DNA of 64,000 bases, taken from a virus. The position numbers and the translations under genes were made by a program. The notes under the pieces are model-generated. The model saw only the letters and a list, made by a program, of their open reading frames with translations, made no database searches and was not told the origin of the DNA. The stretch is from the IMG/VR virus record IMGVR_UViG_3300002180_000002. One strand, 5' to 3'. The number at the start of each line of letters is the position of its first letter. Within the stretch, counting starts at the first letter, position 1. This document shows positions 1 through 64,000 of the stretch, one piece after another.

Positions 1-142
1 ATATATGTAATGGTAATTTTGAAGAAAATAAAGAACTACAACCTCACAACGTTGATAGTTTAAAACAGGCAAGCTTAATATTAACTATATTTTTATGGCT
101 TGCGGATTATATCGTATTACAAATTAAATTAAATAAAGACAC

Positions 143-460
143 ATGAACAGAGCAACATTATTAGGAAACATAGGGAATGACCCTGAAATTATCAATCTTG
201 AAAGCGGTAGTAAAATCGCTAAATTCAGTCTAGCTACAAACAAAAGCTATAAAAACGCTCAAGGTGAAAAAGTGAACGAAACTCAATGGCACAACATTGT
301 GTGCTTTGGAAAATTGTCTGATGTAGTTGAGCAACACTTTCAGAAAGGGAAGAAAATGCTTGTTGAAGGTGAAATCACTACCCGTAGTTGGGATGATAAA
401 GAAGGTAACAAAAGATATATTACCGAAATCGTTATGTCTAATTTTGAATTCGCAGGATAA
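143..460 (+). CDS. ssb: single-stranded DNA-binding protein (OB-fold core only, no acidic C-terminal tip)
   Basis: 105-aa ORF. MNRATLLGNIGNDPE... and ...TQWHNIVCFGKLSD... fit the bacterial/phage SSB OB-fold pattern. It ends SNFEFAG, without a D-D-(I/L)-P-F tail. Confidence 0.85.
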   Translation: MNRATLLGNIGNDPEIINLESGSKIAKFSLATNKSYKNAQGEKVNETQWHNIVCFGKLSDVVEQHFQKGKKMLVEGEITTRSWDDKEGNKRYITEIVMSNFEFAG

Positions 461-1452
461 TGGATGATTTAAAAGAAGAAAAAACCGTCAGGGAAGAAGT
501 GATTGACGATCTAATGAATAAAAAGATTCGTTTAAGTTATTCTGCTTTAAAGAATTTCACCTCCCCAATTAACTTAGTTAACTACTACGTTAAAAAAAGA
601 ACGCAACAGAAAGTCCAAACTCCTGCTATGTTGGAGGGAATCGCTTCGGATGTTTATCTACTTGAACCTCATAATTATGAAAGTAAAATAGAGGTTATAG
701 ATAAAGTTCCTACTACAGCTATTCAGGTTGGATTTACTCAAGACCTTTTGCTTTCAATTAAAGATCAAGAAATTTCCGATGAATTAATTCAGAAAGCATA
801 CAGCAATCACTATTCAAAAGGAACTCCTGATAAAATATATGAGTCCTTAAAACCATATATCAACGCTACTTCATTAGGAAAAACTATTATTGATAGCGCT
901 ACAGATAAAAGAGTGAAAGAACTCACTGACGCTCTTAATATGCAAATGGATGTATCATTATTAATGTCGCGCATATCCTCGGTACAAAAGCGTTTAGAAT
1001 GGCAGGACGAAGGTTGGGATTTTATTGCTTATCTTGACATGGAGCTTGAAGAAGAAGATATTTGTGATGTAAAGAGGACTAAAGATGCCGAACCTGATTT
1101 TTTTGAAAGAGATATTAGGTATAATAAGTATTATTTTCAAGGAGGAATGTATTGCTACGCTTACTATTTATTATATGGGAAATTACCCAACTATACCTTA
1201 TTAGCGTATGACACTACGTCTAATTATGATATATTTAAGCTTGATTATGGGTATATCCAGTATGGAATTACTGAATATAGGTATAAATTAGAGCAGTTAA
1301 ATAAAGCAATAAAAACAAATTCATTTTGGAAATCTTACGGATTTTTTAAGCCTGATAGACAGGTTTACAAACCTAAGTGGGTTCAAGGATTTGAATTAGA
1401 AAAGCCAATGAAAAAGCTTTATAAAAACACATATCAAGAACCAAAAAATTAA
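460..1452 (+). CDS. PD-(D/E)XK (RecB/Cas4-like) nuclease
   Basis: 330-aa ORF coupled to ssb through a TAATG junction. Motifs LSYSALKNF, AYLD, CDVK (D...D/ExK) and QGGMY (QxxxY) are present. Confidence 0.6.
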   Translation: MDDLKEEKTVREEVIDDLMNKKIRLSYSALKNFTSPINLVNYYVKKRTQQKVQTPAMLEGIASDVYLLEPHNYESKIEVIDKVPTTAIQVGFTQDLLLSIKDQEISDELIQKAYSNHYSKGTPDKIYESLKPYINATSLGKTIIDSATDKRVKELTDALNMQMDVSLLMSRISSVQKRLEWQDEGWDFIAYLDMELEEEDICDVKRTKDAEPDFFERDIRYNKYYFQGGMYCYAYYLLYGKLPNYTLLAYDTTSNYDIFKLDYGYIQYGITEYRYKLEQLNKAIKTNSFWKSYGFFKPDRQVYKPKWVQGFELEKPMKKLYKNTYQEPKN

Positions 1453-1482
1453 ATAAAATGACTTGTAGATATTTTGAATAAA

Positions 1483-1716
1483 TGCGTTTGGACGAGGGTT
1501 CGACTCCCTCCGACTCCACATTCTTTGAATCGCCGTTTAAAGTTTAGTGTGGTAGACACTATATTCTACCTTTTTAGGGGTCGCTTGGTTTTGACAGCGC
1601 ACAGAAGCATTATGGAGAGTTGTTTAACTATAACTTCAAAAGTTATAAACTTTTTCCCTGCACCGCTTAGAGCAGTAGCATAGAAACGCTTGGGGGAGCG
1701 ACATCCCCCTTTTATT
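1483..1716 (+). ncRNA. ssrA: circularly permuted (two-piece) tmRNA-like gene
   Basis: The 3' part comes first: TGGAC-GAGGG-TTCGACT-CCCTC-CGACTCC-A (1489-1518). The 5' part GGGGTCGCTTGGTTTTGAC starts at 1577. The acceptor pairs over 7 bp with G3:U70. AGCGCA (1596-1601) pairs with TGCGTT (1483-1488). A frame ends ...LRAVA-TAG (1681-1683) and an intrinsic terminator follows. Confidence 0.6.
1692..1716 (+). terminator. intrinsic terminator closing the tmRNA-like gene
   Basis: GGGGGA-GCGACA-TCCCCC hairpin followed by TTTTATT. Confidence 0.7.
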
Positions 1717-1726
1717 GAAATAAAAT

Positions 1727-1981
1727 ATGAGTAAATTAAAACCAACCCTTAAGGAAGTATTACGAGAAGATCAGCCATGGGCTTTAAAAGACTTGTTAGA
1801 AAAACTTATTGAATTTCCTAAAGGAAAATATAAGCATTTTAGAAAATCAATAACAAGACCTCTTAAAAAATGGTCGCCTATGAAATGGTTTGGATATACT
1901 CATATAAATAAAATGTTAGGATGTGGAGAAGACCGATATATTTCTAAACTTAGGTTCTTTAAATATATTCCAAGAAATTAG
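1727..1981 (+). CDS. hypothetical protein
   Basis: 84-aa ORF directly after the terminator; no recognisable motif. Confidence 0.45.
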   Translation: MSKLKPTLKEVLREDQPWALKDLLEKLIEFPKGKYKHFRKSITRPLKKWSPMKWFGYTHINKMLGCGEDRYISKLRFFKYIPRN

Positions 1982-2063
1982 ATTTGGCTTAATAGCAGAG
2001 CCACTTAATTAGAAATCTGCTAATATTTTAAATAAAAAAGCCTTTAAGAGAGGTAAAACAATT

Positions 2064-2606
2064 ATGAAGAAAATATTAATATTATTAATGTTGCCAATGC
2101 TATTTATAGCTTGCCAAAAAGAAACTGTAGATGAAACTATAGTCAATCTAAAAAAAGACGCTCCTGAATTATTAGAAGCTAAAAAAAACCAAGAACAAAC
2201 AATTATTGATGTAAGTAAAATTGATTTTACAGAAACAAAGTATGATGAAGCGCGTAAAGTGTTTAAAAATATGTTACATAGTGAAAATCAAGTATTATTT
2301 ATAATAAACGTTAAAGATGAAGTGTCTTGGAAAGAGTATTTATTTTATAAATATGCTACTACATTTGTAAATGAGTTTACAGAAACAAATAATCAGCTTA
2401 GATACCATAAAGACAGTAAAACAATATATTTAGCTAATTCACAAACTAATCAAATTAATACAGATATAGACTATCAAGAAAGTCTTCAAGAACGTGCAAA
2501 TTGCGCTTGGGTATGTAATGATTGTCCTGCTGATGGCACTTGCTTATATATGTGGGTGCATCAATGTAGATGTTGTGTGTACCAGTGTTGTCATAACGAA
2601 GAATAA
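2064..2606 (+). CDS. lipoprotein with cysteine-rich C-terminus
   Basis: Signal peptide with lipobox MKKILILLMLPMLFIAC. The last ~45 aa carry 12 Cys (CAWVCNDCPADGTCLYMWVHQCRCCVYQCC). A 10-bp hairpin (2633-2662) follows. Confidence 0.6.
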   Translation: MKKILILLMLPMLFIACQKETVDETIVNLKKDAPELLEAKKNQEQTIIDVSKIDFTETKYDEARKVFKNMLHSENQVLFIINVKDEVSWKEYLFYKYATTFVNEFTETNNQLRYHKDSKTIYLANSQTNQINTDIDYQESLQERANCAWVCNDCPADGTCLYMWVHQCRCCVYQCCHNEE

Positions 2607-2676
2607 ATAAAGTACTTAAAAATTAATAATTATTACCCTTATTATATAAATGATAAGGGTAAATTAAACTATTGGA

Positions 2677-3093
2677 ATGGAAATTTACATTCAAAGACGG
2701 CTTGATAATACATTTAATATTCCTTATTCATCAGATCATGATAAATTAAAACATATTAAAGTAGATGATATTGTTTTATGTAAAATTACTAAACCTAGAA
2801 ATATAGGACATCATAAAAAGTTCTTCACTTTAATTGAGTTTGTTTTTCAAAATCAAGAAGCTTATAATAATAGAGAACACTTGCGTAGGGATTTAACTAT
2901 TGAAGCAGGGTTTTATGATGAACATCTTAATTTTTGGAAAGAAAAAGTAAAAGAAGCAAAAAGCATTTCTTTTGCTAAAATGGATCAAATAGAGTTTCAA
3001 AAATTCTACTCAAGATTTATTGATGCTATTAATAGAGTTTATGGTTTTGATAAACATGATATGCTTGAAAATATAGATCAGTATTACTCATAA
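2677..3093 (+). CDS. hypothetical protein
   Basis: 138-aa ORF. The KPRNIGHHKKFFTLIEFVF segment resembles conserved phage proteins of unknown function, but I cannot name the family with confidence. Confidence 0.5.
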   Translation: MEIYIQRRLDNTFNIPYSSDHDKLKHIKVDDIVLCKITKPRNIGHHKKFFTLIEFVFQNQEAYNNREHLRRDLTIEAGFYDEHLNFWKEKVKEAKSISFAKMDQIEFQKFYSRFIDAINRVYGFDKHDMLENIDQYYS

Positions 3094-3411
3094 ATGACAG
3101 GTGATGGGGAATATATAATTATTGGTGTAAACTCTAAAAACAAAGAGAAAGCTATTATTGCTCTTTCTAAAGAAGGTATTGGAATTGAACTTTTTAGGGG
3201 ATTAAAACTTAATATTAAGGCTTCATTTAACTCTATACTTCCTTATTATAATCCATCATTTAATGAAGATGAAAAGTTTATTTCTGATTGTTTTAAAGTT
3301 TTTAAGTATAATAATTCTGTCGAAGTATTTAACTCACTTGATTGTGAAAGAAAAACAGGAATCACAAGGTATCATTGTAATAAAATATATGATAAATATT
3401 TAAAAGAATAA
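3094..3411 (+). CDS. hypothetical protein
   Basis: 105-aa ORF abutting the previous stop (TAAATG). Confidence 0.45.
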   Translation: MTGDGEYIIIGVNSKNKEKAIIALSKEGIGIELFRGLKLNIKASFNSILPYYNPSFNEDEKFISDCFKVFKYNNSVEVFNSLDCERKTGITRYHCNKIYDKYLKE

Positions 3412-3416
3412 TAATA

Positions 3417-3977
3417 ATGTTAGAATTTTTATTAAAATGTAAATATTACAATAAATCATTAAATGCTTTTTCAGGGTATTTTAATGTTGATATTATAGAT
3501 ATTGAATTTATGTATAATCACTTTCTAAACACAAAAGAGTACCTCTTAGATGATTATGTAGAATTAATACATTTATCTTGGGAGGTTGATAAAAATACTT
3601 TCTACAATAAAGAAGAATTAGATTCATTTTGTAGAAAACAATCTAAATTTAGAAAACTTAACTTTTTAGATTATGATATATTAAGCGCTTGTAGATTAAA
3701 AATAAAACAATCAAGAAATTATTTAGTAAAATATAATGAATATTTAAGTCAAAAACCAAGAAAATATGCACAAGCTTTTATATCTAAAAAAAATATAAGA
3801 GAATTTATTTTTAAACGAGACAATTATATGTGTTTATCCTGCGGTAGCTTACATAAATTAACCATAGATCATATACAATCTATTTATTCAGGAGGTTTAA
3901 ATAGATTGTATAACTTACAAACGTTATGTGGTAGTTGTAATTCAAGCAAATCTACTAAATATATAGATTACAGATAA
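3417..3977 (+). CDS. HNH endonuclease
   Basis: C-terminal CLSCGS...LTIDHIQSIYSGGLNRLYNLQTLCGSCNSSKS is a CxxC...DH...N...CxxCN HNH signature. Confidence 0.85.
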   Translation: MLEFLLKCKYYNKSLNAFSGYFNVDIIDIEFMYNHFLNTKEYLLDDYVELIHLSWEVDKNTFYNKEELDSFCRKQSKFRKLNFLDYDILSACRLKIKQSRNYLVKYNEYLSQKPRKYAQAFISKKNIREFIFKRDNYMCLSCGSLHKLTIDHIQSIYSGGLNRLYNLQTLCGSCNSSKSTKYIDYR

Positions 3978-4801
3978 TGAGTTGGATTAAAATACATAAA
4001 AAGATTTTGAAGTGGGAATGGTATGATGATATTCCTGTTAGGGTAACTTTTTTCCATTTACTTTTAAAAGCTAATTGGAAAGAAAAACAATGGAAAGGTA
4101 TCACTATTAAAAGGGGGCAAGTATTAACAGGGTCTATTTCTACACCTAAAGAAATAGTTATCTCAAGACAGCAATTTAGACGTGCAATTAAAGTTTTAAT
4201 TTCTAACCAAACAATAACCACAGAGCCAACCAACAGAAATACGTTGATAACCATTGTTAATTATGATGATTATCAAGTTAAAGAAAAGAAAACAACCAAC
4301 AAAAAACCACCTAAACAACCAACAAATAACCAACAGATAACCACTACTAAAGAATATAAAGAATATAAAGAATATAAGAATAAAGAAGACTACATACTTG
4401 TTCTTGATAATATTCTTTTATCTGAAATTGTAATTTCAGACGTGCCTGAAAAATTAAAATTTTATTTTAAAACAGCAAAAAGCTTTCAAGAACTTTTTAT
4501 AAAAAATTTGAAGGACAAAAAATCACCAACCACACATCAAGATAAGGCAAAATTTAAAAGTTATGTTGATCCAGTACGATTAATGTTTGATATAGATAAA
4601 GTTGAAAGAGAACAATTATTAAAAGTTTATAATTTTCTAAATAGCCCTAATTCTGAAAAAGGAGATTTTTCATGGAAAGTAAACATTCTTTCTACAAAAA
4701 AATTAAGAGAAAAATTTCAACAACTTTCTGCAAAAGCAAATACAAGTAATAAATCTACAAATAATTCACAAAAAACATTTTCAAAAAACAGAAACTCATG
4801 A
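3977..4801 (+). CDS. putative replication organizer / winged-helix DNA-binding protein
   Basis: The N-terminus MSWIKIHKKILKWEWYDD...RGQVLTGS...QQFRRAIKVL resembles phage replication-organizer wHTH domains. A DnaC-like ATPase gene follows. Contains a KEYKEYKEYK repeat. Confidence 0.45.
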   Translation: MSWIKIHKKILKWEWYDDIPVRVTFFHLLLKANWKEKQWKGITIKRGQVLTGSISTPKEIVISRQQFRRAIKVLISNQTITTEPTNRNTLITIVNYDDYQVKEKKTTNKKPPKQPTNNQQITTTKEYKEYKEYKNKEDYILVLDNILLSEIVISDVPEKLKFYFKTAKSFQELFIKNLKDKKSPTTHQDKAKFKSYVDPVRLMFDIDKVEREQLLKVYNFLNSPNSEKGDFSWKVNILSTKKLREKFQQLSAKANTSNKSTNNSQKTFSKNRNS

Positions 4802-5721
4802 GTGAAAGGACTAACGAATCTAAAAGAGCGGGTGAAATTATGAGCCAAAAGAGCGGAAAATTGATTGGAAAGAAAAAATACACCGCATTAAAAGCATTAG
4901 GACTTGACGATTTAACAGAAGATTCTATGTATGCGCTTGAGCTACAGTTTCCAAATTTAACCGTAACAAACGCTTTAGAAATGATAAAAGCTTACGAGGA
5001 TAATTTAAGTTATTCTTCCGTATTAAATAATAAATCTGTTCAAGATTATTATAAAGAAATTAATAAACCTGAAATTCCTCAAGAAAAGAAAGAAATGACT
5101 AAAGAATGGTTATGGAATAGGTTTGTAAAAGCGTATTACAAAACAACTGGAAATAAGTTTATTGAAAATAAATATACCGTTGAAAACATCAAACCTTTAA
5201 TCTTATATTTTATTGGAGATTTTGAAGGCTTCTCAAAATGTGCTAATATTTCCACATTATCAAAACCAAGCTTCAAAAAAGGATTATTAATTATTGGAGG
5301 GTATGGAAACGGCAAAACATCTATAATGGATTCATTAGAGATTGCTTTAAGAGGTACTAACGTTTCTTTTAAAGGTTATACAGCGCATGAAATTGTAGCT
5401 ATGTATGATGCTATTAAAGATACTTATGATAAAGACTCTTTTAATAAAATTACAGAACAAGGAACTAGGTGTTTTGATGATGTTTTAACAGAAAAAATCG
5501 CAAGTAATTACGGTAAAGTAGATATATTCCAATTAATTTTTGAAAAAAGATATAATAATAACGCTAGAACATATATTACTATCAATTTTGATGATGATTT
5601 TCCTAATGATGTGGATAAAGCATTAGATCAACTAGGATTAAGGTATGGAGGAAGGGTTTATGATAGGATTTTTGCTATGTGGAATATTATTATTTTTAAA
5701 GGAGATAGTTTTAGAAAATAA
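4798..5721 (+). CDS. DnaC/IstB-like AAA+ ATPase (putative helicase loader)
   Basis: Walker A GGYGNGKTS and Walker B-like RCFDDV. ATGA overlap with the upstream gene. Confidence 0.6.
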   Translation: MSERTNESKRAGEIMSQKSGKLIGKKKYTALKALGLDDLTEDSMYALELQFPNLTVTNALEMIKAYEDNLSYSSVLNNKSVQDYYKEINKPEIPQEKKEMTKEWLWNRFVKAYYKTTGNKFIENKYTVENIKPLILYFIGDFEGFSKCANISTLSKPSFKKGLLIIGGYGNGKTSIMDSLEIALRGTNVSFKGYTAHEIVAMYDAIKDTYDKDSFNKITEQGTRCFDDVLTEKIASNYGKVDIFQLIFEKRYNNNARTYITINFDDDFPNDVDKALDQLGLRYGGRVYDRIFAMWNIIIFKGDSFRK

Positions 5722-5774
5722 GTAATTTTATATAAAAAATAAAAACATATAGCGTTAAATAATATATTTATACT

Positions 5775-5782
5775 TATATTTG
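5775..5782 (+). promoter_or_regulatory. Bacteroidetes-type -7 promoter element (TAtaTTTG)
   Basis: Perfect TAnnTTTG ending 4 nt before the ATG at 5787. This implies a leaderless or near-leaderless mRNA. Confidence 0.4.
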
Positions 5783-5786
5783 AAAT

Positions 5787-6086
5787 ATGAAACATAAAGT
5801 TGACTTTGGTAGAGCGATTAAGTTCGTTAGAGAAAAAAAAGGGTTAAATCAAGAACAGCTTGGAAATAAAGTTGATTCTAATCAACCATACATATCACAA
5901 ATCGAAAGAGGTGTGTTCAATCCATCTATTAAGTTTATTGAGAAAATATGCAAGGCGCTTAATATTCCTTTTGTTTTTATGGTATGGCACTCAATGACAG
6001 AGGAAAATATTTCAGAAGAAAAAAGAGAAGCGTTTAAAATGTTAAAGCCATCTATTGATAATATTTTTAATGATCTTTTAAAATAA
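5787..6086 (+). CDS. XRE-family helix-turn-helix transcriptional regulator
   Basis: FGRAIKFVREKKGLNQEQLGNKVDSNQPYISQIERGVFNPSIKFIEKICKALNIP is a classic HTH_XRE domain. Confidence 0.85.
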   Translation: MKHKVDFGRAIKFVREKKGLNQEQLGNKVDSNQPYISQIERGVFNPSIKFIEKICKALNIPFVFMVWHSMTEENISEEKREAFKMLKPSIDNIFNDLLK

Positions 6087-6090
6087 TATA

Positions 6091-6615
6091 ATGGAAAACA
6101 CACCTGAAAATAAAGCAATATTTCTACGATCTTGTATTGGAGAGTATCTTTTTGAAGAAAATATTTCAGAAATGAAAACTTGGCACATTCATTCAGTTGA
6201 TATGAACGGAGTGGTTAAGGTTATCCACACTAAAGATGATATGGCGTTGGTTGCTGAAATAGACGATATTGTTGTTGCAAAAAAACCATTATCACATATT
6301 TCTGATGAAGATGCTATTGAAGTTGGTAAAATACAAGCATGGTGGCAATCAGTAAAGTATAAATCATTAAAGTGTGAAACACGAAAAGATAATTTTCTAA
6401 TTAGTCATGCAAAAAATGATATACAACAGGCTTTGCTGGAATTAAAGAATAATAAAAATGATTTCACAATGATACCATCAAGTTATGATTATCTACGTTC
6501 AAAAGGCTATGCATTACCTTTTAACGGTGTATCAGTTGAAACCCTTATTGAACGGGGTTGGATAAAACTTAAAAAGTATAATAATACTAGAACAACTACT
6601 AACATAACTTGTTAA
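6091..6615 (+). CDS. hypothetical protein
   Basis: 174-aa ORF starting 5 nt after the XRE gene. Confidence 0.5.
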   Translation: MENTPENKAIFLRSCIGEYLFEENISEMKTWHIHSVDMNGVVKVIHTKDDMALVAEIDDIVVAKKPLSHISDEDAIEVGKIQAWWQSVKYKSLKCETRKDNFLISHAKNDIQQALLELKNNKNDFTMIPSSYDYLRSKGYALPFNGVSVETLIERGWIKLKKYNNTRTTTNITC

Positions 6616-6646
6616 TTATAGAAATAACTGAATAATTGTACTAATC

Positions 6647-6811
6647 ATGAAAGCTATTGAATTAGAAATAGGGATGTGTATTTGGGTCAAGGAATACAAA
6701 GAATGGTTAAGTATTGAAGATGTAAATATCACACTTGGACGGACAGCTGTAACATTTGAAAATGGAGATACTTTGTTTTTTAATGAACGAAGAAGATTTG
6801 TAGAACTTTAA
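6647..6811 (+). CDS. small hypothetical protein (54 aa)
   Basis: ATG ORF read by hand in a gap of the ORF track; co-directional with its neighbours. Confidence 0.3.
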   Translation: MKAIELEIGMCIWVKEYKEWLSIEDVNITLGRTAVTFENGDTLFFNERRRFVEL

Positions 6812-6847
6812 ACAAACAATAGCATGAATGAATTACAGTAAAAAGTA

Positions 6848-7027
6848 TTGAAAATATTTGAAGAAGAGTACGGTCATTTCACTTGTGATGATATTGCATT
6901 TAGATTTAATTTAAGAGCAATGCATGTCGGTAAAGCATTTAAAAAATTAGAAGAATTAAACCTTATTCATTGCAGAGTTAGTTGTAATGAATCTAATCCT
7001 GTCTATTGGTATATAGGCGACCGATAA
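6848..7027 (+). CDS. small winged-helix-like protein (TTG start, or 6824 start with in-frame TAA)
   Basis: ...KIFEEEYGHFTCDDIAFRFNLRAMHVGKAFKKLEELNLIH... looks like a wHTH. An upstream in-frame ATG (6824) is separated from it by TAA at 6839-6841. Confidence 0.3.
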   Translation: MKIFEEEYGHFTCDDIAFRFNLRAMHVGKAFKKLEELNLIHCRVSCNESNPVYWYIGDR

Positions 7028-7030
7028 ATT

Positions 7031-7162
7031 ATGACACCTAAAGAAATTAGAAAACACATAGAAGATTTTTTGTTGAATAGCAGAAATAAAATAACAATTA
7101 TAAGTTCAAAAAAGCAACTGAACTATGCAATTGACGATTATATTAAAAACTTAAAACTGTAG
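7031..7162 (+). CDS. small hypothetical protein (43 aa)
   Basis: ATG ORF read by hand. Its stop lies inside an AACTGTAG motif. Confidence 0.25.
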   Translation: MTPKEIRKHIEDFLLNSRNKITIISSKKQLNYAIDDYIKNLKL

Positions 7163-7289
7163 GTTGAATGTACTACAACGGTTTTGTATATGAAAAGTAG
7201 CGTGTAAGTATTCGCATACTTTTCCGACTAAAATACCGTTATTAAATAAGCTAATCAAATTAAATTTGGCACGGAATTAGCTATTTTTT

Positions 7290-7307
7290 ATATACGTTGT
7301 TGGCAAC
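7290..7307. repeat. left inverted repeat flanking the hicBA-like cassette
   Basis: ATATACGTTGTTGGCAAC. Its reverse complement matches 8092-8113 (GTTGCCAA-CTCG-CAACGTATAT) apart from a 4-nt insertion. Confidence 0.7.
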
Positions 7308-7340
7308 TGTTATTTTTTTCTTATATTTCAGATTATAAAG

Positions 7341-7370
7341 TTGTTGATAAAGTACAATTATATATATTTG
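7341..7370 (+). promoter_or_regulatory. candidate host-type promoter for the hicBA-like pair
   Basis: TTGTTG (7341-7346), spacer, then a perfect TAtaTTTG (7363-7370) 15 nt before the ATG at 7386. Confidence 0.4.
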
Positions 7371-7385
7371 ACAAAATTTTAAAAA

Positions 7386-7766
7386 ATGGATAAAAAACAA
7401 GCAAACGCTAAATATTCCGACGGAAGAAGGAATGTAGAATTTAATGTTTCAATTTTTTTATGGGAAGAAGATTCTATTTTTTATGTTTATTCTCCAGCTC
7501 TAGACTTAACAGGATATGGAATATCTAAAGATGAAGCTAGAGAATCTTTTGAAACTGTTTTGCACGAGTTCGTAAAATATACTCACAATAAGAAGACAAT
7601 ATTTCAAGAGTTAGAAAACCTTGGTTGGGCTGTTAATAAGAGAAAAAAGAGAGTTGTTTCTCCTGATTTTGAGGATATGCTTTCTGAAAATGAACATTTC
7701 AAGCATTTATATAAATCCAAAGATTTAGTGAGAGATTCGTCTAATGTTAATTTAGAACTCGCATAA
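7386..7766 (+). CDS. hicB: HicB-like antitoxin
   Basis: EFNVSIFLWEEDSIFYVYSPALDLTGYGISKDEARESFETVLHEFVKY fits the HicB/UPF0150 N-domain pattern. Directly followed by a HicA-like ORF. Confidence 0.6.
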   Translation: MDKKQANAKYSDGRRNVEFNVSIFLWEEDSIFYVYSPALDLTGYGISKDEARESFETVLHEFVKYTHNKKTIFQELENLGWAVNKRKKRVVSPDFEDMLSENEHFKHLYKSKDLVRDSSNVNLELA

Positions 7767-8066
7767 ATGTCAACTAAACATCTACGAAACGTAACAATCT
7801 CTCAACTAGAATCGTTTCTAGAGCTTTGTCTGTGCAAATTTATTAAAAGTAAAAAAGGTCACGCTCAATATACTAGGTCAGACTTAACTAGACCATTACC
7901 TTTTCAAAATCACATTGAACCTGTTCCAGAATTTATCGTACAAAACCTTTTAAGAGGCTTGGGTTATTCCAAAAAAGATTTTCACGCCATACTCGACCAA
8001 AAAAAAGAAGTCGTAAAGATTGGAAGTAAATATGTGATTAGAGATATAGTCAAAAAGAAAAAATAA
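7767..8066 (+). CDS. hicA: HicA-like mRNA interferase toxin
   Basis: LESFLELCLCKFIKSKKGHAQY...PLPFQNHIEPVPEFIVQNLLRGLG fits the HicA/YcfA pattern (G-x-H, then P..H....l...il..lG). TAAATG junction with the hicB-like gene. Confidence 0.6.
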   Translation: MSTKHLRNVTISQLESFLELCLCKFIKSKKGHAQYTRSDLTRPLPFQNHIEPVPEFIVQNLLRGLGYSKKDFHAILDQKKEVVKIGSKYVIRDIVKKKK

Positions 8067-8091
8067 TCATTCTCGTTTCCGTTCCGTAATT

Positions 8092-8113
8092 GTTGCCAAC
8101 TCGCAACGTATAT
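8092..8113. repeat. right inverted repeat flanking the hicBA-like cassette
   Basis: GTTGCCAACTCGCAACGTATAT. It is complementary to 7290-7307, and part of it (8098-8111) is also complementary to 8252-8265. Confidence 0.7.
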
Positions 8114-8582
8114 GCCTCGTGGATGCGCAGCATACACATAAGAGGCTATGGCTGCGCATCTATTAGGCATATACCTTGTTAGATGAGCGTTTTGTAAGCG
8201 TAGACGCAGATAATTAATTAAACAAGCACTGACCTTAGTCGATGCGTAGACATACGTTGCGAGTTAGAGGTCATTGAGCAAAAAAAGAGAAATATTAATA
8301 ATTTATAAAAAGGGTTTGTTACCAAGTGAGCATCTGTCTCCTGTTTCCTGCAACTTAGTGGCTAGACGGATAATCTATCTTGTCTTATATAAAGCGTGGG
8401 GCGTGTTCTGGTCGAATACGTCAACCGATAGACCTAACTCTAGTGTTCAGCTATGCAGCTTACCAAGTATGCGATACCTAGCCGTAGCGACCCTTTTTAT
8501 AAATTATTACTGTTTCTTTTTGCGGTGCTTGCACAATGACCTCTAACAAAAGATATAAAGCATCGTTTTAATGTGCTTTATA
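8092..8582 (+). other. GC-rich, highly structured non-coding island (candidate ncRNA or gene remnant)
   Basis: Perfect long-range complements: 8098-8111/8252-8265 (14 bp) and 8264-8276/8534-8546 (13 bp). Nested hairpin 8108-8117/8165-8174 plus 8122-8131/8151-8160. Terminal hairpin 8554-8582. Only alternative-start ORFs are present. Confidence 0.45.
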
Positions 8583-8628
8583 TAAAGTTGTAGAACGTTC
8601 AAATTTTAACTAAAAACAAACTGTAATT

Positions 8629-8769
8629 ATGGCAAAAGATAAATTTATCGAGAAAATGGAAAAAGAATGTAAAGAGGACAATCACAAGTTTAGCGAGTGG
8701 ATTCCTTTCGATGATTTGGAAGATACTAGGAATTGTATTTTTTGTTCTGAAACCGAGTATAAATTTTAA
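8629..8769 (+). CDS. small hypothetical protein (46 aa), possible zinc-ribbon
   Basis: ATG ORF read by hand, with C..DNH...C..C spacing. Its stop lies in TTAACTGTAG. Confidence 0.3.
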   Translation: MAKDKFIEKMEKECKEDNHKFSEWIPFDDLEDTRNCIFCSETEYKF

Positions 8770-8777
8770 CTGTAGTT

Positions 8778-8933
8778 ATGAAAAAATCATTTATAAATAC
8801 AGAAGAAGCTAATCAAATTTCACAAAGCGAAATAATTGCTGGATTAGAGAAACTTCAAGACAAAATAAAAGAACGTAAAATTAGAGATCGTAAGGCTGAA
8901 CAAAATTTTAATTGGTATTTACAATGTAACTAA
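8778..8933 (+). CDS. small hypothetical protein (51 aa)
   Basis: ATG ORF read by hand; the stop is followed by AAACTGTAGG. Confidence 0.25.
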   Translation: MKKSFINTEEANQISQSEIIAGLEKLQDKIKERKIRDRKAEQNFNWYLQCN

Positions 8934-8949
8934 AACTGTAGGATTTTAA

Positions 8950-9438
8950 TTATTTATTAAAATAATCCTCAAGAACAGAAGACAACTCTCTCTTATGATC
9001 TTTCCTAACAAGATTATCAGAAACCATAAAACGATCATTATTCTTTAGTGAATCAATAAAACAATCCACTATTTCTACACCAAAAGGGGTAAGCATATAT
9101 TTAAAACTTTCATTTCTACTTTCCACGATTTTAGAAACCATTCCCATATTAAGATAATTCTGAATATTAATTGTAGTATTATGTTTTTTAATTCTATAAT
9201 TAAAAACTCCTAATTCCTTAAAATACAGCAGGTTCAATATATGTTTGTGATCTAAAGCATACTTCTCACTAACATAATCTAAATGAAAACCAAGGAAATA
9301 TACTGGCAATATTCCTCTAACAGGTTCTTCAAGTAAGACACTTTTTGTTAAATACGGTTTTTCTTCATTTGTTATTACAACTTCATTTTCAGACTTTAAT
9401 TCTATTGGTTTATATGATGCCATAACCCAAATATACAA
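8950..9438 (-). CDS. hypothetical protein (only leftward gene in this block)
   Basis: 162-aa ORF; the start may instead be the MASYKP methionine at 9423. Divergent from the virion module. A CAAAatTA motif (9482-9489) could be its -7 element. Confidence 0.5.
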   Translation of the reverse strand: MYIWVMASYKPIELKSENEVVITNEEKPYLTKSVLLEEPVRGILPVYFLGFHLDYVSEKYALDHKHILNLLYFKELGVFNYRIKKHNTTINIQNYLNMGMVSKIVESRNESFKYMLTPFGVEIVDCFIDSLKNNDRFMVSDNLVRKDHKRELSSVLEDYFNK

Positions 9439-9535
9439 TATTTAATTTCTCAAAATATTCCATATTACCTGAAATCGTTATCAAAATTATTTTTATGTAT
9501 TATACTTGTGGTGTAATTACAAAATATATATTAAT

Positions 9536-10786
9536 ATGTCAACAACAGAAGGTAATGGAATTGTTATTGAGGAAGTAGGGAAGCAGAACCCGAACCCTCT
9601 TATTGATACTGCGAAAGAAAAAGAATTGGAATCTAAAGAAAACGACCCTAATCCCGATCAGGAATCTGAAAAGGATAAGGAAAATTTAGAAAAATCTAAG
9701 GAAAAAGAAAAAAACGCAGAAGAAGAAAACAAAAATAAATCTGCGGAAGAAATTCAGAAAGAAAAAGAAACTGAAAATCAGAGTTCTAAATCAGAAAAGG
9801 ATAAGGAAGATTCAAGTGAATTTTCAGTTAATTTCAAAAAAGAAGAAGCACCTAAACCTAAAGAGAAAGAAAAAAAGCAGGAATCTGCTTCTATCTCGGA
9901 AGAAAAAGTTCTTGAATTCTTAAAAACTAAAAATCCCTCTTTTAAAGATATTGAAAGTTTATCTGATATTTCAACTAAAGTCGAGCTTTCTGAACCTGTA
10001 CAGAAGTTTCAAGAATACCACAACAAAACAGGTAGAGGTATCGAAGATTTTTACAACCTACATCGTAATTGGAAAGAAGAATCAGAAGATAAAGCTATCG
10101 TAGAATTTTTGAAGCTTTCTGAAAAGAATATATCTAATGAAGATATTGAATTACAAATGGACTTATTAAGAGTTCCTACAGAAGAAAACGAAGACGAATT
10201 TACTGATAGCGAGATTAAGCAAAGGAAAATTAATTGGAATAAAACCCATAGAGAAGCTATTGCGTTTCTTAATAAAATGCAAAAAGACCTTCAAACTCCG
10301 CTTACAAATCAAAATCAGAGCGTTAAACAACGCAAGCTTACGGATGATGAATTTAATAAAATGTATCAGCCGTATTGGGATAAACGCGATAATTCCCTTA
10401 ATGAATTCAATGAATTCAGTTTCACTACGTCTTTAGGCGATATAAGTGTTAAAATCAACGAAGCCGATAAAAAAGCTATCAAAGAATTAACCCAAACTCC
10501 TGAAACTTTCTTCAATTTATGGAAAGATGGAGAAAAAGGAATAAACACTAATCAAACCGTGCAAGATGTAGCTTGGATGATTCCAAGTATTAAACAACGT
10601 ATGATAACGGAGATTTCCGCTCAAGTAAACACTTTAACACTAGAAAACCTTTCCAAGAAACAACGAAACGTGAAACTTGAAAAAATTAAAGATAAAGCGT
10701 CTCCTGAATCGTCAGTAAAAGTTGAGGTCGTAAATGACAGTAATCCTTCTACTTTCGGTGAGCCTTTAATAAAAAAACGAAGTTAA
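9536..10786 (+). CDS. putative scaffolding protein
   Basis: Acidic K/E-rich low-complexity N-half and coiled-coil-like remainder. Lies immediately upstream of the capsid candidate. The ATG at 9536 is preferred over the TTG at 9506. Confidence 0.4.
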   Translation: MSTTEGNGIVIEEVGKQNPNPLIDTAKEKELESKENDPNPDQESEKDKENLEKSKEKEKNAEEENKNKSAEEIQKEKETENQSSKSEKDKEDSSEFSVNFKKEEAPKPKEKEKKQESASISEEKVLEFLKTKNPSFKDIESLSDISTKVELSEPVQKFQEYHNKTGRGIEDFYNLHRNWKEESEDKAIVEFLKLSEKNISNEDIELQMDLLRVPTEENEDEFTDSEIKQRKINWNKTHREAIAFLNKMQKDLQTPLTNQNQSVKQRKLTDDEFNKMYQPYWDKRDNSLNEFNEFSFTTSLGDISVKINEADKKAIKELTQTPETFFNLWKDGEKGINTNQTVQDVAWMIPSIKQRMITEISAQVNTLTLENLSKKQRNVKLEKIKDKASPESSVKVEVVNDSNPSTFGEPLIKKRS

Positions 10787-10809
10787 ATAAAATATAAAAA
10801 TATAATAGA

Positions 10810-12198
10810 ATGGCTACATTCCCAGCAAATCCGCATAACAATACATCCCCTGTCCTCTTAGACGACAAGACGTATCGTAATCCAGTAGACCTTTTAGCAG
10901 AAATGCAAGCAAAAGAAGGTGTTCCTGATGAAGTATTAGACAGAGTAATCTCCCATTGTGCCGATCTTTGGCAAGACAGTTGGACAGGTTTCTTAGACGA
11001 ATACCAACACAATATTCCTTTTGAAACTGATTTTGTTCAGTTCGTGGAACATGAAACTCCTGACTATGTAATTGACGACGATGGCGCAGTTGCAAGAACA
11101 GGTGAAGACTTTACAATCACTTGGGCTAACGTTGAAGGATGGGTATCAGGTCAAAATGCTTGGTTCTTCCGTATTGACGACGTAATTATGGTTGTTGATA
11201 ATACTGGTAAAAAAGAAATGGGTGTTATCACTTCAATGGATTCAGGAACAAACACTTTCACAGCTAAATGTCGTGAAGGAGCTTCTTGGACAGTTGCAAC
11301 CACTAACTTAACTATTGACGTAACAGGGTCAGATTTTGACAGAGCTTCTTGCGGTCCAGAAGGATTACTTGAGTTAAGAAAAACCAAAACCCATATTCTT
11401 AAGCTTCAAATCGTTAAAGAAGCAATGGAATGGACAGGTGGTAAAGCATATAAATACGACTTAGAAAAAGAAAGAGTTGCTTGGTATGATGATAATACTT
11501 TAGAACTTGATCGTAGATTAAATGATAAAGTCGCTAAAACAATGCTTTTAGAAACTGAATCTATAGATGGTTCAGGCGCTCATACAGCAGGTAAATATGG
11601 TACAAAAGGTCTTTTCCAAAAATTAGAGCAAGATGGAGTTCTTCAAAGTGGTTACATTACAACCGAAGCTACTCTTGAATCTATAACTGATTATTATGAT
11701 GATCTTGGCATTAAAACAAAAGAATTTGTTTTCCACTGTGATACAGCACAATATCGTTATTTAGAAAAAATAGCTTCGGAAATAGCTACTACTCTAAGTA
11801 TTGATTTAAGTTTAGTTCTTAGTAATAATACTGAAAACAAGATGATGTTTGGTTATTCTGCTTTGAAAAAAGATGGTTATACTTTTTACTTCTCTAAATG
11901 GGAACTTAAAAACGGTAATAGTCCTTTAGGTAAAGACAGAATTAAAGACGCTATGCCAAAAGGAATAATTATGCCAAAAGGAACGGTTAAAACTATGATT
12001 AACGGAGCAGAAGTTCAAGTTCCTTATATCTTTAAAGCTTACCAAAACATGAAGTTAAAGCCGGGTCTTGTTCGTACTTTCTTTAGTGGTGGTTTTGCAG
12101 AAGGAAATGGTTCTGACTGTGAGTATTTAAAAGTTACTAAATCAACAACAGTTGCTATCGGTTGCCCTTGCCCCGAAGCAATAGTATATGTGAAATAA
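10810..12198 (+). CDS. putative major capsid protein
   Basis: 462-aa ORF after the scaffold-like gene, followed by a strong hairpin. Assigned by position and size only. Confidence 0.5.
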   Translation: MATFPANPHNNTSPVLLDDKTYRNPVDLLAEMQAKEGVPDEVLDRVISHCADLWQDSWTGFLDEYQHNIPFETDFVQFVEHETPDYVIDDDGAVARTGEDFTITWANVEGWVSGQNAWFFRIDDVIMVVDNTGKKEMGVITSMDSGTNTFTAKCREGASWTVATTNLTIDVTGSDFDRASCGPEGLLELRKTKTHILKLQIVKEAMEWTGGKAYKYDLEKERVAWYDDNTLELDRRLNDKVAKTMLLETESIDGSGAHTAGKYGTKGLFQKLEQDGVLQSGYITTEATLESITDYYDDLGIKTKEFVFHCDTAQYRYLEKIASEIATTLSIDLSLVLSNNTENKMMFGYSALKKDGYTFYFSKWELKNGNSPLGKDRIKDAMPKGIIMPKGTVKTMINGAEVQVPYIFKAYQNMKLKPGLVRTFFSGGFAEGNGSDCEYLKVTKSTTVAIGCPCPEAIVYVK

Positions 12199-12217
12199 AC
12201 GATCCATTATTTCTGTT

Positions 12218-12254
12218 GAAACGGCGCTTTCGGAATTTTTCGGAGCGCCGTTTC
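12218..12254 (+). terminator. strong hairpin after the capsid candidate
   Basis: GAAACGGCGCT...AGCGCCGTTTC, an 11-bp GC-rich stem. Confidence 0.6.
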
Positions 12255-12305
12255 TAATTATTAGAATTTATTTTATACCTTTGATAAACTTTTTATACAG
12301 AAATA

Positions 12306-13070
12306 ATGAATACCAACGATTATGTTTTCTTCCGCACACTAAAAAAATATAAAATTGTAATATTTGAAAATCCTACTTTATGGATTGATAGATACAAGAC
12401 AGGAGATAAGAAAGGCAAGGTAAGAGCAAAAGTAAAAATTAGACTAGCTAAAGATGCCGACACTATCGATTATAAAGCACAACAAAAAATTGACCCAAAT
12501 ACTCAAGCTGTATCTTTATGGATTGATATGGGTAAAGGAGTTTTTAAAATCCCGAAAGAAGATATTTATCTTCTTGAATTTCTTGAAAAATGCAAAGAAA
12601 ACGAAGCTAATGGAGGTAAAATATTTCGTAAAGTAGATGTTTCTAAAGAAAAAGAAATAGAATTAAATGCTTTTGAAGAATATGATAAAGCAACAGCTAT
12701 TATTATGGACGCAAGCGATAGAGATTTAAGAGCTATTGCTATGTGGTTTATTAATCCTTCTAAAATTAATGACGACCCTCAAGACCTTAAATTAGAGTTA
12801 CGAAGAAAATGTCAAAGCCCTACTTTTGTAGAGCAATTAAATAAATTCAACTTAGAAAATTCTAATGATGAAAAACTACTAATTTCTATTGCGCTGACGA
12901 AAAATATTATTTCGCTTGTTGACGGAAGAAGATTTGTATGGGCTGACGGAGAAGAATCAATTTATCTTTCCGCACAAGCAAAAGATTCCGTTAGAGATTT
13001 CAGTCTTTTCTTAAAGAATGATTCCGAAGGACGTGAATTTGCTAAAATAATTGCAGAAAAAATCAAATAG
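12306..13070 (+). CDS. hypothetical virion-module protein
   Basis: 254-aa ORF with TAccTTTG (12276-12283) upstream. Confidence 0.5.
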   Translation: MNTNDYVFFRTLKKYKIVIFENPTLWIDRYKTGDKKGKVRAKVKIRLAKDADTIDYKAQQKIDPNTQAVSLWIDMGKGVFKIPKEDIYLLEFLEKCKENEANGGKIFRKVDVSKEKEIELNAFEEYDKATAIIMDASDRDLRAIAMWFINPSKINDDPQDLKLELRRKCQSPTFVEQLNKFNLENSNDEKLLISIALTKNIISLVDGRRFVWADGEESIYLSAQAKDSVRDFSLFLKNDSEGREFAKIIAEKIK

Positions 13071-13078
13071 CAAAGATT

Positions 13079-13546
13079 ATGAGTTTATTTAAAAGAATTT
13101 TTAACTTAGATAATAAACACCCCACTAATACAATCAATATGAATAAAGCATATTCCACTAAGGAATTAAAAAAGTTGGACAGAAAAGAACTTGATGAAAT
13201 AGCTAAAAGCTATGGAGTAAATCCTGCTGATTTTAAAAAACAGAAAGATTTAGCTGATATGGTTTATGATAAACAATTACCATTTATGGTTAATAACAAT
13301 TTCTTATCCTCTTATAAAAGCAATAAAGTTGTTACTGGCGCAAAAATTGAAACTGTTAAAAGAAAGCCAAATGGTTCTGCTGATATTAAATTTATTAATA
13401 AAGAATTAGGTGTTCTTAATGTAGATTCTCATTATGTTAGAAAACAAAGCCCTAGAGGTGGCGGTTACTTTATTATTTATGAAGATGGAACTAGATCATA
13501 CCAATCGGCAGAAATGTTTGAAAGAGGTTACGATTCAGTAGAATAA
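13079..13546 (+). CDS. hypothetical protein with Rho-N/SAP-like helix-extended-helix segment
   Basis: LKKLDRKELDEIAKSYGVNPADFKKQKDLADMV resembles the HeH motif common in phage head-associated proteins. Confidence 0.4.
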   Translation: MSLFKRIFNLDNKHPTNTINMNKAYSTKELKKLDRKELDEIAKSYGVNPADFKKQKDLADMVYDKQLPFMVNNNFLSSYKSNKVVTGAKIETVKRKPNGSADIKFINKELGVLNVDSHYVRKQSPRGGGYFIIYEDGTRSYQSAEMFERGYDSVE

Positions 13547-13569
13547 ACAAACATAATTTATATTTAAAA

Positions 13570-13598
13570 AGCTCCTAATGTTATTAGGAGCTTTTTTT
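13570..13598 (+). terminator. intrinsic terminator
   Basis: AGCTCCTAAT-GTT-ATTAGGAGCT followed by a T-run. Confidence 0.75.
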
Positions 13599-13668
13599 AT
13601 TACTTATAATAAAAAGGCTTCATTTTTAAATTAACTATATTTGAAATACTTTTAATTAATGCGGTAAA

Positions 13669-14412
13669 ATGATAGATGCAATATACCAAACGGTTCAATC
13701 TTTATTAAATAAAGAACAACTAGGATATTTAAAACCACTTCGGTTTAATTTATATGCTAGATTAGCTCAACGAAAAATTTATAATGATTATTTTATTGAT
13801 TTAAAATCACAAGTAAGAAAACAAAACTGGATGCTTGATGGTAAAAATTTTGCAGATTTACCTAAACACACTAGGCAACTAATAGAGCATTTTTCTGATG
13901 AAACAGAAATAGCAGGTGCTTTAATTCCAATGAAGTTTTTACTGCCTGATGAACTTGAGTTTGTGGAGGATATATTCTATAACATAAACAAATCTACAAG
14001 CACTAAAACTTCCGAAGAATTAGAAGAAAACAATGTTAGAATAGAAGTAGTTCCTTACAGTGAATTTCTTGATTTACCAAGAAACAGATATGTTCCTCCA
14101 ACAAACAAAAACCCATACGGTTCAAAAGTTGGTAAATACATTAAAGTTGCTCCTAAAACCATTGAGACAATTAAGATTCATTTTTTAAGAAAACCTCTTG
14201 ACCCTAAATGGACTTTCAATGATGAATCGGGTGTTGCTTTTTTTGATGGAACAGCAGATGATTATCAAGATTTTGATCTTCCTGAAACATCTTACGACGC
14301 TTTAATACACCATATTCATGAAAACGCTTCTACAGAGCTTAAAAACGAATTAGGTGTGCAAGTAGCTAATCAAAATCAATCACAAGATTTTCAAGAAAAT
14401 AACAGACAATAA
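13669..14412 (+). CDS. hypothetical virion-module protein
   Basis: 247-aa ORF with a perfect TAtaTTTG (13636-13643) upstream. Confidence 0.5.
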   Translation: MIDAIYQTVQSLLNKEQLGYLKPLRFNLYARLAQRKIYNDYFIDLKSQVRKQNWMLDGKNFADLPKHTRQLIEHFSDETEIAGALIPMKFLLPDELEFVEDIFYNINKSTSTKTSEELEENNVRIEVVPYSEFLDLPRNRYVPPTNKNPYGSKVGKYIKVAPKTIETIKIHFLRKPLDPKWTFNDESGVAFFDGTADDYQDFDLPETSYDALIHHIHENASTELKNELGVQVANQNQSQDFQENNRQ

Positions 14413-14414
14413 TT

Positions 14415-15266
14415 ATGACTTCATTCGCAACTACAGATAAAGAATATTATGAAGACCCTGAACATTGGGGAGAAGAAAGGTATATGACTCTTGAGAATAT
14501 TATTGATAATATTATTCTTACAGCCGATGATGATTCATTCTTTAAAAAAGCAAGCAGAAAAAGCGCTTCAATTTTTGGAAAACAATGCCTAAAGAGATTA
14601 AAAATTCACGTTATTCCTGAATACAAAGCTATTGAAGTTCAATTAGCGCCAAGCAGAACTTTTCCATACCCTAGATACATGATGAATTGGGCTAGAGTAT
14701 CTGTAGTTAATTCTTGTAAAAAACTAACCACTTTAAACGTTAATAATAGCCCTTCAATCCATAGTTATCTTCAAGATGAAACCTATGAACTTTTATATGA
14801 TGAAACAGGAACAATATTAAGAGCAGAAGACGCTAATTACTCAACAGGAGACTGTACTAAAATTTCTTTTTCTTGTGATTGCAAAGATAGTATCATATCT
14901 CCTTGCAATCAATGTGGAGATTGTCAAGATGATAGTTTTAAAGACAGTTGGGTTAAAGATAATAAAGAAGGTAGTTATTTTGAATTTAGCGAAGATTTAG
15001 TTGATGAAATCATTGTTATTGAATTTCTTTCAACAGGATTAGAAAAATTAAGTGATGCTGACGTAAGAATTCCTGATGTACTTGAACTTGCTGTTGAAAA
15101 TTGGATCAGATGTTTTTTACTTAAAGGAAAAAGAAATGTTACAAGAGCAGATTGGGGAGATTATTGGGATATGTATAAATTAGAAAGAAAAAGATGTAAG
15201 CCTTTACTTAGTAAAAAAATATCTGTAGAACAAATATTAAAATCATTATCATTAAGATATAAATAA
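14415..15266 (+). CDS. hypothetical virion-module protein with Cys cluster
   Basis: 283-aa ORF carrying CTKISFSCDCKDSIISPCNQCGDCQDD. Confidence 0.5.
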   Translation: MTSFATTDKEYYEDPEHWGEERYMTLENIIDNIILTADDDSFFKKASRKSASIFGKQCLKRLKIHVIPEYKAIEVQLAPSRTFPYPRYMMNWARVSVVNSCKKLTTLNVNNSPSIHSYLQDETYELLYDETGTILRAEDANYSTGDCTKISFSCDCKDSIISPCNQCGDCQDDSFKDSWVKDNKEGSYFEFSEDLVDEIIVIEFLSTGLEKLSDADVRIPDVLELAVENWIRCFLLKGKRNVTRADWGDYWDMYKLERKRCKPLLSKKISVEQILKSLSLRYK

Positions 15267-18200
15267 TGGCTAGTATAAAAAGCATATTTGTAGCAGGAAT
15301 TACAGATAAAGAAAGTGATCCTGCTTTAATTGAACAAGGCTTCAATAGAGGTACTGAATGTATGCGTTTTCATTCAAATGGAGGAAATGATGGTATTGGT
15401 GTAAATATAAAAGGAACACTTGAAGTAGCAGATGAAACCGCTATCTATGAAGGTGATGATGAAGACACTGCTTTTAAATGTGTTGGAGGTGTCTTTAACG
15501 AGGATAACAGCACTATTTATTATCTTTTAGCTTCTTCTAGCGGGATTATCAGTAAGATTTGTTCTTATAATATTCTAACAAAAGAGTCTTCTATTATATC
15601 TCACGACAATCAAAGTAAATATAATTTTTCTATTGATAAATATATTACAGGAATTAATGAAATTGACGGCTTGTTATTTATATCTGAATGGGAAAAAAAC
15701 CCAAGAAGAATAAATATTGAAAGAGCAAAAACATACGGCTTAAATGGATTTACAGAAGAAGATATTCAAGTAGTTTTAATTCCTCCCCACCAAAAGCCAA
15801 AAATTACACTACAAAGCACTGGTTCTGAAAAAGAAAATAATATCGAAGAAAAGCTTTTATATTTTGCTTATCAATGGAGGTATTTAGATGGAGATTATTC
15901 TATAGTGTCTCCTTTTTCAGAAGCAGGATTCTTTCCTAGTAATTTTGATTATGATTATGCGACTCAATCAAATAGAGCTATGGTTAATAATTTTAATCAA
16001 ATTAAGATTGAGTTTGACACTGGAAACGAAAGAGTAGCAGAAATTAGATTAATTTTTAAAGAAAGTCAAAGTAATACAGAATGGATTATTGATGATTTCA
16101 ACAAAGAAAAGCTTGGTTACGGACATAATGAAACAAGAGAATTTCTTTTTGACAACAATAAAGCGCACAGAGTATTAAGTGATGATGTGATTAGAAATTT
16201 CGGAAATACCGTACCTCTTTCAGTTAAAACACAAACCATTATAGACGGAAGACTTTTATATGCAAATTATAAAGAATTCTATGACTTACTAGATAGTGAT
16301 GAAGAAAAAATAAACATTGACTACAATCTTGAATTAGAATCTATAAAGAATCAAATTATAGGAGAACCATCAGGTATAAGCTCACACATTCTTTTAAACG
16401 CAATTCATTCAACTGCTCCTGATTCTTTAACACTAATTATTACAACATCTGGATTGTCAGATGTTGATTTATTAGTTAACGATCCTTTAACTATAGGTAA
16501 TGGAGAAAATGCAGGAGCTTATACTATAATCTCTAAAACTAATAACTCTCTTGTTTTAGAAAAAAATAACGAACCGTTTCCTGTTTTTAATGGGGAAGAA
16601 GATAATATTATTTTATTTTTAATTTACGAGAATCTTGAAGCTACTTTAATACCCAAAAAAACAGTAAAGAGTTATAGAGATTATGAAGTAGGTATTGTCT
16701 ATTTAGATTCTCCTTGCAGAACTACCCCTGTATTAGTTAGTAAAACGAACACTTTATTTATTCCTAATATAAATTGTGTTTCCGAAAACTCTATTCATGT
16801 CATATTAAAAAACAAACCTCCTGCATGGGCTAAATACTATAGATTTTTCATCAAACAATCTAAAAAGAATTACGATACAATACTTCCTTTAATTTATTAT
16901 ACAGACGGTGTTTATAGATGGGTGAAATTAGAAGGAGCAGATAAAGATAAAGTAAAAGAAGGAGATTATTTAATTGTCAAAGCTGATTCTAATGGTATTT
17001 TAGAAACTCCCGCAAAGATTAAAGTTTTAGAAATAAAAGAACAAGAAGCTAATTTCATTAGCACTGATAATGAAGGAGAAATTGGAGAAAAAGCAGGTCT
17101 TTATTTCAAAATAATATCAGAAGGATTTAGAATAGAAGAAACAGACTTAATTAGATATAGCCTTAGATGTTCAGATGCTTTATATTTAAACTCTATATTT
17201 GATAGCGCTCCATATATTAGTGATCCTCATTTTTACGGTACAGGAGTTAACGATATGTCTTCAAGCGGTACATATTCAGGAGCAAACGAAGAAAGGCACA
17301 GATTTATTGTTGAAATTGACAGCGAACTTGGAGGTTCAGGAGGTGTTGACACCTTTAGATGGAGTAATGATAATGGAGGAACATGGACAAATGATGTTGA
17401 TATTACAGGAGGAAGTATATCTTTATCTAATGGTGTTCAGATAAGCTTTTCATCTACTACTGGACATTCTTTAAACGACCAATGGGCTGTTAATGCAAGA
17501 GCTATTTGGAGTATTAATTTCATCGATAGACGACCTTATGGATATTTTAGAACCGTAAATGAACATGATGATTTACTTGAGAATATTGAAGACGAAATTA
17601 TTTATGCAGGAGCTAGAATTAAATTAACTTACAATGAATCAGGAGGGGCAGGGGAATCTTTTGAAATAGATGAAATATCTACCGCTCAATATGACAACAT
17701 ACAAGAATGGTTTTATAAAGAAAATATTATTTCTTTAATTATTTCTCAATCAGACTTAGAGTTAGAAAACATTAGATTTATGAGAGGTGTTTTAATAGAG
17801 AGAGAATCCGAAGGGAATCGAACTGTTATACAACAAAACGACACAGAAGGAACTATGACTATGTGTGTTAAATCAAAAAATCATGAATTTGCTCCACTTG
17901 TAGAATCTTATTCAGAGATAATTCAAAACGATAATCAAGAAAATTTATTAATTCTTGAAACAGAGCCAGTAGAGCAACCTGTAGGTATTTACCATGAAAT
18001 AGGGAAAACATACGATATAGTTGATAATTATCATATTTCTGATAGTGATGTCGATGGTGATGTGGATCAATCTTTAGGCGTAGACTTAAGGGTAAAATTA
18101 GATTTTTTCAATGCTTTTTGTTTTGGAAATGCAATAGAAAGCTATAAAATAAAAGATGAATTTAATAGAAAAGGCACTGATGTAGGAATTAGAACCTCAA

Positions 18201-19504
18201 CTGTAATAAAAGACGAATACAAACAAATTCATAGAAAATCTGATATTACGTGGAGTGATGTTTATGAAAAAGAATTAAGCTTTAATGGCTTAAGTTCTTT
18301 TAATTTTGGACTTTCTAATTTTGTTAAAATGGATCAAGAAGAAGGAGCAATTAGTAGAATACATAATGCTAATGGCAATCTTCTTGTGTTTCAAGAAAAC
18401 GATATAGGTATTCTTCCTTATAATAAAAGTGTTATTTATGATGTAGAAGGAGATAAAAGAGTAGGAATCTCCACTAATATTTTAGATAAAAAAAGTTTCC
18501 GTTCGTATGCTAATGGAAAATTTGGAACAAAACACCCTGAAAGCTTCGTTTCTTGGGGGAATAGAAAATATATTGTAGACCAAGCAAGAGGTGTTTTATT
18601 AAGAATATCTAATGACGGAGTAACCCCATTAAGCGATTACTTAGGTAGTAATTGGTTTTCTAAAGTGATGGATAAAAACCAAGGGAAACATATCATAGGT
18701 GGTTATGAGCCAACCACAGAAGAATATTTATTAAACTTAATCATTCCGAGTGATTCATCAATACTAAAAACAACTAAAGAAAGCTCTAAAACACTAGCTT
18801 TTAAAGATAAAAATAATGGTAAAGGATTTTCTACTGTATATCCATATACCCCCGACTTTATTATTCATGCTGACAACAAAATGTTTTCTTGGCACAAAGG
18901 AGTGATGTATCAGCACAATGTAAGCTTAACTCGTAACAATTTTTACGGCAAACAATATTTAACTAAAATTAAATTCTATGCCAACAAAGAAGCTAGTATT
19001 GTTAAAATTTGGCAAGCAATGAGTATTGAAAGCAATGAGCCATGGGATGTTTCTATAAAAACAAAACTAACTTCAAGAAAAATAGATAAACTAAGTTTTG
19101 AAAAAATTGAAGATTATTGGTACTCTATTATTAAAGGAAATACTAATGGTAATTTAAAAGCAGAAAGTACTTTTGGGCTTGGCACTCTTGCTATTGTTAA
19201 TGGATTAATAACAGTAGACACGAAGCTTTTTGCTTCATTATCGGTTGGAGATCACGTTACAACCCCACCCGCATCAAATATTAATGTTCCTTTAACTAAG
19301 GTTATAGAAATAACTCCAACAACAATTAAATTAGAGACTGCATTAAACACTAATGCTACTTTCTTATTATATAAGAAAAATCAAGATATTGATGGGGCTA
19401 GTATTAGAGGGGATGTTCTTGAAGTTGAAATGACTAATAGAAGTACTAAAAAAGTTGAACTTAGAGCAGTTAATTTTGAGGTATTAAAGTCCGAAACTTC
19501 TTAA
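15266..19504 (+). CDS. large virion/tail structural protein (1412 aa)
   Basis: Size and position in the virion module, with an ATAATG junction to the previous gene. No specific motif recognised. Confidence 0.5.
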   Translation: MASIKSIFVAGITDKESDPALIEQGFNRGTECMRFHSNGGNDGIGVNIKGTLEVADETAIYEGDDEDTAFKCVGGVFNEDNSTIYYLLASSSGIISKICSYNILTKESSIISHDNQSKYNFSIDKYITGINEIDGLLFISEWEKNPRRINIERAKTYGLNGFTEEDIQVVLIPPHQKPKITLQSTGSEKENNIEEKLLYFAYQWRYLDGDYSIVSPFSEAGFFPSNFDYDYATQSNRAMVNNFNQIKIEFDTGNERVAEIRLIFKESQSNTEWIIDDFNKEKLGYGHNETREFLFDNNKAHRVLSDDVIRNFGNTVPLSVKTQTIIDGRLLYANYKEFYDLLDSDEEKINIDYNLELESIKNQIIGEPSGISSHILLNAIHSTAPDSLTLIITTSGLSDVDLLVNDPLTIGNGENAGAYTIISKTNNSLVLEKNNEPFPVFNGEEDNIILFLIYENLEATLIPKKTVKSYRDYEVGIVYLDSPCRTTPVLVSKTNTLFIPNINCVSENSIHVILKNKPPAWAKYYRFFIKQSKKNYDTILPLIYYTDGVYRWVKLEGADKDKVKEGDYLIVKADSNGILETPAKIKVLEIKEQEANFISTDNEGEIGEKAGLYFKIISEGFRIEETDLIRYSLRCSDALYLNSIFDSAPYISDPHFYGTGVNDMSSSGTYSGANEERHRFIVEIDSELGGSGGVDTFRWSNDNGGTWTNDVDITGGSISLSNGVQISFSSTTGHSLNDQWAVNARAIWSINFIDRRPYGYFRTVNEHDDLLENIEDEIIYAGARIKLTYNESGGAGESFEIDEISTAQYDNIQEWFYKENIISLIISQSDLELENIRFMRGVLIERESEGNRTVIQQNDTEGTMTMCVKSKNHEFAPLVESYSEIIQNDNQENLLILETEPVEQPVGIYHEIGKTYDIVDNYHISDSDVDGDVDQSLGVDLRVKLDFFNAFCFGNAIESYKIKDEFNRKGTDVGIRTSTVIKDEYKQIHRKSDITWSDVYEKELSFNGLSSFNFGLSNFVKMDQEEGAISRIHNANGNLLVFQENDIGILPYNKSVIYDVEGDKRVGISTNILDKKSFRSYANGKFGTKHPESFVSWGNRKYIVDQARGVLLRISNDGVTPLSDYLGSNWFSKVMDKNQGKHIIGGYEPTTEEYLLNLIIPSDSSILKTTKESSKTLAFKDKNNGKGFSTVYPYTPDFIIHADNKMFSWHKGVMYQHNVSLTRNNFYGKQYLTKIKFYANKEASIVKIWQAMSIESNEPWDVSIKTKLTSRKIDKLSFEKIEDYWYSIIKGNTNGNLKAESTFGLGTLAIVNGLITVDTKLFASLSVGDHVTTPPASNINVPLTKVIEITPTTIKLETALNTNATFLLYKKNQDIDGASIRGDVLEVEMTNRSTKKVELRAVNFEVLKSETS

Positions 19505-19924
19505 TTAATGTTCAATAACTCTAACCATTTCTATTGCATTTGTACTTCCTTTTTTAAAGCCACAATCCTCATATCTTTTCAAGAGAGATTCATTTTTTAA
19601 TGAAGTATAAACAACAGTTCCACCTAAAGATTTTATATTTTCTAATAAAGAATTTATTAAAGCATTAAGAGCTTCTTTTCTTAATAATCTATCTTTAACA
19701 TTAGGGTTACTAACAATCCACTCTATATGAAATAATATAGGAGATGATGTAGCGTACATAAAACCACAACAGATAGGAATATTATTTTGCATAATCATAA
19801 TTCCATTTTTTCCTTGATTAGGAAGTAAGTTTTGGGATGGACTCGTAAAACGAAACCACTTCCACCAATCAAGAAGCATTTCATAATCTTGTAATGTTGT
19901 TTGTCGTAGTTGAAGTTCACTCAT
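19505..19924 (-). CDS. GNAT-family N-acetyltransferase
   Basis: 139-aa ORF on the opposite strand. The ...ALNALINSLLENIKSLGGTVVYTSLKNESLLKRYEDCGFKKG end fits a GNAT fold. Confidence 0.65.
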   Translation of the reverse strand: MSELQLRQTTLQDYEMLLDWWKWFRFTSPSQNLLPNQGKNGIMIMQNNIPICCGFMYATSSPILFHIEWIVSNPNVKDRLLRKEALNALINSLLENIKSLGGTVVYTSLKNESLLKRYEDCGFKKGSTNAIEMVRVIEH

Positions 19925-19995
19925 ACAACAAAGATAATATATTACCTATGAATAAATTAGTTTTTATTTTAATATACTATATTTGTATTTATACA

Positions 19996-20778
19996 ATGAA
20001 TATTGGAATTTACAAAATAACATCGCCTAAAGGAAGAATATATATAGGTTCTTCTAAAAACATAACAAAAAGGTTTAAGGATTATCAATACCTAAATTGT
20101 AAATCACAAACTAGACTTTACAATTCCTTCATTAAATATGGTGTAGATAACCATATATTTGAAATTATAACAGAATGTGATATTCAAGAAATGTTATCTA
20201 TGGAACTTCATTGGGGATTATTTTATAATGTTTTAGATAGAAAAGCAGGGCTTAACTCAAAACTACCTAAAAATAATGAAAATTATAATGTAGTATCAAA
20301 TGAAACAAAAGATAAAATAAGCAAGTCATTAACAGGTAGAGTCTCCCCAATGAAAGGAAAAAAAACTGGGAAACCTGCATGGAATAAAGGATTAAAGTTA
20401 AATGGTGTTTCTCATAGAAAAGGAAAAAAACTTTCAAAAGAATCCAAAAAGAAAATGAGTCTGTCTAGTATAGGTCAAGTTCCATGGAATAAAGGAATAT
20501 CTCCTTCAAATAAAACAAGAGAAAAACTTTCAAAAGCTTTAAAAGGGAGAGAAGTTTGGAATAAAGGTATTAAATGGAGTGAAGAATCTAAAAAGAAAAT
20601 GTCTATAAGCTCTAAAGGAAGTATTCCTGCAAACAGAAAAATTATTTTAGACGAATTAACTGGTGTTTTTTATTTAAGTATTACAGAAGCTAGTCAAATA
20701 TTAAATATGAAAAGAAGGACACTACAAGCAATGCTCACTAATCAAAACCCAAATAAAACAAGTTTAATTTACGCTTAA
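19996..20778 (+). CDS. GIY-YIG homing endonuclease with NUMOD3-like repeats
   Basis: MNIGIYKITSPKGRIYIGSSKNITKRFKDYQ (GIY...YIG) plus repeated S.S..G...WNKG motifs. The ATG at 19996 is preferred over the longer track ORF. Confidence 0.85.
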   Translation: MNIGIYKITSPKGRIYIGSSKNITKRFKDYQYLNCKSQTRLYNSFIKYGVDNHIFEIITECDIQEMLSMELHWGLFYNVLDRKAGLNSKLPKNNENYNVVSNETKDKISKSLTGRVSPMKGKKTGKPAWNKGLKLNGVSHRKGKKLSKESKKKMSLSSIGQVPWNKGISPSNKTREKLSKALKGREVWNKGIKWSEESKKKMSISSKGSIPANRKIILDELTGVFYLSITEASQILNMKRRTLQAMLTNQNPNKTSLIYA

Positions 20779-20790
20779 ATAAATATATAT

Positions 20791-21573
20791 ATGTTTGATT
20801 TACAAAGATACGAATTAAGACAAGCTGGAATCACATCAAGTGTTATTGCTTTGGGAGTAGCAGGGAGTCAAATAATTGGCGCAAATAAAGCTAAAAGAGA
20901 AGCTAAAGGTGATATTGAAAATTTTGACCCACAGGAATTAAAAAATCCTTACGAAAATATTACTATAGACACATTAGCTTCTGAACAACAAACTCAAGCT
21001 AACCTGTCTAATTCAGCAACAGCTATTGACGCGCTTCAAAGGGGTGGCGTTAGAGCTATCAGCGCAGGTGTTCCACAAGTTACCGAATCAAATATTCTTC
21101 TTCAAAATATTATATCCGAAGATTTAGCAAGACAAGCTAAAGAAAGAAGTATTTTAATTGCAAAAGGCGATGAAAATAATCAAAGAATTATAGAAGATCG
21201 AGAAAATTTAGCCCTTCAAGGTTTAGGACAACAATATCAAGTAGCAAGACAAGATGAAGCGTCAGGCGCAACAAATTTAGTGTCAGGATTACTTGCTTTT
21301 GATAGCGCTATAAGATCAGATAATGGAGGTAAATCAGGTTTTGGAACAGAAAATACATCCGCAGGAACAAATACAGGAACGACTACAGAAACATCGGTAA
21401 GTAATGTTGGGTTCGGTCAAAAACACAGCAACATTATTCCAACAAATCCTTTAGGTATATTTAATGAAAAACCTGCATTTGAAGTAAAAAGAACTCCTAC
21501 AGTAATAGAAGATGATAACTTATTTGATTCTATTTTTGGTAGAGATACAAACACAAGACCCTCATTCTTTTAA
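20791..21573 (+). CDS. hypothetical virion-module protein
   Basis: 260-aa ORF, Q/A/G-rich. Confidence 0.5.
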   Translation: MFDLQRYELRQAGITSSVIALGVAGSQIIGANKAKREAKGDIENFDPQELKNPYENITIDTLASEQQTQANLSNSATAIDALQRGGVRAISAGVPQVTESNILLQNIISEDLARQAKERSILIAKGDENNQRIIEDRENLALQGLGQQYQVARQDEASGATNLVSGLLAFDSAIRSDNGGKSGFGTENTSAGTNTGTTTETSVSNVGFGQKHSNIIPTNPLGIFNEKPAFEVKRTPTVIEDDNLFDSIFGRDTNTRPSFF

Positions 21574-21576
21574 ATT

Positions 21577-23016
21577 ATGCAAAATACTAATTCAGGAGCG
21601 TTTGTTAAACTACAGCCTATTGTAAATAATAATATAGGAGCTATTATTGAGGAACATAATCGATGGTGGACAAGATTTAATGCGGATCAGGCAGATAAAG
21701 AAAATGCTAAAAAAGCAAACTTAGCTAAGTTTAAAGCTAGTCAAAATAAATTAGCTATTGATGCTTATGAAGGATTACGCCCCGAAGAAAACGCAGGGTT
21801 TTTAAACGCACAAATCATTGAAAATTTTGAAAAGAAAAAACCTTATTATAGAGAACTTGCGAATAAATATGCAAATGGTGATTTTCAAGCAGGATTAGCG
21901 CTTACAGAAGAAAAAGAAAAAATCGCAGGGATTGTAAATCTTAATAAAACTTACGGAGAAAAAGCACAAGAACTTGATCTTCAAGAATCACAAGGATTAT
22001 ATAATGAATTTTTAGACAGTCCATATAAAGGATTAAAAGATTCTCTTAGCAAAGGAATGTATAAATTGAATGATGATTGGGGAATGGATATGTATATTCC
22101 TGATAAAGACGAGGTTGTTACCATGTCTCCTAGTCAATTATTTAATAATGATTATCTTAATTCAACATATCATAAAAAAGCGAATTTTACTGGAAATGGT
22201 GTTACTATAGCTAAAACCCTTCTTGATAATGAAGATGGTAATCAAGTTATAACTAAAGGAACAAAAACAAGAGCAGTACGCGTTATTAAAAGCCTTCTTG
22301 CTCAAGATGATGTTGAAGCTAGAAGTTGGTACGGTAATGCTGTTAAAAATAATTTAGTTTCTTTTGATAAACCATTCAATGAACTATCTGATATTGAGGA
22401 AACTATATTAGCAGAGAGCTATTATAATGAAAATGTTCTCCCTAATATTCAACAGAAAACAGTTGATAAGAGTCTTGATAAAGCTATAAAAAATGCAAGA
22501 CTTAAAAAATTAAATCGTGAAGAAAAAGAAGATACAGAAGATTTTACAACAATAACGCCTTCAACAGATGAAGAAGGTAATTTTGTTAATAATCTTGATG
22601 CAGAAGTTCCTTATGTAATGAATGAAGGTGATCGAGTTTTTAATTTAAAAGGTGAGCCTATTTCTTTTGGTGTAAAAGGAAACTCAAACACAAACATAAC
22701 TTACACCGATCTTGTTAAACAGAAAGATGGTAAAATTATTGCTATTGGGAAACAGGTTGAAAAAGTAGAAGAAACTCTTAGAGGTGAAGATGGGAAAACA
22801 TTATTTTTACAAGATGGCGTTACCCCAAAAACCAAAACTAGAGAGAAAGCTATTGATATTATAGAATATAGCCCTAGAGTTATAAATAATATTGTTAGAC
22901 AACTTGAAGATGGAGAAGGAAATACTTTTAATGACTTACAAGGAGCTTCTATATTTATGGAAGGACTATTAGAGAAAAATACTAGCAACACAAGCAAGAA
23001 AGGTAGATTTGATTAA
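21577..23016 (+). CDS. hypothetical virion-module protein
   Basis: 479-aa ORF immediately upstream of the giant gene. Confidence 0.5.
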   Translation: MQNTNSGAFVKLQPIVNNNIGAIIEEHNRWWTRFNADQADKENAKKANLAKFKASQNKLAIDAYEGLRPEENAGFLNAQIIENFEKKKPYYRELANKYANGDFQAGLALTEEKEKIAGIVNLNKTYGEKAQELDLQESQGLYNEFLDSPYKGLKDSLSKGMYKLNDDWGMDMYIPDKDEVVTMSPSQLFNNDYLNSTYHKKANFTGNGVTIAKTLLDNEDGNQVITKGTKTRAVRVIKSLLAQDDVEARSWYGNAVKNNLVSFDKPFNELSDIEETILAESYYNENVLPNIQQKTVDKSLDKAIKNARLKKLNREEKEDTEDFTTITPSTDEEGNFVNNLDAEVPYVMNEGDRVFNLKGEPISFGVKGNSNTNITYTDLVKQKDGKIIAIGKQVEKVEETLRGEDGKTLFLQDGVTPKTKTREKAIDIIEYSPRVINNIVRQLEDGEGNTFNDLQGASIFMEGLLEKNTSNTSKKGRFD

Positions 23017-23018
23017 TC

Positions 23019-26000
23019 ATGGACGAATTAGAAAAATTATATAACGGACTTATAGAATCAGGTGATTACACAAAATCATTTGAGGATTTTAAATCAAAAT
23101 ATAGCACTGATGAAAACATAACATCGTTGTATAATGGTTTAAATAGTACAGGTGATTACACAAAATCTAAAGATGAATTTGTGAATAAATATTTTTCTAC
23201 GCCAGTAAAAAAAAAAGGAGATACTATCGAGACTTCGGGTGTGTCAGAATCGGTTGGTTCACTACCTCAAACAAAGTCAGCTTCTTCGGAATTGCCTTCA
23301 AATCAAGGAGCAAGCATTAATTCATCAACCGCACCTACGGTAGCTAATCTTAATAACGGAAAAACAAATAGTGATATTCCATTTTTTCAACCTATTCCAA
23401 AAGAACTACAAGGGGATAACAAGGAAAATATAGACCTGCTTAATGAGTTAGAAAACATAACTCTATCAGAAGATGAATTAGCAGGTATTGAAGAAGAATA
23501 TAATAAACAAAAAGGTGGGGATTTTGGTTTTTTAGGAAATATTAAAAAAGCGATCACCTCAACACCTGCTTTTGGCATAAAGAAAAATCCTTTTTTTAAC
23601 CCTAATTCTGTTACACCTAAAAGCAAAGAAGAATTAACTGAAAAACTTCTTAATGAAAAAAGAACAGAATTTATATCAAATTTAGATAAAGGTAAAAAGG
23701 AAAAGCTAACAGACCTAGTAAAGGTTAAAAATTTCCGTGCTGATTTAAAAAGAGAAAATTTAGAAGTTGAATTAGATAATATTGATGAAAATCTTTTTAA
23801 GATAAAAGAGAATGTTGAAGCTATTGATGCTGAAATATTAAGTATTGAAAATCAAAAAACAGCTTTAAAAACAAAAGTTAAAAACGAAGGTCTTACCCCT
23901 CAAGATGAAAATTCTTATAATAGTTTAATTGATGCTCAACAAAAGTTTTTAAAAGAGAGAAACAACGCAGTTGAAGGTTCTGAATCTATTTTTACAAACA
24001 GGATAGAAAAAATCAATCAGCTTGAAGATAATATTGAGAACTTAGGCTCAATGGAGCAAGAACTTGATTTATTAAAAAGAAATTACGGTTTTTTTGATAA
24101 TGTAAAAGGGAGAGCAGGAATTGGTTTTGCAGATATGTTTGCTAATGTAAAATATCAATATGACCGTCAAATTTTACGATCCAAAAGAAAAAATATTAAA
24201 AATCTTTTAGAAGCAAGAGAAAATTTATTTACTAAAGGATTAAATACATCTGCCATTGATAAGGAATTACCCGCAGAATATAGAGTTAGGACATTTCAAT
24301 ATGATTCGGAAGAATTTGATATTGAAACTGAAAATGAGTTTAATAAATTACTTTCTTCTAATTTCACAAACAAAAGAATTGTTGACGAACAAAGAGATAA
24401 ATTACGCTCAAACATTTCTGTAGATGATATTAATAGTTTCGGTGATGTAATTAACTTTACTGTAGACGGATTATCTGATAATACAGCGACTATAGCTCAA
24501 CTTGCCATTCCTTATTTCGGACAATCACTTTTTTTAATTAACCAACAGGCAGGAAGTGAATTAGATTTAAAGGGTGAGAATAAAGATAAAAAAGAACGCT
24601 TGAATGAAATCGAAAAAATTTTTGATAATGATTCAGGTAGTATTGTTAATTTTTCTGATTTAGGTGAAGAAGAACGAAATTTACTTTTAAGTGAACAAGA
24701 TCGTATTTCTAAATCTTTAGATAACTTAAATGATACTCAAATATTTTTTGCTTCAAGTTCCATGGCGATTTCTGAATTAGCTTTTAGTAGACTATTTGGT
24801 GAAGCAAAAAGAATTAAAATTGGTAAACGTATATTACAAAACGCAGGGAAAGAAGAATTAAAAAGAGAAGTAAATAGAGCTACCGTAAATATGTTTAAAG
24901 ATAGGTTGTCTTCTTTAAAAAAAGGAGGGATTGCCGTACTAAAAGATGGAGCAGAAGAAGGGTTTTTAGATGAATTCCTTACTAATTTCACTCACAATGG
25001 AATTAGAAAGTTTTATTTAGAAGATGAATCTGTGGGGCTATTTGATAACTCTATCGATGCTATAGCAGGTGGATTATCTGTGGGTACTGTTATGTCTGCT
25101 TCCCCTAGAATTGGAGGTAGTTTTATAAGTCATTTTTCAGACAGAAAAAAAAGAAACGCTGTTTATAGTAATGTTAAGGAAATCACAGAGCTTCAAAATC
25201 AATTATCTACAAATATTGATATTGACGCAGATTTAGCAGGTTTAATGCAAAATAAAATTAATAACCTTATTTCTAAAAATAAAGAAATTATAGGAAGAAC
25301 TATAGAAAGCTTTGATAATCTTGATCCAATCGATAAAGAGAGAATACTTACTATTTCTAATGAAATGGCAGGACTTGAAATTTCTTTTGATAAACTAACA
25401 AATAAAAAAAATAAAACTTCTTCTGAAAAAACCCTACTTAGTGAGATCGGCGACAGAATGAATATTCTTAATGAAGAAAAAGGACAAATATTAGATCAAC
25501 CTGTTTTTGAGTCCACTGTTTCAGAACAAACTAAGGAGTTTGCGGATGCTATTGGGGAACAAGAAGATATATCTCAATTTGTTACAGGAGCAACTAAAGT
25601 TAAGATAGGTAATACTGATGTTATATTAGGCGAAAAAGAAGGCGTTATTAATATAGAAAGTATAAGCACGCCAAAAAACCAAAGAGGTCAAGGGAGCGCT
25701 CGTAAAGCTATCCAAGAGATTACTGAATTAGCAGACGAGAAAGGTAAAGATTTGCGCTTAAATGTAGTTCCACTTGATAATACAACAACAGAGAAAGGTC
25801 TTATTAAGTTGTATGAAGAAGTAGGATTTGTTAAAGATAAAGATTTTGATAAAGATGATGGAGGGATTATGATGCGTAAGCCTGAAACTACTGATACCGA
25901 CACTAAAAAAGGTCTTGATAATATAGATACTGTTATAGATGAAGCGGAAACCTCAATAGAAAATGAAGCGATTCCTAAATTAAAAGAATCTGCTGAAAAC

Positions 26001-29000
26001 TTATCGTTTGATGAATGGAAAAATGAATCTAAAAAATGGGATGATTATACAGATAAATTAAGTGATAAGGTGCAATCCTTTGAAAAAGGAGAATTAGGAT
26101 TATCAAAAAGAACCCCTGAATTTTTAGAAGCGAAAAAAGAATTTGACAATGCTTTTCGCCAACAGCAAAAATTTAATAAATCAACTCCTAAAGGATTCGG
26201 AAGAAGAAAATTTCAAGAAAAAATAGATAAAGCAAATCAAAAAAAGAAAGAACAAAAATCAACTACTGAATTTGAAACTAATCTTAACACATATTCCGTT
26301 GAAGTTGTTAATGGAGAATTACAAATAAAATCTAAATTAGGTGATGTAAAACCTAGTGTTTCTGAAATCAAAAAAATAACTGAAAAGTATGTTTCCGAAA
26401 CTAATTTTGATAAAGGAAAAAGAGCTGATTTTTCTAAAAAAGAAAATTTATCTCCTGAACAAATATCGCAAGTTGTAGTTGAGGAAAGTCAAAATCCTCA
26501 AGAAGTAGCACAACAAATAATTTCAGTACAGGATTCAAATCAAGATTCGGAAAAAACCTTAGAAGTATCTAAACAAGGTGCTATTTCTCAAGCACTTAAT
26601 GGAGTGCAAATAAATAAAGAGAGCTTCTCTAAAGTTGACGACGCAAACAATATTTCAAGCGTAAATCCTCATTACTTTAGTCCTTTACATAAAACATTAA
26701 AAGGAAAAGCAGGAAATATTGATGCTATTAGAGAATCAGCACAAGAACTTACGGGAGAAGATATTTCACTTGAAGACATTACTAACTTCATCAAAGAATT
26801 TAATAACCCAAAAGATTTTTCACAATCAGAAACATCAAACACTTCTGACCTTGAAGATAAATTTAAAGATTTAACTGGATTAAAACCAACACCTAAAAAC
26901 ATTGAAAAAGTCGCAGGTAAGAAAACCGAATCAAAACAAAAAACAGAAGGAGAAGAAGATTCAGAAATTCCTTTCCAAACAGAAAGTACACAAACAAGAT
27001 TAGCAGGTTCAGAACTTATAAGCCTTATTGATAGATTAAAAAAGACAGGGTTAGCAAATGATGTTAAGGTTCTTAGTAACAATCAAATAATCACTCTTTT
27101 AAATAAAATAGGTGTTGAGAATACGCAACAACAAAACATTAATGGATTTGTACACGATGGAATAGTTTATCTTAATAGAAGTAAAGTTAAAAAAGACACT
27201 CCTATTCATGAATTTGGACACTTATGGAATTCTTTCGCAAAAGAAAATCATAAAGATGTTTTCAATAAAGGGATTGAGATTATAAAAGATACGGAATACC
27301 ATGAAGCTGTTAAAAATAATCCTGCATACAAAAACCTCAATGAAGAAGCACAGCTTGAGGAAGCATTAGCTCAAGCTATTGGAGAAAAAGGAGTTAAAAT
27401 ATTAAATGAATCTAAAAAAACAAAATTCGCTTCTTGGTTCAAAGCATTATTTACAAAAATCGCAAAAGGATTAGGAATCAGAAGCTTTAATGCTAATCAA
27501 TTAGCGAACCTTACTCTTGATAAATACACAAATTTAGTGAGTGGAGAAATTTTAAGTGGAAAACAAATTACCAATAAAAATAAAAAAACTGAAAAATCAC
27601 GACAAGATACTTCTGATATAACAAGTATTGAGGTTGTTATGGCAGAAGCTATTGCTTCACAGAACGCATCAAAAATATTACGCCAACAAATAAATAATAA
27701 AAAAGCTATTGACAAAGCAGTTAAAGACGCTTTAGTAAAATTTATTAGAGATCAAATCAAAAGCAAAAGATTTAATGCTTTAAAAAAAGGCGAGTTTTCT
27801 AAGATACTTACTGCTGTAAAAACTACTAAAACAAAAAATGATTTATTAAAACAACTTAAGAAAGTTGATGATCTTTTAGATCGACTAGATAGTGAAATAA
27901 TTAATGATAATATTAATAATATCCTTGACAGAAAATTAACTAAAATCGAAAGTGGTCGCCAAAAAGCTAATCTTCTTACAGAGGAAGAATCTATTATTCT
28001 TAAAACGGTTAAATCTAATATTAAAGGTCTTCAATCCACTAAAAAACCTACTCAAAAAAAATATAATGCTATAACAGAAAAATTAGCAAAACTGTTTGAT
28101 AATAGAGACGAAATACAATTAAAAACCGAGCCTAGTCGTGAAGATGTATTAAATGAAGAAGCTATTAATATCTCCATAGATGTTTTAATGGGATATAGAA
28201 GCGCTTTAAATTCTGACACAAAAAAGTTTTTACTAAGTAGTCTTGAACAAATTGAATCTATTTATAACCAAGGAAGAAGCCAATTAATTTCAGCAAAAGA
28301 AGCAAAAGCAAACGAATACAAAGATTATAGAGACGAATTAGTAGAAGACACTAATCCTGATGAATTAGTTCAGAAAAAAAGAAAAGAACAAGTTGATAGT
28401 AATCGTGAAGGTGTTAAAGCTGATTTCGCTAGACTTTATTTTAATATTACCAAAAGAAAATTAATTGGTAGTATGGACAGGCTAGCTACTGTATTATCAA
28501 GAAAAGGAGCGGGCAATCGTAATGATAGTGCGTGGGTTCAATTTACTAATTTACTAAAAAGAGCAGAAACTCTTAAAGAAAGAAGAATAGGAAGCTTATC
28601 TAAATCTATTACTAATATTCAAAAACGTTTTTTTGGAAGTAGATATAAAGCAGATAAAATGCTTAATACAAGAGAAAAACTTGATATTATTTTACCTGAC
28701 CCTACACTTGAGGAAGGTCAAGAGCCTTTAACAACACAAACCGATTTCACTTACGATGAAATGCTTTCTGTTTGGTTAAATGCTAAAAATGAAGATAATC
28801 TTTCAGGTCTTGAAGCAAATGGATTTACAGAAGACGTTATTAAAAAAATAGACGATATTCTTCCTGAATCAGTTAAAGAGTATGGTAAATGGCAAGTTGA
28901 AGAATTTTATGAAGACTCATGGGAAGATGAAAATGAAGTTTACAAACGTATGAATTTCCACACTTTACCAAAAAGTGAGAATTATGCAGGGAAATTATAT

Positions 29001-30671
29001 AGAGGTAATGTTGATTTAGATATAGACACCGAAGCCCTTAATAAAGGTAAAGGTACTCTAAGAACAACAGCTCATGGTAGTCAAAAAATCAGAACTAAGA
29101 ACTCAAAGCCTATTATGGCAGTTCCTACCACTTTTTTAATGAAAAAGCATATTACCGACACTTCTCATTATGTTGCATTTGGTGAAATACACCAAACAAT
29201 GACTAAGTTAATAGCTGATAAAAAATTAACTGATGCTATTGATGTTACTAATCCTCTTACAGGTGATCTAGCTGTTAAGTTTCTTAAATTTTATAAAGAA
29301 AGTATCTTAGAAAAAGGACTTCATAGAGGTTATCCTATAGTTAATTCGATTGCTAAGAATATAAATAAAGCTACTCTTGCATTAAAAACAAAAATTGGTA
29401 TTACCCAAACTATATCTATTTTAAATGCTTCTGTTGATATGCCAAGTGGGTTAAGCCCTAATAAGTTTTTAGGATATTATGCTGACTTCCCTAAACTTAT
29501 AGAATCTTATAAATACGTCGTTAATAATTCTGAATACATTAAAAGAAGATATGGGAAAGAAGGATTCGACCAAGCTATAACAGGTCTTTCAACACTTATT
29601 GAAACTCCTATGTTTAGTACTGGAAATAATACTGTTGACGCTAGAAGAAAGCAAATAGCTAGATTTTACAAAGAAGCACTTGATAATGCTATGATTAATG
29701 TACGTTTTGGTGATAAAGTTGGTGTAATGGGCGCATTACCAGTTTATAATGCGTACTACGATAGATACAAAAAAAGATATTCCGAAGAAGTTGCTAGAGA
29801 AAAAGCAATGAAACAATTTGAAGACGCTGTAGATAGATCACAACAAACTATATCTACTTTCGGGAAAAGTGAACTTCAAAATGACCCTATAGGAAGGTAT
29901 TTTGCCATGTTTGCAACCGCGCCTATTCAAAATCAGCAAAACGCGATGTACCACTTCAATGAAATGCGTAGAGGTATTAAGGGTAAGGGTATGAAAGGAA
30001 CTTATTTGAAAAATGCTTATGGTTTTTTAAACTACCAATTTGCACAACCTATGCTGTACACATATATTGCTAATATGATGGCAGGTAGCATATTTAAAGC
30101 ACTTGGAGCAGGAGAAGAAGAACCTGATGATACTGATAAATCTATGTTGAGTGCATTTATTTTAGGTAACACAACAGCTATTCCTTTTATTGGTGGAGCT
30201 ATGCAAGGAACGGTTGAGAAGTTTATTCTTGGAATGGATAAATCATACGGCGAAATAGTTTCCAGTGCTTTATTAAGTAATTCTTCTGAATTTATGAAGA
30301 AATTTTACGAGATTGCAGATGCAAAGTCTAAAAAAGAAGAAGTTGCTAAAACCGAAGAAATGATTCAAGAGGTTAGTAGACTTTTAATTGGGTTTCCTAC
30401 CATCGTTTCAGAAGCTATTTTTGATTGGGATGATATTTACTGGAATGATGATGTAGATAATTGGGTGAAATTCTATAAAGCACTAGGATATAGTGATTAT
30501 ACTATTGTTAAATCTCGAAGACAAAGAAAAACGAGAGTGCAAAGTGATAAATTGAAAGAAGCTGAAAAAAGAGAATGGGAAAATTCTATAATTCGATGGG
30601 AAAAACAGAATAAACAGAAAAAAACAGAGCCACTTTTTAAGTTGCTCCCTGAACAGAAAAAACGGAAATAA
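23019..30671 (+). CDS. giant multidomain virion protein (2550 aa) with internal GNAT-like segment and HExxH motif
   Basis: Uninterrupted 7.65-kb ORF. Contains QRGQGSARK...LYEEVGFV (about 25567-25885), HEFGH (27207-27221), long coiled-coil-like K/E-rich stretches, and hydrophobic segments near the C-terminus. Confidence 0.6.
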   Translation: MDELEKLYNGLIESGDYTKSFEDFKSKYSTDENITSLYNGLNSTGDYTKSKDEFVNKYFSTPVKKKGDTIETSGVSESVGSLPQTKSASSELPSNQGASINSSTAPTVANLNNGKTNSDIPFFQPIPKELQGDNKENIDLLNELENITLSEDELAGIEEEYNKQKGGDFGFLGNIKKAITSTPAFGIKKNPFFNPNSVTPKSKEELTEKLLNEKRTEFISNLDKGKKEKLTDLVKVKNFRADLKRENLEVELDNIDENLFKIKENVEAIDAEILSIENQKTALKTKVKNEGLTPQDENSYNSLIDAQQKFLKERNNAVEGSESIFTNRIEKINQLEDNIENLGSMEQELDLLKRNYGFFDNVKGRAGIGFADMFANVKYQYDRQILRSKRKNIKNLLEARENLFTKGLNTSAIDKELPAEYRVRTFQYDSEEFDIETENEFNKLLSSNFTNKRIVDEQRDKLRSNISVDDINSFGDVINFTVDGLSDNTATIAQLAIPYFGQSLFLINQQAGSELDLKGENKDKKERLNEIEKIFDNDSGSIVNFSDLGEEERNLLLSEQDRISKSLDNLNDTQIFFASSSMAISELAFSRLFGEAKRIKIGKRILQNAGKEELKREVNRATVNMFKDRLSSLKKGGIAVLKDGAEEGFLDEFLTNFTHNGIRKFYLEDESVGLFDNSIDAIAGGLSVGTVMSASPRIGGSFISHFSDRKKRNAVYSNVKEITELQNQLSTNIDIDADLAGLMQNKINNLISKNKEIIGRTIESFDNLDPIDKERILTISNEMAGLEISFDKLTNKKNKTSSEKTLLSEIGDRMNILNEEKGQILDQPVFESTVSEQTKEFADAIGEQEDISQFVTGATKVKIGNTDVILGEKEGVINIESISTPKNQRGQGSARKAIQEITELADEKGKDLRLNVVPLDNTTTEKGLIKLYEEVGFVKDKDFDKDDGGIMMRKPETTDTDTKKGLDNIDTVIDEAETSIENEAIPKLKESAENLSFDEWKNESKKWDDYTDKLSDKVQSFEKGELGLSKRTPEFLEAKKEFDNAFRQQQKFNKSTPKGFGRRKFQEKIDKANQKKKEQKSTTEFETNLNTYSVEVVNGELQIKSKLGDVKPSVSEIKKITEKYVSETNFDKGKRADFSKKENLSPEQISQVVVEESQNPQEVAQQIISVQDSNQDSEKTLEVSKQGAISQALNGVQINKESFSKVDDANNISSVNPHYFSPLHKTLKGKAGNIDAIRESAQELTGEDISLEDITNFIKEFNNPKDFSQSETSNTSDLEDKFKDLTGLKPTPKNIEKVAGKKTESKQKTEGEEDSEIPFQTESTQTRLAGSELISLIDRLKKTGLANDVKVLSNNQIITLLNKIGVENTQQQNINGFVHDGIVYLNRSKVKKDTPIHEFGHLWNSFAKENHKDVFNKGIEIIKDTEYHEAVKNNPAYKNLNEEAQLEEALAQAIGEKGVKILNESKKTKFASWFKALFTKIAKGLGIRSFNANQLANLTLDKYTNLVSGEILSGKQITNKNKKTEKSRQDTSDITSIEVVMAEAIASQNASKILRQQINNKKAIDKAVKDALVKFIRDQIKSKRFNALKKGEFSKILTAVKTTKTKNDLLKQLKKVDDLLDRLDSEIINDNINNILDRKLTKIESGRQKANLLTEEESIILKTVKSNIKGLQSTKKPTQKKYNAITEKLAKLFDNRDEIQLKTEPSREDVLNEEAINISIDVLMGYRSALNSDTKKFLLSSLEQIESIYNQGRSQLISAKEAKANEYKDYRDELVEDTNPDELVQKKRKEQVDSNREGVKADFARLYFNITKRKLIGSMDRLATVLSRKGAGNRNDSAWVQFTNLLKRAETLKERRIGSLSKSITNIQKRFFGSRYKADKMLNTREKLDIILPDPTLEEGQEPLTTQTDFTYDEMLSVWLNAKNEDNLSGLEANGFTEDVIKKIDDILPESVKEYGKWQVEEFYEDSWEDENEVYKRMNFHTLPKSENYAGKLYRGNVDLDIDTEALNKGKGTLRTTAHGSQKIRTKNSKPIMAVPTTFLMKKHITDTSHYVAFGEIHQTMTKLIADKKLTDAIDVTNPLTGDLAVKFLKFYKESILEKGLHRGYPIVNSIAKNINKATLALKTKIGITQTISILNASVDMPSGLSPNKFLGYYADFPKLIESYKYVVNNSEYIKRRYGKEGFDQAITGLSTLIETPMFSTGNNTVDARRKQIARFYKEALDNAMINVRFGDKVGVMGALPVYNAYYDRYKKRYSEEVAREKAMKQFEDAVDRSQQTISTFGKSELQNDPIGRYFAMFATAPIQNQQNAMYHFNEMRRGIKGKGMKGTYLKNAYGFLNYQFAQPMLYTYIANMMAGSIFKALGAGEEEPDDTDKSMLSAFILGNTTAIPFIGGAMQGTVEKFILGMDKSYGEIVSSALLSNSSEFMKKFYEIADAKSKKEEVAKTEEMIQEVSRLLIGFPTIVSEAIFDWDDIYWNDDVDNWVKFYKALGYSDYTIVKSRRQRKTRVQSDKLKEAEKREWENSIIRWEKQNKQKKTEPLFKLLPEQKKRK

Positions 30672-31024
30672 TGATTGATTTTGACTACAAGCAGAGATTG
30701 GAAGACCATATTTCTGCATTAATAAGTGCGTATGATAAACAAATACTTCTCCTAAATAGAGATTTAGCTAAAAAAGAAGTTAAAGACAATGAACCTGACA
30801 AAGAAGAACTTAAAATTACGGATGCTCAAGTAAAAAGTTTTTCAGAAGGAATTGCTAAGTCAGCAGAAACAGCTAATACTTTACTAAGAGACATTAAATC
30901 TAAAATTCAAGAGCTTGACGAACTAGAGAAAAAAGAAGATGAAAAATCTTCTGATAAAGTTAAAAAACCTCAACAAAAAGAAGATGAAACTTCTAATAAT
31001 CCTATGAACGATAACGTATCATAA
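30671..31024 (+). CDS. small acidic coiled-coil protein (possible small terminase subunit)
   Basis: 117-aa ORF with ATGA/TAATG coupling to both neighbours, directly upstream of TerL. Assigned by position only. Confidence 0.3.
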   Translation: MIDFDYKQRLEDHISALISAYDKQILLLNRDLAKKEVKDNEPDKEELKITDAQVKSFSEGIAKSAETANTLLRDIKSKIQELDELEKKEDEKSSDKVKKPQQKEDETSNNPMNDNVS

Positions 31025-33357
31025 TGGAAAGAGACACTAGCTATAGAGGAAGAATTGGAGAAAAGGTAAAAATAGAATCTATTATACCTAAATCTACTTA
31101 CGATAAAAAGAATAAAGAACATTCTTGGGAATATCGAGAATATCCTGAATTCAATGATAATTTCGTTTGTATATCTCAAGACGGAACTCTTGGGGATATT
31201 TGGAAAGTAGGAGATTATTTAATTGGCTTACCTAATCACTCACTACAAGGTTTACGAATAAAACAAAGTGGAACTGAAATCACAAAAAATTATTTTGATA
31301 AAAAAATAGTAAATAAAGATGTTGAACCTAATGAAGCAAAATGGGTAAGAAAACCACCTCCTATAGAATTCAAAAGACTTTGGAATTGGTATAAACGCGA
31401 AATGAAGCGTAATAAAAGTGGAGTTGGTAGAACTAAAGTTAAAAAAGATTTTCTTACTAAAAGACAAGAACTTTATAATGAGTTTAACGAATTTATTCGT
31501 GATGAATATTTTAAACGAAAATTTGGAATGTTCATTAAAATCGATAACGAAACCCATTATATCACAGGAGCTAATTGGATGTTTCTGCAACATTATTACT
31601 TAACAGAATCAAATATATTTCCTTTATTTCGTGTTACAGCTATGGAAACATGGTGGCACTGGGAAGCGTGTAAGGCTGATACCCGTGTATGGGGTGAAAT
31701 TAGAGGTAAAGCACGTAGAACAAGTTGGTCTGTTGAATCAGCAAGTTTAGCACTTGACGAACTTACAATCACTAAATATGCAGAGATTCCTATTGTTTCT
31801 GAAAGAAAAGACCTTGCTAAAAAATTATTTACTGGTAAAATAGTAAATTCCTTTAATTACTATCCTTTATATTTTAAACCTGTTATTGATCTTCCGAATG
31901 AAGAAGTGAAAAGTAGTTTGCAAATTACTTTTGAGACAGATGATATGGAAATATCCACTATCGATTATTACCCTACAAAGACAACTGCATACGATAGTTT
32001 GAAGGTAAAATATTTCTCGATAAATGATGAAATAGGAAAATGGGAAGATGCAAGTCTTACTGATTTCATCACTAGGCACATGAGGTGTCATACAGAAGGA
32101 GGTGCTACTGGAAGATTTGGAAGTACGGCAGGAGAATACAAAAAAGGTGGAGGAAAAGAATTTAAAGATGAATTTGAAAAAGCTGATATAACACAAAGAA
32201 ATAAGCTTGGAAGAACTCAAAACGGTCTAGCTTCTTTATTTATAGATGTTTGCTATACAATGACCCAACCTATAAGTTATTTTGATGAATGGGGTTATTC
32301 TATTGTCTATGACCCTAAAGAGCCTATTAAAAATGAAATAGGTAAAATAGTTGAACATGGGGCTATAACAGATTGGCAAATTACTTTTGATACATATAAA
32401 AAATTAGACGACAAAAAAAGTTTAAATGCTTTTCTTCGAGATATGCCTAGAACTCCTGAACACATGTTTAGAAATGAAGGAGGAGTAAATAATGATTTTG
32501 AAATTGATAATTTAAACAATCATGTAGATCATTTAGATAAGTACACTCCTGATATGTTAAATGAAAGAATCATTTATAGAGGAAACTTAGCTTGGTCTGC
32601 TGAACCTTACAATTCAAATGTAGTTTGGAAACCAAATCCAAAAGGTAGATTTCACACAACATGGATTCCTGACCCTGACAAACAAAATAAACATTCAATA
32701 AAATTATTTTACGGAAGAAAACTACAAACACCTGATAATCAAGGTATTGGATGCTTTGGAGTTGATAGTTATGATATTATAGGAAATACAGGAGACGGTA
32801 ATGGTTCAGATGGAGCTATTGCAGGATATACTAACTTTAATATGGCAGGTGCGCCCTCACATTCTTTCTTTTTAAAATATAAAGAAAGACCTAATAAAAG
32901 GGATGATTTTTACGATGATGTAATTATGGCTTGTCAGTTTTGGGGTTTTAATGCTTTAATTGAAAGTAACAAAGCAAGGCTTCTTGAGTATATGTATGAT
33001 AAAGGATTTACAGGATATGTTCTGCGTCGTCAAGATAAACCTTACAATAAATTAACTGATGCTGAACAAAAGTGGGGAGGAATCCCAAGTTCTACGCCAG
33101 TAATAGAAGATCAAATGAATCTATTAAAAAATTATATATTTGATAACGTAGGAATTAATTTAGAAGACGATTGTAAAGTTTGGTTTATTGATTTAATCCA
33201 AGAATGGATTGACATTAATCCTAACAAACGTAAGCTATTTGATTTAGGAGTTGCTTCGGGTATGGCTATCATGGGCGCTCAATATAAAGTAAAAAAAAGA
33301 AAGTCTGTTGAAATATCTCAAAAAGGAGGTTTAGCAATGTCTGACTTTTCAGCTTAA
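31024..33357 (+). CDS. terL: terminase large subunit
   Basis: IRGKARRTSWS (Walker A-like) and YFSINDEIGKW (Walker B hhhDE). Nuclease-type acidic motifs GCFGVDSYD and GSDGAIAG. Confidence 0.65.
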   Translation: MERDTSYRGRIGEKVKIESIIPKSTYDKKNKEHSWEYREYPEFNDNFVCISQDGTLGDIWKVGDYLIGLPNHSLQGLRIKQSGTEITKNYFDKKIVNKDVEPNEAKWVRKPPPIEFKRLWNWYKREMKRNKSGVGRTKVKKDFLTKRQELYNEFNEFIRDEYFKRKFGMFIKIDNETHYITGANWMFLQHYYLTESNIFPLFRVTAMETWWHWEACKADTRVWGEIRGKARRTSWSVESASLALDELTITKYAEIPIVSERKDLAKKLFTGKIVNSFNYYPLYFKPVIDLPNEEVKSSLQITFETDDMEISTIDYYPTKTTAYDSLKVKYFSINDEIGKWEDASLTDFITRHMRCHTEGGATGRFGSTAGEYKKGGGKEFKDEFEKADITQRNKLGRTQNGLASLFIDVCYTMTQPISYFDEWGYSIVYDPKEPIKNEIGKIVEHGAITDWQITFDTYKKLDDKKSLNAFLRDMPRTPEHMFRNEGGVNNDFEIDNLNNHVDHLDKYTPDMLNERIIYRGNLAWSAEPYNSNVVWKPNPKGRFHTTWIPDPDKQNKHSIKLFYGRKLQTPDNQGIGCFGVDSYDIIGNTGDGNGSDGAIAGYTNFNMAGAPSHSFFLKYKERPNKRDDFYDDVIMACQFWGFNALIESNKARLLEYMYDKGFTGYVLRRQDKPYNKLTDAEQKWGGIPSSTPVIEDQMNLLKNYIFDNVGINLEDDCKVWFIDLIQEWIDINPNKRKLFDLGVASGMAIMGAQYKVKKRKSVEISQKGGLAMSDFSA

Positions 33358-33397
33358 CATATTACCTATAAAGAATATCAATAATGTTTTTTTAAAC

Positions 33398-33405
33398 TAT
33401 TTTTG
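33398..33405 (+). promoter_or_regulatory. -7 promoter element (TAttTTTG)
   Basis: Perfect TAnnTTTG ending 4 nt before the ATG at 33410. Confidence 0.35.
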
Positions 33406-33409
33406 AATT

Positions 33410-35827
33410 ATGCTTGAAAATAATAAAATATTCCCTGACGATTTAGCTCCTAATCATATAAAAAATGGTTACGCTTGGGGAAAAGAGGTAGCCGAAGCAA
33501 TAACTTCGCAATGGTGGGGAGGTAATTTATACCAACGTAGAAATTGGATCAATAAAATGAGACAATATTCACGGGGAGAACAAAGCACCGATCCTTATAA
33601 AAAAATAATAGAAGGTAGTTCAAAGCGTAGTCAAGGAGGTGATGGTTCAAACCCTCATTTTAAAACTCATAAGATTGATTATTTGCCATTAAAAATAATG
33701 CCAAACTTCAAAAATATTCTTGTTAATGCTATTGACGAAAGCTTATTTAAACCAAAAGCCGAAGCGATTGACATAACGGCTGTAGATAAAAAACGTAATT
33801 TTTTCAAAAAACTAGAAGATAATTTTTACACTAAAGACTTTGCTTCAATTATTCAATCGGGTACAGGGGTGAATATGAGAATAGATGATCTTCCTGAAAC
33901 AGAAGATGAATTAAAAATAAAAAAGCTTGAATATAAACCTCTTATTGAAATAGCAAATGAAGTTGCTATAGAAAGCGTTATTCAAGCGGAAAAATTTGAA
34001 GCCGTTAAAGATAAGATTGATAAAGACTTGTTTGATTTAGGAGTTGGTGTTATGCGCCACTTCACAGACCCTACAGAAGGTATAAAACTAAAATATGTTG
34101 ATCCTAATGGGTGGATTCATAATGATTTTCAAGATGAAGACGGAAAAGATATTCGTTATCATGGAGTTATTTTAAAAGCAACAATATCAGAAATTGAAAA
34201 ACAAGCAAAAAGACCATTAACTCAAGACGAGCTTGATAGTTTAAAGAAGCTATCTTTGAATACTACAGAAACTATTGATCCTTATTCGGCTGACATGGAT
34301 GGAAATAGGTTAGTGGAGTATATTCATTTCTCATATTTAACACGTAAACAAAGTATTTATAAAAAAGCATATAAAAACGGAAGCTTTAAAGCTATTGACA
34401 AAACTAATGATGATAAAGAATATAACCCTCCAAAAGCAAGTAAGCGATTTGACATTCCTTACAAAGTTTGGTATGAAGGTATTTATATTCCAACTGCTGA
34501 TATTTTAGTTTCTTGGGATGAAATGGAAAATCAGGTTGTTGATAATGTTGGAGAACCTGTAAGCCCATTTATTATTTATGCTCCTAACGTTAAGAATCTT
34601 TCGGAAGAAGGATATGTTAGATTTGATAGTTTAGTCGAAAGAGCTATTCCAATTATAGACGACATTCACAAAGATTTTTATAAATTTCAACAACTTAAAA
34701 TGGAGCTTCGCCCACAAAGTATTGAAATCGATGTGGATGCTATTAATGAAGTTTCTCTTAATGGTGTGCCTGTATCTCCCAAAGATATACTTGATTTATT
34801 TTTCGGACGTGGTGTGCTTCTTAAAAAGAGATATTCAGAAGATGGTGATGAAATTGGAAAGGCTGTTACCGAAACAGGAAATGATGGCGTAACAAACGCT
34901 ATGGTTTTCTTGTCAAAAGAGTTTACAGCAAGCTACGACAAATTACGTCAATTAATAGGTATTAACGAATTAAGAGATGGAACAACAGTACCTAACTCAA
35001 AAACTGCTGTAGCTGTTCAAAAAATACTTCTTGCTAGTTCAAATAACGCTACAAATCATATTGTTAAAGGTAGTTTTGCTATGTCTTTAAAAATGTGTGA
35101 ATGTGTTTCGTATAGATTAAAAGATATACTGGACGATGAAGATTTAAAAGAACAATTTATAAGTAAAATAGGTACTGATAATATTGAAATTCTCGATGAA
35201 ATCAAAAATATCACTGCACATACTTTCGCTATATACTTTGATTTCAAACCTGATAATGAAGAACGTTTAGCTTTTGAACAATCACTTATAGATTCTAAAG
35301 CTTCTAATGAAATAAACGTTGCTCAATATAATAAATCGCGTCAAATTAGAAACACTAAGAGCGCTATTAAATATCTTGAGTTTGTTGTTGAACAAAATGT
35401 TAAAAAAGCACAGGAATTAAAAAATCAAAGCATAAGAGTTCAAGCCGAAGCACAAGCTCAAACAACTGTTGTTTCTGAAAGAGCTAAACAAGAAACTCTA
35501 AGTGTTACTTGGAGTGTAAAGGAAAAAGAAATGTTATTAAAAGACAAATTAGAAACTGATATGTTGCTTAAAAAAGCTAAAATTCAAGAGCTTGGCAAAA
35601 AATTAGATCATGGTCGAAACCTTGAGGTTAAATCTATTGAAGGTCAAAATATAACAGCTAAAGAAGAATTTAAAGAAGACAGAAAGGACGAAAGAGTTGA
35701 TAAACAGGACACCAATGAATCTAAAAAAATATATCAAAGACAAAATCAAACTGAACCAATTAATTTCGAGAATGAATTAGATGATATATTTAAAGACAAT
35801 GAAATATTAGCTAATCAAGACAATTAA
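33410..35827 (+). CDS. putative portal protein
   Basis: 805-aa ORF adjacent to TerL. Assigned by size and position only. Confidence 0.45.
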   Translation: MLENNKIFPDDLAPNHIKNGYAWGKEVAEAITSQWWGGNLYQRRNWINKMRQYSRGEQSTDPYKKIIEGSSKRSQGGDGSNPHFKTHKIDYLPLKIMPNFKNILVNAIDESLFKPKAEAIDITAVDKKRNFFKKLEDNFYTKDFASIIQSGTGVNMRIDDLPETEDELKIKKLEYKPLIEIANEVAIESVIQAEKFEAVKDKIDKDLFDLGVGVMRHFTDPTEGIKLKYVDPNGWIHNDFQDEDGKDIRYHGVILKATISEIEKQAKRPLTQDELDSLKKLSLNTTETIDPYSADMDGNRLVEYIHFSYLTRKQSIYKKAYKNGSFKAIDKTNDDKEYNPPKASKRFDIPYKVWYEGIYIPTADILVSWDEMENQVVDNVGEPVSPFIIYAPNVKNLSEEGYVRFDSLVERAIPIIDDIHKDFYKFQQLKMELRPQSIEIDVDAINEVSLNGVPVSPKDILDLFFGRGVLLKKRYSEDGDEIGKAVTETGNDGVTNAMVFLSKEFTASYDKLRQLIGINELRDGTTVPNSKTAVAVQKILLASSNNATNHIVKGSFAMSLKMCECVSYRLKDILDDEDLKEQFISKIGTDNIEILDEIKNITAHTFAIYFDFKPDNEERLAFEQSLIDSKASNEINVAQYNKSRQIRNTKSAIKYLEFVVEQNVKKAQELKNQSIRVQAEAQAQTTVVSERAKQETLSVTWSVKEKEMLLKDKLETDMLLKKAKIQELGKKLDHGRNLEVKSIEGQNITAKEEFKEDRKDERVDKQDTNESKKIYQRQNQTEPINFENELDDIFKDNEILANQDN

Positions 35828-35842
35828 ATAGAGCTTAAGATT

Positions 35843-36202
35843 ATGACACCGCAATTTTACCCTATAGAAAATCAATATCAAGGAGATACTTTTGACGAGC
35901 TTTCTTTTCGCTTTTTTGATTCAGACACTAAAGAAGGTATTATTCTATCAGGAAATATAAAAATAGAATTATATTTTTATGGGGGATATGAATTTAATGA
36001 AATTAAAAAAACACTTACATTAGGTGATGGACTTACTATTACAGACGCTTCGGATGGGATTGTTCGGATAGATACTTTTAAGAATGATCTTGAAGCAGAT
36101 ACTTACCAATATGAAATAAAAATATTCTTCCCTAATGAAGAAGAAAAAACTTATGTAGCAGGAACTATGACGGTAGAAAATAGAAAATCAGTCAATGAGT
36201 AG
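35843..36202 (+). CDS. hypothetical virion-module protein
   Basis: 119-aa ORF overlapping the start of the fibre gene. Confidence 0.45.
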   Translation: MTPQFYPIENQYQGDTFDELSFRFFDSDTKEGIILSGNIKIELYFYGGYEFNEIKKTLTLGDGLTITDASDGIVRIDTFKNDLEADTYQYEIKIFFPNEEEKTYVAGTMTVENRKSVNE

Positions 36203-38393
36203 CACAAATGAACCAATAGGCGTTGAGGTATTTCCTTCCATTACTAATGTAACTGTTGAAGTTAAAAAAACTACAAAAGTTGTTGGAGTACAAGTTGGAT
36301 TCAATCCTGTTATCTTAAAACTTGGAGAAACCTCAACAACCGCTTATCGTGGCGACCATGGTTTAATTGCTTATCAACACGCTATTAATGATTTTCATAT
36401 TGGAGAAGCTCCTATTAACGGGAAATATTACGGAAGAATAAACGAAGGATGGTCTGAAATAGTAGTGAGTGGATTAACTTTGGGAGAAACTTCCTCAACT
36501 GCATATCGAGGTGATAGAGGAAAAATTGGGTACGATCATTCACTTATCATTACAGGAAACCCACATAATGTAACAAAAACAGAAGTTGGTTTAAATAAAG
36601 TTGATAATACTTCTGACGCAAATAAGCCTATATCTATAGCAACACAAACTGCTTTAAACCTAAAAATAGGTGATGCTCCCGCAGACGGAAAAGATTACGG
36701 TAGAAATAATAATGCTTGGGTTGAAATAGTTGGAGATTCATCGCCATTAACTACTAAAGGAGATTTATATACTTATAGTACTTTAAACGCTAGACTACCT
36801 GTAGGAGCTGATGATACATTTTTACAAGCTGACAGCACACAACCTACAGGGTTAAAATATACAGCACTTCCATTTGGTTCTTCTCTTACTCAAGCTATTG
36901 GAGATATTTTAGGAGTAAGTTTTGATGATGTAGAAAATGATTTAGCTTGGACTACTACATCTATATCGGGAGCTTCTGTCAGTATAGCAACCGAAGCTAT
37001 TACTATAAATGCAGATGGTGTTTTTTCTTTCATTGTTACTTTAAGAACAGCTAGTGATAACCGTACAGAATTATTTATAAAAACCTATATAGATACTGGT
37101 TCAGGATGGGTAGAAGATACCGATGCTGTTGTTTCTGATTACATATCAAGAGATACTGACCAAGATACAGGGGCAGTAACTCTTGTATATTCTTTTGATT
37201 TAAACGATGGAGATAAAATTAAGTTTACAGGATTTGGAGATACAGATGGAGCTTGTACAGGATTAAATGCGGGTACTGTTTTAATTATCAGAGAAGAAAC
37301 AGGTGTTAGAGGTGCTACAGGCGATACAGGAGCAGGAGGTGCTACAAGTGTTATTGGAACTCCTGCGCTAAACGAATTAGCTTTATTTCATTCTTCTACA
37401 GAAATAAAAAGCGATCCAAAACTTGCTTATTCTTCATCAGTACTTGTTGTAGAAAATACTACAGGAGGTGCTAATTTTGTTGTAAATGTAACTGATGGGT
37501 CTACTGCTAGCTTAAAAGCAGGCACAGGTCAAGCTCAACTTAAGTTTGACCAAACACTTCCGTTTGCTATAGCTAAAGATACTAAAGCCAATATTTTAGC
37601 AGGCACAGGTTCAGGTACTAATTTAATAGAACTTTTACCTGCTTCGGGTTATTTTGGTATAGGTATAACTCCTACAGAAGGATTTCATGTTGATTCTTCT
37701 CTTAATGCTAAGTTTGATGGATTCGTTTCAATGGGAGGTACTGCTATTAATACTAATACTTTATTACAAATAGCAAAAAACACTTTAAATCCTACAGTTA
37801 ATGCTTCGGGAGCTAACATTACTAGAACTCTACAAATGACCTCTAATAATGCTAGAAAAATAACTGGCGGTGTTTTTACTGCGGGTACTACTGTTTCAGC
37901 TTTTGATTCTACAGGCAGAATAGTTGGAGGGGAATTTACAGGTCAAACATCAGGAACAGGAGTTTATACTTATCTTGTTGGAGGTCAGTTTTTAGCATAC
38001 AATCAAAGCACAGGAACAGTTAATCAAGCTTACGCAGGTTGGTTTAAAATTCAAAATCTTGTTGTAGGAGGTACAATCACTAATGCTTATGGAGTGTTTA
38101 TTGAAAATTCTTTAAATAATGGCACTATAACTAATCTTTGGGGGGTTTATCAAAAAGAAGAAAATATTAAAAATCATTTTGCTAGCCCTATAGTAATAGG
38201 TTCAACAACCCTTACAACAGATGTAGGATTAGAGGTAGATAAATCTATAGGAGCGTTCTTACCTTCTCGAATGACTACTACTGAAAGAGACGCTTTAACA
38301 GCAACTAATGGTATGATTATTTACAATACTACTTTAAATGCTTTTAATTTTTATGAAAATGGGGCTTGGGTAACAGGTTCAGGATTAGCTTAA
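36195..38393 (+). CDS. tail fibre protein
   Basis: Duplicated LGETS(T/S)TAYRGD(H/R)G motif and VGLNKVDNTSDANKPIS fibre repeat. Gly/Thr-rich beta-like body. The end reads ...TTTERDALTATNGMIIYNTTLNAFNFYENGAWV. Confidence 0.75.
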   Translation: MSSTNEPIGVEVFPSITNVTVEVKKTTKVVGVQVGFNPVILKLGETSTTAYRGDHGLIAYQHAINDFHIGEAPINGKYYGRINEGWSEIVVSGLTLGETSSTAYRGDRGKIGYDHSLIITGNPHNVTKTEVGLNKVDNTSDANKPISIATQTALNLKIGDAPADGKDYGRNNNAWVEIVGDSSPLTTKGDLYTYSTLNARLPVGADDTFLQADSTQPTGLKYTALPFGSSLTQAIGDILGVSFDDVENDLAWTTTSISGASVSIATEAITINADGVFSFIVTLRTASDNRTELFIKTYIDTGSGWVEDTDAVVSDYISRDTDQDTGAVTLVYSFDLNDGDKIKFTGFGDTDGACTGLNAGTVLIIREETGVRGATGDTGAGGATSVIGTPALNELALFHSSTEIKSDPKLAYSSSVLVVENTTGGANFVVNVTDGSTASLKAGTGQAQLKFDQTLPFAIAKDTKANILAGTGSGTNLIELLPASGYFGIGITPTEGFHVDSSLNAKFDGFVSMGGTAINTNTLLQIAKNTLNPTVNASGANITRTLQMTSNNARKITGGVFTAGTTVSAFDSTGRIVGGEFTGQTSGTGVYTYLVGGQFLAYNQSTGTVNQAYAGWFKIQNLVVGGTITNAYGVFIENSLNNGTITNLWGVYQKEENIKNHFASPIVIGSTTLTTDVGLEVDKSIGAFLPSRMTTTERDALTATNGMIIYNTTLNAFNFYENGAWVTGSGLA

Positions 38394-38464
38394 TTTTATA
38401 TATTACTCAAATAAAAGGATTATTCTTCTTGTAAATAGTATTTTTGATATAAATCATTTTTATT

Positions 38465-38713
38465 ATGAAAGTATTTATAACAGCAAATTATTTAGAAGTT
38501 ACGGAAGATAATGACGATTTCTTGTTTCGCGCTCCATCAAAACTTATAAGACTAGAAGAAATTTCTACTTCTAAAGTTAGAATTTACACAGAGACAACTA
38601 AACAACGTCAAAACCACGAAATTATTGTTAACCCTACAACAGCTACAGATGCGGTTGGTTCGGGTCTTACAGGAGGACTTATTACATGGTTAATGACTAA
38701 TACAGGAGCTTAA
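38465..38713 (+). CDS. hypothetical protein
   Basis: 82-aa ORF with TAttTTTG (38439-38446) upstream. Confidence 0.45.
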   Translation: MKVFITANYLEVTEDNDDFLFRAPSKLIRLEEISTSKVRIYTETTKQRQNHEIIVNPTTATDAVGSGLTGGLITWLMTNTGA

Positions 38714-38718
38714 TAGTT

Positions 38719-39069
38719 ATGACTATAATTATTTCTATATTATCCATGATTGGAATTAGTCTTTTAGGATCATTACTTTATTCGGTAATTGACGCAAAAA
38801 AATACTTTAAACCTAAGATTTTCTCCATTAAAATATTTTTAAGAGAAAACATATTTACTTGGCTTTATTCATTCTTAATATGCGGGATAATTGCTACTAT
38901 TATAAATTTAATTCCTAATACAGCTACAGCTATTCAATCTGCAACTGGACTATCTGTTTCTAATGAAATAGCTTCGTTTTTAACTCTTGGATATGCGTTA
39001 TGTGCTAGTATGGAAAAAGATAAATTATCTGATGAAGACAAAAATAAAATTATTAAGAAAGATTTATAA
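38719..39069 (+). CDS. membrane protein (holin candidate)
   Basis: 116 aa with about 3 hydrophobic segments and a charged C-terminus, upstream of the amidase. Confidence 0.45.
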   Translation: MTIIISILSMIGISLLGSLLYSVIDAKKYFKPKIFSIKIFLRENIFTWLYSFLICGIIATIINLIPNTATAIQSATGLSVSNEIASFLTLGYALCASMEKDKLSDEDKNKIIKKDL

Positions 39070-39071
39070 TT

Positions 39072-39206
39072 ATGAAAAAGAAAAAAATATTAGAGTATCT
39101 AGTTAAATCCGCAATTTACCAAAATGAAGTTGTAGAGATTTTGTTAAAAGAAAGCAATACTAACAGAACTGTCAATCCTGACAAGCCAAAACCACCTAAA
39201 ACATGA
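39072..39206 (+). CDS. small hypothetical protein (44 aa)
   Basis: ATG ORF read by hand; ATGA overlap with the next gene. Confidence 0.3.
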   Translation: MKKKKILEYLVKSAIYQNEVVEILLKESNTNRTVNPDKPKPPKT

Positions 39207-39553
39207 GGTTTGTTTTAACTATATTTTTCTTTATATTATTTGTTGGGAATACTCCTTTTTGGGATTGGTATTATCCTGATAGCGGAACGATTGAAGCTGA
39301 ATGGTATAAATGGGATGCGGGAAAAAAGAAAGTAAATGAATTAATATTTTTTATAGGTCTATTAATTTCTTTATGCAATAAAACATTTTGGTCTTATATT
39401 GCTATTTTAATTGTATTAATATTTGTAGGTTGTAGTGTAATAGATAAAGCTAGGGGAATTAATGATTATCATATTCACGATATATTTGTGGCTTTAGGAG
39501 CTTTATTTATAGCAAGAGAAATTTATTTTAAAAAATTAAAGAATGTTATTTAA
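39203..39553 (+). CDS. membrane protein
   Basis: 116 aa with several hydrophobic segments. Confidence 0.45.
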   Translation: MRFVLTIFFFILFVGNTPFWDWYYPDSGTIEAEWYKWDAGKKKVNELIFFIGLLISLCNKTFWSYIAILIVLIFVGCSVIDKARGINDYHIHDIFVALGALFIAREIYFKKLKNVI

Positions 39554-39794
39554 TTCAAAACCTTCAATTATTAGATTTATTATAGTTTGCATGATTGTAT
39601 ATGTAAGCGGTTACATAGTCGCGAACATAACAGGAAATATTACAAACGTTTATGTTTTGTATGAAATATTTTGGTTGTTATTTTTTTCTTTTGTGTTTAC
39701 CGCAGGATTAATTTCTATTTGGAATGAATTTAAGTGTGGTTTATTCAAGTTGTTGAAAAGACAGATTAAAATTTTTTTATATAAAATAATATAA
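39543..39794 (+). CDS. membrane protein
   Basis: 83 aa with 2-3 hydrophobic segments. Confidence 0.45.
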   Translation: MLFNSKPSIIRFIIVCMIVYVSGYIVANITGNITNVYVLYEIFWLLFFSFVFTAGLISIWNEFKCGLFKLLKRQIKIFLYKII

Positions 39795-40198
39795 TGAATA
39801 TTAGATTTTTATTTTATACCCCATCAATAGTTGATTTATTTCAAGTTGTTGCTAATGAAAAAGAAAACATTGATTTTGTTTTTTTAACTATTGCTATAAT
39901 AACAGGAATAATAGGGTCAGGCGTAAGAGTTGCTTATGAAAAACAAAGTAAAAAAGTAAGTTCAAATAGAATATTATTTATTCTTATTTGCTCTTTAGCA
40001 GTAAGTTATGGAATATATGAATTCACAACAATATACAAGCATCGTAACTTTATAGGTCTTATCTCTATTCTTGGAGGAATTATAAGCATAGACATTATTA
40101 AATTTATTATAGAAGACTTACCTTCTATAGGTAAAGAAATAGTTAGAAAACAAGCTAAGTTAGAAAATAAAAATAAAGACAATAATAAAGAGTTATGA
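39794..40198 (+). CDS. membrane protein (holin candidate)
   Basis: 134 aa with 3-4 hydrophobic segments and a charged tail. ATGA overlap with the amidase gene. Confidence 0.45.
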   Translation: MNIRFLFYTPSIVDLFQVVANEKENIDFVFLTIAIITGIIGSGVRVAYEKQSKKVSSNRILFILICSLAVSYGIYEFTTIYKHRNFIGLISILGGIISIDIIKFIIEDLPSIGKEIVRKQAKLENKNKDNNKEL

Positions 40199-40848
40199 CA
40201 AAGCCAAAAGTAATAAACCACGTATTCCCCGAAGATCAATATTATCCTATTAATACTGAAAAGAAACAAATCGTATTACATCATACAGTTTCAGGAGATA
40301 ATGTTGATGGAGATATTAATTGGTGGAAACAAACACCTCAACATGTCGCTACTTGTATTATAGTAGATCGTGATGGAACAATCCACACTTTATTTAGTTC
40401 AGAACATTGGGCGCATCATTTAGGTATTAAGAAGTATATATTCAATAAGTTTAATATTCCAAATTACGGAGCAAACAAGAAATTGAATCAAGGCGCAATC
40501 GGTCTTGAAATTGATTCTTGGGGAGGTATTGTAAAAAGAAACGGTAATTTTTATCGTTCAGGAGATAGAAAAATATCGGCAGATAAAGTAATTGATTACG
40601 GTAGAGAAATTAGAGGTTTCAGATACTACGAAAAATACACGCAAGCTCAAATTAACACCACAGTTTATTTATTAAAGTACTGGAATGATAAATATGGCAT
40701 TCCAATTAATTATAATCCTGAAATGTGGAATTTAAGTGAAGAAGCATTAAAAGGAAAAGCAGGTGTTTGGACTCATGTTAGTTTCAGACCTGACAAGAGC
40801 GATTGTCACCCTTACCCGCCACTTATTGAAGCATTAAAAAGACTATAA
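40195..40848 (+). CDS. N-acetylmuramoyl-L-alanine amidase (PGRP/amidase_2-type endolysin)
   Basis: QIVLHHTVS..., IGLEIDSWG and THVSFRPDKSDCHPY match the Zn-amidase pattern. Confidence 0.75.
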   Translation: MTKPKVINHVFPEDQYYPINTEKKQIVLHHTVSGDNVDGDINWWKQTPQHVATCIIVDRDGTIHTLFSSEHWAHHLGIKKYIFNKFNIPNYGANKKLNQGAIGLEIDSWGGIVKRNGNFYRSGDRKISADKVIDYGREIRGFRYYEKYTQAQINTTVYLLKYWNDKYGIPINYNPEMWNLSEEALKGKAGVWTHVSFRPDKSDCHPYPPLIEALKRL

Positions 40849-41091
40849 ATGAAATTAACACAAGAGGAAAAAGACAGAACTTTAAAAAATTTCATGGAAG
40901 AAATGTTTGATTTTAAAGGACTAAAAAAGATTGGCTTTTTAAAGATATTAAAAAAAATGATTATAAAGCACAAGCCGAAAAGATTTGTGAGTTTTTTGGA
41001 ATGGAATCGGTATATGAGTATCGGGCAAAAACTACTTACGCTCATATATCCTACGCAGAAGGGCATAGACCAAAAGGCGAAGGTTTTATGA
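40849..41091 (+). CDS. hypothetical protein; possible -1 frameshift product extending to 41117
   Basis: 80-aa zero-frame ORF. After the A-runs at 40923-40928 and 40950-40957, the -1 frame is open to TAA at 41115-41117 and reads more protein-like. Confidence 0.4.
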   Translation: MKLTQEEKDRTLKNFMEEMFDFKGLKKIGFLKILKKMIIKHKPKRFVSFLEWNRYMSIGQKLLTLIYPTQKGIDQKAKVL

Positions 41092-41221
41092 CAGAATTTA
41101 AAAGTATTTACGAATAAAAAACTCCCTGCGTGAACAGAGAGTTTTCAGAATAAATTATACATAGCGCAACTTTTAAATAATCAGGGTTGTATTACTCCTG
41201 ACACGGCAAATATAGGATAAA

Positions 41222-41641
41222 ATGGACAAAAAGCAAATATTTCAGATTATTGAAGAAAAAACAGGAATGAAAAAATGGGTGATTATTCTCGCTCTAACAG
41301 CGCTAGGATTAGCGTTATTAGGTTTTGGTGGGAGTAAAGGGTGGAATATGTACGGAGATCATTTAGATGCTTTAGAAAAAGAAAAACAAGCTGACATTGA
41401 ACTTGCAGAGTCAAATAGACTTAAATCTATAGATAGTATGGCTTGTATTCAACAAGAGCGTGAAGAAGAATATGTTAATATCGATATGATAAAAAACAAT
41501 ATTCCTAATTACAAATATAAATTTAATAAAGCAGAAGATGAAATCACTAAACTTAAAGACAGTATTCGTTCTATTTATAGTAGCCAGTTTACTAAACGCG
41601 AACTCGATTCGTTCGCAGACAACGCAAGAGTTCAGCGCTGA
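41222..41641 (+). CDS. N-terminally anchored coiled-coil membrane protein (i-spanin-like)
   Basis: TM segment WVIILALTALGLALLGFGG followed by a charged helical region. Lies downstream of the lysis genes. Confidence 0.4.
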   Translation: MDKKQIFQIIEEKTGMKKWVIILALTALGLALLGFGGSKGWNMYGDHLDALEKEKQADIELAESNRLKSIDSMACIQQEREEEYVNIDMIKNNIPNYKYKFNKAEDEITKLKDSIRSIYSSQFTKRELDSFADNARVQR

Positions 41642-42092
41642 TAATTTTGACCTTGATATAAGTATAGATTTTGAACCAAGTTTCTTCAAAGAATATAGGT
41701 CTGTTCGCTATCGTGAAATCAATGAAATGCTTAAATATGCAAAAGCGTATAATAACTTAGTGGAGCAAGATAGTTTGCAAAATATAAAAATTAAGCAACA
41801 GAATAATATTATTAAATCACAAGATTCAATTATCAATAGTTATGAAAATATAATTATTCCAACTTTTGAAAAAGAAATAGCTTCTTTGAACTATCAAAAT
41901 TTACAATTTCAAATAGAACTTAAAAAAGAAAAAGAATTGTTTGCTATCCGTCTTGAGCGAGAAGAAATGGAATTACAAAAATTCAAATCTAAAAGAATAA
42001 ATATTGGCTTAGGAGGATGTTACGGATTTAGTAATAATGGAACAGGATTTAACGCAGGAGTAGTTGTTAGCTACACTTTATTTAGATTTTAA
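41538..42092 (+). CDS. secreted coiled-coil protein with outer-membrane beta-signal-like C-terminus
   Basis: Signal peptide MKSLNLKTVFVLFIVASLLNANS. Ends ...GFNAGVVVSYTLFRF. Its start is embedded 104 nt inside the previous gene in another frame. Confidence 0.4.
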   Translation: MKSLNLKTVFVLFIVASLLNANSIRSQTTQEFSADNFDLDISIDFEPSFFKEYRSVRYREINEMLKYAKAYNNLVEQDSLQNIKIKQQNNIIKSQDSIINSYENIIIPTFEKEIASLNYQNLQFQIELKKEKELFAIRLEREEMELQKFKSKRINIGLGGCYGFSNNGTGFNAGVVVSYTLFRF

Positions 42093-42134
42093 TTAATATT
42101 ACCTGTTATAACCTGTTTAAATATTTTTTTGAGT

Positions 42135-42142
42135 TATTTTTG
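42135..42142 (+). promoter_or_regulatory. -7 promoter element (TAttTTTG)
   Basis: Perfect TAnnTTTG 20 nt upstream of the ATG at 42163. Confidence 0.35.
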
Positions 42143-42162
42143 AATTACTTAAAACATGAATC

Positions 42163-45100
42163 ATGCCTATTCACGGAAACGACAACAGATACCCAATAGT
42201 AGAAAATCCTCACGCTAAAAATAGAATCCTTGCTTGGGATCATATTGCAGGGAAAACAATTCAAATTCCTTTAGAAGTTATCGCAAGTGAAGAAGGTTTT
42301 ACTTTACAAGACAATATTCGTAGAATTGTTACTACTTTCGGTCAAGGAAGTCAAAATTATAATGTCCACGACTTAATTAATAATTCTCAATTCTTACCTT
42401 TATCATCAGACCACACAGCCGATCAACCAAGATTTACTGTTTCTGAAATAGAATCTCTTATTGTTAAAGTTCCACGAAGTAGTAGAACTGGAAATAGAGC
42501 GCTTGAAGTATTTGATTATTATTTATTAAAAGAAGTTGGAAAAGGCACTTATGGTGGAGGTGGTGATACTCATGTTGTTGCTAATAATTTTCTTTTTCTT
42601 AGAACAACACAAACAATAGTTATTTCTTCAAATACTCCTGAACCTCCTGTTATTTATGATATATACACAGAAGAAGATTATGAAATTCCACATCTTTGCG
42701 TTAATACAGAAGATCAAGATTTTGAAGTTGTTAATACTAAAGATTATTATTTTAAAATATATACTCTTGATGGAGCAAGAGCGCCTGATATTCCTGACTA
42801 TCCTTATCATCTTTATAGATTTATAGGGGGCGAAGGTAATTACGGAACTATTGGTGGAGACAGTACATTTTCCACAGACTTTGAACTTGTTGAAGCTGTT
42901 GGAGAAACACCTATAGGAACTACCATTAGAACCGTGAATATAGCTTCTGTCATTGAAAAAGGCACCTCTATAGAAAATATTTCGGAAGCTCTTAAGGATG
43001 GCTTTAGAGGAATATTAAATATAGAAAGTGATGAAATTGTTTTATTTAAAGTATTTAGAAAAATAGGAAACACTTTAATTTTTGAACAATATTATTGGAA
43101 AAACGGTAAAGCAGAAAATATCACAGCAGACTGTGAGCCTTCTGATTTTGAAGTAGATTACAAAGAATCTATAGGTAAAATATCTCTTGAAACAGATACA
43201 AAAAATGGAGATACTAAAATATATAATGTATTTAGTACAGATAAAGCAACTCCCGAAGTTGGGCTAAACTTAAACGTTCCTGATCTTCTTTTTGATAGCG
43301 ATGATTCTAATATTTATGTTTTATCTAGGGTTTATGACGATACGCTTTCTGATATATATAATCTATATAAATATACAGGCGTTCCCACAACATACGGGGC
43401 AAGTTCAGGGAATGCTGCCGTGAATGGTGATTTTGAACTTATAGATACTATTGGAGACGTTTCTAACCCTCCAACTACTTCCGAAGGAATATTAAAAGTT
43501 AGAAGAATAATTGTTGGTTCAGTTATTAATGGAACAGACATAGTAAATGATGATATTTCTAAAGCTATAAATAGAAGTTTTAGAAGTCAAATAAAAATAA
43601 ATCCTGACGAGCTTTTAATTTTTGAAGCTCATAGAAAAATAACTGATTCTGATTCAAAAGATTCTACCTTGCTTCTTGAAAAATATAGATGGATGGGTAG
43701 AACAAATTTAATTGATTCAGATACCGTTTTAGCTGATTTTGATCTTGATTTTGAAAAGAAAGCTATTGCGGAACTTCCAACAGATAAAACAGAAACACCA
43801 CAAGTTAATCCTGTTCCAACAGTAGATATTAATCTTCCCGAAGTTGCTTTAAATAATGCATCAGCTACTTATATTATATCTGCTACAGAAGACTTTTATT
43901 TTGTTATTTATAATGAAAATATCACCTCTTTAGATTATAAAATATATAAATACATTGGAGCAATTCAATCGATTGGTAGTGGAGGTGTAACTGTTGTGAA
44001 TGGTGATTTTGAAGAAGTTACCGAAGTAAATGACGACACTACTCCATATTACATGAGAGGAACATCTTTCTTAAATGTTGGTACAGGAACATACAATCAA
44101 GTTCCTGAAAAAGACGCATATCGTTTAGGAAAAATTGCTATTGGAAAAACTACTGTTAACGAATTGTTTGAAGTTGATGGAAATGAAACAGGTACTACGG
44201 GTGGAGTAAATCTTAAATACACTCAAACAAATGGTAGAATTATTGAACTTTCCCTTGGAGGTGAAGACCAATTAAGTGATCTTTCTATTCCTGCATCAGG
44301 AGTTTCAGGAATGATAGCACGATATTCAGGAGACACGAATTACCCTACTACTACTACTTATGTTGCTTTAGGAGATTATGATTTATTAGGCGCTCAAAAG
44401 AATTTTGGATTAACAATGGGTCTTGCAAAAGCAGACGCATCAGCATACGCCTTGATGTTTGCTCAAGCATTAGTTGAAGATAATGAAGATGAACACCAGT
44501 TAAAATTTAAATCTTTAAGTGTTGATGGTGATTTTGCTTATTATCATCTTAATTCTAAAGGATATAAATCACAACTTCCCATATTAGGATTTGCAAATGA
44601 ACCACTTCACCATTTTTATGTAAAAAATAATGAAGGTGATGATTCTGAATTTTTAATATCTCCACATTTATTTTCAACTGATAATTTATTTAAAATAGGA
44701 TCAAGTTATGGTGATGGTACTTTTACCTCTAATTATGTTCATACAGATACTCTTGCAAAAACAGGTACAACAGAAACAACTCTTGGAACACAAACATTTG
44801 GTTTAGGTGTTGATGCTAGTGGATATATTATTGCTGTGCCTAAAGCGGGTGGTTTAGAGGAAATTGATGAAGGAAACGGAATAGGATGGAGATTAATTGG
44901 AAAAGACCCAACAAAACATAGAGATATTGGATTAAATGCTGTTGATTTTAGTCAAAACGTTGCTTCTGAATTTTATGGAGCTATAGGAGAAAATAGTTTT
45001 GCAGTAGGTTTTAATGTTTTAGCACAAGGTCTTAACTCCGTAGCTTTAGGAGGACAAGACATAAGAGCTATAGGTGAAGCATCATTTGTTGGAGGTGGGT

Positions 45101-45888
45101 ATGGAAATTTTGCTAACGGAATTGGTTCTAGCGTTATTGGAAGTCAAACAAGTATTGCAGAAGGAAGTTACTCTGCTGTTTTAGCAGGATATAATGCAAC
45201 AGCTTATTCTTATGCAGAAGTTGTTATAGGCAGGTTTCAAACAATTTACGCTCCTACATCTTCAACATCTTGGGATTCGTCAGATAAATTATTTGTTGTA
45301 GGGTGTGGTTCTAGCGCCTTCGCTAGAGCAGATGCTTTTACAATATATAAAGATGGAACAATAACAGCACCATCTTTAACTACAGCATTAATAGATACCG
45401 CAGGAGATAAAGCTTTAGTTACTAAAGAATATGGAGATACTAATTATGCAAATCCAACTCAAGCTTTCGGTGGATGTGGAATGATTGGAAATGCAACAGA
45501 GACAGTTATTAATACTGCGGGGGTATATGAAAATATCACAGGAACATTTGTAGCAAATGCATCTTTAAGTGAGGTTACGGCAAATGCATCAGGACTATTA
45601 ACTTATACGGGTTCAGCAGACAGACATTTTCATATAGTATGTAATTTAGATATGCTTTGTGTTTCTAATAATCAAACATTAAAATTTAAATGGTTTAAAA
45701 ATGGTTTAGAATTACAAATTCCTATGGAAAGAAGAATCACTACAGGTACAGATATAGGTTCAGCTTCTATTCATGCAGATGTTATGCTATCTACAAGTGA
45801 TACTTTACAATTAAAAGCAACAAATATTACAAGTACAGCTAATATTACTATACAAAATATATATAAATTTATATTAGGGATGGTTTAA
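42163..45888 (+). CDS. tail fibre / adhesin-like protein (1241 aa)
   Basis: Three related internal modules (...Y(H/N/K)LY(R/K)(F/Y)(I/T)G...NGDFE(L/E)...). A C-terminal region of short Gly/Ser/Ala repeats (NSFAVGFNVLAQGLNSVALGG...SSVIGSQTSIAEGSYSAVLAG) is reminiscent of YadA/Hep-Hag head repeats. Confidence 0.65.
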   Translation: MPIHGNDNRYPIVENPHAKNRILAWDHIAGKTIQIPLEVIASEEGFTLQDNIRRIVTTFGQGSQNYNVHDLINNSQFLPLSSDHTADQPRFTVSEIESLIVKVPRSSRTGNRALEVFDYYLLKEVGKGTYGGGGDTHVVANNFLFLRTTQTIVISSNTPEPPVIYDIYTEEDYEIPHLCVNTEDQDFEVVNTKDYYFKIYTLDGARAPDIPDYPYHLYRFIGGEGNYGTIGGDSTFSTDFELVEAVGETPIGTTIRTVNIASVIEKGTSIENISEALKDGFRGILNIESDEIVLFKVFRKIGNTLIFEQYYWKNGKAENITADCEPSDFEVDYKESIGKISLETDTKNGDTKIYNVFSTDKATPEVGLNLNVPDLLFDSDDSNIYVLSRVYDDTLSDIYNLYKYTGVPTTYGASSGNAAVNGDFELIDTIGDVSNPPTTSEGILKVRRIIVGSVINGTDIVNDDISKAINRSFRSQIKINPDELLIFEAHRKITDSDSKDSTLLLEKYRWMGRTNLIDSDTVLADFDLDFEKKAIAELPTDKTETPQVNPVPTVDINLPEVALNNASATYIISATEDFYFVIYNENITSLDYKIYKYIGAIQSIGSGGVTVVNGDFEEVTEVNDDTTPYYMRGTSFLNVGTGTYNQVPEKDAYRLGKIAIGKTTVNELFEVDGNETGTTGGVNLKYTQTNGRIIELSLGGEDQLSDLSIPASGVSGMIARYSGDTNYPTTTTYVALGDYDLLGAQKNFGLTMGLAKADASAYALMFAQALVEDNEDEHQLKFKSLSVDGDFAYYHLNSKGYKSQLPILGFANEPLHHFYVKNNEGDDSEFLISPHLFSTDNLFKIGSSYGDGTFTSNYVHTDTLAKTGTTETTLGTQTFGLGVDASGYIIAVPKAGGLEEIDEGNGIGWRLIGKDPTKHRDIGLNAVDFSQNVASEFYGAIGENSFAVGFNVLAQGLNSVALGGQDIRAIGEASFVGGGYGNFANGIGSSVIGSQTSIAEGSYSAVLAGYNATAYSYAEVVIGRFQTIYAPTSSTSWDSSDKLFVVGCGSSAFARADAFTIYKDGTITAPSLTTALIDTAGDKALVTKEYGDTNYANPTQAFGGCGMIGNATETVINTAGVYENITGTFVANASLSEVTANASGLLTYTGSADRHFHIVCNLDMLCVSNNQTLKFKWFKNGLELQIPMERRITTGTDIGSASIHADVMLSTSDTLQLKATNITSTANITIQNIYKFILGMV

Positions 45889-45924
45889 TAAAATTATTAT
45901 TATCTTTGAAAAAAAACACTTATA

Positions 45925-46140
45925 ATGGACAATAAAAATCAAGAAAAATCTAAAAATGTTTCACTTTCTGAAAGTGAACAAGCTATTATTAAAGAGAAAA
46001 GAATTCAGGAAAAAAATTTAATTGATGGACAAAAAGAGATAAACGCTATACTTTCAAAACGTAAGCTGAATATAGTTGTTGATCCAAATAGTCCTATTAG
46101 AAACCCAACATCTATAGTTGTTCCTTTGAATCAACAATAA
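45925..46140 (+). CDS. hypothetical protein
   Basis: 71-aa ORF with TAtcTTTG (45901-45908) upstream. Its 3' end overlaps the convergent gene by 29 nt. Confidence 0.4.
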   Translation: MDNKNQEKSKNVSLSESEQAIIKEKRIQEKNLIDGQKEINAILSKRKLNIVVDPNSPIRNPTSIVVPLNQQ

Positions 46141-46453
46141 ATCCAACAGCTTCACCTTTTAAATAGACAGCTTGTTTTTCTATTTCATATTCATCTAAAT
46201 TCTTAAGACTTCCATTTAAAAGCTTTAAGTAAAAGGGTGTAGTTACGTTTATAGGTATAAAACTAATTGTCATATTATCTTTAGAAATATAATTTGATTT
46301 TAAGACTAAATCTTTATCGTTTATATTAGGTAAACAAAATACCTGTCCTTCAATTATTTCATTATTTTCTGTCTTAACAGTATAAATAATTGATGTTGTT
46401 TTAAATTCTATATCAGTAGCTATTAGTCTAATTTTTTTTCCAGTGCTTTGCAT
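46112..46453 (-). CDS. hypothetical protein (leftward two-gene cassette)
   Basis: 113-aa ORF overlapping the upstream cassette gene by 31 nt. Confidence 0.5.
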   Translation of the reverse strand: MQSTGKKIRLIATDIEFKTTSIIYTVKTENNEIIEGQVFCLPNINDKDLVLKSNYISKDNMTISFIPINVTTPFYLKLLNGSLKNLDEYEIEKQAVYLKGEAVGFIVDSKEQL

Positions 46454-46791
46454 AGCTTGTAAAGGTTAAATTTTCTTTTAGTCAAGTACATAACAGGATA
46501 ATTATAAACCACTGTCATATTACTTATATAGTGTAGTTTTTTATCTAAGTTGTCTTTTTTTCTTTCATTCGATAAGTGCTTATTAAAATTAAGAATTCTA
46601 AACACTTTTTCTTTATCATATATAGATAATAAAGCTTCAAATAAATACAATCTTTTGTAATACAGTGGTTTCATGGAATATAGAATAATATCTCCTTCAA
46701 TGGTTTTTTTTAACTCAAACGACTGTATTGTAGTATCATACAATTTATTGTCTTGAATCAAAAAACCGTTATTCCTATTTTCATGATCCAT
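46423..46791 (-). CDS. hypothetical protein (leftward two-gene cassette)
   Basis: 122-aa ORF, divergent from the RHH gene. Confidence 0.5.
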   Translation of the reverse strand: MDHENRNNGFLIQDNKLYDTTIQSFELKKTIEGDIILYSMKPLYYKRLYLFEALLSIYDKEKVFRILNFNKHLSNERKKDNLDKKLHYISNMTVVYNYPVMYLTKRKFNLYKLCKALEKKLD

Positions 46792-46811
46792 TTATAAAAT
46801 ATATTTTAAAA

Positions 46812-46819
46812 CAAAGGTA
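46812..46819 (-). promoter_or_regulatory. -7 promoter element for the leftward cassette (TAccTTTG on the minus strand)
   Basis: The plus strand reads CAAAGGTA, 21 nt from the minus-strand ATG at 46791. Confidence 0.35.
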
Positions 46820-46849
46820 ATTTATTTTTGGATAATAAAATAATTGCAG

Positions 46850-46857
46850 TACATTTG
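46850..46857 (+). promoter_or_regulatory. -7 promoter element (TAcaTTTG) for the RHH operon
   Basis: Perfect TAnnTTTG 19 nt before the ATG at 46877. A second copy, TAttTTTG, lies at 46823-46830. Confidence 0.35.
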
Positions 46858-46876
46858 TAGTCTTAAAGACACACAA

Positions 46877-47014
46877 ATGAGTGATATACTTAATGATGAT
46901 ATTAGAGTTAGGGTTAATGAAGACTTCAAGCTTACTCTTGAAACAGAAGCTAAAGCTTTAGGATTAAAGCTAGCTCCATATATTAGAATGATTTTAACAA
47001 AAAGAAGTAAATAA
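46877..47014 (+). CDS. ribbon-helix-helix (Arc/CopG-like) DNA-binding protein (45 aa)
   Basis: MSDILNDDIRVRVNEDFKLTLETEAKALGLKLAPYIRMILTKRSK shows the beta-strand then two-helix RHH pattern. Read by hand; it replaces the antisense track ORF 46822..47091. Confidence 0.55.
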   Translation: MSDILNDDIRVRVNEDFKLTLETEAKALGLKLAPYIRMILTKRSK

Positions 47015-47388
47015 TGAGCGAAGACGTAATTCCTATCAATAAAACAACCACAAATAAAAAACGTGTAAAAAGAAAGTCTATATCGGTTCAATCTTCTGAA
47101 TTAATAAAGACAGAGAAACACACACAATATAATTGGTTTCAGAGATTAATATGTAAGTGGATAAAGGTTACTCCTGCGGACACATACACGTATTATTACA
47201 GAATAAAATACACTAGCAATCAAGGAATTATCAGTAAAACTAAAAATAATATTCTTATAAATAAAGACGCTAGGCTTTTTGCTGTTTTGGATGATGCAAA
47301 TCGATTTGCTGTTATTGTTACTATGCAAAAATCAGTGGACAAACCTTTTGTTCACGGAACAATTTATATTCACGAAAGTTCTAAATAA
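47014..47388 (+). CDS. hypothetical protein
   Basis: 124-aa ORF with a TAATG junction to the RHH gene. Confidence 0.45.
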   Translation: MSEDVIPINKTTTNKKRVKRKSISVQSSELIKTEKHTQYNWFQRLICKWIKVTPADTYTYYYRIKYTSNQGIISKTKNNILINKDARLFAVLDDANRFAVIVTMQKSVDKPFVHGTIYIHESSK

Positions 47389-47395
47389 ATTTACA

Positions 47396-47893
47396 ATGGA
47401 AAACACATTAATAATTATCGACGGGTTACTTATTCTTTTAGTATTTTTTCTTTTATTCTATTTATCATTAAAGAATAAAACTATTAAAGAAAATAAATCT
47501 AAAATATCTATATTAAATGGTGAAAGAAACCAACAATCTCTTGCTATTTTAAATAAAGATAACACTATAAAAAGACAGGAAGAACGCATTAATAGGTTGA
47601 GGTCTAAACTTGATAAAATCAATCAAAAAAGCGCTCAAGGAAAACCTATTCCAGTCTCAATGTACAGATTAGTTACTAAAGATGATAAGCCTATAGAGCA
47701 AGGAATGGATTATATTTATCTTGGCACGTATGCTTCTTATCGACAAGCGGAATCCATGACAGGAGTGAAAAGAGCTAAAATCAGACAATCTATGCGTTTT
47801 GACAAATTAGTTTATAGTCCAAAAAAAGAAGTGAAAGTTATCTTCGTACCCGAAGACAATGATTTAAAATCTAACGAAAAAATACGTTATTAA
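47396..47893 (+). CDS. membrane-anchored hypothetical protein
   Basis: MENTLIIIDGLLILLVFFLLFYLSL TM segment followed by a coiled coil. The ATG at 47396 is preferred over the overlapping longer track ORF. Confidence 0.45.
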   Translation: MENTLIIIDGLLILLVFFLLFYLSLKNKTIKENKSKISILNGERNQQSLAILNKDNTIKRQEERINRLRSKLDKINQKSAQGKPIPVSMYRLVTKDDKPIEQGMDYIYLGTYASYRQAESMTGVKRAKIRQSMRFDKLVYSPKKEVKVIFVPEDNDLKSNEKIRY

Positions 47894-47894
47894 T

Positions 47895-48248
47895 ATGGAA
47901 GTAGAAGGTAGAATAGTTGTCATAAATGACACACAGCAAATAGGAAATAATAACTTTCAAAAAAGAGAAGTTGTTATTGAAACAGAAGATGAATATCCTC
48001 AAAAACTATTGATTGAATTTGTTCAGGCAAAATGTGATTTATTAGATAAATTTTTAGAGGGCGAAAATGTAAAAATATCTATTAATCTAAGAGGTCGCGA
48101 ATGGGTAAACCCTCAAGGAGAAACTAAATATTTTAATTCTATTCAAGGATGGAGAATCGAGTCTTTAGACAGTAATACAAGTCAGAATGATGCATTTGAA
48201 CCCGCAAACGATCTTAATGAAGAAGAACATGATGATCTCCCATTTTAA
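47895..48248 (+). CDS. DUF3127-like OB-fold protein with SSB-type acidic C-terminal tip
   Basis: MEVEGRIVVINDTQQIGNNNFQKREVVIETEDEYPQKLLIEF...INLRGREW matches my recollection of DUF3127. It ends EEEHDDLPF, like the SSB tip. Confidence 0.55.
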   Translation: MEVEGRIVVINDTQQIGNNNFQKREVVIETEDEYPQKLLIEFVQAKCDLLDKFLEGENVKISINLRGREWVNPQGETKYFNSIQGWRIESLDSNTSQNDAFEPANDLNEEEHDDLPF

Positions 48249-48303
48249 CGGTAGTTTTCTGTTGTTTTTACCTTTATATTAAAAATTTGTATTGTATTTG
48301 TAT

Positions 48304-48810
48304 ATGGATTGTAAGAGATGTAATACAGATAAAGATGATAGTGAGTTTTATAGTAATGATAAAACTTGTAAAGCTTGCAGAAAAAAATTAATTCGTGAGA
48401 ACACTAAAAAGAAAAGAGAAAATCCTGAATGGGTTGAGAAAGAACGTGAAAGGTGTCGTGAAAAATATCATAGGCTTGGTTACAAAGGCAAGCAATATGA
48501 ATGGGATAAAGATAAGGTTTGGAAAAACACCTCAACTTATAAAAATCTCCATCGTGATTTAAAGATTCCAAAAGGCATATCGGCACATCATTGGAATTAT
48601 TTTAAACTAAAAGATGTTGTGTTGATGGATAAAAAGGATCACAAAGCATTTCATCGGTTAATTGAGTTAGATGTTGAACGAAGAATTTTTAAAGTTAAGC
48701 AGACAGGTAAATATCTTGATACTAGAAATAAACACCTTTCATTTATTGTAACATCAGGGTTTATTTTTGTAGAGTACAATAAAAATGTTAATTATCAATT
48801 AGTAAAATAA
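48304..48810 (+). CDS. HNH-like endonuclease / zinc-finger protein
   Basis: CKRCNTDKDDSEFYSNDKTCKACRKK plus SAHHWNY...DKKDHKAFH. Confidence 0.4.
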   Translation: MDCKRCNTDKDDSEFYSNDKTCKACRKKLIRENTKKKRENPEWVEKERERCREKYHRLGYKGKQYEWDKDKVWKNTSTYKNLHRDLKIPKGISAHHWNYFKLKDVVLMDKKDHKAFHRLIELDVERRIFKVKQTGKYLDTRNKHLSFIVTSGFIFVEYNKNVNYQLVK

Positions 48811-48815
48811 CTATT

Positions 48816-49268
48816 ATGAACAACCCTGAACAAGTATTCAATGAGATAATAAGCCTTTTTAATGGTGCGTTAGTGAAAGAAAGAGATAGAATAACTTTTG
48901 GATTAAATACTATTCCTGATAATAATAAATTTACTAGAGAATTAACCATAGTAAAAGGTGGAATTGAGATAATGATATTTAAAGAGTCGATGAATATGGC
49001 TTCTTTAAAAGAAACAGGAGCAAAGATAGTTACAGAACGTCTTTTGCAAAACGCTATAAAAACAATATTCCTTAATGGATTAGATAGTTTTAAAGCTGTT
49101 TCTAAAACTAAAGACGCTCTTATCCATGAAGAAGTAATTGATGATCTATGGGATAAACATTCGGAATATATAGGGGAAGATATTGATAGTATGTCATTTG
49201 TTGCAGGAACGGTTATAATGAAAAAGCAAAATTTTAAAAACGCTTTAATGCCACTTACAAAGAAATAA
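48816..49268 (+). CDS. hypothetical protein
   Basis: 150-aa ORF. Confidence 0.45.
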   Translation: MNNPEQVFNEIISLFNGALVKERDRITFGLNTIPDNNKFTRELTIVKGGIEIMIFKESMNMASLKETGAKIVTERLLQNAIKTIFLNGLDSFKAVSKTKDALIHEEVIDDLWDKHSEYIGEDIDSMSFVAGTVIMKKQNFKNALMPLTKK

Positions 49269-49627
49269 TGGATATTGTAATAACATTACCTAAAACAGTT
49301 TCTTGGACTGATTACGAAAAAGAACTGGAAGCTGTTAAGGACGGGAAACAAGTTATAAATTTTAAAGTTCCTAATTTTCCTGTAAAGACGAAAGTAGGAG
49401 ACAAATGTTATCTTTGTCATAATGGGTTCGTTGTCGGATGGATGAAGATTGTAAATTTTAGTGAAGGATATTTCACTTGCTCCACAACAGGAGAATGTTG
49501 GAAAGGAAAGTTTATTCAGCGTTCAGGATTATTCCACAAAGTAGAGCCTATACCAATGAAAGGGTTTCAAGGGTTTAGATACTTTAAAGGAATAGCAAAT
49601 GCGGATAATAGAGATCGCAAAAAATAG
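49268..49627 (+). CDS. hypothetical protein
   Basis: 119-aa ORF with a TAATG junction to the previous gene. Confidence 0.45.
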   Translation: MDIVITLPKTVSWTDYEKELEAVKDGKQVINFKVPNFPVKTKVGDKCYLCHNGFVVGWMKIVNFSEGYFTCSTTGECWKGKFIQRSGLFHKVEPIPMKGFQGFRYFKGIANADNRDRKK

Positions 49628-49760
49628 ATTATATAGAGTTTATAAAGACGATAATTATAAAGATGTTTGGATTGCTAATGGAGAAATATTATATCCTGAA
49701 AATCCTCATAACATTCTCACTCCAACAGAGTGTCAAGCAATAGAAATGGAAATATTTTAG
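49599..49760 (+). CDS. small hypothetical protein (53 aa)
   Basis: ATG ORF read by hand. It fills the gap up to the ATG at 49763. Confidence 0.3.
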   Translation: MRIIEIAKNRLYRVYKDDNYKDVWIANGEILYPENPHNILTPTECQAIEMEIF

Positions 49761-49762
49761 AT

Positions 49763-49960
49763 ATGGCTAAAAAAATAAAAAAAAATAAAAAGTTTCCTAA
49801 CATAAAATTATCAGAAGTTAGACCGCCAAAAATTGTTGTTAATTATGCAGTGCGTATTTCTGACGGGCAAGTAATTTATTTAGATAATTTTTCTAAAAAA
49901 GATATTGAAAGTTACGCAGAACAAGTAAAAAATAGTATAATTGATAAGTTTATTAGATAA
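49763..49960 (+). CDS. hypothetical protein
   Basis: The ATG at 49763 is preferred over the GTG at 49730. Basic N-terminus. Confidence 0.4.
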   Translation: MAKKIKKNKKFPNIKLSEVRPPKIVVNYAVRISDGQVIYLDNFSKKDIESYAEQVKNSIIDKFIR

Positions 49961-49962
49961 TT

Positions 49963-50097
49963 ATGGGATCAGATAGTTCATATTCAGCAGACGAAAACCA
50001 AAACCCAAAAGAAATACGTCAACGTGTTCGTTTACGTGAAGGAAGTCATTTAACTCCTAAGAAAAAGAAACGAAAAAAGCGCTCAAAAAGAAAATGA
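49963..50097 (+). CDS. small basic hypothetical protein (44 aa)
   Basis: ATG ORF read by hand; ATGA overlap with the next gene. Confidence 0.3.
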   Translation: MGSDSSYSADENQNPKEIRQRVRLREGSHLTPKKKKRKKRSKRK

Positions 50098-50792
50098 TCC
50101 AAGAAAAAAAATGTAAAGGTACACACAGATACACATTCGGATTAGGATGCGGGAGATTGGTAGAAGCCAGTAAAAGAAAATTTGGTATTGCTACAGACGG
50201 AAAATGTGATTGTTGGAAGGAGTGGCTTAAATCAGATGCAAGTGATGAATTTATAAATGGTAACATTATTCCGAAAGCTAAAAAGACTGTGGCGAAAGAG
50301 GAAAAAGCAAAAAGTAATGAAGAAAAATCTCTTAGTTACGATTGGAGTAAGAAATTACAAGACGAAATTAACAAAATAGTCAGGACTATTGATAAAGGGT
50401 TGCCGTGTTTAGCTAGGAACAAAAGAGGTCAGATGCACGCAGGACACGTTTATGCAAGGGGAGGAAATAGTACTATAAAATATAACCTTCATAATATTCA
50501 TCGCCAAAACGCTCAATCTAATCATTATCAGAATGACGACGGTAAATTAAGAGAAGGGTTAATTAACGAGTATGGACAGGAATACATGGATTTCATTAGT
50601 CAATTACGAAGAACTCCAATGTTAACATTTAACAATAAGGAATATCGTGAATTAACATATTTAGCTAGAAACATCCTTAAATTACTTAAAGAAGCAGATA
50701 GAATTTACTCACTCTCGGAGCGTATTGAAATGAGAAATAGAGTTAATGTTGAGTTAGAAATATATGATAAAGAGTATTTAGTTTATGGCTAA
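50094..50792 (+). CDS. ninG: NinG/Rap-like recombination endonuclease
   Basis: N-terminal Cys cluster plus GLPCLARNKRGQMHAGHVYARGGNSTIKYNLHNIHRQNAQSNHYQ, matching the lambda NinG family pattern. Confidence 0.55.
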   Translation: MIQEKKCKGTHRYTFGLGCGRLVEASKRKFGIATDGKCDCWKEWLKSDASDEFINGNIIPKAKKTVAKEEKAKSNEEKSLSYDWSKKLQDEINKIVRTIDKGLPCLARNKRGQMHAGHVYARGGNSTIKYNLHNIHRQNAQSNHYQNDDGKLREGLINEYGQEYMDFISQLRRTPMLTFNNKEYRELTYLARNILKLLKEADRIYSLSERIEMRNRVNVELEIYDKEYLVYG

Positions 50793-50976
50793 AAAAGAAC
50801 TTATAGGAAATCAAGAAAATGTTGAGCCAAAAAAATATTTATACACCCCAAACGGGTTGGTGAAAAAAGCTGTACTTGTTCACATATTGAAAAGAGGTGA
50901 TTGCCCGAAATGTTGGGAAGAACAAGAAGAATATTTTACCGATGGAGTAAAAGTATATAAACGATTAAAATTTTAA
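50785..50976 (+). CDS. hypothetical protein
   Basis: 63-aa ORF overlapping the ninG-like stop. Confidence 0.4.
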   Translation: MAKKELIGNQENVEPKKYLYTPNGLVKKAVLVHILKRGDCPKCWEEQEEYFTDGVKVYKRLKF

Positions 50977-50996
50977 TAACTATTAATATAAATCTC

Positions 50997-51455
50997 ATGG
51001 AAAACAAACCACAATTTGAAATCGGAAAAATCTTTGATCCCTCTTTTGAAGGAATGTCAAAGTCTGAATTGACCGCTAATCTGCAATCTGCATCAAAAAT
51101 TATTGATGGCGAATACACTAAAAGTCTTACTCAAGATGAAGTTGGTATTGCAAAATCTGAACTTGCAGATGTAAGTATTAAGCTAGCTAAAATTGCTGAC
51201 GAGAAAAAAGCAGTAATGGAAGAATTTAAGCTTCTTGAAAAATCTCCAAAATTATTACATAAAGAACTTATTGATACAATCAAATTCAAAACAGTTCGTA
51301 AAGAAGGTCTTTTGTATTTATTTGCCGACCACGAAGCAGGTCTTATGTTTTCTTTTGATGAAGATGCTATTTGTGTTGACGCACGACCGTTATCTCCAAA
51401 AGAAAGACAATATGGAATTAGCGATGAATCAGGTGTAAGAAAGCTTGGATCATAA
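50997..51455 (+). CDS. hypothetical protein
   Basis: 152-aa ORF. Confidence 0.45.
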   Translation: MENKPQFEIGKIFDPSFEGMSKSELTANLQSASKIIDGEYTKSLTQDEVGIAKSELADVSIKLAKIADEKKAVMEEFKLLEKSPKLLHKELIDTIKFKTVRKEGLLYLFADHEAGLMFSFDEDAICVDARPLSPKERQYGISDESGVRKLGS

Positions 51456-51486
51456 TAATAATTAATTTTTAATACATTAAACAATC

Positions 51487-52248
51487 ATGGAAAAAACAAA
51501 ACCAGTAGATTCTAAAATAGAATCAAAAAGAACAATTATCAAGAATATTCTTGAAGAAGGTGGTGATGCCGAGCAAGTTCATGTAACTTGGCTTGAAGGA
51601 AGCGCCCCTGAACAGCATAATGATAAGCCTGTAGATATTTCAGGTACAATATCTGCTCCAAGATTATTCTTAGAAAAAAGAGTAGGTGAATTCTACCCGA
51701 AAACCGCTCATTGTCTTGTGTCAAGAACTGATGGTAAAATGGTGGTGGTAATTAACGAACAAACCGTTTGTGAAAAATACACTATCACAGGTCAAGTAGA
51801 AGTTGGTAAAAAATTCAAAGAATTAAATATCAATAACTTTGCTAACGGTATTGAACCTCTTAACCTTGTAAAAAAATTAAGACTTAGAAGGTCTATTTTT
51901 AAATCAAACACGGATCACACTAATTTGTTAGCTGTTCTTTCAAGTGTGGAAGCTAAAATTGATAAAGAAATGCAGGAGAATAAAGATGATAGAGCAAATC
52001 ATACTTTCAGACACCAACAAACTGTTACCAGTAATATTCCTAAATCATTTAATTTAAGAATTCCTATTATCGAAGGTGAAGAACCTGTTGATATTGAAGT
52101 TCAGGTTCTTTTAGAATTAGAGGGTGGGCGTATTATGTGCTACCTTGAAAGTGTAGATGGTGCTGACCTTATCGAAACTGCTTTTGAAACATTAGTTGAC
52201 AAAGAAGTTGAAGAAATCAAAGAGAAAGTAACGGTGCTATACCGATAA
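51487..52248 (+). CDS. hypothetical protein
   Basis: 253-aa ORF. Confidence 0.5.
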   Translation: MEKTKPVDSKIESKRTIIKNILEEGGDAEQVHVTWLEGSAPEQHNDKPVDISGTISAPRLFLEKRVGEFYPKTAHCLVSRTDGKMVVVINEQTVCEKYTITGQVEVGKKFKELNINNFANGIEPLNLVKKLRLRRSIFKSNTDHTNLLAVLSSVEAKIDKEMQENKDDRANHTFRHQQTVTSNIPKSFNLRIPIIEGEEPVDIEVQVLLELEGGRIMCYLESVDGADLIETAFETLVDKEVEEIKEKVTVLYR

Positions 52249-52256
52249 CCTAGGGT

Positions 52257-52481
52257 TCGTTGGACGCGCATTGGGGCGCTAAGCTTATCGGGTGAGAAGG
52301 GATAGGGTAAAAGATTGAGATACACAAGTCAGATAAATAACCGACACTCAATACTATCCAATAAAATTGATGAAAATGTATGTAAATACGAACGATTATC
52401 CTTACTAAGCATTTGAAAAAATGATAGAGTGCTGACTAACATCAATTATAGTTCACGGGGGTTCGACTCCCCCTCAACGGT
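52257..52481 (+). ncRNA. tRNA-like-domain RNA lacking an anticodon arm (about 225 nt)
   Basis: Acceptor TCGTTGG/TCAACGG, D-like arm GCGC-ATTGGG-GCGC, and T arm GGGGG-TTCGACT-CCCCC. A nested-helix insert of about 175 nt lies between the D and T arms. The RNA sits in a 247-nt gap between CDSs. Confidence 0.5.
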
Positions 52482-52495
52482 CAAATAATATAATA

Positions 52496-52780
52496 TTGAA
52501 AACACAACCGCAGATTGACGCAGAGGTGATAAATTACATTACTTCTCTTTATAAGATATTTGGTAAACTTGAAAATTTTAACGGAAGTTGTTACAAGTTT
52601 TCCGTTCATTTAATAAAGCAATTTTCAGGAGAAATGTATTCTAATTCTTGGCATATAATTACAAAGATTGGAAATAATTATTTTGATTCAAATGGAAAAG
52701 TTGACAATATAAACGGATATATATCCGAAAAAGAATTCGGAGAAGATTATTTCATTAACGCATTTAAAGAATACTTATGA
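52496..52780 (+). CDS. hypothetical protein (possible mini Cys-His-Asp papain/transglutaminase-like fold)
   Basis: 94-aa ORF with a TTG start. GSCYKF...WHIITKI...FDSNG spacing is suggestive only. Confidence 0.35.
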   Translation: MKTQPQIDAEVINYITSLYKIFGKLENFNGSCYKFSVHLIKQFSGEMYSNSWHIITKIGNNYFDSNGKVDNINGYISEKEFGEDYFINAFKEYL

Positions 52781-53061
52781 AAACAAAATTTTATTTAAAC
52801 GTAAGAGAAAACGGGAGCGCTAGAGTAACTAAAAATAAAGTTGCACTACATATTGACGAAGTAAGTATTGGAATGGAAATAGAACTTCCTGATACATTAT
52901 TTCAAAAACCAATCATTAATCGAAAAATTACCGTAACAGAAGACATGGTTTCGCCCAACACATTAAATGCTGATGTTAAAGAAAATATCGAAAATGCTCT
53001 TAAAGGTGTTCATGGAGTTAAAATAGAACTAACAATGCCAAAAGAAGATGATAATGGATAA
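52777..53061 (+). CDS. hypothetical protein
   Basis: 94-aa ORF with an ATGA overlap. Confidence 0.45.
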   Translation: MKTKFYLNVRENGSARVTKNKVALHIDEVSIGMEIELPDTLFQKPIINRKITVTEDMVSPNTLNADVKENIENALKGVHGVKIELTMPKEDDNG

Positions 53062-53680
53062 GCCTACTAATAATTTTAATTTAATTCGCCCTTTGCTAGA
53101 CTTTAAGTTAAATGATGAATTTTATTTCATTCAAGTTTTGCAAAGAAAAAAAGATGCAAAAGAAGGTCAGAAAGTAAATGGAACAAATAATAATTCTCGT
53201 TTAATTAAAGCTTATTATGTAAATTCTATAGAATATTTAGATTTTATAGAAAAAGAAATCATTCAACTTTGTGAAATATTTAATGCTAGAGCAGGAATTA
53301 ACTTAAATAAACGTTCATTTGAAAAGACTGCTTTACAGCATTTAAAACTTGTTACAGATAATCTTATTAATAAGAATTATGATAAAATTTATAAATCATA
53401 TTCATCTGCTGTCGGCAAATTTTCACATGATAAAAACAAAAAATGGATAATTGATATAGATTCAGAAGAAATTCATTTATTAGAGAGAATAAAAACCTGC
53501 ATAAATTTAATAGAACCTATTAATGATTTAATTCCTAATAAAGTTTTTTGCGAAATTCCTTCAAAAACAGGAATTCATTTAATTACAAGCCCTTTTAATT
53601 TACAAATATTTAAAATGAACTTCCCAAGTATAGATATTCAAAAAAACAATCCAACAAATCTATATATTCCAAAATTATGA
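53048..53680 (+). CDS. hypothetical protein with AEP primase-polymerase-like motif spacing
   Basis: WIIDIDSEE (DxD), SKTGIHLI (sG.H) and SIDIQ (hD) occur in the order and spacing of AEP motifs I-III. Weak evidence. Confidence 0.35.
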   Translation: MIMDKPTNNFNLIRPLLDFKLNDEFYFIQVLQRKKDAKEGQKVNGTNNNSRLIKAYYVNSIEYLDFIEKEIIQLCEIFNARAGINLNKRSFEKTALQHLKLVTDNLINKNYDKIYKSYSSAVGKFSHDKNKKWIIDIDSEEIHLLERIKTCINLIEPINDLIPNKVFCEIPSKTGIHLITSPFNLQIFKMNFPSIDIQKNNPTNLYIPKL

Positions 53681-54123
53681 AAACAACTATAATCGTAGAT
53701 ATAGACGGTACTATATCAAAAGTAGGAGATAGATTAAAATATCTTCAACAAGACCCTAAAAATTGGGATGATTTCTACAACGCTTGTTTTGAAGACGAGC
53801 CAATGGATGATATTATTAAATTGCTAGAACAATTTATAAATCATTACCATATCATTTTTTGCACAGGAAGACGTGAAAGTGTTAGAGAGCAAACCCAAGA
53901 ATGGATAATGAAGCACTTAGGGATTAGAACTCATAAAGGAAATTTGTTGATGCGTCCAGATGGAGATTTTAGACACGATATTGCTGTTAAACCTGAACAA
54001 TTAGAAAAGGCAGGGATAAAGCTTGATGAAATTCTTTTCGTTTTAGAAGATAGAAGAAGTATGGTTCAGCAATGGAGAGAAATAGGATTAACTTGTTTGC
54101 AGGTAGCCGACGGAGATTTTTAG
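53677..54123 (+). CDS. HAD-superfamily phosphatase
   Basis: IIVDIDGTIS (DxDGT motif I), FCTGRRE (motif II) and VLEDR. Confidence 0.65.
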   Translation: MKTTIIVDIDGTISKVGDRLKYLQQDPKNWDDFYNACFEDEPMDDIIKLLEQFINHYHIIFCTGRRESVREQTQEWIMKHLGIRTHKGNLLMRPDGDFRHDIAVKPEQLEKAGIKLDEILFVLEDRRSMVQQWREIGLTCLQVADGDF

Positions 54124-54126
54124 ACT

Positions 54127-54621
54127 ATGGCATATATAATTGAAGATACATTGTTAGATATGGAGCGGGCAAATGAGATGCTTAAAATTCCTGCTGTTGG
54201 ATATGATTTCATAACTTCTCTTTGTAGTAAATTTATTGGATCAGGAATACATAGAAACGTTTTTGAATATTCCTTAGACGACAAGTATGTTATAAAAGTT
54301 GAGCCAAACAATACAAATCAGAATACAATAGAGTGGATGATTTGGAATGAGGTTCAATATTTAACTGGCGACATGGAATGGGTAAAAGATTGGTTTGCTC
54401 CTGTAAAGTGGATTTCTCCAAACGGAAGACTTTTGGTTATGAAAAAAACCATTGAGAAACCTCACTTTGATAGACCTGAAAAAGTTCCTGATTTCCTTTG
54501 GGATGTTAAGGTAGATAATTTTGGATGGATTGGGAAAAATCTTGTCTGCCATGATTACGGACAATTTTACAATATGATTCACTATTCAAAAAAAATGAAG
54601 AAAGTAGAATGGATTTTTTAA
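54127..54621 (+). CDS. minimal protein-kinase-like fold protein (164 aa)
   Basis: GSGIHRNVF (Gly loop), YVIKVE (Lys), LWDVKVDNFGW (D-x-K-x-x-N) and CHDYG (DFG-like), in canonical order. Confidence 0.5.
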   Translation: MAYIIEDTLLDMERANEMLKIPAVGYDFITSLCSKFIGSGIHRNVFEYSLDDKYVIKVEPNNTNQNTIEWMIWNEVQYLTGDMEWVKDWFAPVKWISPNGRLLVMKKTIEKPHFDRPEKVPDFLWDVKVDNFGWIGKNLVCHDYGQFYNMIHYSKKMKKVEWIF

Positions 54622-54632
54622 AAATATAGATT

Positions 54633-55340
54633 ATGACTACAGCTAAAAAAGCATTTACAATTTTAGTAAATAAAAAAGAATACGATGTTTGGAACATCCC
54701 AAATAAAAAACATAAAGCACTTAACGGAGAAGTTGATACTTGGTGGCTTTATTATTCTGATAGTCTTCCCGAAGGCACATTACCTCCTTTAGATTCAGAA
54801 CATTGGTTAGCTTACCATGTTAGTATGAAGCGTAATATGTGGGATGTATTAATTGAGAGTTATCAAACTACTAAAATTAAATGGGATGATTATCATTTCC
54901 GAAATGGATATAGAGTTAAATTGCTTTGTGATAAAAAGTTAATTCATTCTTTTTCAACTCACAATATTGAATTTGCAATGAGTAAAGCGCAATATCTTAT
55001 GATTGTGCTACCTGAACATCCTTTTAATTTCTTAGATCAAGATTCAGAAAAAAATCGTAAAATTTATTATTACGGTATGCCTGCGCTAGTTGACCCAAAA
55101 AGGAACGGCGAAATCGGAATAATCCCTGACTATACTACTATTAAAAAAGTAGATTGGTGGAAAGAATATTACAGGCGACAAAGAACTGCTGATGGTCTTA
55201 TAGATAAAGAATGGGAACATAATTTTCAGGAACGCTTTGAAGAAGACAGTGATTACATTAATTGGGGCGACGCTCTTTCTGATGGTAATATCGATTGGTT
55301 TAGGAGTTTAAAAGAATCTGATAATTTAAAAAAGAAGTAA
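54633..55340 (+). CDS. hypothetical protein
   Basis: 235-aa ORF. Confidence 0.5.
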   Translation: MTTAKKAFTILVNKKEYDVWNIPNKKHKALNGEVDTWWLYYSDSLPEGTLPPLDSEHWLAYHVSMKRNMWDVLIESYQTTKIKWDDYHFRNGYRVKLLCDKKLIHSFSTHNIEFAMSKAQYLMIVLPEHPFNFLDQDSEKNRKIYYYGMPALVDPKRNGEIGIIPDYTTIKKVDWWKEYYRRQRTADGLIDKEWEHNFQERFEEDSDYINWGDALSDGNIDWFRSLKESDNLKKK

Positions 55341-55341
55341 G

Positions 55342-55944
55342 ATGAAAAAAACAAGAATATCTAAAAAGAAATTACAATCGTTTATTGATTCAATCGCAAA
55401 TGTTGTTGATACAGATAAGGAAGGCTTGGAAGATGCACTACAATCTTATGTATCAAAAGTTGACGGGTCTTATTTAACATTTGTAGGATTAGAAGAAAAT
55501 TTAAAATTTCTATTAAGAAAAGGAATTACTGAACAGGTAACTAACTTGCTTGGTTTTAATCCAGTAGAACAAAAATGGTATGGCAGAAGTCATAGGGCTA
55601 TATTTGGTTTCGGAATTGGAAGCACTTGTAAAAAAGATAATAGTGGTTATAGACCTTCTAATAAGGAAGATTATATTGAATCATGTAGAGTATTTTATGG
55701 TGATTTAGATATGGAAAAAACAGGTAAAGATAAGGTTACAGCTACCGAAACAATTCAAGATGGTACAACAGGGGTTTCAGTTGCTTGGATTTATAAGAAA
55801 GATCATCCTAATGAAAAATTACGAGGAACAATAGGAACAGCATTTTCACCATATCCTAAAACTTGGGGTAAGGGTGAATGGACAGCAACCACTTTAGAGG
55901 AAGCTAAAGAAATGGCATTAGATTTTGCCGAAAGCGTATCATAA
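55342..55944 (+). CDS. hypothetical protein
   Basis: 200-aa ORF. Confidence 0.5.
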   Translation: MKKTRISKKKLQSFIDSIANVVDTDKEGLEDALQSYVSKVDGSYLTFVGLEENLKFLLRKGITEQVTNLLGFNPVEQKWYGRSHRAIFGFGIGSTCKKDNSGYRPSNKEDYIESCRVFYGDLDMEKTGKDKVTATETIQDGTTGVSVAWIYKKDHPNEKLRGTIGTAFSPYPKTWGKGEWTATTLEEAKEMALDFAESVS

Positions 55945-55967
55945 AAAATATTAATTAAAATAAAACA

Positions 55968-56345
55968 ATGAACAATTCATATTATTTATGCTCTCTTGGA
56001 GCAATGAACGCCTTAGATGTTGAAGGGAAATCTGCTCTCCTTCCTAGAATAGAGTCTCAAGTAGGTATTGTATATTCTAATATTTATACGATAAAAAGAA
56101 TATATAATGCTTTACCTGATGAAAAGAGAGCTTATTTTTGGGCGCAAGAAATCACTGATGGACACGTTAATATCGTTAATTTCTATAAAAACTTAAAAGA
56201 AGGTTTTGATTTTTTTAACTGGATAGAAAAAGAATTAGGTTATTTAAAGCCACAAAATCAAGCTGTAGTGATTAATAGAGTTTGTGAACAGCTCCTAATG
56301 AATCCAATAGACTTATTTAATAAATTGGCAGAAAACTTAAATTAG
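55968..56345 (+). CDS. hypothetical protein
   Basis: 125-aa ORF. Confidence 0.45.
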   Translation: MNNSYYLCSLGAMNALDVEGKSALLPRIESQVGIVYSNIYTIKRIYNALPDEKRAYFWAQEITDGHVNIVNFYKNLKEGFDFFNWIEKELGYLKPQNQAVVINRVCEQLLMNPIDLFNKLAENLN

Positions 56346-56420
56346 GTTGTATGTTTATTAAGTTTTAACTACTTTTGTTCCATCTACAAGATGCCCGTCA
56401 TTATCTTGTTTTCATCCAAT

Positions 56421-56457
56421 AATCCCTTTTTGTTTAACAATTAGGGATTTTTTTTGT
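56421..56457 (+). terminator. intrinsic terminator
   Basis: AATCCCT...AGGGATT followed by T8. A second hairpin ACAAGAT...ATCTTGT (56386-56409) precedes it. Confidence 0.6.
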
Positions 56458-56470
56458 ATATTTGGTTTGT

Positions 56471-56806
56471 ATGAAATCTTTAAGGTTCTTAGCAGTTGTA
56501 TTGGTATTCTTTATTACTGCAATGAGTTGGTCTGCAAATCCAACCATTACCGACAAATCGACCACTGTAGATAACACTTTTATTAGTGTTTCTTTAGAAG
56601 TTGCAGATTTTAGTACAGTCTTAGTTGACGTAATCAATTTCAAATCTACCGAAAACAAACAGGTAAAAAAGTCAGTAGCGAGTTATCAATACTTTCTTGA
56701 TCCTTATGTTCCTTATGGTGGAATCTTGATTGAGATTAAAGAACAAAGCTTTACTAAAATAAAAAGGTTTCCTAATGCCCGTGATGCGTTGACATACTTC
56801 GTCTGA
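56471..56806 (+). CDS. secreted hypothetical protein
   Basis: Signal peptide MKSLRFLAVVLVFFITAMSWSA. The ATG at 56471 is preferred over the TTG at 56462. Confidence 0.45.
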   Translation: MKSLRFLAVVLVFFITAMSWSANPTITDKSTTVDNTFISVSLEVADFSTVLVDVINFKSTENKQVKKSVASYQYFLDPYVPYGGILIEIKEQSFTKIKRFPNARDALTYFV

Positions 56807-56834
56807 ATGAGGTCAGGAAACTAAAAATATTAAA

Positions 56835-56858
56835 AGAGGGCGATCGCCCTCTTTTTTT
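56835..56858 (+). terminator. intrinsic terminator
   Basis: AGAGGGCG-AT-CGCCCTCT followed by T7. Confidence 0.75.
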
Positions 56859-56913
56859 ATTATCTTTGGTTTGTCGAGCGTGAAACCTGACATAATCCAT
56901 AAACTTTTTATAT

Positions 56914-57174
56914 ATGCGTACTATTAAAGCGAAATTCCGTTGTGATACGGTAATTCCTGCAACAGAGCATTATGATAGTGTGGCGTACCTTAGTGCTGTT
57001 TTCGCAAACGACGATGGTACTGAAAATGAAGAAAATAAATCTTTCTCAAAAGCTACACCGTCAGGACAGTTAACAATATCTATATCAAAAGATGCACCTG
57101 CTCATAAATTTTTTAAAGCAGGAAGACATTATTATTTAGATTTTACTAAAATACCTCTTGAGAAGCAAGAATAA
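56914..57174 (+). CDS. hypothetical protein
   Basis: 86-aa ORF, the last rightward gene before the convergent block. Confidence 0.45.
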   Translation: MRTIKAKFRCDTVIPATEHYDSVAYLSAVFANDDGTENEENKSFSKATPSGQLTISISKDAPAHKFFKAGRHYYLDFTKIPLEKQE

Positions 57175-57254
57175 TTTAGTATCTTGTGGATGCGAATTAT
57201 TAATTCCCACAAAAGAAAACTCTTTTTTGAGCTTTTAGTTGCCATAACTAGAAA

Positions 57255-57295
57255 GAAACTCCTGATTGTCATGATTCAGGAGTTTCGTCTTTTTT
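57255..57295 (+). terminator. hairpin terminator at the convergence point
   Basis: GAAACTCCTGA...TCAGGAGTTTC (11 bp) followed by GTCTTTTTT. It overlaps the 3' end of the leftward gene. Confidence 0.55.
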
Positions 57296-57694
57296 AGAGG
57301 TAGGGTTATAAACCTTCACTATGTAGAGCGGGTTCAATATGAAGTAAAATTTAAAAGGAGTCTCAAGAAGTAATTTAAGATCAGTGAATTTTTTTTTAGT
57401 TTTATAAAAAGCGCTTTCACCACATATATCCGCATAATCATTATACCGAAAATACAACCCACCGCTTTCAACAGGATTATGTGAGCCTTTAATGTTTGTT
57501 AGCATACGTTCCCATACACGGTAATCGTTTAATGTGAATTCCCTTTGTTTTATATCGGTAAGTAAAATAGAGTGCTTAAAATATCCTCGTAGGCTTTTAT
57601 AATACGAAAATGATATACCACTAATTGTTGAGGTTTTTTTTATATTATAGTAGAAGTCCTCTACCCAATTAATAAGTTTTTCGTTATCGGTCAT
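57269..57694 (-). CDS. hypothetical protein
   Basis: 141-aa ORF, the last gene of the leftward block. Confidence 0.5.
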   Translation of the reverse strand: MTDNEKLINWVEDFYYNIKKTSTISGISFSYYKSLRGYFKHSILLTDIKQREFTLNDYRVWERMLTNIKGSHNPVESGGLYFRYNDYADICGESAFYKTKKKFTDLKLLLETPFKFYFILNPLYIVKVYNPTSKKDETPES

Positions 57695-57893
57695 TGATAG
57701 TAACGGAATAATCTTTCAAAATAATATCTAAACCATCTATAGAATTATCTGAAAGAATGTTTTTTAATCCAACATCGTTGAGGTACGCAGGAACAGTCCA
57801 TTGATTTACTGAATAATCGACATAACGTAATCGATAACGAACTTTACTATGTCCTTTTATAATCGCCAGTATTGTAGTTTCAAATCTTTCCAT
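57684..57893 (-). CDS. hypothetical protein
   Basis: The ATG at 57893 (MERFETT...) is preferred over the longer alternative-start track ORF. Confidence 0.4.
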   Translation of the reverse strand: MERFETTILAIIKGHSKVRYRLRYVDYSVNQWTVPAYLNDVGLKNILSDNSIDGLDIILKDYSVTINDR

Positions 57894-57991
57894 CCTAAAA
57901 AAATGCACCGCGAAACAGGATAACGTCAAGGTAATTTAAACCTATCTAATAAACTGTATGACGGTGCATACCATTATTTCTATCTTACTAG

Positions 57992-58063
57992 AAGCGAGAA
58001 AGGGAATCGAACCCTTGCATAGCGGTTTTGCAGACCGCCGTGTTTCCACTTCACCATTTCGCC
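57992..58063 (-). tRNA. tRNA-Cys (anticodon GCA)
   Basis: Reverse complement: GGCGAAA-TG-GTGAAGTGGAAACAC-G-GCGGT-CTGCAAA-ACCGC-TATGC-AAGGG-TTCGATT-CCCTT-TCTCGCT-T. It forms a cloverleaf with discriminator U73. The acceptor stem has one A:C mismatch and one G:U pair. Confidence 0.7.
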
Positions 58064-58393
58064 TTATTTATAATAACCATACTTTATTTTATCACCTATT
58101 ATAATTTGAGATTTACTTTTTAAAGGTCTATATTTTGTAGAAAAAATAGTTTCTTCACCATCACAAATATCCGATAATAGTTCATGGAATTTATCAATTT
58201 GTTGTTGATCGCCATGAACAGTAAATTCTTTCGGGTTATTTTGTATCTGTGCAAAAAGACCATCAGTTCCTTCAAAAGGTGCTTCTTCAACAACTATAGG
58301 TTGAGGTTCGGATTTAGCAGAAAGCAATATTGGAGCAACTGCGACCACGCCGACAGACAACCCTAGTCTTTTTATAAATTTTCTCCTATTCAT
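58064..58393 (-). CDS. small exported protein with twin-arginine signal
   Basis: MNRRKFIKRLGLSVGVVAVAPILLSAKS carries the RRxF(I/L)K Tat motif plus an h-region. Its stop abuts the tRNA-Cys. Confidence 0.55.
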   Translation of the reverse strand: MNRRKFIKRLGLSVGVVAVAPILLSAKSEPQPIVVEEAPFEGTDGLFAQIQNNPKEFTVHGDQQQIDKFHELLSDICDGEETIFSTKYRPLKSKSQIIIGDKIKYGYYK

Positions 58394-58453
58394 TACTAAA
58401 ATATTCTTTTAGTTCTTTTTCAATTTCATCTGTCAAATTAAATACATTACCCA

Positions 58454-58711
58454 TCATTCCTGTAGAGTATAGTAAACAAATCCATCACGTTTATACCAAT
58501 CACTACGTCTACGTACAGTATTATTAAATACCTCTAAACAGCCAGTTAAATACTGCGCCAATATAAAATCAGGAGTATCACTACCGTTCTCTTGAGAGTG
58601 CTTATTCAACAACCCTTCCAACTCCTTTTCAAATATTGAAACTCCTTCAACATCAGGAAACCTTTTCATTTTTAATTTCCAATCCAATTCATTTTCTGCT
58701 TTTTCTGCCAT
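58454..58711 (-). CDS. hypothetical protein
   Basis: 85-aa ORF. Confidence 0.45.
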   Translation of the reverse strand: MAEKAENELDWKLKMKRFPDVEGVSIFEKELEGLLNKHSQENGSDTPDFILAQYLTGCLEVFNNTVRRRSDWYKRDGFVYYTLQE

Positions 58712-58713
58712 AT

Positions 58714-58866
58714 CTATATATATTCAGTATTACAATTCACACAACTATAAATTGGCATATCGCCAAAAGCATCATGACAATTATCATTCACCATCGGAGC
58801 ATCGCAACACGTACTTCTCAACACGAACAACTCCAAAAAAGAATCGAACGCACGGATCATAAACAT
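58714..58866 (-). CDS. small Cys-rich hypothetical protein (50 aa)
   Basis: Read by hand: MFMIRAFDSFLELFVLRSTCCDAPMVNDNCHDAFGDMPIYSCVNCNTEYI. It fills the gap between neighbouring genes. Confidence 0.3.
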   Translation of the reverse strand: MFMIRAFDSFLELFVLRSTCCDAPMVNDNCHDAFGDMPIYSCVNCNTEYI

Positions 58867-58886
58867 TTCAATACTCAAGCACATAA

Positions 58887-59159
58887 TTATCTTCCTGATA
58901 TTAATACCTCACCATGTAATCCACTTGTATTAATATGTATTTCAGTAAAATCTAAAATATCCTCATGAACCCTAACATTTGATTTTGTTAGATTTTCAAA
59001 AAAACGAGTTATCTTTTCCTTAAACATTTCAGCACTCTCTAATTTTTCCTCTAGTTCATTATACGTTTCCACACTTAAAACTACTTCCTTAACAGGTATT
59101 TTAAACTCCTTAGCCATTCTTTCTGTTTTAAAAACCCTCCCGCCGTTTCTAACCATCAC
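58887..59159 (-). CDS. hypothetical protein (first leftward gene)
   Basis: 90-aa ORF. Confidence 0.45.
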   Translation of the reverse strand: MMVRNGGRVFKTERMAKEFKIPVKEVVLSVETYNELEEKLESAEMFKEKITRFFENLTKSNVRVHEDILDFTEIHINTSGLHGEVLISGR

Positions 59160-59253
59160 TAGGTCTGTAACAACCTCAACAGGAGGGTAAAATTAATTAT
59201 TAACATAAAAACTTAAACACTTTATGAAAAAAGTATTACCATTCATTGTAGCC

Positions 59254-59261
59254 CAAAGGTA
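59254..59261 (-). promoter_or_regulatory. candidate leftward -7 promoter element (TAccTTTG on the minus strand)
   Basis: The plus strand reads CAAAGGTA, about 95 nt upstream of the minus-strand ATG at 59159. Confidence 0.3.
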
Positions 59262-59264
59262 CAC

Positions 59265-59328
59265 AAAAAACTGCACACAGGAATAGTATTTGCCACTTTT
59301 TTACGAAAAAACTCCACATAGGAATAGT
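59265..59328. repeat. two 23-bp direct repeats, 41 bp apart
   Basis: AAAAAACTGCACACAGGAATAGT (59265-59287) and AAAAAACTCCACATAGGAATAGT (59306-59328), 21/23 identical. Confidence 0.7.
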
Positions 59329-59452
59329 CTTTTTTTGACGCAACAAGCTGACACACAACTATATAACCCCTAAAACACACAAATCTATATTATAGTTATA
59401 TATATAATTACAACACAAGCACACAAAACACGTCTCCGTAACAACCCCGTAG

Positions 59453-59466
59453 CCGTTTACAAACGG
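59453..59466. repeat. CCGTTT-AC-AAACGG palindrome
   Basis: 6-bp arms. A near-identical copy lies at 60117-60130. Confidence 0.6.
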
Positions 59467-60101
59467 ATAATTCCCGCAACGATTCGTTGAGGTTCACGAT
59501 CACACAACACCAAAAAAAAAGCCAAGCTACTGCGCAGGCGACTACAACCATATTTTGCACACCTGTCTACGCCACGGCTTAGCAGTGGGTGTGGCGCGTG
59601 TTTGTCGCGAGGGGAAACCGTTTGGTTTACCCCCTCCCCTTGTATTTTCGCGGGCGTGCCTTCAAAACTTTTCGCTTTTTGTGTACGCTGTTTTTGGGCG
59701 TGCGGTTGACAAGCTATTCTGTAGATAGTGTTGAGGTTGCGCTCCGTTGAGGTGAATCAGTTTGACGTGTCAGGGGAAACGCTATTTTGCGCGCTTCTGC
59801 TGTGCGTACTCTTTTGCGTGGCGTGTGTACCTCAACGCGAGGGAATTCGTGTGAATGGTGCGCTCCTGCTTGTTGTGGTTGCGTTATTCGGGAGCGAGTG
59901 TACCATTGTGCGCGCTGTTGCGCTCTCCTGCTGTGATTCTGTGCGGAAAGTGTACACTTACACTTGTGTACGTGCGTGCGCTAAGAGCGGGAGCGGTTAA
60001 GCTGTTTGCGTGTTGGTGTTGCTTTGTTGTTGCGGTTGGTAGTGTGGATGGGTTGCGGGTGTAGATTGTGTTATATGTACGCGCGCGCGGGATTTGTTGC
60101 G

Positions 60102-60130
60102 TACAAACGTTTGTAGTCGTTTACAAACGG
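60102..60130. repeat. adjacent palindromes TACAAACGTTTGTA and TCGTTTACAAACGG
   Basis: Perfect 14-bp palindrome (60102-60115) followed by a copy of the 59453-59466 site. Confidence 0.6.
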
Positions 60131-60255
60131 CTAGCGGTGGTGTGATGGTGTTTTATGGTGTAGATTTATTGCATTGTGCTTATGTCGTGAGTGTGAGTGT
60201 TTTCGGGGTGTTGTGTGTTGGTGTTGAAAATAAATGTATTTTTCTTTCTTAATTG

Positions 60256-60286
60256 TTTGGTATATTCAGAAAGATATGTATATTTG
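60256..60286 (+). promoter_or_regulatory. rightward early promoter (TTTG - 19 nt - TAtaTTTG)
   Basis: Both the -33 and -7 Bacteroidetes consensus elements are present with canonical spacing, 24 nt upstream of the ATG at 60311. Confidence 0.55.
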
Positions 60287-60310
60287 TAGTGGATTTAAAC
60301 AATATATATT

Positions 60311-60592
60311 ATGACATTTACAAACAAACTTAGATTATTATTTTTAGTAGTGATTCTTTTCGGCTTCACTTATTCAGCAACGGCGCAAGAACCTGCGTAC
60401 AAAATTGTAGGCAGTGAGATAGTTAAGACCTCAACGGAGCGCGTGAAGGTTGCGCCAGTGAAGACAGAATACACTCATACGATTAAGGGTGTAGTTTATC
60501 CAGTGTACAAAGGTGCGAAGGGTGGCTACTTCATTAAGCGCGTGAGCAAGAAGACGGGCAAGGAATACAAGCAGTATTTAAAACTCGACTAA
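60311..60592 (+). CDS. secreted basic hypothetical protein
   Basis: Signal peptide MTFTNKLRLLFLVVILFGFTYSATAQ. Confidence 0.5.
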   Translation: MTFTNKLRLLFLVVILFGFTYSATAQEPAYKIVGSEIVKTSTERVKVAPVKTEYTHTIKGVVYPVYKGAKGGYFIKRVSKKTGKEYKQYLKLD

Positions 60593-60594
60593 GC

Positions 60595-60654
60595 GAGGTT
60601 AAACAGGCATTAGGCTTAGAGCGTCCGCACTACTTTGGTGCGGGGTTGTAACAA
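60595..60654 (+). promoter_or_regulatory. intergenic repeated hairpin element, copy 1
   Basis: TTAAACAGGCATTAGGC...AGCGT-CCGCAC-TACTTTG-GTGCGG-GGTTGTAACAA, ending 17 nt before the next ATG. Confidence 0.55.
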
Positions 60655-60671
60655 TCTTAAAATTAATTATC

Positions 60672-60782
60672 ATGACTTCATTATTACCTTTATTAACTAT
60701 CGTTTTTATTATTGCTGTTGTTTCATTGGCTGTTAAATATGGTTTCACAAACGGAGCGCGAAGTTCAACCCTTAAACATTAA
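60672..60782 (+). CDS. small hydrophobic peptide (36 aa)
   Basis: MTSLLPLLTIVFIIAVVSLAVKYGF... has a single TM segment. Read by hand. Confidence 0.35.
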   Translation: MTSLLPLLTIVFIIAVVSLAVKYGFTNGARSSTLKH

Positions 60783-60865
60783 TTAACTCCCTACTTGCTT
60801 GCGTGCTGTAGTACGATGCTACCTTTCAAAAGGGCGCAAGCAACTAATAACAAAAAATATTTATC

Positions 60866-61162
60866 ATGAAAGTAAACGCTATAACAAAATATATCTTTAA
60901 AGGTAAAGAGTATAATTCCTTACAAGAGATAAAAGAAGAAATACATAATACTATTGGTTTAGAAGTATTGGATAAAGTTTCTAAAACTTGCCCACTTGAA
61001 AAACACAAAGACTATTTTAAATTATTAGAATTATTGTGTAGTAAAGAAGTCAGAGAAATTTTAACAGAATGTTTTAACGTAAATTTTGACGAACCTATTA
61101 CAGATTATGACGATAATTGTTTCAATGAAAACACTAAAGAAATTAATGTTTTAGATATATAA
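60866..61162 (+). CDS. hypothetical protein
   Basis: 98-aa ORF preceded by a 9-bp-stem hairpin (60795-60803/60835-60843). Confidence 0.45.
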   Translation: MKVNAITKYIFKGKEYNSLQEIKEEIHNTIGLEVLDKVSKTCPLEKHKDYFKLLELLCSKEVREILTECFNVNFDEPITDYDDNCFNENTKEINVLDI

Positions 61163-61176
61163 GTCGGTCGGGCGAC

Positions 61177-61240
61177 ATTAAACAGGCATTAAGCCCGAAG
61201 CGTTGCGGACGATTTCTCCCTAGTCCGCAGGTTGTAACAA
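61177..61240 (+). promoter_or_regulatory. intergenic repeated hairpin element, copy 2
   Basis: ATTAAACAGGCATTAAGC...AGCGT-TGCGGAC-...-GTCCGCA-GGTTGTAACAA, ending 19 nt before the ATG at 61260. Confidence 0.55.
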
Positions 61241-61259
61241 CAAAATAAATAATAATATC

Positions 61260-61973
61260 ATGACAACAAAAACAAATTATTACAACAATCAATTAAAAGC
61301 AGTTAGTAAGAAAAGTAATTTCGCGCCTACTATTGTATTAAGCAACGAACATGGAAAAACTAATTACATGGATGTAAACGAAGAAAGCGCGCCTGTTTTT
61401 ATAGAATGGCTTTCACAATTTAAAGCACCACCAACAACACAAGAACTTGAAAGAGAATTAACCTCTAATACTGAAACTTGGGTTAATAAATCATTTAATT
61501 TTATTCAAAAAGACGTTTACGAAAAAACTTTAGAGTGTGGATTGTACGAGTATATAAGACAATCAGAGCAAGACAACGATTTTTATAGTGATTATTTTGA
61601 TAATTACGGACTGTGGGATGAATTTAAGCAGTATTTAAAAGATAATGAAGAAGAAGACAGCGAAGAAGTAAGAAAAACATTTTCAGAAGATGAAACAACC
61701 TCTTTCGATAGTTATGTAAACGACCAAGAGCAAGACAATTACCCGATGTGGAATACTTTATTTGAATTTAGAAGCGAACCTTCCGAAGAAATAATACAAT
61801 CTTGTATAGATGCAGGATTCGGAATTATAGAAGGAATGGACGACTTTAATACGACTCTTTTCGTTAGTGGTTGCGGGTATTCTTTTTACGCTCAACATTG
61901 GATGCCTCTTTGGTTAAGTCTTCCATATACTGACAACGAAAAATATAAAAACACAAGTTATTCACATCTTTAA
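61260..61973 (+). CDS. acidic hypothetical protein
   Basis: 237-aa ORF with D/E-rich middle and a conserved-looking C-terminus (PMWNTLFEF...GCGYSFYAQHWMPLW). Confidence 0.5.
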   Translation: MTTKTNYYNNQLKAVSKKSNFAPTIVLSNEHGKTNYMDVNEESAPVFIEWLSQFKAPPTTQELERELTSNTETWVNKSFNFIQKDVYEKTLECGLYEYIRQSEQDNDFYSDYFDNYGLWDEFKQYLKDNEEEDSEEVRKTFSEDETTSFDSYVNDQEQDNYPMWNTLFEFRSEPSEEIIQSCIDAGFGIIEGMDDFNTTLFVSGCGYSFYAQHWMPLWLSLPYTDNEKYKNTSYSHL

Positions 61974-61984
61974 AATATTTTATT

Positions 61985-62389
61985 ATGACATTACAAATAA
62001 CAGATATTTCAGGAACAGGAGCGAAAGCAAAAAATCACGTAGAAGGCACTAAAAATACTTTGTATTCATACAACACCAAAGTAGCAGAATACGACACTAA
62101 AACAAACGAAATGCAAGTTTTCGGCTATCATTCAGTCACAACTGGAAGACATATAAACGCCTTCTTTAAATTGTTTGGACTACCAACACAAACCAAAAGC
62201 GAGTTAATTAAGAATTTCAATTTAGAAAGAACCGCCGAGCTAATTATTTCAATAGACATTAAAACTTCAAAAAGTATTAAGGATATATCTAAAGCATTAA
62301 AAAGGGGTATTTACAGAGGTTTAGATACGGAAGGCAGTTATATAGCACAACCAAAAGACGTTAAAATAAATTACTGCCAAGAACGATAA
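61985..62389 (+). CDS. hypothetical protein
   Basis: 134-aa ORF. Confidence 0.45.
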   Translation: MTLQITDISGTGAKAKNHVEGTKNTLYSYNTKVAEYDTKTNEMQVFGYHSVTTGRHINAFFKLFGLPTQTKSELIKNFNLERTAELIISIDIKTSKSIKDISKALKRGIYRGLDTEGSYIAQPKDVKINYCQER

Positions 62390-62410
62390 TTGAAAGAGGT
62401 TGCGACCTCT

Positions 62411-62470
62411 TAAAAAAGGTTATTAAGTCGCAAGCGTTCCCGCTCATATTGGGCGGGAGGTTAACAACAA
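62411..62470 (+). promoter_or_regulatory. intergenic repeated hairpin element, copy 3 (diverged)
   Basis: AAAAAGGTTATTAAGTC...AGCGT-TCCCGC-...-GCGGGA-GGTTAACAACAA, ending 12 nt before the ATG at 62483. Confidence 0.5.
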
Positions 62471-62482
62471 ATCAACAAGATT

Positions 62483-62833
62483 ATGACACAAGAAGCTATT
62501 TATTTAATTGATTTACTTGAAGACCAAGACAAGAAAAAAATAAAAAACTGGTTCGATAAGTTCGACAGTAGAAGCACAGATATAAATGATTGGCAAACTT
62601 ATTTAGGTTTTGAATTAGAGCCTTATGGGTGTGATATTTGCCACCGTATAAGAAATAAAATAATGAGTGCGATAAGCCATTATTTTGGTGTTAAACATTT
62701 AGACGATAAAATATATAATTCTTTAGGTATTTTATATTTCAAAGAAGCCGTTAATCTTATTAAACAAGCCGAACCAATACGGATAAAAATTAAAGATGTT
62801 TATCCGCAAATTAAACAATTTTTATATAACTAA
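62483..62833 (+). CDS. hypothetical protein
   Basis: 116-aa ORF. Confidence 0.45.
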   Translation: MTQEAIYLIDLLEDQDKKKIKNWFDKFDSRSTDINDWQTYLGFELEPYGCDICHRIRNKIMSAISHYFGVKHLDDKIYNSLGILYFKEAVNLIKQAEPIRIKIKDVYPQIKQFLYN

Positions 62834-62837
62834 ATAC

Positions 62838-63020
62838 ATGAAAGCAATCAATATAACAGTTGGCAACTACCAACTTGAAGAACTTGAAAACGGCAATTTT
62901 GAATTGCATTATACTGGCGACGGTTGGTAGAGTGTAACCCGCACCCGTGAACAGGTCGAAGAAAGTAAAAGTTTTTTTGACTTATGGATGAATTATGAAT
63001 CTAAAAATATTTTGGTATGA
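62838..63020 (+). CDS. small ORF interrupted by an in-frame TAG (readthrough candidate or disrupted gene)
   Basis: ATG at 62838, TAG at 62928-62930. The same frame stays open to TGA at 63018-63020, which overlaps the next ATG (ATGA). Confidence 0.3.
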
Positions 63021-63313
63021 GTAAAATTAGCAAGTTATTAGGTAAGGAAGCAATTCACGCAGATTTGGGAGCAGTCGAAGTTATTTCTGCTGTCAACGGT
63101 AGCCGTACAAAGGTCAATATTAAAGTGGTTCAACGCGCGAAGGGTTGGGATGAACAAAGTCAATCTTACAAGCCAGTAAAACGCTTTATTCCAACCCTCA
63201 ACAAGTTAGGCGTTGAGATTGGTAAAACCTTTACACAGAAAAAATATAACGATAACCACAGCCAATACGGGCATGAAGATATTTGCCACATTGATAAATT
63301 AAAATTAGTATAA
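63017..63313 (+). CDS. hypothetical protein
   Basis: 98-aa ORF. Confidence 0.45.
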   Translation: MSKISKLLGKEAIHADLGAVEVISAVNGSRTKVNIKVVQRAKGWDEQSQSYKPVKRFIPTLNKLGVEIGKTFTQKKYNDNHSQYGHEDICHIDKLKLV

Positions 63314-63315
63314 TT

Positions 63316-63513
63316 ATGGAAACAGCAGTTTTTGAAATAGAATTAAATGACGGTAGTATTTATAGAATATATTGTGCTAATCGTAGCCAAAAGAAACGAT
63401 TCTTTAGAACTCTTACAAATTTAAGAAACGAAGACAAGGTAAAAAAATATAAAACCCTTACAAACGGAATTCATAATATTTCGCAATGGGAGAAACAAGC
63501 GGACATTTTATAA
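63316..63513 (+). CDS. hypothetical protein
   Basis: 65-aa ORF. Confidence 0.4.
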   Translation: METAVFEIELNDGSIYRIYCANRSQKKRFFRTLTNLRNEDKVKKYKTLTNGIHNISQWEKQADIL

Positions 63514-63591
63514 AATATTATTTGTTGTTATGGGGTGGCGATAACTTCAAAACCTCAACAACAAATTAACGAAACCTAATAATTTATATTT

Positions 63592-63909
63592 ATGAAACTT
63601 ATTCTAACATACAAACACACAAGAAACTTATTTACTAAAAATGAATTTAAGCCATTTGTGAAAAAATATTTTAAAGACATAAAATTTCTTGGAACTGAAA
63701 GCGGAAATTGGAATGCTAAAATTAGTATTTCAAATTGGGATGAAGTAAAAGATAATTTACCTAAATATGCTATCCCTGAAAAAATTGAAATTGATAAGTC
63801 TAAAATAACAATGCTTGAGGCTTTAGTCAACGGACAATTAGGTCTTGCAAGAGAAATATGTGGAGGTAATGAAGTTAATTGCCCGCAATATCAACAATTA
63901 AAATGGTAG
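63592..63909 (+). CDS. hypothetical protein
   Basis: 105-aa ORF preceded by a 10-bp-stem hairpin (ATTTGTTGTT...AACAACAAAT). Confidence 0.45.
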   Translation: MKLILTYKHTRNLFTKNEFKPFVKKYFKDIKFLGTESGNWNAKISISNWDEVKDNLPKYAIPEKIEIDKSKITMLEALVNGQLGLAREICGGNEVNCPQYQQLKW

Positions 63910-63911
63910 CC

Positions 63912-64000
63912 ATGGAAATTTGGAAAGATATTAAAGACTATGAATCACTTTATCAAGTGAGTAATTTAGGAAATATTAAATCTATTTCTAAAAATATAAT
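63912..64000 (+). CDS. NUMOD4-type homing endonuclease, N-terminal fragment (truncated by window end)
   Basis: MEIWKDIKDYESLYQVSNLGNIKSISKNI matches the NUMOD4 E.W..I.....Y.VSN.G.I.S pattern. Confidence 0.6.
   Translation, partial: MEIWKDIKDYESLYQVSNLGNIKSISKNI

Follow-up and report, generated by a model that had tools for sequence, protein, structure and literature searches.

A gene-free region of 1151 bp (positions 59160-60310) separates two divergently oriented ORFs in the DNA analysed here, a stretch of 64,000 nucleotides which is referred to as the window. The region stands out by its composition, and the question is what it represents. The preliminary description had offered three readings: a replication origin, the packaging or terminal-repeat region of a circular assembly, and a source of long G/U-rich RNAs.

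Coding content, composition and flanking signals

The absence of credible coding sequence was borne out. The longest ORF within the 1151 bp has 90 aa, and in no frame does an open stretch exceed 99 codons. A Pfam search with seven ORFs of 41-90 aa from this region gave no match above threshold, and gene calling on an identical ENA contig placed no gene in it. The region was also said to be the most G+C-rich stretch of the window, and this holds: G+C reaches 0.536 in 500 nt, which is the maximum of the window (mean 0.310, sd 0.037). Maximal G+T (0.706) and minimal A (0.13) are found in the same region. At ~59560-59590, the composition changes from C/A-rich to G/T-rich, which confirms the switch to G/T-rich and A-poor DNA previously placed at ~59560-59580; we place it at ~59580. 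The switch is also seen in all seven contigs from other relatives that were examined. The high G+C content is peculiar to this phage, the equivalent region of its relatives reaching 33-42%.

The outer parts had further been described as imperfect inverted copies of each other, and this similarity proved to be unspecific. The left arm aligns locally to the reverse complement of the right arm with a score of 18 (shuffles: 17.4 +/- 2.8), and 123 of 300 dinucleotide-preserving shuffles match or exceed this score. The test had the same outcome in four relatives. The apparent inverted arms are thus a by-product of mirror-image composition.

The genes and candidate regulatory signals at the two edges of the region are the following.

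58887-59159, minus strand: first leftward ORF (from the ORF list; called as 76 aa on the identical ENA contig)
59254-59261, minus strand: Bacteroidota-type -7 box TACCTTTG near the leftward ORF (pattern scan)
59265-59291 and 59306-59332, no strand assigned: two 27-nt direct repeats, 89% identical (repeat search)
59362-59392, minus strand: conserved block A, AACCCCTAAAACACACAAATCTATATTA (alignments A2 and A3 and the 7-way alignment)
60256-60286, plus strand: Bacteroidota-type promoter for the first early ORF, TTTG, 19 nt, TATATTTG (pattern scan)
60311-60592, plus strand: first rightward, early-side ORF, 93 aa (anchor for the search for relatives)

The outward-facing promoter motifs reported earlier (CAAAGGTA at 59254-59261 and TTTG-19 nt-TATATTTG at 60256-60286) are present as described. 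In the relative L010, the -7 box of 59254-59261 is kept as TATCTTTG, together with a -33 TTG at a spacing of 20 nt. The pattern scan revealed a second leftward -7 box (TAGATTTG, 59379-59386) within block A, after which lies a pure A+T tract of 28 nt (59385-59412). The 27-nt repeats are possibly a regulatory site of the leftward promoter; their second copy is partly kept in L010. A scan for sigma-70 promoters and terminators yielded nothing beyond shuffle expectation. The sequence CTTAGTAG was considered as a repeated promoter motif and was discarded, being essentially unique in each genome. The leftward block extends over ~57269-59159 and has a tRNA-Cys inside (57991-58063). On the other side, the N-terminus of the 93-aa ORF resembles a signal peptide when judged by eye.

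Comparison with Tenacibaculum phage Gundel_1

Among cultured phages, Tenacibaculum phage Gundel_1 (Pachyviridae, Gundelvirus; NC_062747.1) is the closest relative. TerL of the window (31024-33357) is 58.9% identical to TerL of Gundel_1 over 100% of its length, and by this similarity the terminase groups with those of Pachyviridae-type flavobacterial podoviruses. Close kinship to the crAss phage phi14:2 was also considered and was dropped, since the terminase is nearest to that of Gundel_1 and there is no sequence similarity. Both phages have long non-coding DNA beside a small early ORF that is homologous between them (g001 in phi14:2), but the phi14:2 region shows neither sequence similarity nor a G/T bias.

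The database record of Gundel_1 has identical short direct terminal repeats (DTRs) of 322 bp at 1-322 and 78512-78833. These ends were predicted with PhageTerm (PMC8776804), which deduces where phage genomes end from the pile-up of read starts. When the Gundel_1 genome is read across its ends, the order is tRNAs, a leftward block (gp107-gp100), 301 nt of non-coding DNA, the DTR, 727 nt of non-coding DNA, and rightward small ORFs. The window has the same arrangement, with tRNAs, a small leftward block, a gene-free region (~1.2-1.35 kb in the two phages), and rightward small early ORFs. Coordinate offsets between the two genomes are collinear (TerL, 16868; NinG, 19609; DTR start, 18931).

The comparison with related phages, which had been proposed as a check, thus revealed shared synteny and shared boundary motifs, with the DTR of Gundel_1 in the syntenic place. 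Both repeat boundaries lie on motifs common to Gundel_1 and the window. The two phages also share the C/A-to-G/T switch at the junction, block A, copies of GTTGAGGT, and a pistol ribozyme in the early operon. They differ in several respects. The repeat predicted for the window is longer (402 vs. 322 bp) and has a G+C content of 0.53 compared to about 0.35 in Gundel_1. Except for NinG, the flanking small genes are non-homologous. An exact 23-nt dyad (see below) occurs only in the window, while Gundel_1 has a related CCGTTTGTA...TACGG just before its repeat. Finally, the ends of Gundel_1 were called from reads, whereas those of the window are predicted by homology.

The predicted terminal repeat and its boundaries

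The region can be subdivided as follows.

59160-59580, no strand assigned: predicted right-end sub-terminal unique non-coding DNA (plus strand C/A-rich: A 0.39, C 0.24, G 0.13)
59578-59585, no strand assigned: left boundary motif CTT|AGCAG (7-way alignment; coincides with the C/A-to-G/T switch)
59581-59982, no strand assigned: predicted short DTR, ~402 bp (both boundaries homologous to those of the Gundel_1 DTR)
about 59980-59988, no strand assigned: right boundary motif GCT|AAGAG (7-way alignment)
59983-60310, no strand assigned: predicted left-end sub-terminal unique non-coding DNA (G/T-rich and C-poor: G+T 0.72, C 0.085)

The boundaries were taken from a MAFFT alignment of seven sequences, in which 483 of 1929 columns are ungapped. 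Identity between the non-coding DNA of the window and that of Gundel_1 is low, and the mapping relies on short conserved blocks in this gap-rich alignment. When 8-column windows of the alignment are ranked by conservation, the left boundary is first (score 0.93) and covers the point at which the Gundel_1 DTR starts by annotation; the right boundary is third (score 0.84) and spans its annotated end. Block A occupies the fourth and fifth ranks. The left boundary reads (G/C)(C/T)T|AG(T/C)A and the right boundary (C/T)(C/T)T|AA in all seven aligned phages, the latter continuing as AAG in six of them and as AAA in Gundel_1. On this basis, position 59581 is predicted to be the first base of the virion genome and position 59982 the last base of the repeat. 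Predicted repeat lengths range from 322 to 402 bp across the seven phages.

The predicted repeat of the window has a G+T content of 0.65 and carries GTTGAGGT twice (59730 and 59746) and ACCTCAAC once (59829). It is single-copy in the window plus the extending contigs L138 and L152, which is what a collapsed assembly should show. The G+C-rich island (~59440-60150), with a copy of the dyad at either edge, extends beyond the predicted repeat, so that the true repeat could be longer than 402 bp. On its left, 59160-59580 aligns with the segment that precedes the DTR in Gundel_1 and with the equivalent DNA of five metagenomic relatives. The equivalents of 59983-60310 are likewise G/T-rich in L008, L010, and L153 and in the post-DTR segment of Gundel_1, where G+T reaches up to 0.83. 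Beyond the repeat, the strand which has its 5' end at the terminus is thus G/T-rich at both ends.

A physical end at the homologous position of a related phage is indicated by a Logan contig, L153 (run ERR14835546), from a phage similar to the relative L008. The contig starts with AGTGGTATCAACGCAGAGTACT, a sequencing-library adapter (PMC12613986). The adapter is joined directly to AGCAGGGTTTTTTGCG..., the first base of which is homologous to position 59581 of the window. The chance that a random fragment end falls on that base is about 1 in 1,600. The adapter junction marks the end of a physical molecule at the left boundary of this related phage, whose right boundary is predicted at position 390 of L153, though in principle the capped end could instead stem from a PCR-duplicated shear fragment.

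Contig ends were also inspected. The window has its breaks elsewhere than the identical 81.6-kb ENA contig, a pattern that a genome with terminal redundancy should show when it assembles as a circle. Contig look-ups extended the sequence to ~80 kb (-6023 to 73909 in window coordinates), within which an end overlap was not found. None of the long contigs from relatives breaks at this site. An enrichment of contig ends in IMG/VR near the homologue of the 93-aa gene is suggestive; the loci are from distant relatives, and in the one inspected, contig L011, the start lies inside coding-like sequence.

A probable collapsed junction of two genome ends

The syntenic position of the Gundel_1 DTR, the homology of the boundaries and the adapter-capped end of L153 support the terminal-repeat reading among the three originally offered; a replication origin, the second of them, found no specific support. 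We thus consider it likely that 59160-60310 is the collapsed junction of the genome ends of a podovirus whose DNA is linear and terminally redundant, with the DTR in the middle. The right genome end would contain 59160-59580 as unique sub-terminal DNA. The repeat (59581-59982) would be present at both ends of the virion DNA, its two copies having been merged into one by the assembler. At the left genome end, 59983-60310 would be unique sub-terminal DNA, followed by the early genes. The divergent genes would then represent two inward-facing terminal transcription units, with host-type promoters in the sub-terminal DNA, and the ORF at 58887-59159 is most likely the outermost gene of a small inward-facing block at the right end of the linear map.

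Ends of the T7 type reportedly combine a short DTR with site-specific cutting of concatemers and with arrays of short repeats in the sub-terminal DNA. If the T7 paradigm applies, replicating concatemers would have one repeat copy between successive genomes. Site-specific cuts at CTT|AG(T/C)AG and (C/T)CT|AAG would be made by the terminase or by a nuclease associated with it, and strand-displacement synthesis would duplicate the repeat during packaging. The window resembles T7 in having a terminal repeat of a few hundred bp (exact in T7, predicted in the window), strand-biased, low-complexity sub-terminal non-coding DNA, early genes and host-type promoters beside the left end, and nearly all genes running from left to right. 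It differs from T7 by the small inward-facing gene block at the right end. The likeness to T7 is one of layout, while cutting and repeat duplication are presumed for the window.

Alternative explanations

Replication might start bidirectionally at the composition switch, or from a transcription- or R-loop-primed origin, the outward G/T-rich strands being the footprint of strand displacement. A strand-switch locus has been proposed as origin and DTR region in prototypic crAssphage (PMC10983915), and such a locus is found here. The 28-nt A+T tract at 59385-59412 and six occurrences of GTTGAGGT/ACCTCAAC within 59173-60435 would also suit an origin. In the cumulative GC-skew analysis that had been suggested (~80 kb, rotated to start at 59581), the local minimum lies here, where gene orientation also switches. 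The curve rises monotonically for ~78 kb and peaks near 57.4 kb, where the genes converge, which fits a T7-like linear map read from left to right, and reverses only across the 2.2-kb leftward block, where gene orientation also reverses. Since the skew tracks nothing but gene orientation, it provides no independent origin signal. GTTGAGGT is over-represented throughout the genome (19 found vs. 1.07 expected) and follows the coding strand, so that it is not an origin-specific iteron; a search for iterons confined to 59160-60310 found none. Besides, no initiator gene is adjacent, and the conserved motifs fall on the repeat boundaries rather than on a repeat array. We therefore regard an origin as the explanation of this region as improbable, while noting that an origin could coexist with the genome ends.

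Long G/U-rich RNAs might be transcribed outward from ~59580 by a virion polymerase or another non-host polymerase. For phi14:2, abundant rightward lncRNAs, early and persistent, have been reported from long intergenic regions near the g001 homologue (bioRxiv 10.1101/2020.03.07.982082). A 2550-aa ORF of the window (23019-30671) could be such a virion polymerase, an assignment which is putative. In some relatives, a TTAGTA-N15-TATAAT-like arrangement is seen by eye after the left boundary motif, but the -10-like element is not kept in the window. An Rfam scan of 58000-61500 (E <= 1) gave no match inside 59160-60310. RNAalifold, applied to alignments A2 and A3 on both strands with 5-6 relatives, returned no pairs in seven of ten tests and -0.8 to -0.9 kcal/mol in the others, which is essentially no conserved secondary structure. 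Single-sequence folding of 59430-60240 gave z-scores of only -1.1 and -2.1 for the two strands. Moreover, the lncRNA region of phi14:2 is not G/T-rich and gave no profile match, and the phage is Gundel-like and not close to phi14:2. There is thus little likelihood that RNA genes account for the region. Transcription of a leader is possible and is compatible with the terminal-repeat reading.

The dyad copies that bracket the G+C-rich island raise the question whether its core was inserted as a small foreign mobile element, with the dyads as attachment-site-like or hairpin ends.

59447-59469, no strand assigned: degenerate copy of the dyad, 4 mismatches (fuzzy search, alignment A3)
60100-60135, no strand assigned: exact 23-nt dyad/hairpin motif TTGTAGTCGTTTACAAACGGCTA (60111-60133), preceded by the palindrome ACAAACGTTTGT (repeat and motif search)

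The exact dyad is located 129 nt past the predicted repeat and is an insertion when compared to close relatives. The exact 23-mer recurs in contigs of viruses that are otherwise unrelated (L001/L018 and L005), which would suit a mobile element. Bacteroidota genomes also have its 18-nt core, 117-157 nt ahead of a short ssb gene. The degenerate copy, 112 nt ahead of the predicted repeat, takes the place of the conserved block B of the relatives, and thus substitutes a conserved block instead of flanking an insertion. We rejected the core as a mobile element because it is homologous, block by block, to the DNA of six relatives which are devoid of the dyads. Nor was a copy of the core found in IMG/VR or among GenBank phages: blastn of the region against GenBank phages and a search of IMG/VR with an exact 24-mer at the switch point gave no match. 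A foreign insertion is therefore very unlikely. The Bacteroidetes SOS box CTAA-N5-TTAG (PMC8565304) was compared as well; the dyad and blocks B and C do not match it.

It is hardly conceivable that the region is unannotated coding DNA, be it small ORFs or DNA read by an alternative genetic code: ORFs of 90, 69, and 57 aa exist on the A-poor plus strand, but with 11-20 stops of all three kinds in each of the six frames the reassignment of one stop codon opens no frame, L010 and L136 have no called gene across the equivalent non-coding stretch, L007 and L008 have none in the repeat-equivalent stretch (small ORFs being called only nearer to the 93-aa homologue), and the conserved blocks are short and separated by indels which are not multiples of three.

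Implications

Genome ends with short DTRs are known and rather ordinary features. A more far-reaching idea, which we consider doubtful, is that the sub-terminal DNA is built for end biology and is not a passive spacer, with the dyads and AG(T/C)AG perhaps being functional. Beyond the repeat, at both ends, the 5'-ended strand consists almost entirely of G+T and the 3'-ended strand almost entirely of C+A. If the idea holds, these strands would be unable to fold on themselves when exposed as single strands, be it during ejection, while exonucleases resect the ends and ERF/SSB anneals the repeats, or when the repeat is duplicated. The dyads flanking the repeat could bring a host DNA-binding factor to the genome ends, the same dyad being located in the promoter region of a short ssb gene in Bacteroidota genomes. 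As another option, the conserved AG(T/C)AG end might double as the start site of end-initiated early transcription.

The collapsed-junction reading provides the likely physical ends, and hence a linear map, for this marine flavobacterial podovirus, which is uncultured, and for five or more of its metagenomic relatives. It also yields a candidate signal for end formation in Gundel-like Pachyviridae, CTT|AG(T/C)AG ... (C/T)CT|AAG with the two parts 320-400 bp apart, which could help to orient and trim metagenomic assemblies. A divergent, skew-switching, and G+C-rich intergenic region in a circular-looking phage contig thus need not be an origin or an RNA gene, and can arise where the assembly joins two genome ends.

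Coding capacity and base composition

The region 59160-60310 is free of credible genes, as the preliminary description had proposed. Its longest ORF has 90 aa in the ORF listing, each of the six reading frames is interrupted by 11-20 stop codons with all three types represented, none of the seven ORFs submitted to Pfam (41-90 aa) had a match at the cut-off, and the gene caller placed no gene in 59160-60310 on an identical ENA contig. The two promoter-like motifs that had been pointed out were both found in the sequence, and a pattern scan revealed a second leftward -7 box at 59379-59386.

The G+C peak of the window is located in this region (0.536 per 500 nt vs. a window mean of 0.310, sd 0.037), as are its G+T peak (0.706 vs. 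a mean of 0.478) and its minimal A content (0.13). On the + strand, 59260-59560 has A 0.39, C 0.26, and G 0.12, and 59560-60230 has A 0.14, G 0.335, and T 0.35. These counts confirm the G+C maximum and the C/A-rich to G/T-rich switch noticed before. The outer arms had also been considered inverted copies of each other. When the left arm is aligned locally with the reverse complement of the right, the top score is 18, which is within the range of dinucleotide-preserving shuffles (17.4 +/- 2.8; 123 of 300 score at least as high), and the outcome is the same in four relatives. This similarity is thus non-specific: the arms are mirror images in composition, not inverted repeats.

Relatives of the phage

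Relatives were traced through the first rightward ORF (93 aa), which has homologues in a protein database, IMG/VR, and metagenomes. The closest cultured relative is Tenacibaculum phage Gundel_1 (Pachyviridae), with a large terminase that is 58.9% identical over its full length (tblastn). A crAss-like identity, first taken from PHROG hits and an ORF of 2550 aa, was dropped after the terminase search. This ORF (23019-30671) is found among structural genes and could code for a giant virion or ejection protein, or for a virion RNA polymerase.

The layout recurs in five metagenomic relatives (contigs L007, L008, L010, L012, and L136): a leftward gene block and, after it, 0.9-1.4 kb in which no genes are called. 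Each of the five changes from C/A-rich to G/T-rich, but at a G+C content of only 33-42%. On its flanks, the window is extended by public contigs L152 (from -6023 to 6552 on the window scale) and L138 (as far as 73909), which contribute genes for ERF recombinase, SSB, YopX, a Gad2-like protein, GmrSD_N, and HNH. With the Tad6-like and HAD_PNKP genes at 53-56 kb, they make up a gene set for recombination and anti-defence that is typical of lytic flavobacterial podoviruses.

Comparison with the predicted genome ends of Gundel_1

We consider it quite probable that the "divergent region" represents the two genome ends of the phage, abutting in a circular assembly. The record of Gundel_1 carries identical 322-bp "short direct terminal repeats" (DTRs) at 1-322 and 78512-78833, these ends being PhageTerm predictions (PMC8776804). 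The order in Gundel_1 (tRNAs, a small leftward block, 301 nt of non-coding sequence, the DTR, 727 nt of non-coding sequence, and rightward small ORFs) is syntenic with that in the window, and TerL, NinG, and the repeat have collinear coordinate offsets in the two genomes. For comparison with the window, the Gundel_1 ends were joined through a single repeat copy; in common are the C/A-rich to G/T-rich switch, conserved block A (59362-59392 in the window), and copies of GTTGAGGT. In a 7-way alignment, the annotated Gundel_1 DTR starts exactly on the top-ranked conserved 8 columns (score 0.93) and ends on the third-ranked conserved 8-column window (score 0.84). Comparison with related phages thus places both boundaries of a syntenic DTR on conserved motifs (a slash marks the boundary):

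DTR start: Gundel_1, CCT/AGTAT; window (59578-59585), CTT/AGCAG; others, CTT/AGTAG or GTT/AGTAG
DTR end: Gundel_1, GCT/AAACA; window, GCT/AAGAG

Transfer of the boundaries by alignment predicts, across the seven phages, repeat lengths of 322-402 bp. The window would then be arranged as follows:

59160-59580: right sub-terminal unique DNA, presumably bearing the promoters of the small inward-facing block
59581-59982: predicted DTR (boundaries transferred from Gundel_1), a repeat of about 402 bp probably collapsed to one copy
59983-60310: left sub-terminal unique DNA, with a putative early-operon promoter at its end

A 1,627-nt Logan contig (L153), from a phage close to L008, starts with AGTGGTATCAACGCAGAGTACT, which corresponds to the 3' portion of library adapter AAGCAGTGGTATCAACGCAGAGTACT (PMC12613986). 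Directly after the adapter follows AGCAGGGTTTTTTGCG..., which is homologous to CTT/AGTAGGGTTTTTCGC of L008. Since the adapter is fused at the homologous base, the molecule ended exactly at the predicted first base of the genome. The chance of a random fragment end at that base is roughly 1 in 1,600; a PCR-duplicated shear fragment could in principle account for this end. The identical ENA contig of 81.6 kb is permuted with respect to the window, as expected if a terminally redundant genome is assembled into a circle. By analogy with the T7 paradigm, site-specific cutting may occur at the two conserved motifs, and the repeat would be duplicated during packaging.

Long G/U-rich RNAs from the region, which had also been envisaged, are compatible with a terminal repeat. 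An Rfam scan of the region gave no match at E <= 1, folding z-scores of the two strands are -1.1 and -2.1, and RNAalifold, applied to both strands of alignments of relatives, found essentially zero conserved base pairs. Nor is there a sign of a foreign origin: blastn of the region against GenBank phages returned no match. An analogy with the early lncRNAs of phi14:2 was rejected; the non-coding DNA of that phage lacks the G/T richness and gives no match to a profile of the window's core. A replication origin, the remaining proposal, lacks specific support. The cumulative GC skew of the ~80 kb reconstructed genome, rotated to 59581, rises monotonically and has its maximum near 57.4 kb, at the convergent point; it therefore tracks gene orientation and does not independently argue for an origin. 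The rotated profile is consistent with a left-to-right map of the T7 type. Short conserved blocks are scattered across the entire length of the core in two alignments with relatives, so the core is not an insertion.

In this phage only, the predicted repeat plus ~130-150 nt on each side has 50-55% G+C. At both genome ends, the DNA beyond the repeat is rich in G and T on its 5'-ended strand (G+T of 0.72 in the left sub-terminal DNA of the window and up to 0.83 in Gundel_1). A strand consisting only of C+A, or only of G+T, does not self-pair. As the phage encodes ERF and SSB, we speculate that such strands would suit single-stranded intermediates. At 60080-60093, the left sub-terminal DNA of this 31% G+C genome carries a run of alternating CG, ACGCGCGCGCGG, with the potential to form Z-DNA. 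In Gundel_1, the left sub-terminal non-coding DNA just upstream of gp001 (~1330-1350 of the joined ends) contains ...GGGGCTTGTTGAGGTTCGATTCCTTTGC... with a tRNA T-arm-like GGTTCGATTCC; this element has no tRNA annotation and no Rfam report at the gathering threshold.

Sequence elements near the proposed genome ends

Pistol self-cleaving ribozymes (Rfam RF02679) occur in the early operon, with 54-70 bits vs. a gathering score of 34.5, and are conserved in four of the relatives scanned:

Window, + strand: 60583-60650, 61162-61236, 62395-62465
L008: 6290-6359
L007: 6276-6342, 10488-10559
L012: 5563-5637
Gundel_1 (L151): 2564-2642

Each ribozyme of the window begins at, or at most 10 nt from, the stop codon of a small ORF. 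The sequences suggest that they may process a polycistronic early transcript.

The 8-mer GTTGAGGT/ACCTCAAC has 19 sites in the window (1.07 expected), six of them within 59173-60435, and is 10-30 times over-represented in the phage group, also in Gundel_1, L007, L010, L012, and L136. Most copies of ACCTCAAC are on the coding strand, so that the motif changes strand where gene orientation reverses, and one copy within the repeat is position-conserved in some relatives (without mismatch in L007, with one in L010). The 8-mer could serve as a signal at the RNA level or as a polar signal in the DNA. The predicted terminal repeat and the first early ORF are linked by a perfect 15-nt inverted repeat, with GCGCTCCGTTGAGGT at 59739-59753 in the former and ACCTCAACGGAGCGC at 60428-60442 in the coding sequence of the latter (chance roughly 1e-3). 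It could reflect long-range pairing or an antisense relation, if the leader is transcribed.

A 23-nt dyad or hairpin, TTGTAGTCGTTTACAAACGGCTA (TTTGTA-N6-TACAAA), is exact at 60111-60133 and degenerate at 59447-59469; the two copies bound the G+C-rich island and flank the predicted terminal repeat. It was not found in close relatives. Identical copies occur in otherwise unrelated viral contigs (L001 7441-7463, equal to L018; L005 156-178), and further sites are listed in L004 and in Bacteroidota genomes L140, L143-L147, and L149. The 18-nt core is located 117-157 nt upstream of a short, divergently transcribed ssb gene (110-112 aa; Pfam SSB, E = 5e-26) in seven Bacteroidota genomes (Formosa, Flavicella, Chryseobacterium, and others). 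The 11 matches to this 18-mer are within chance expectation (about 17), but the ssb context common to seven of them is not due to chance. The dyad is probably a host operator borrowed by phages. The published Bacteroidetes SOS box was considered and rejected, as it does not match.

Conclusion

Of the three alternatives initially offered, the one supported, by the boundary homology to Gundel_1 and by the end of contig L153, is thus the terminal-repeat region of a genome assembled as a circle. This makes a modest addition to what is described for Gundel-like phages, namely a conserved pair of end motifs.
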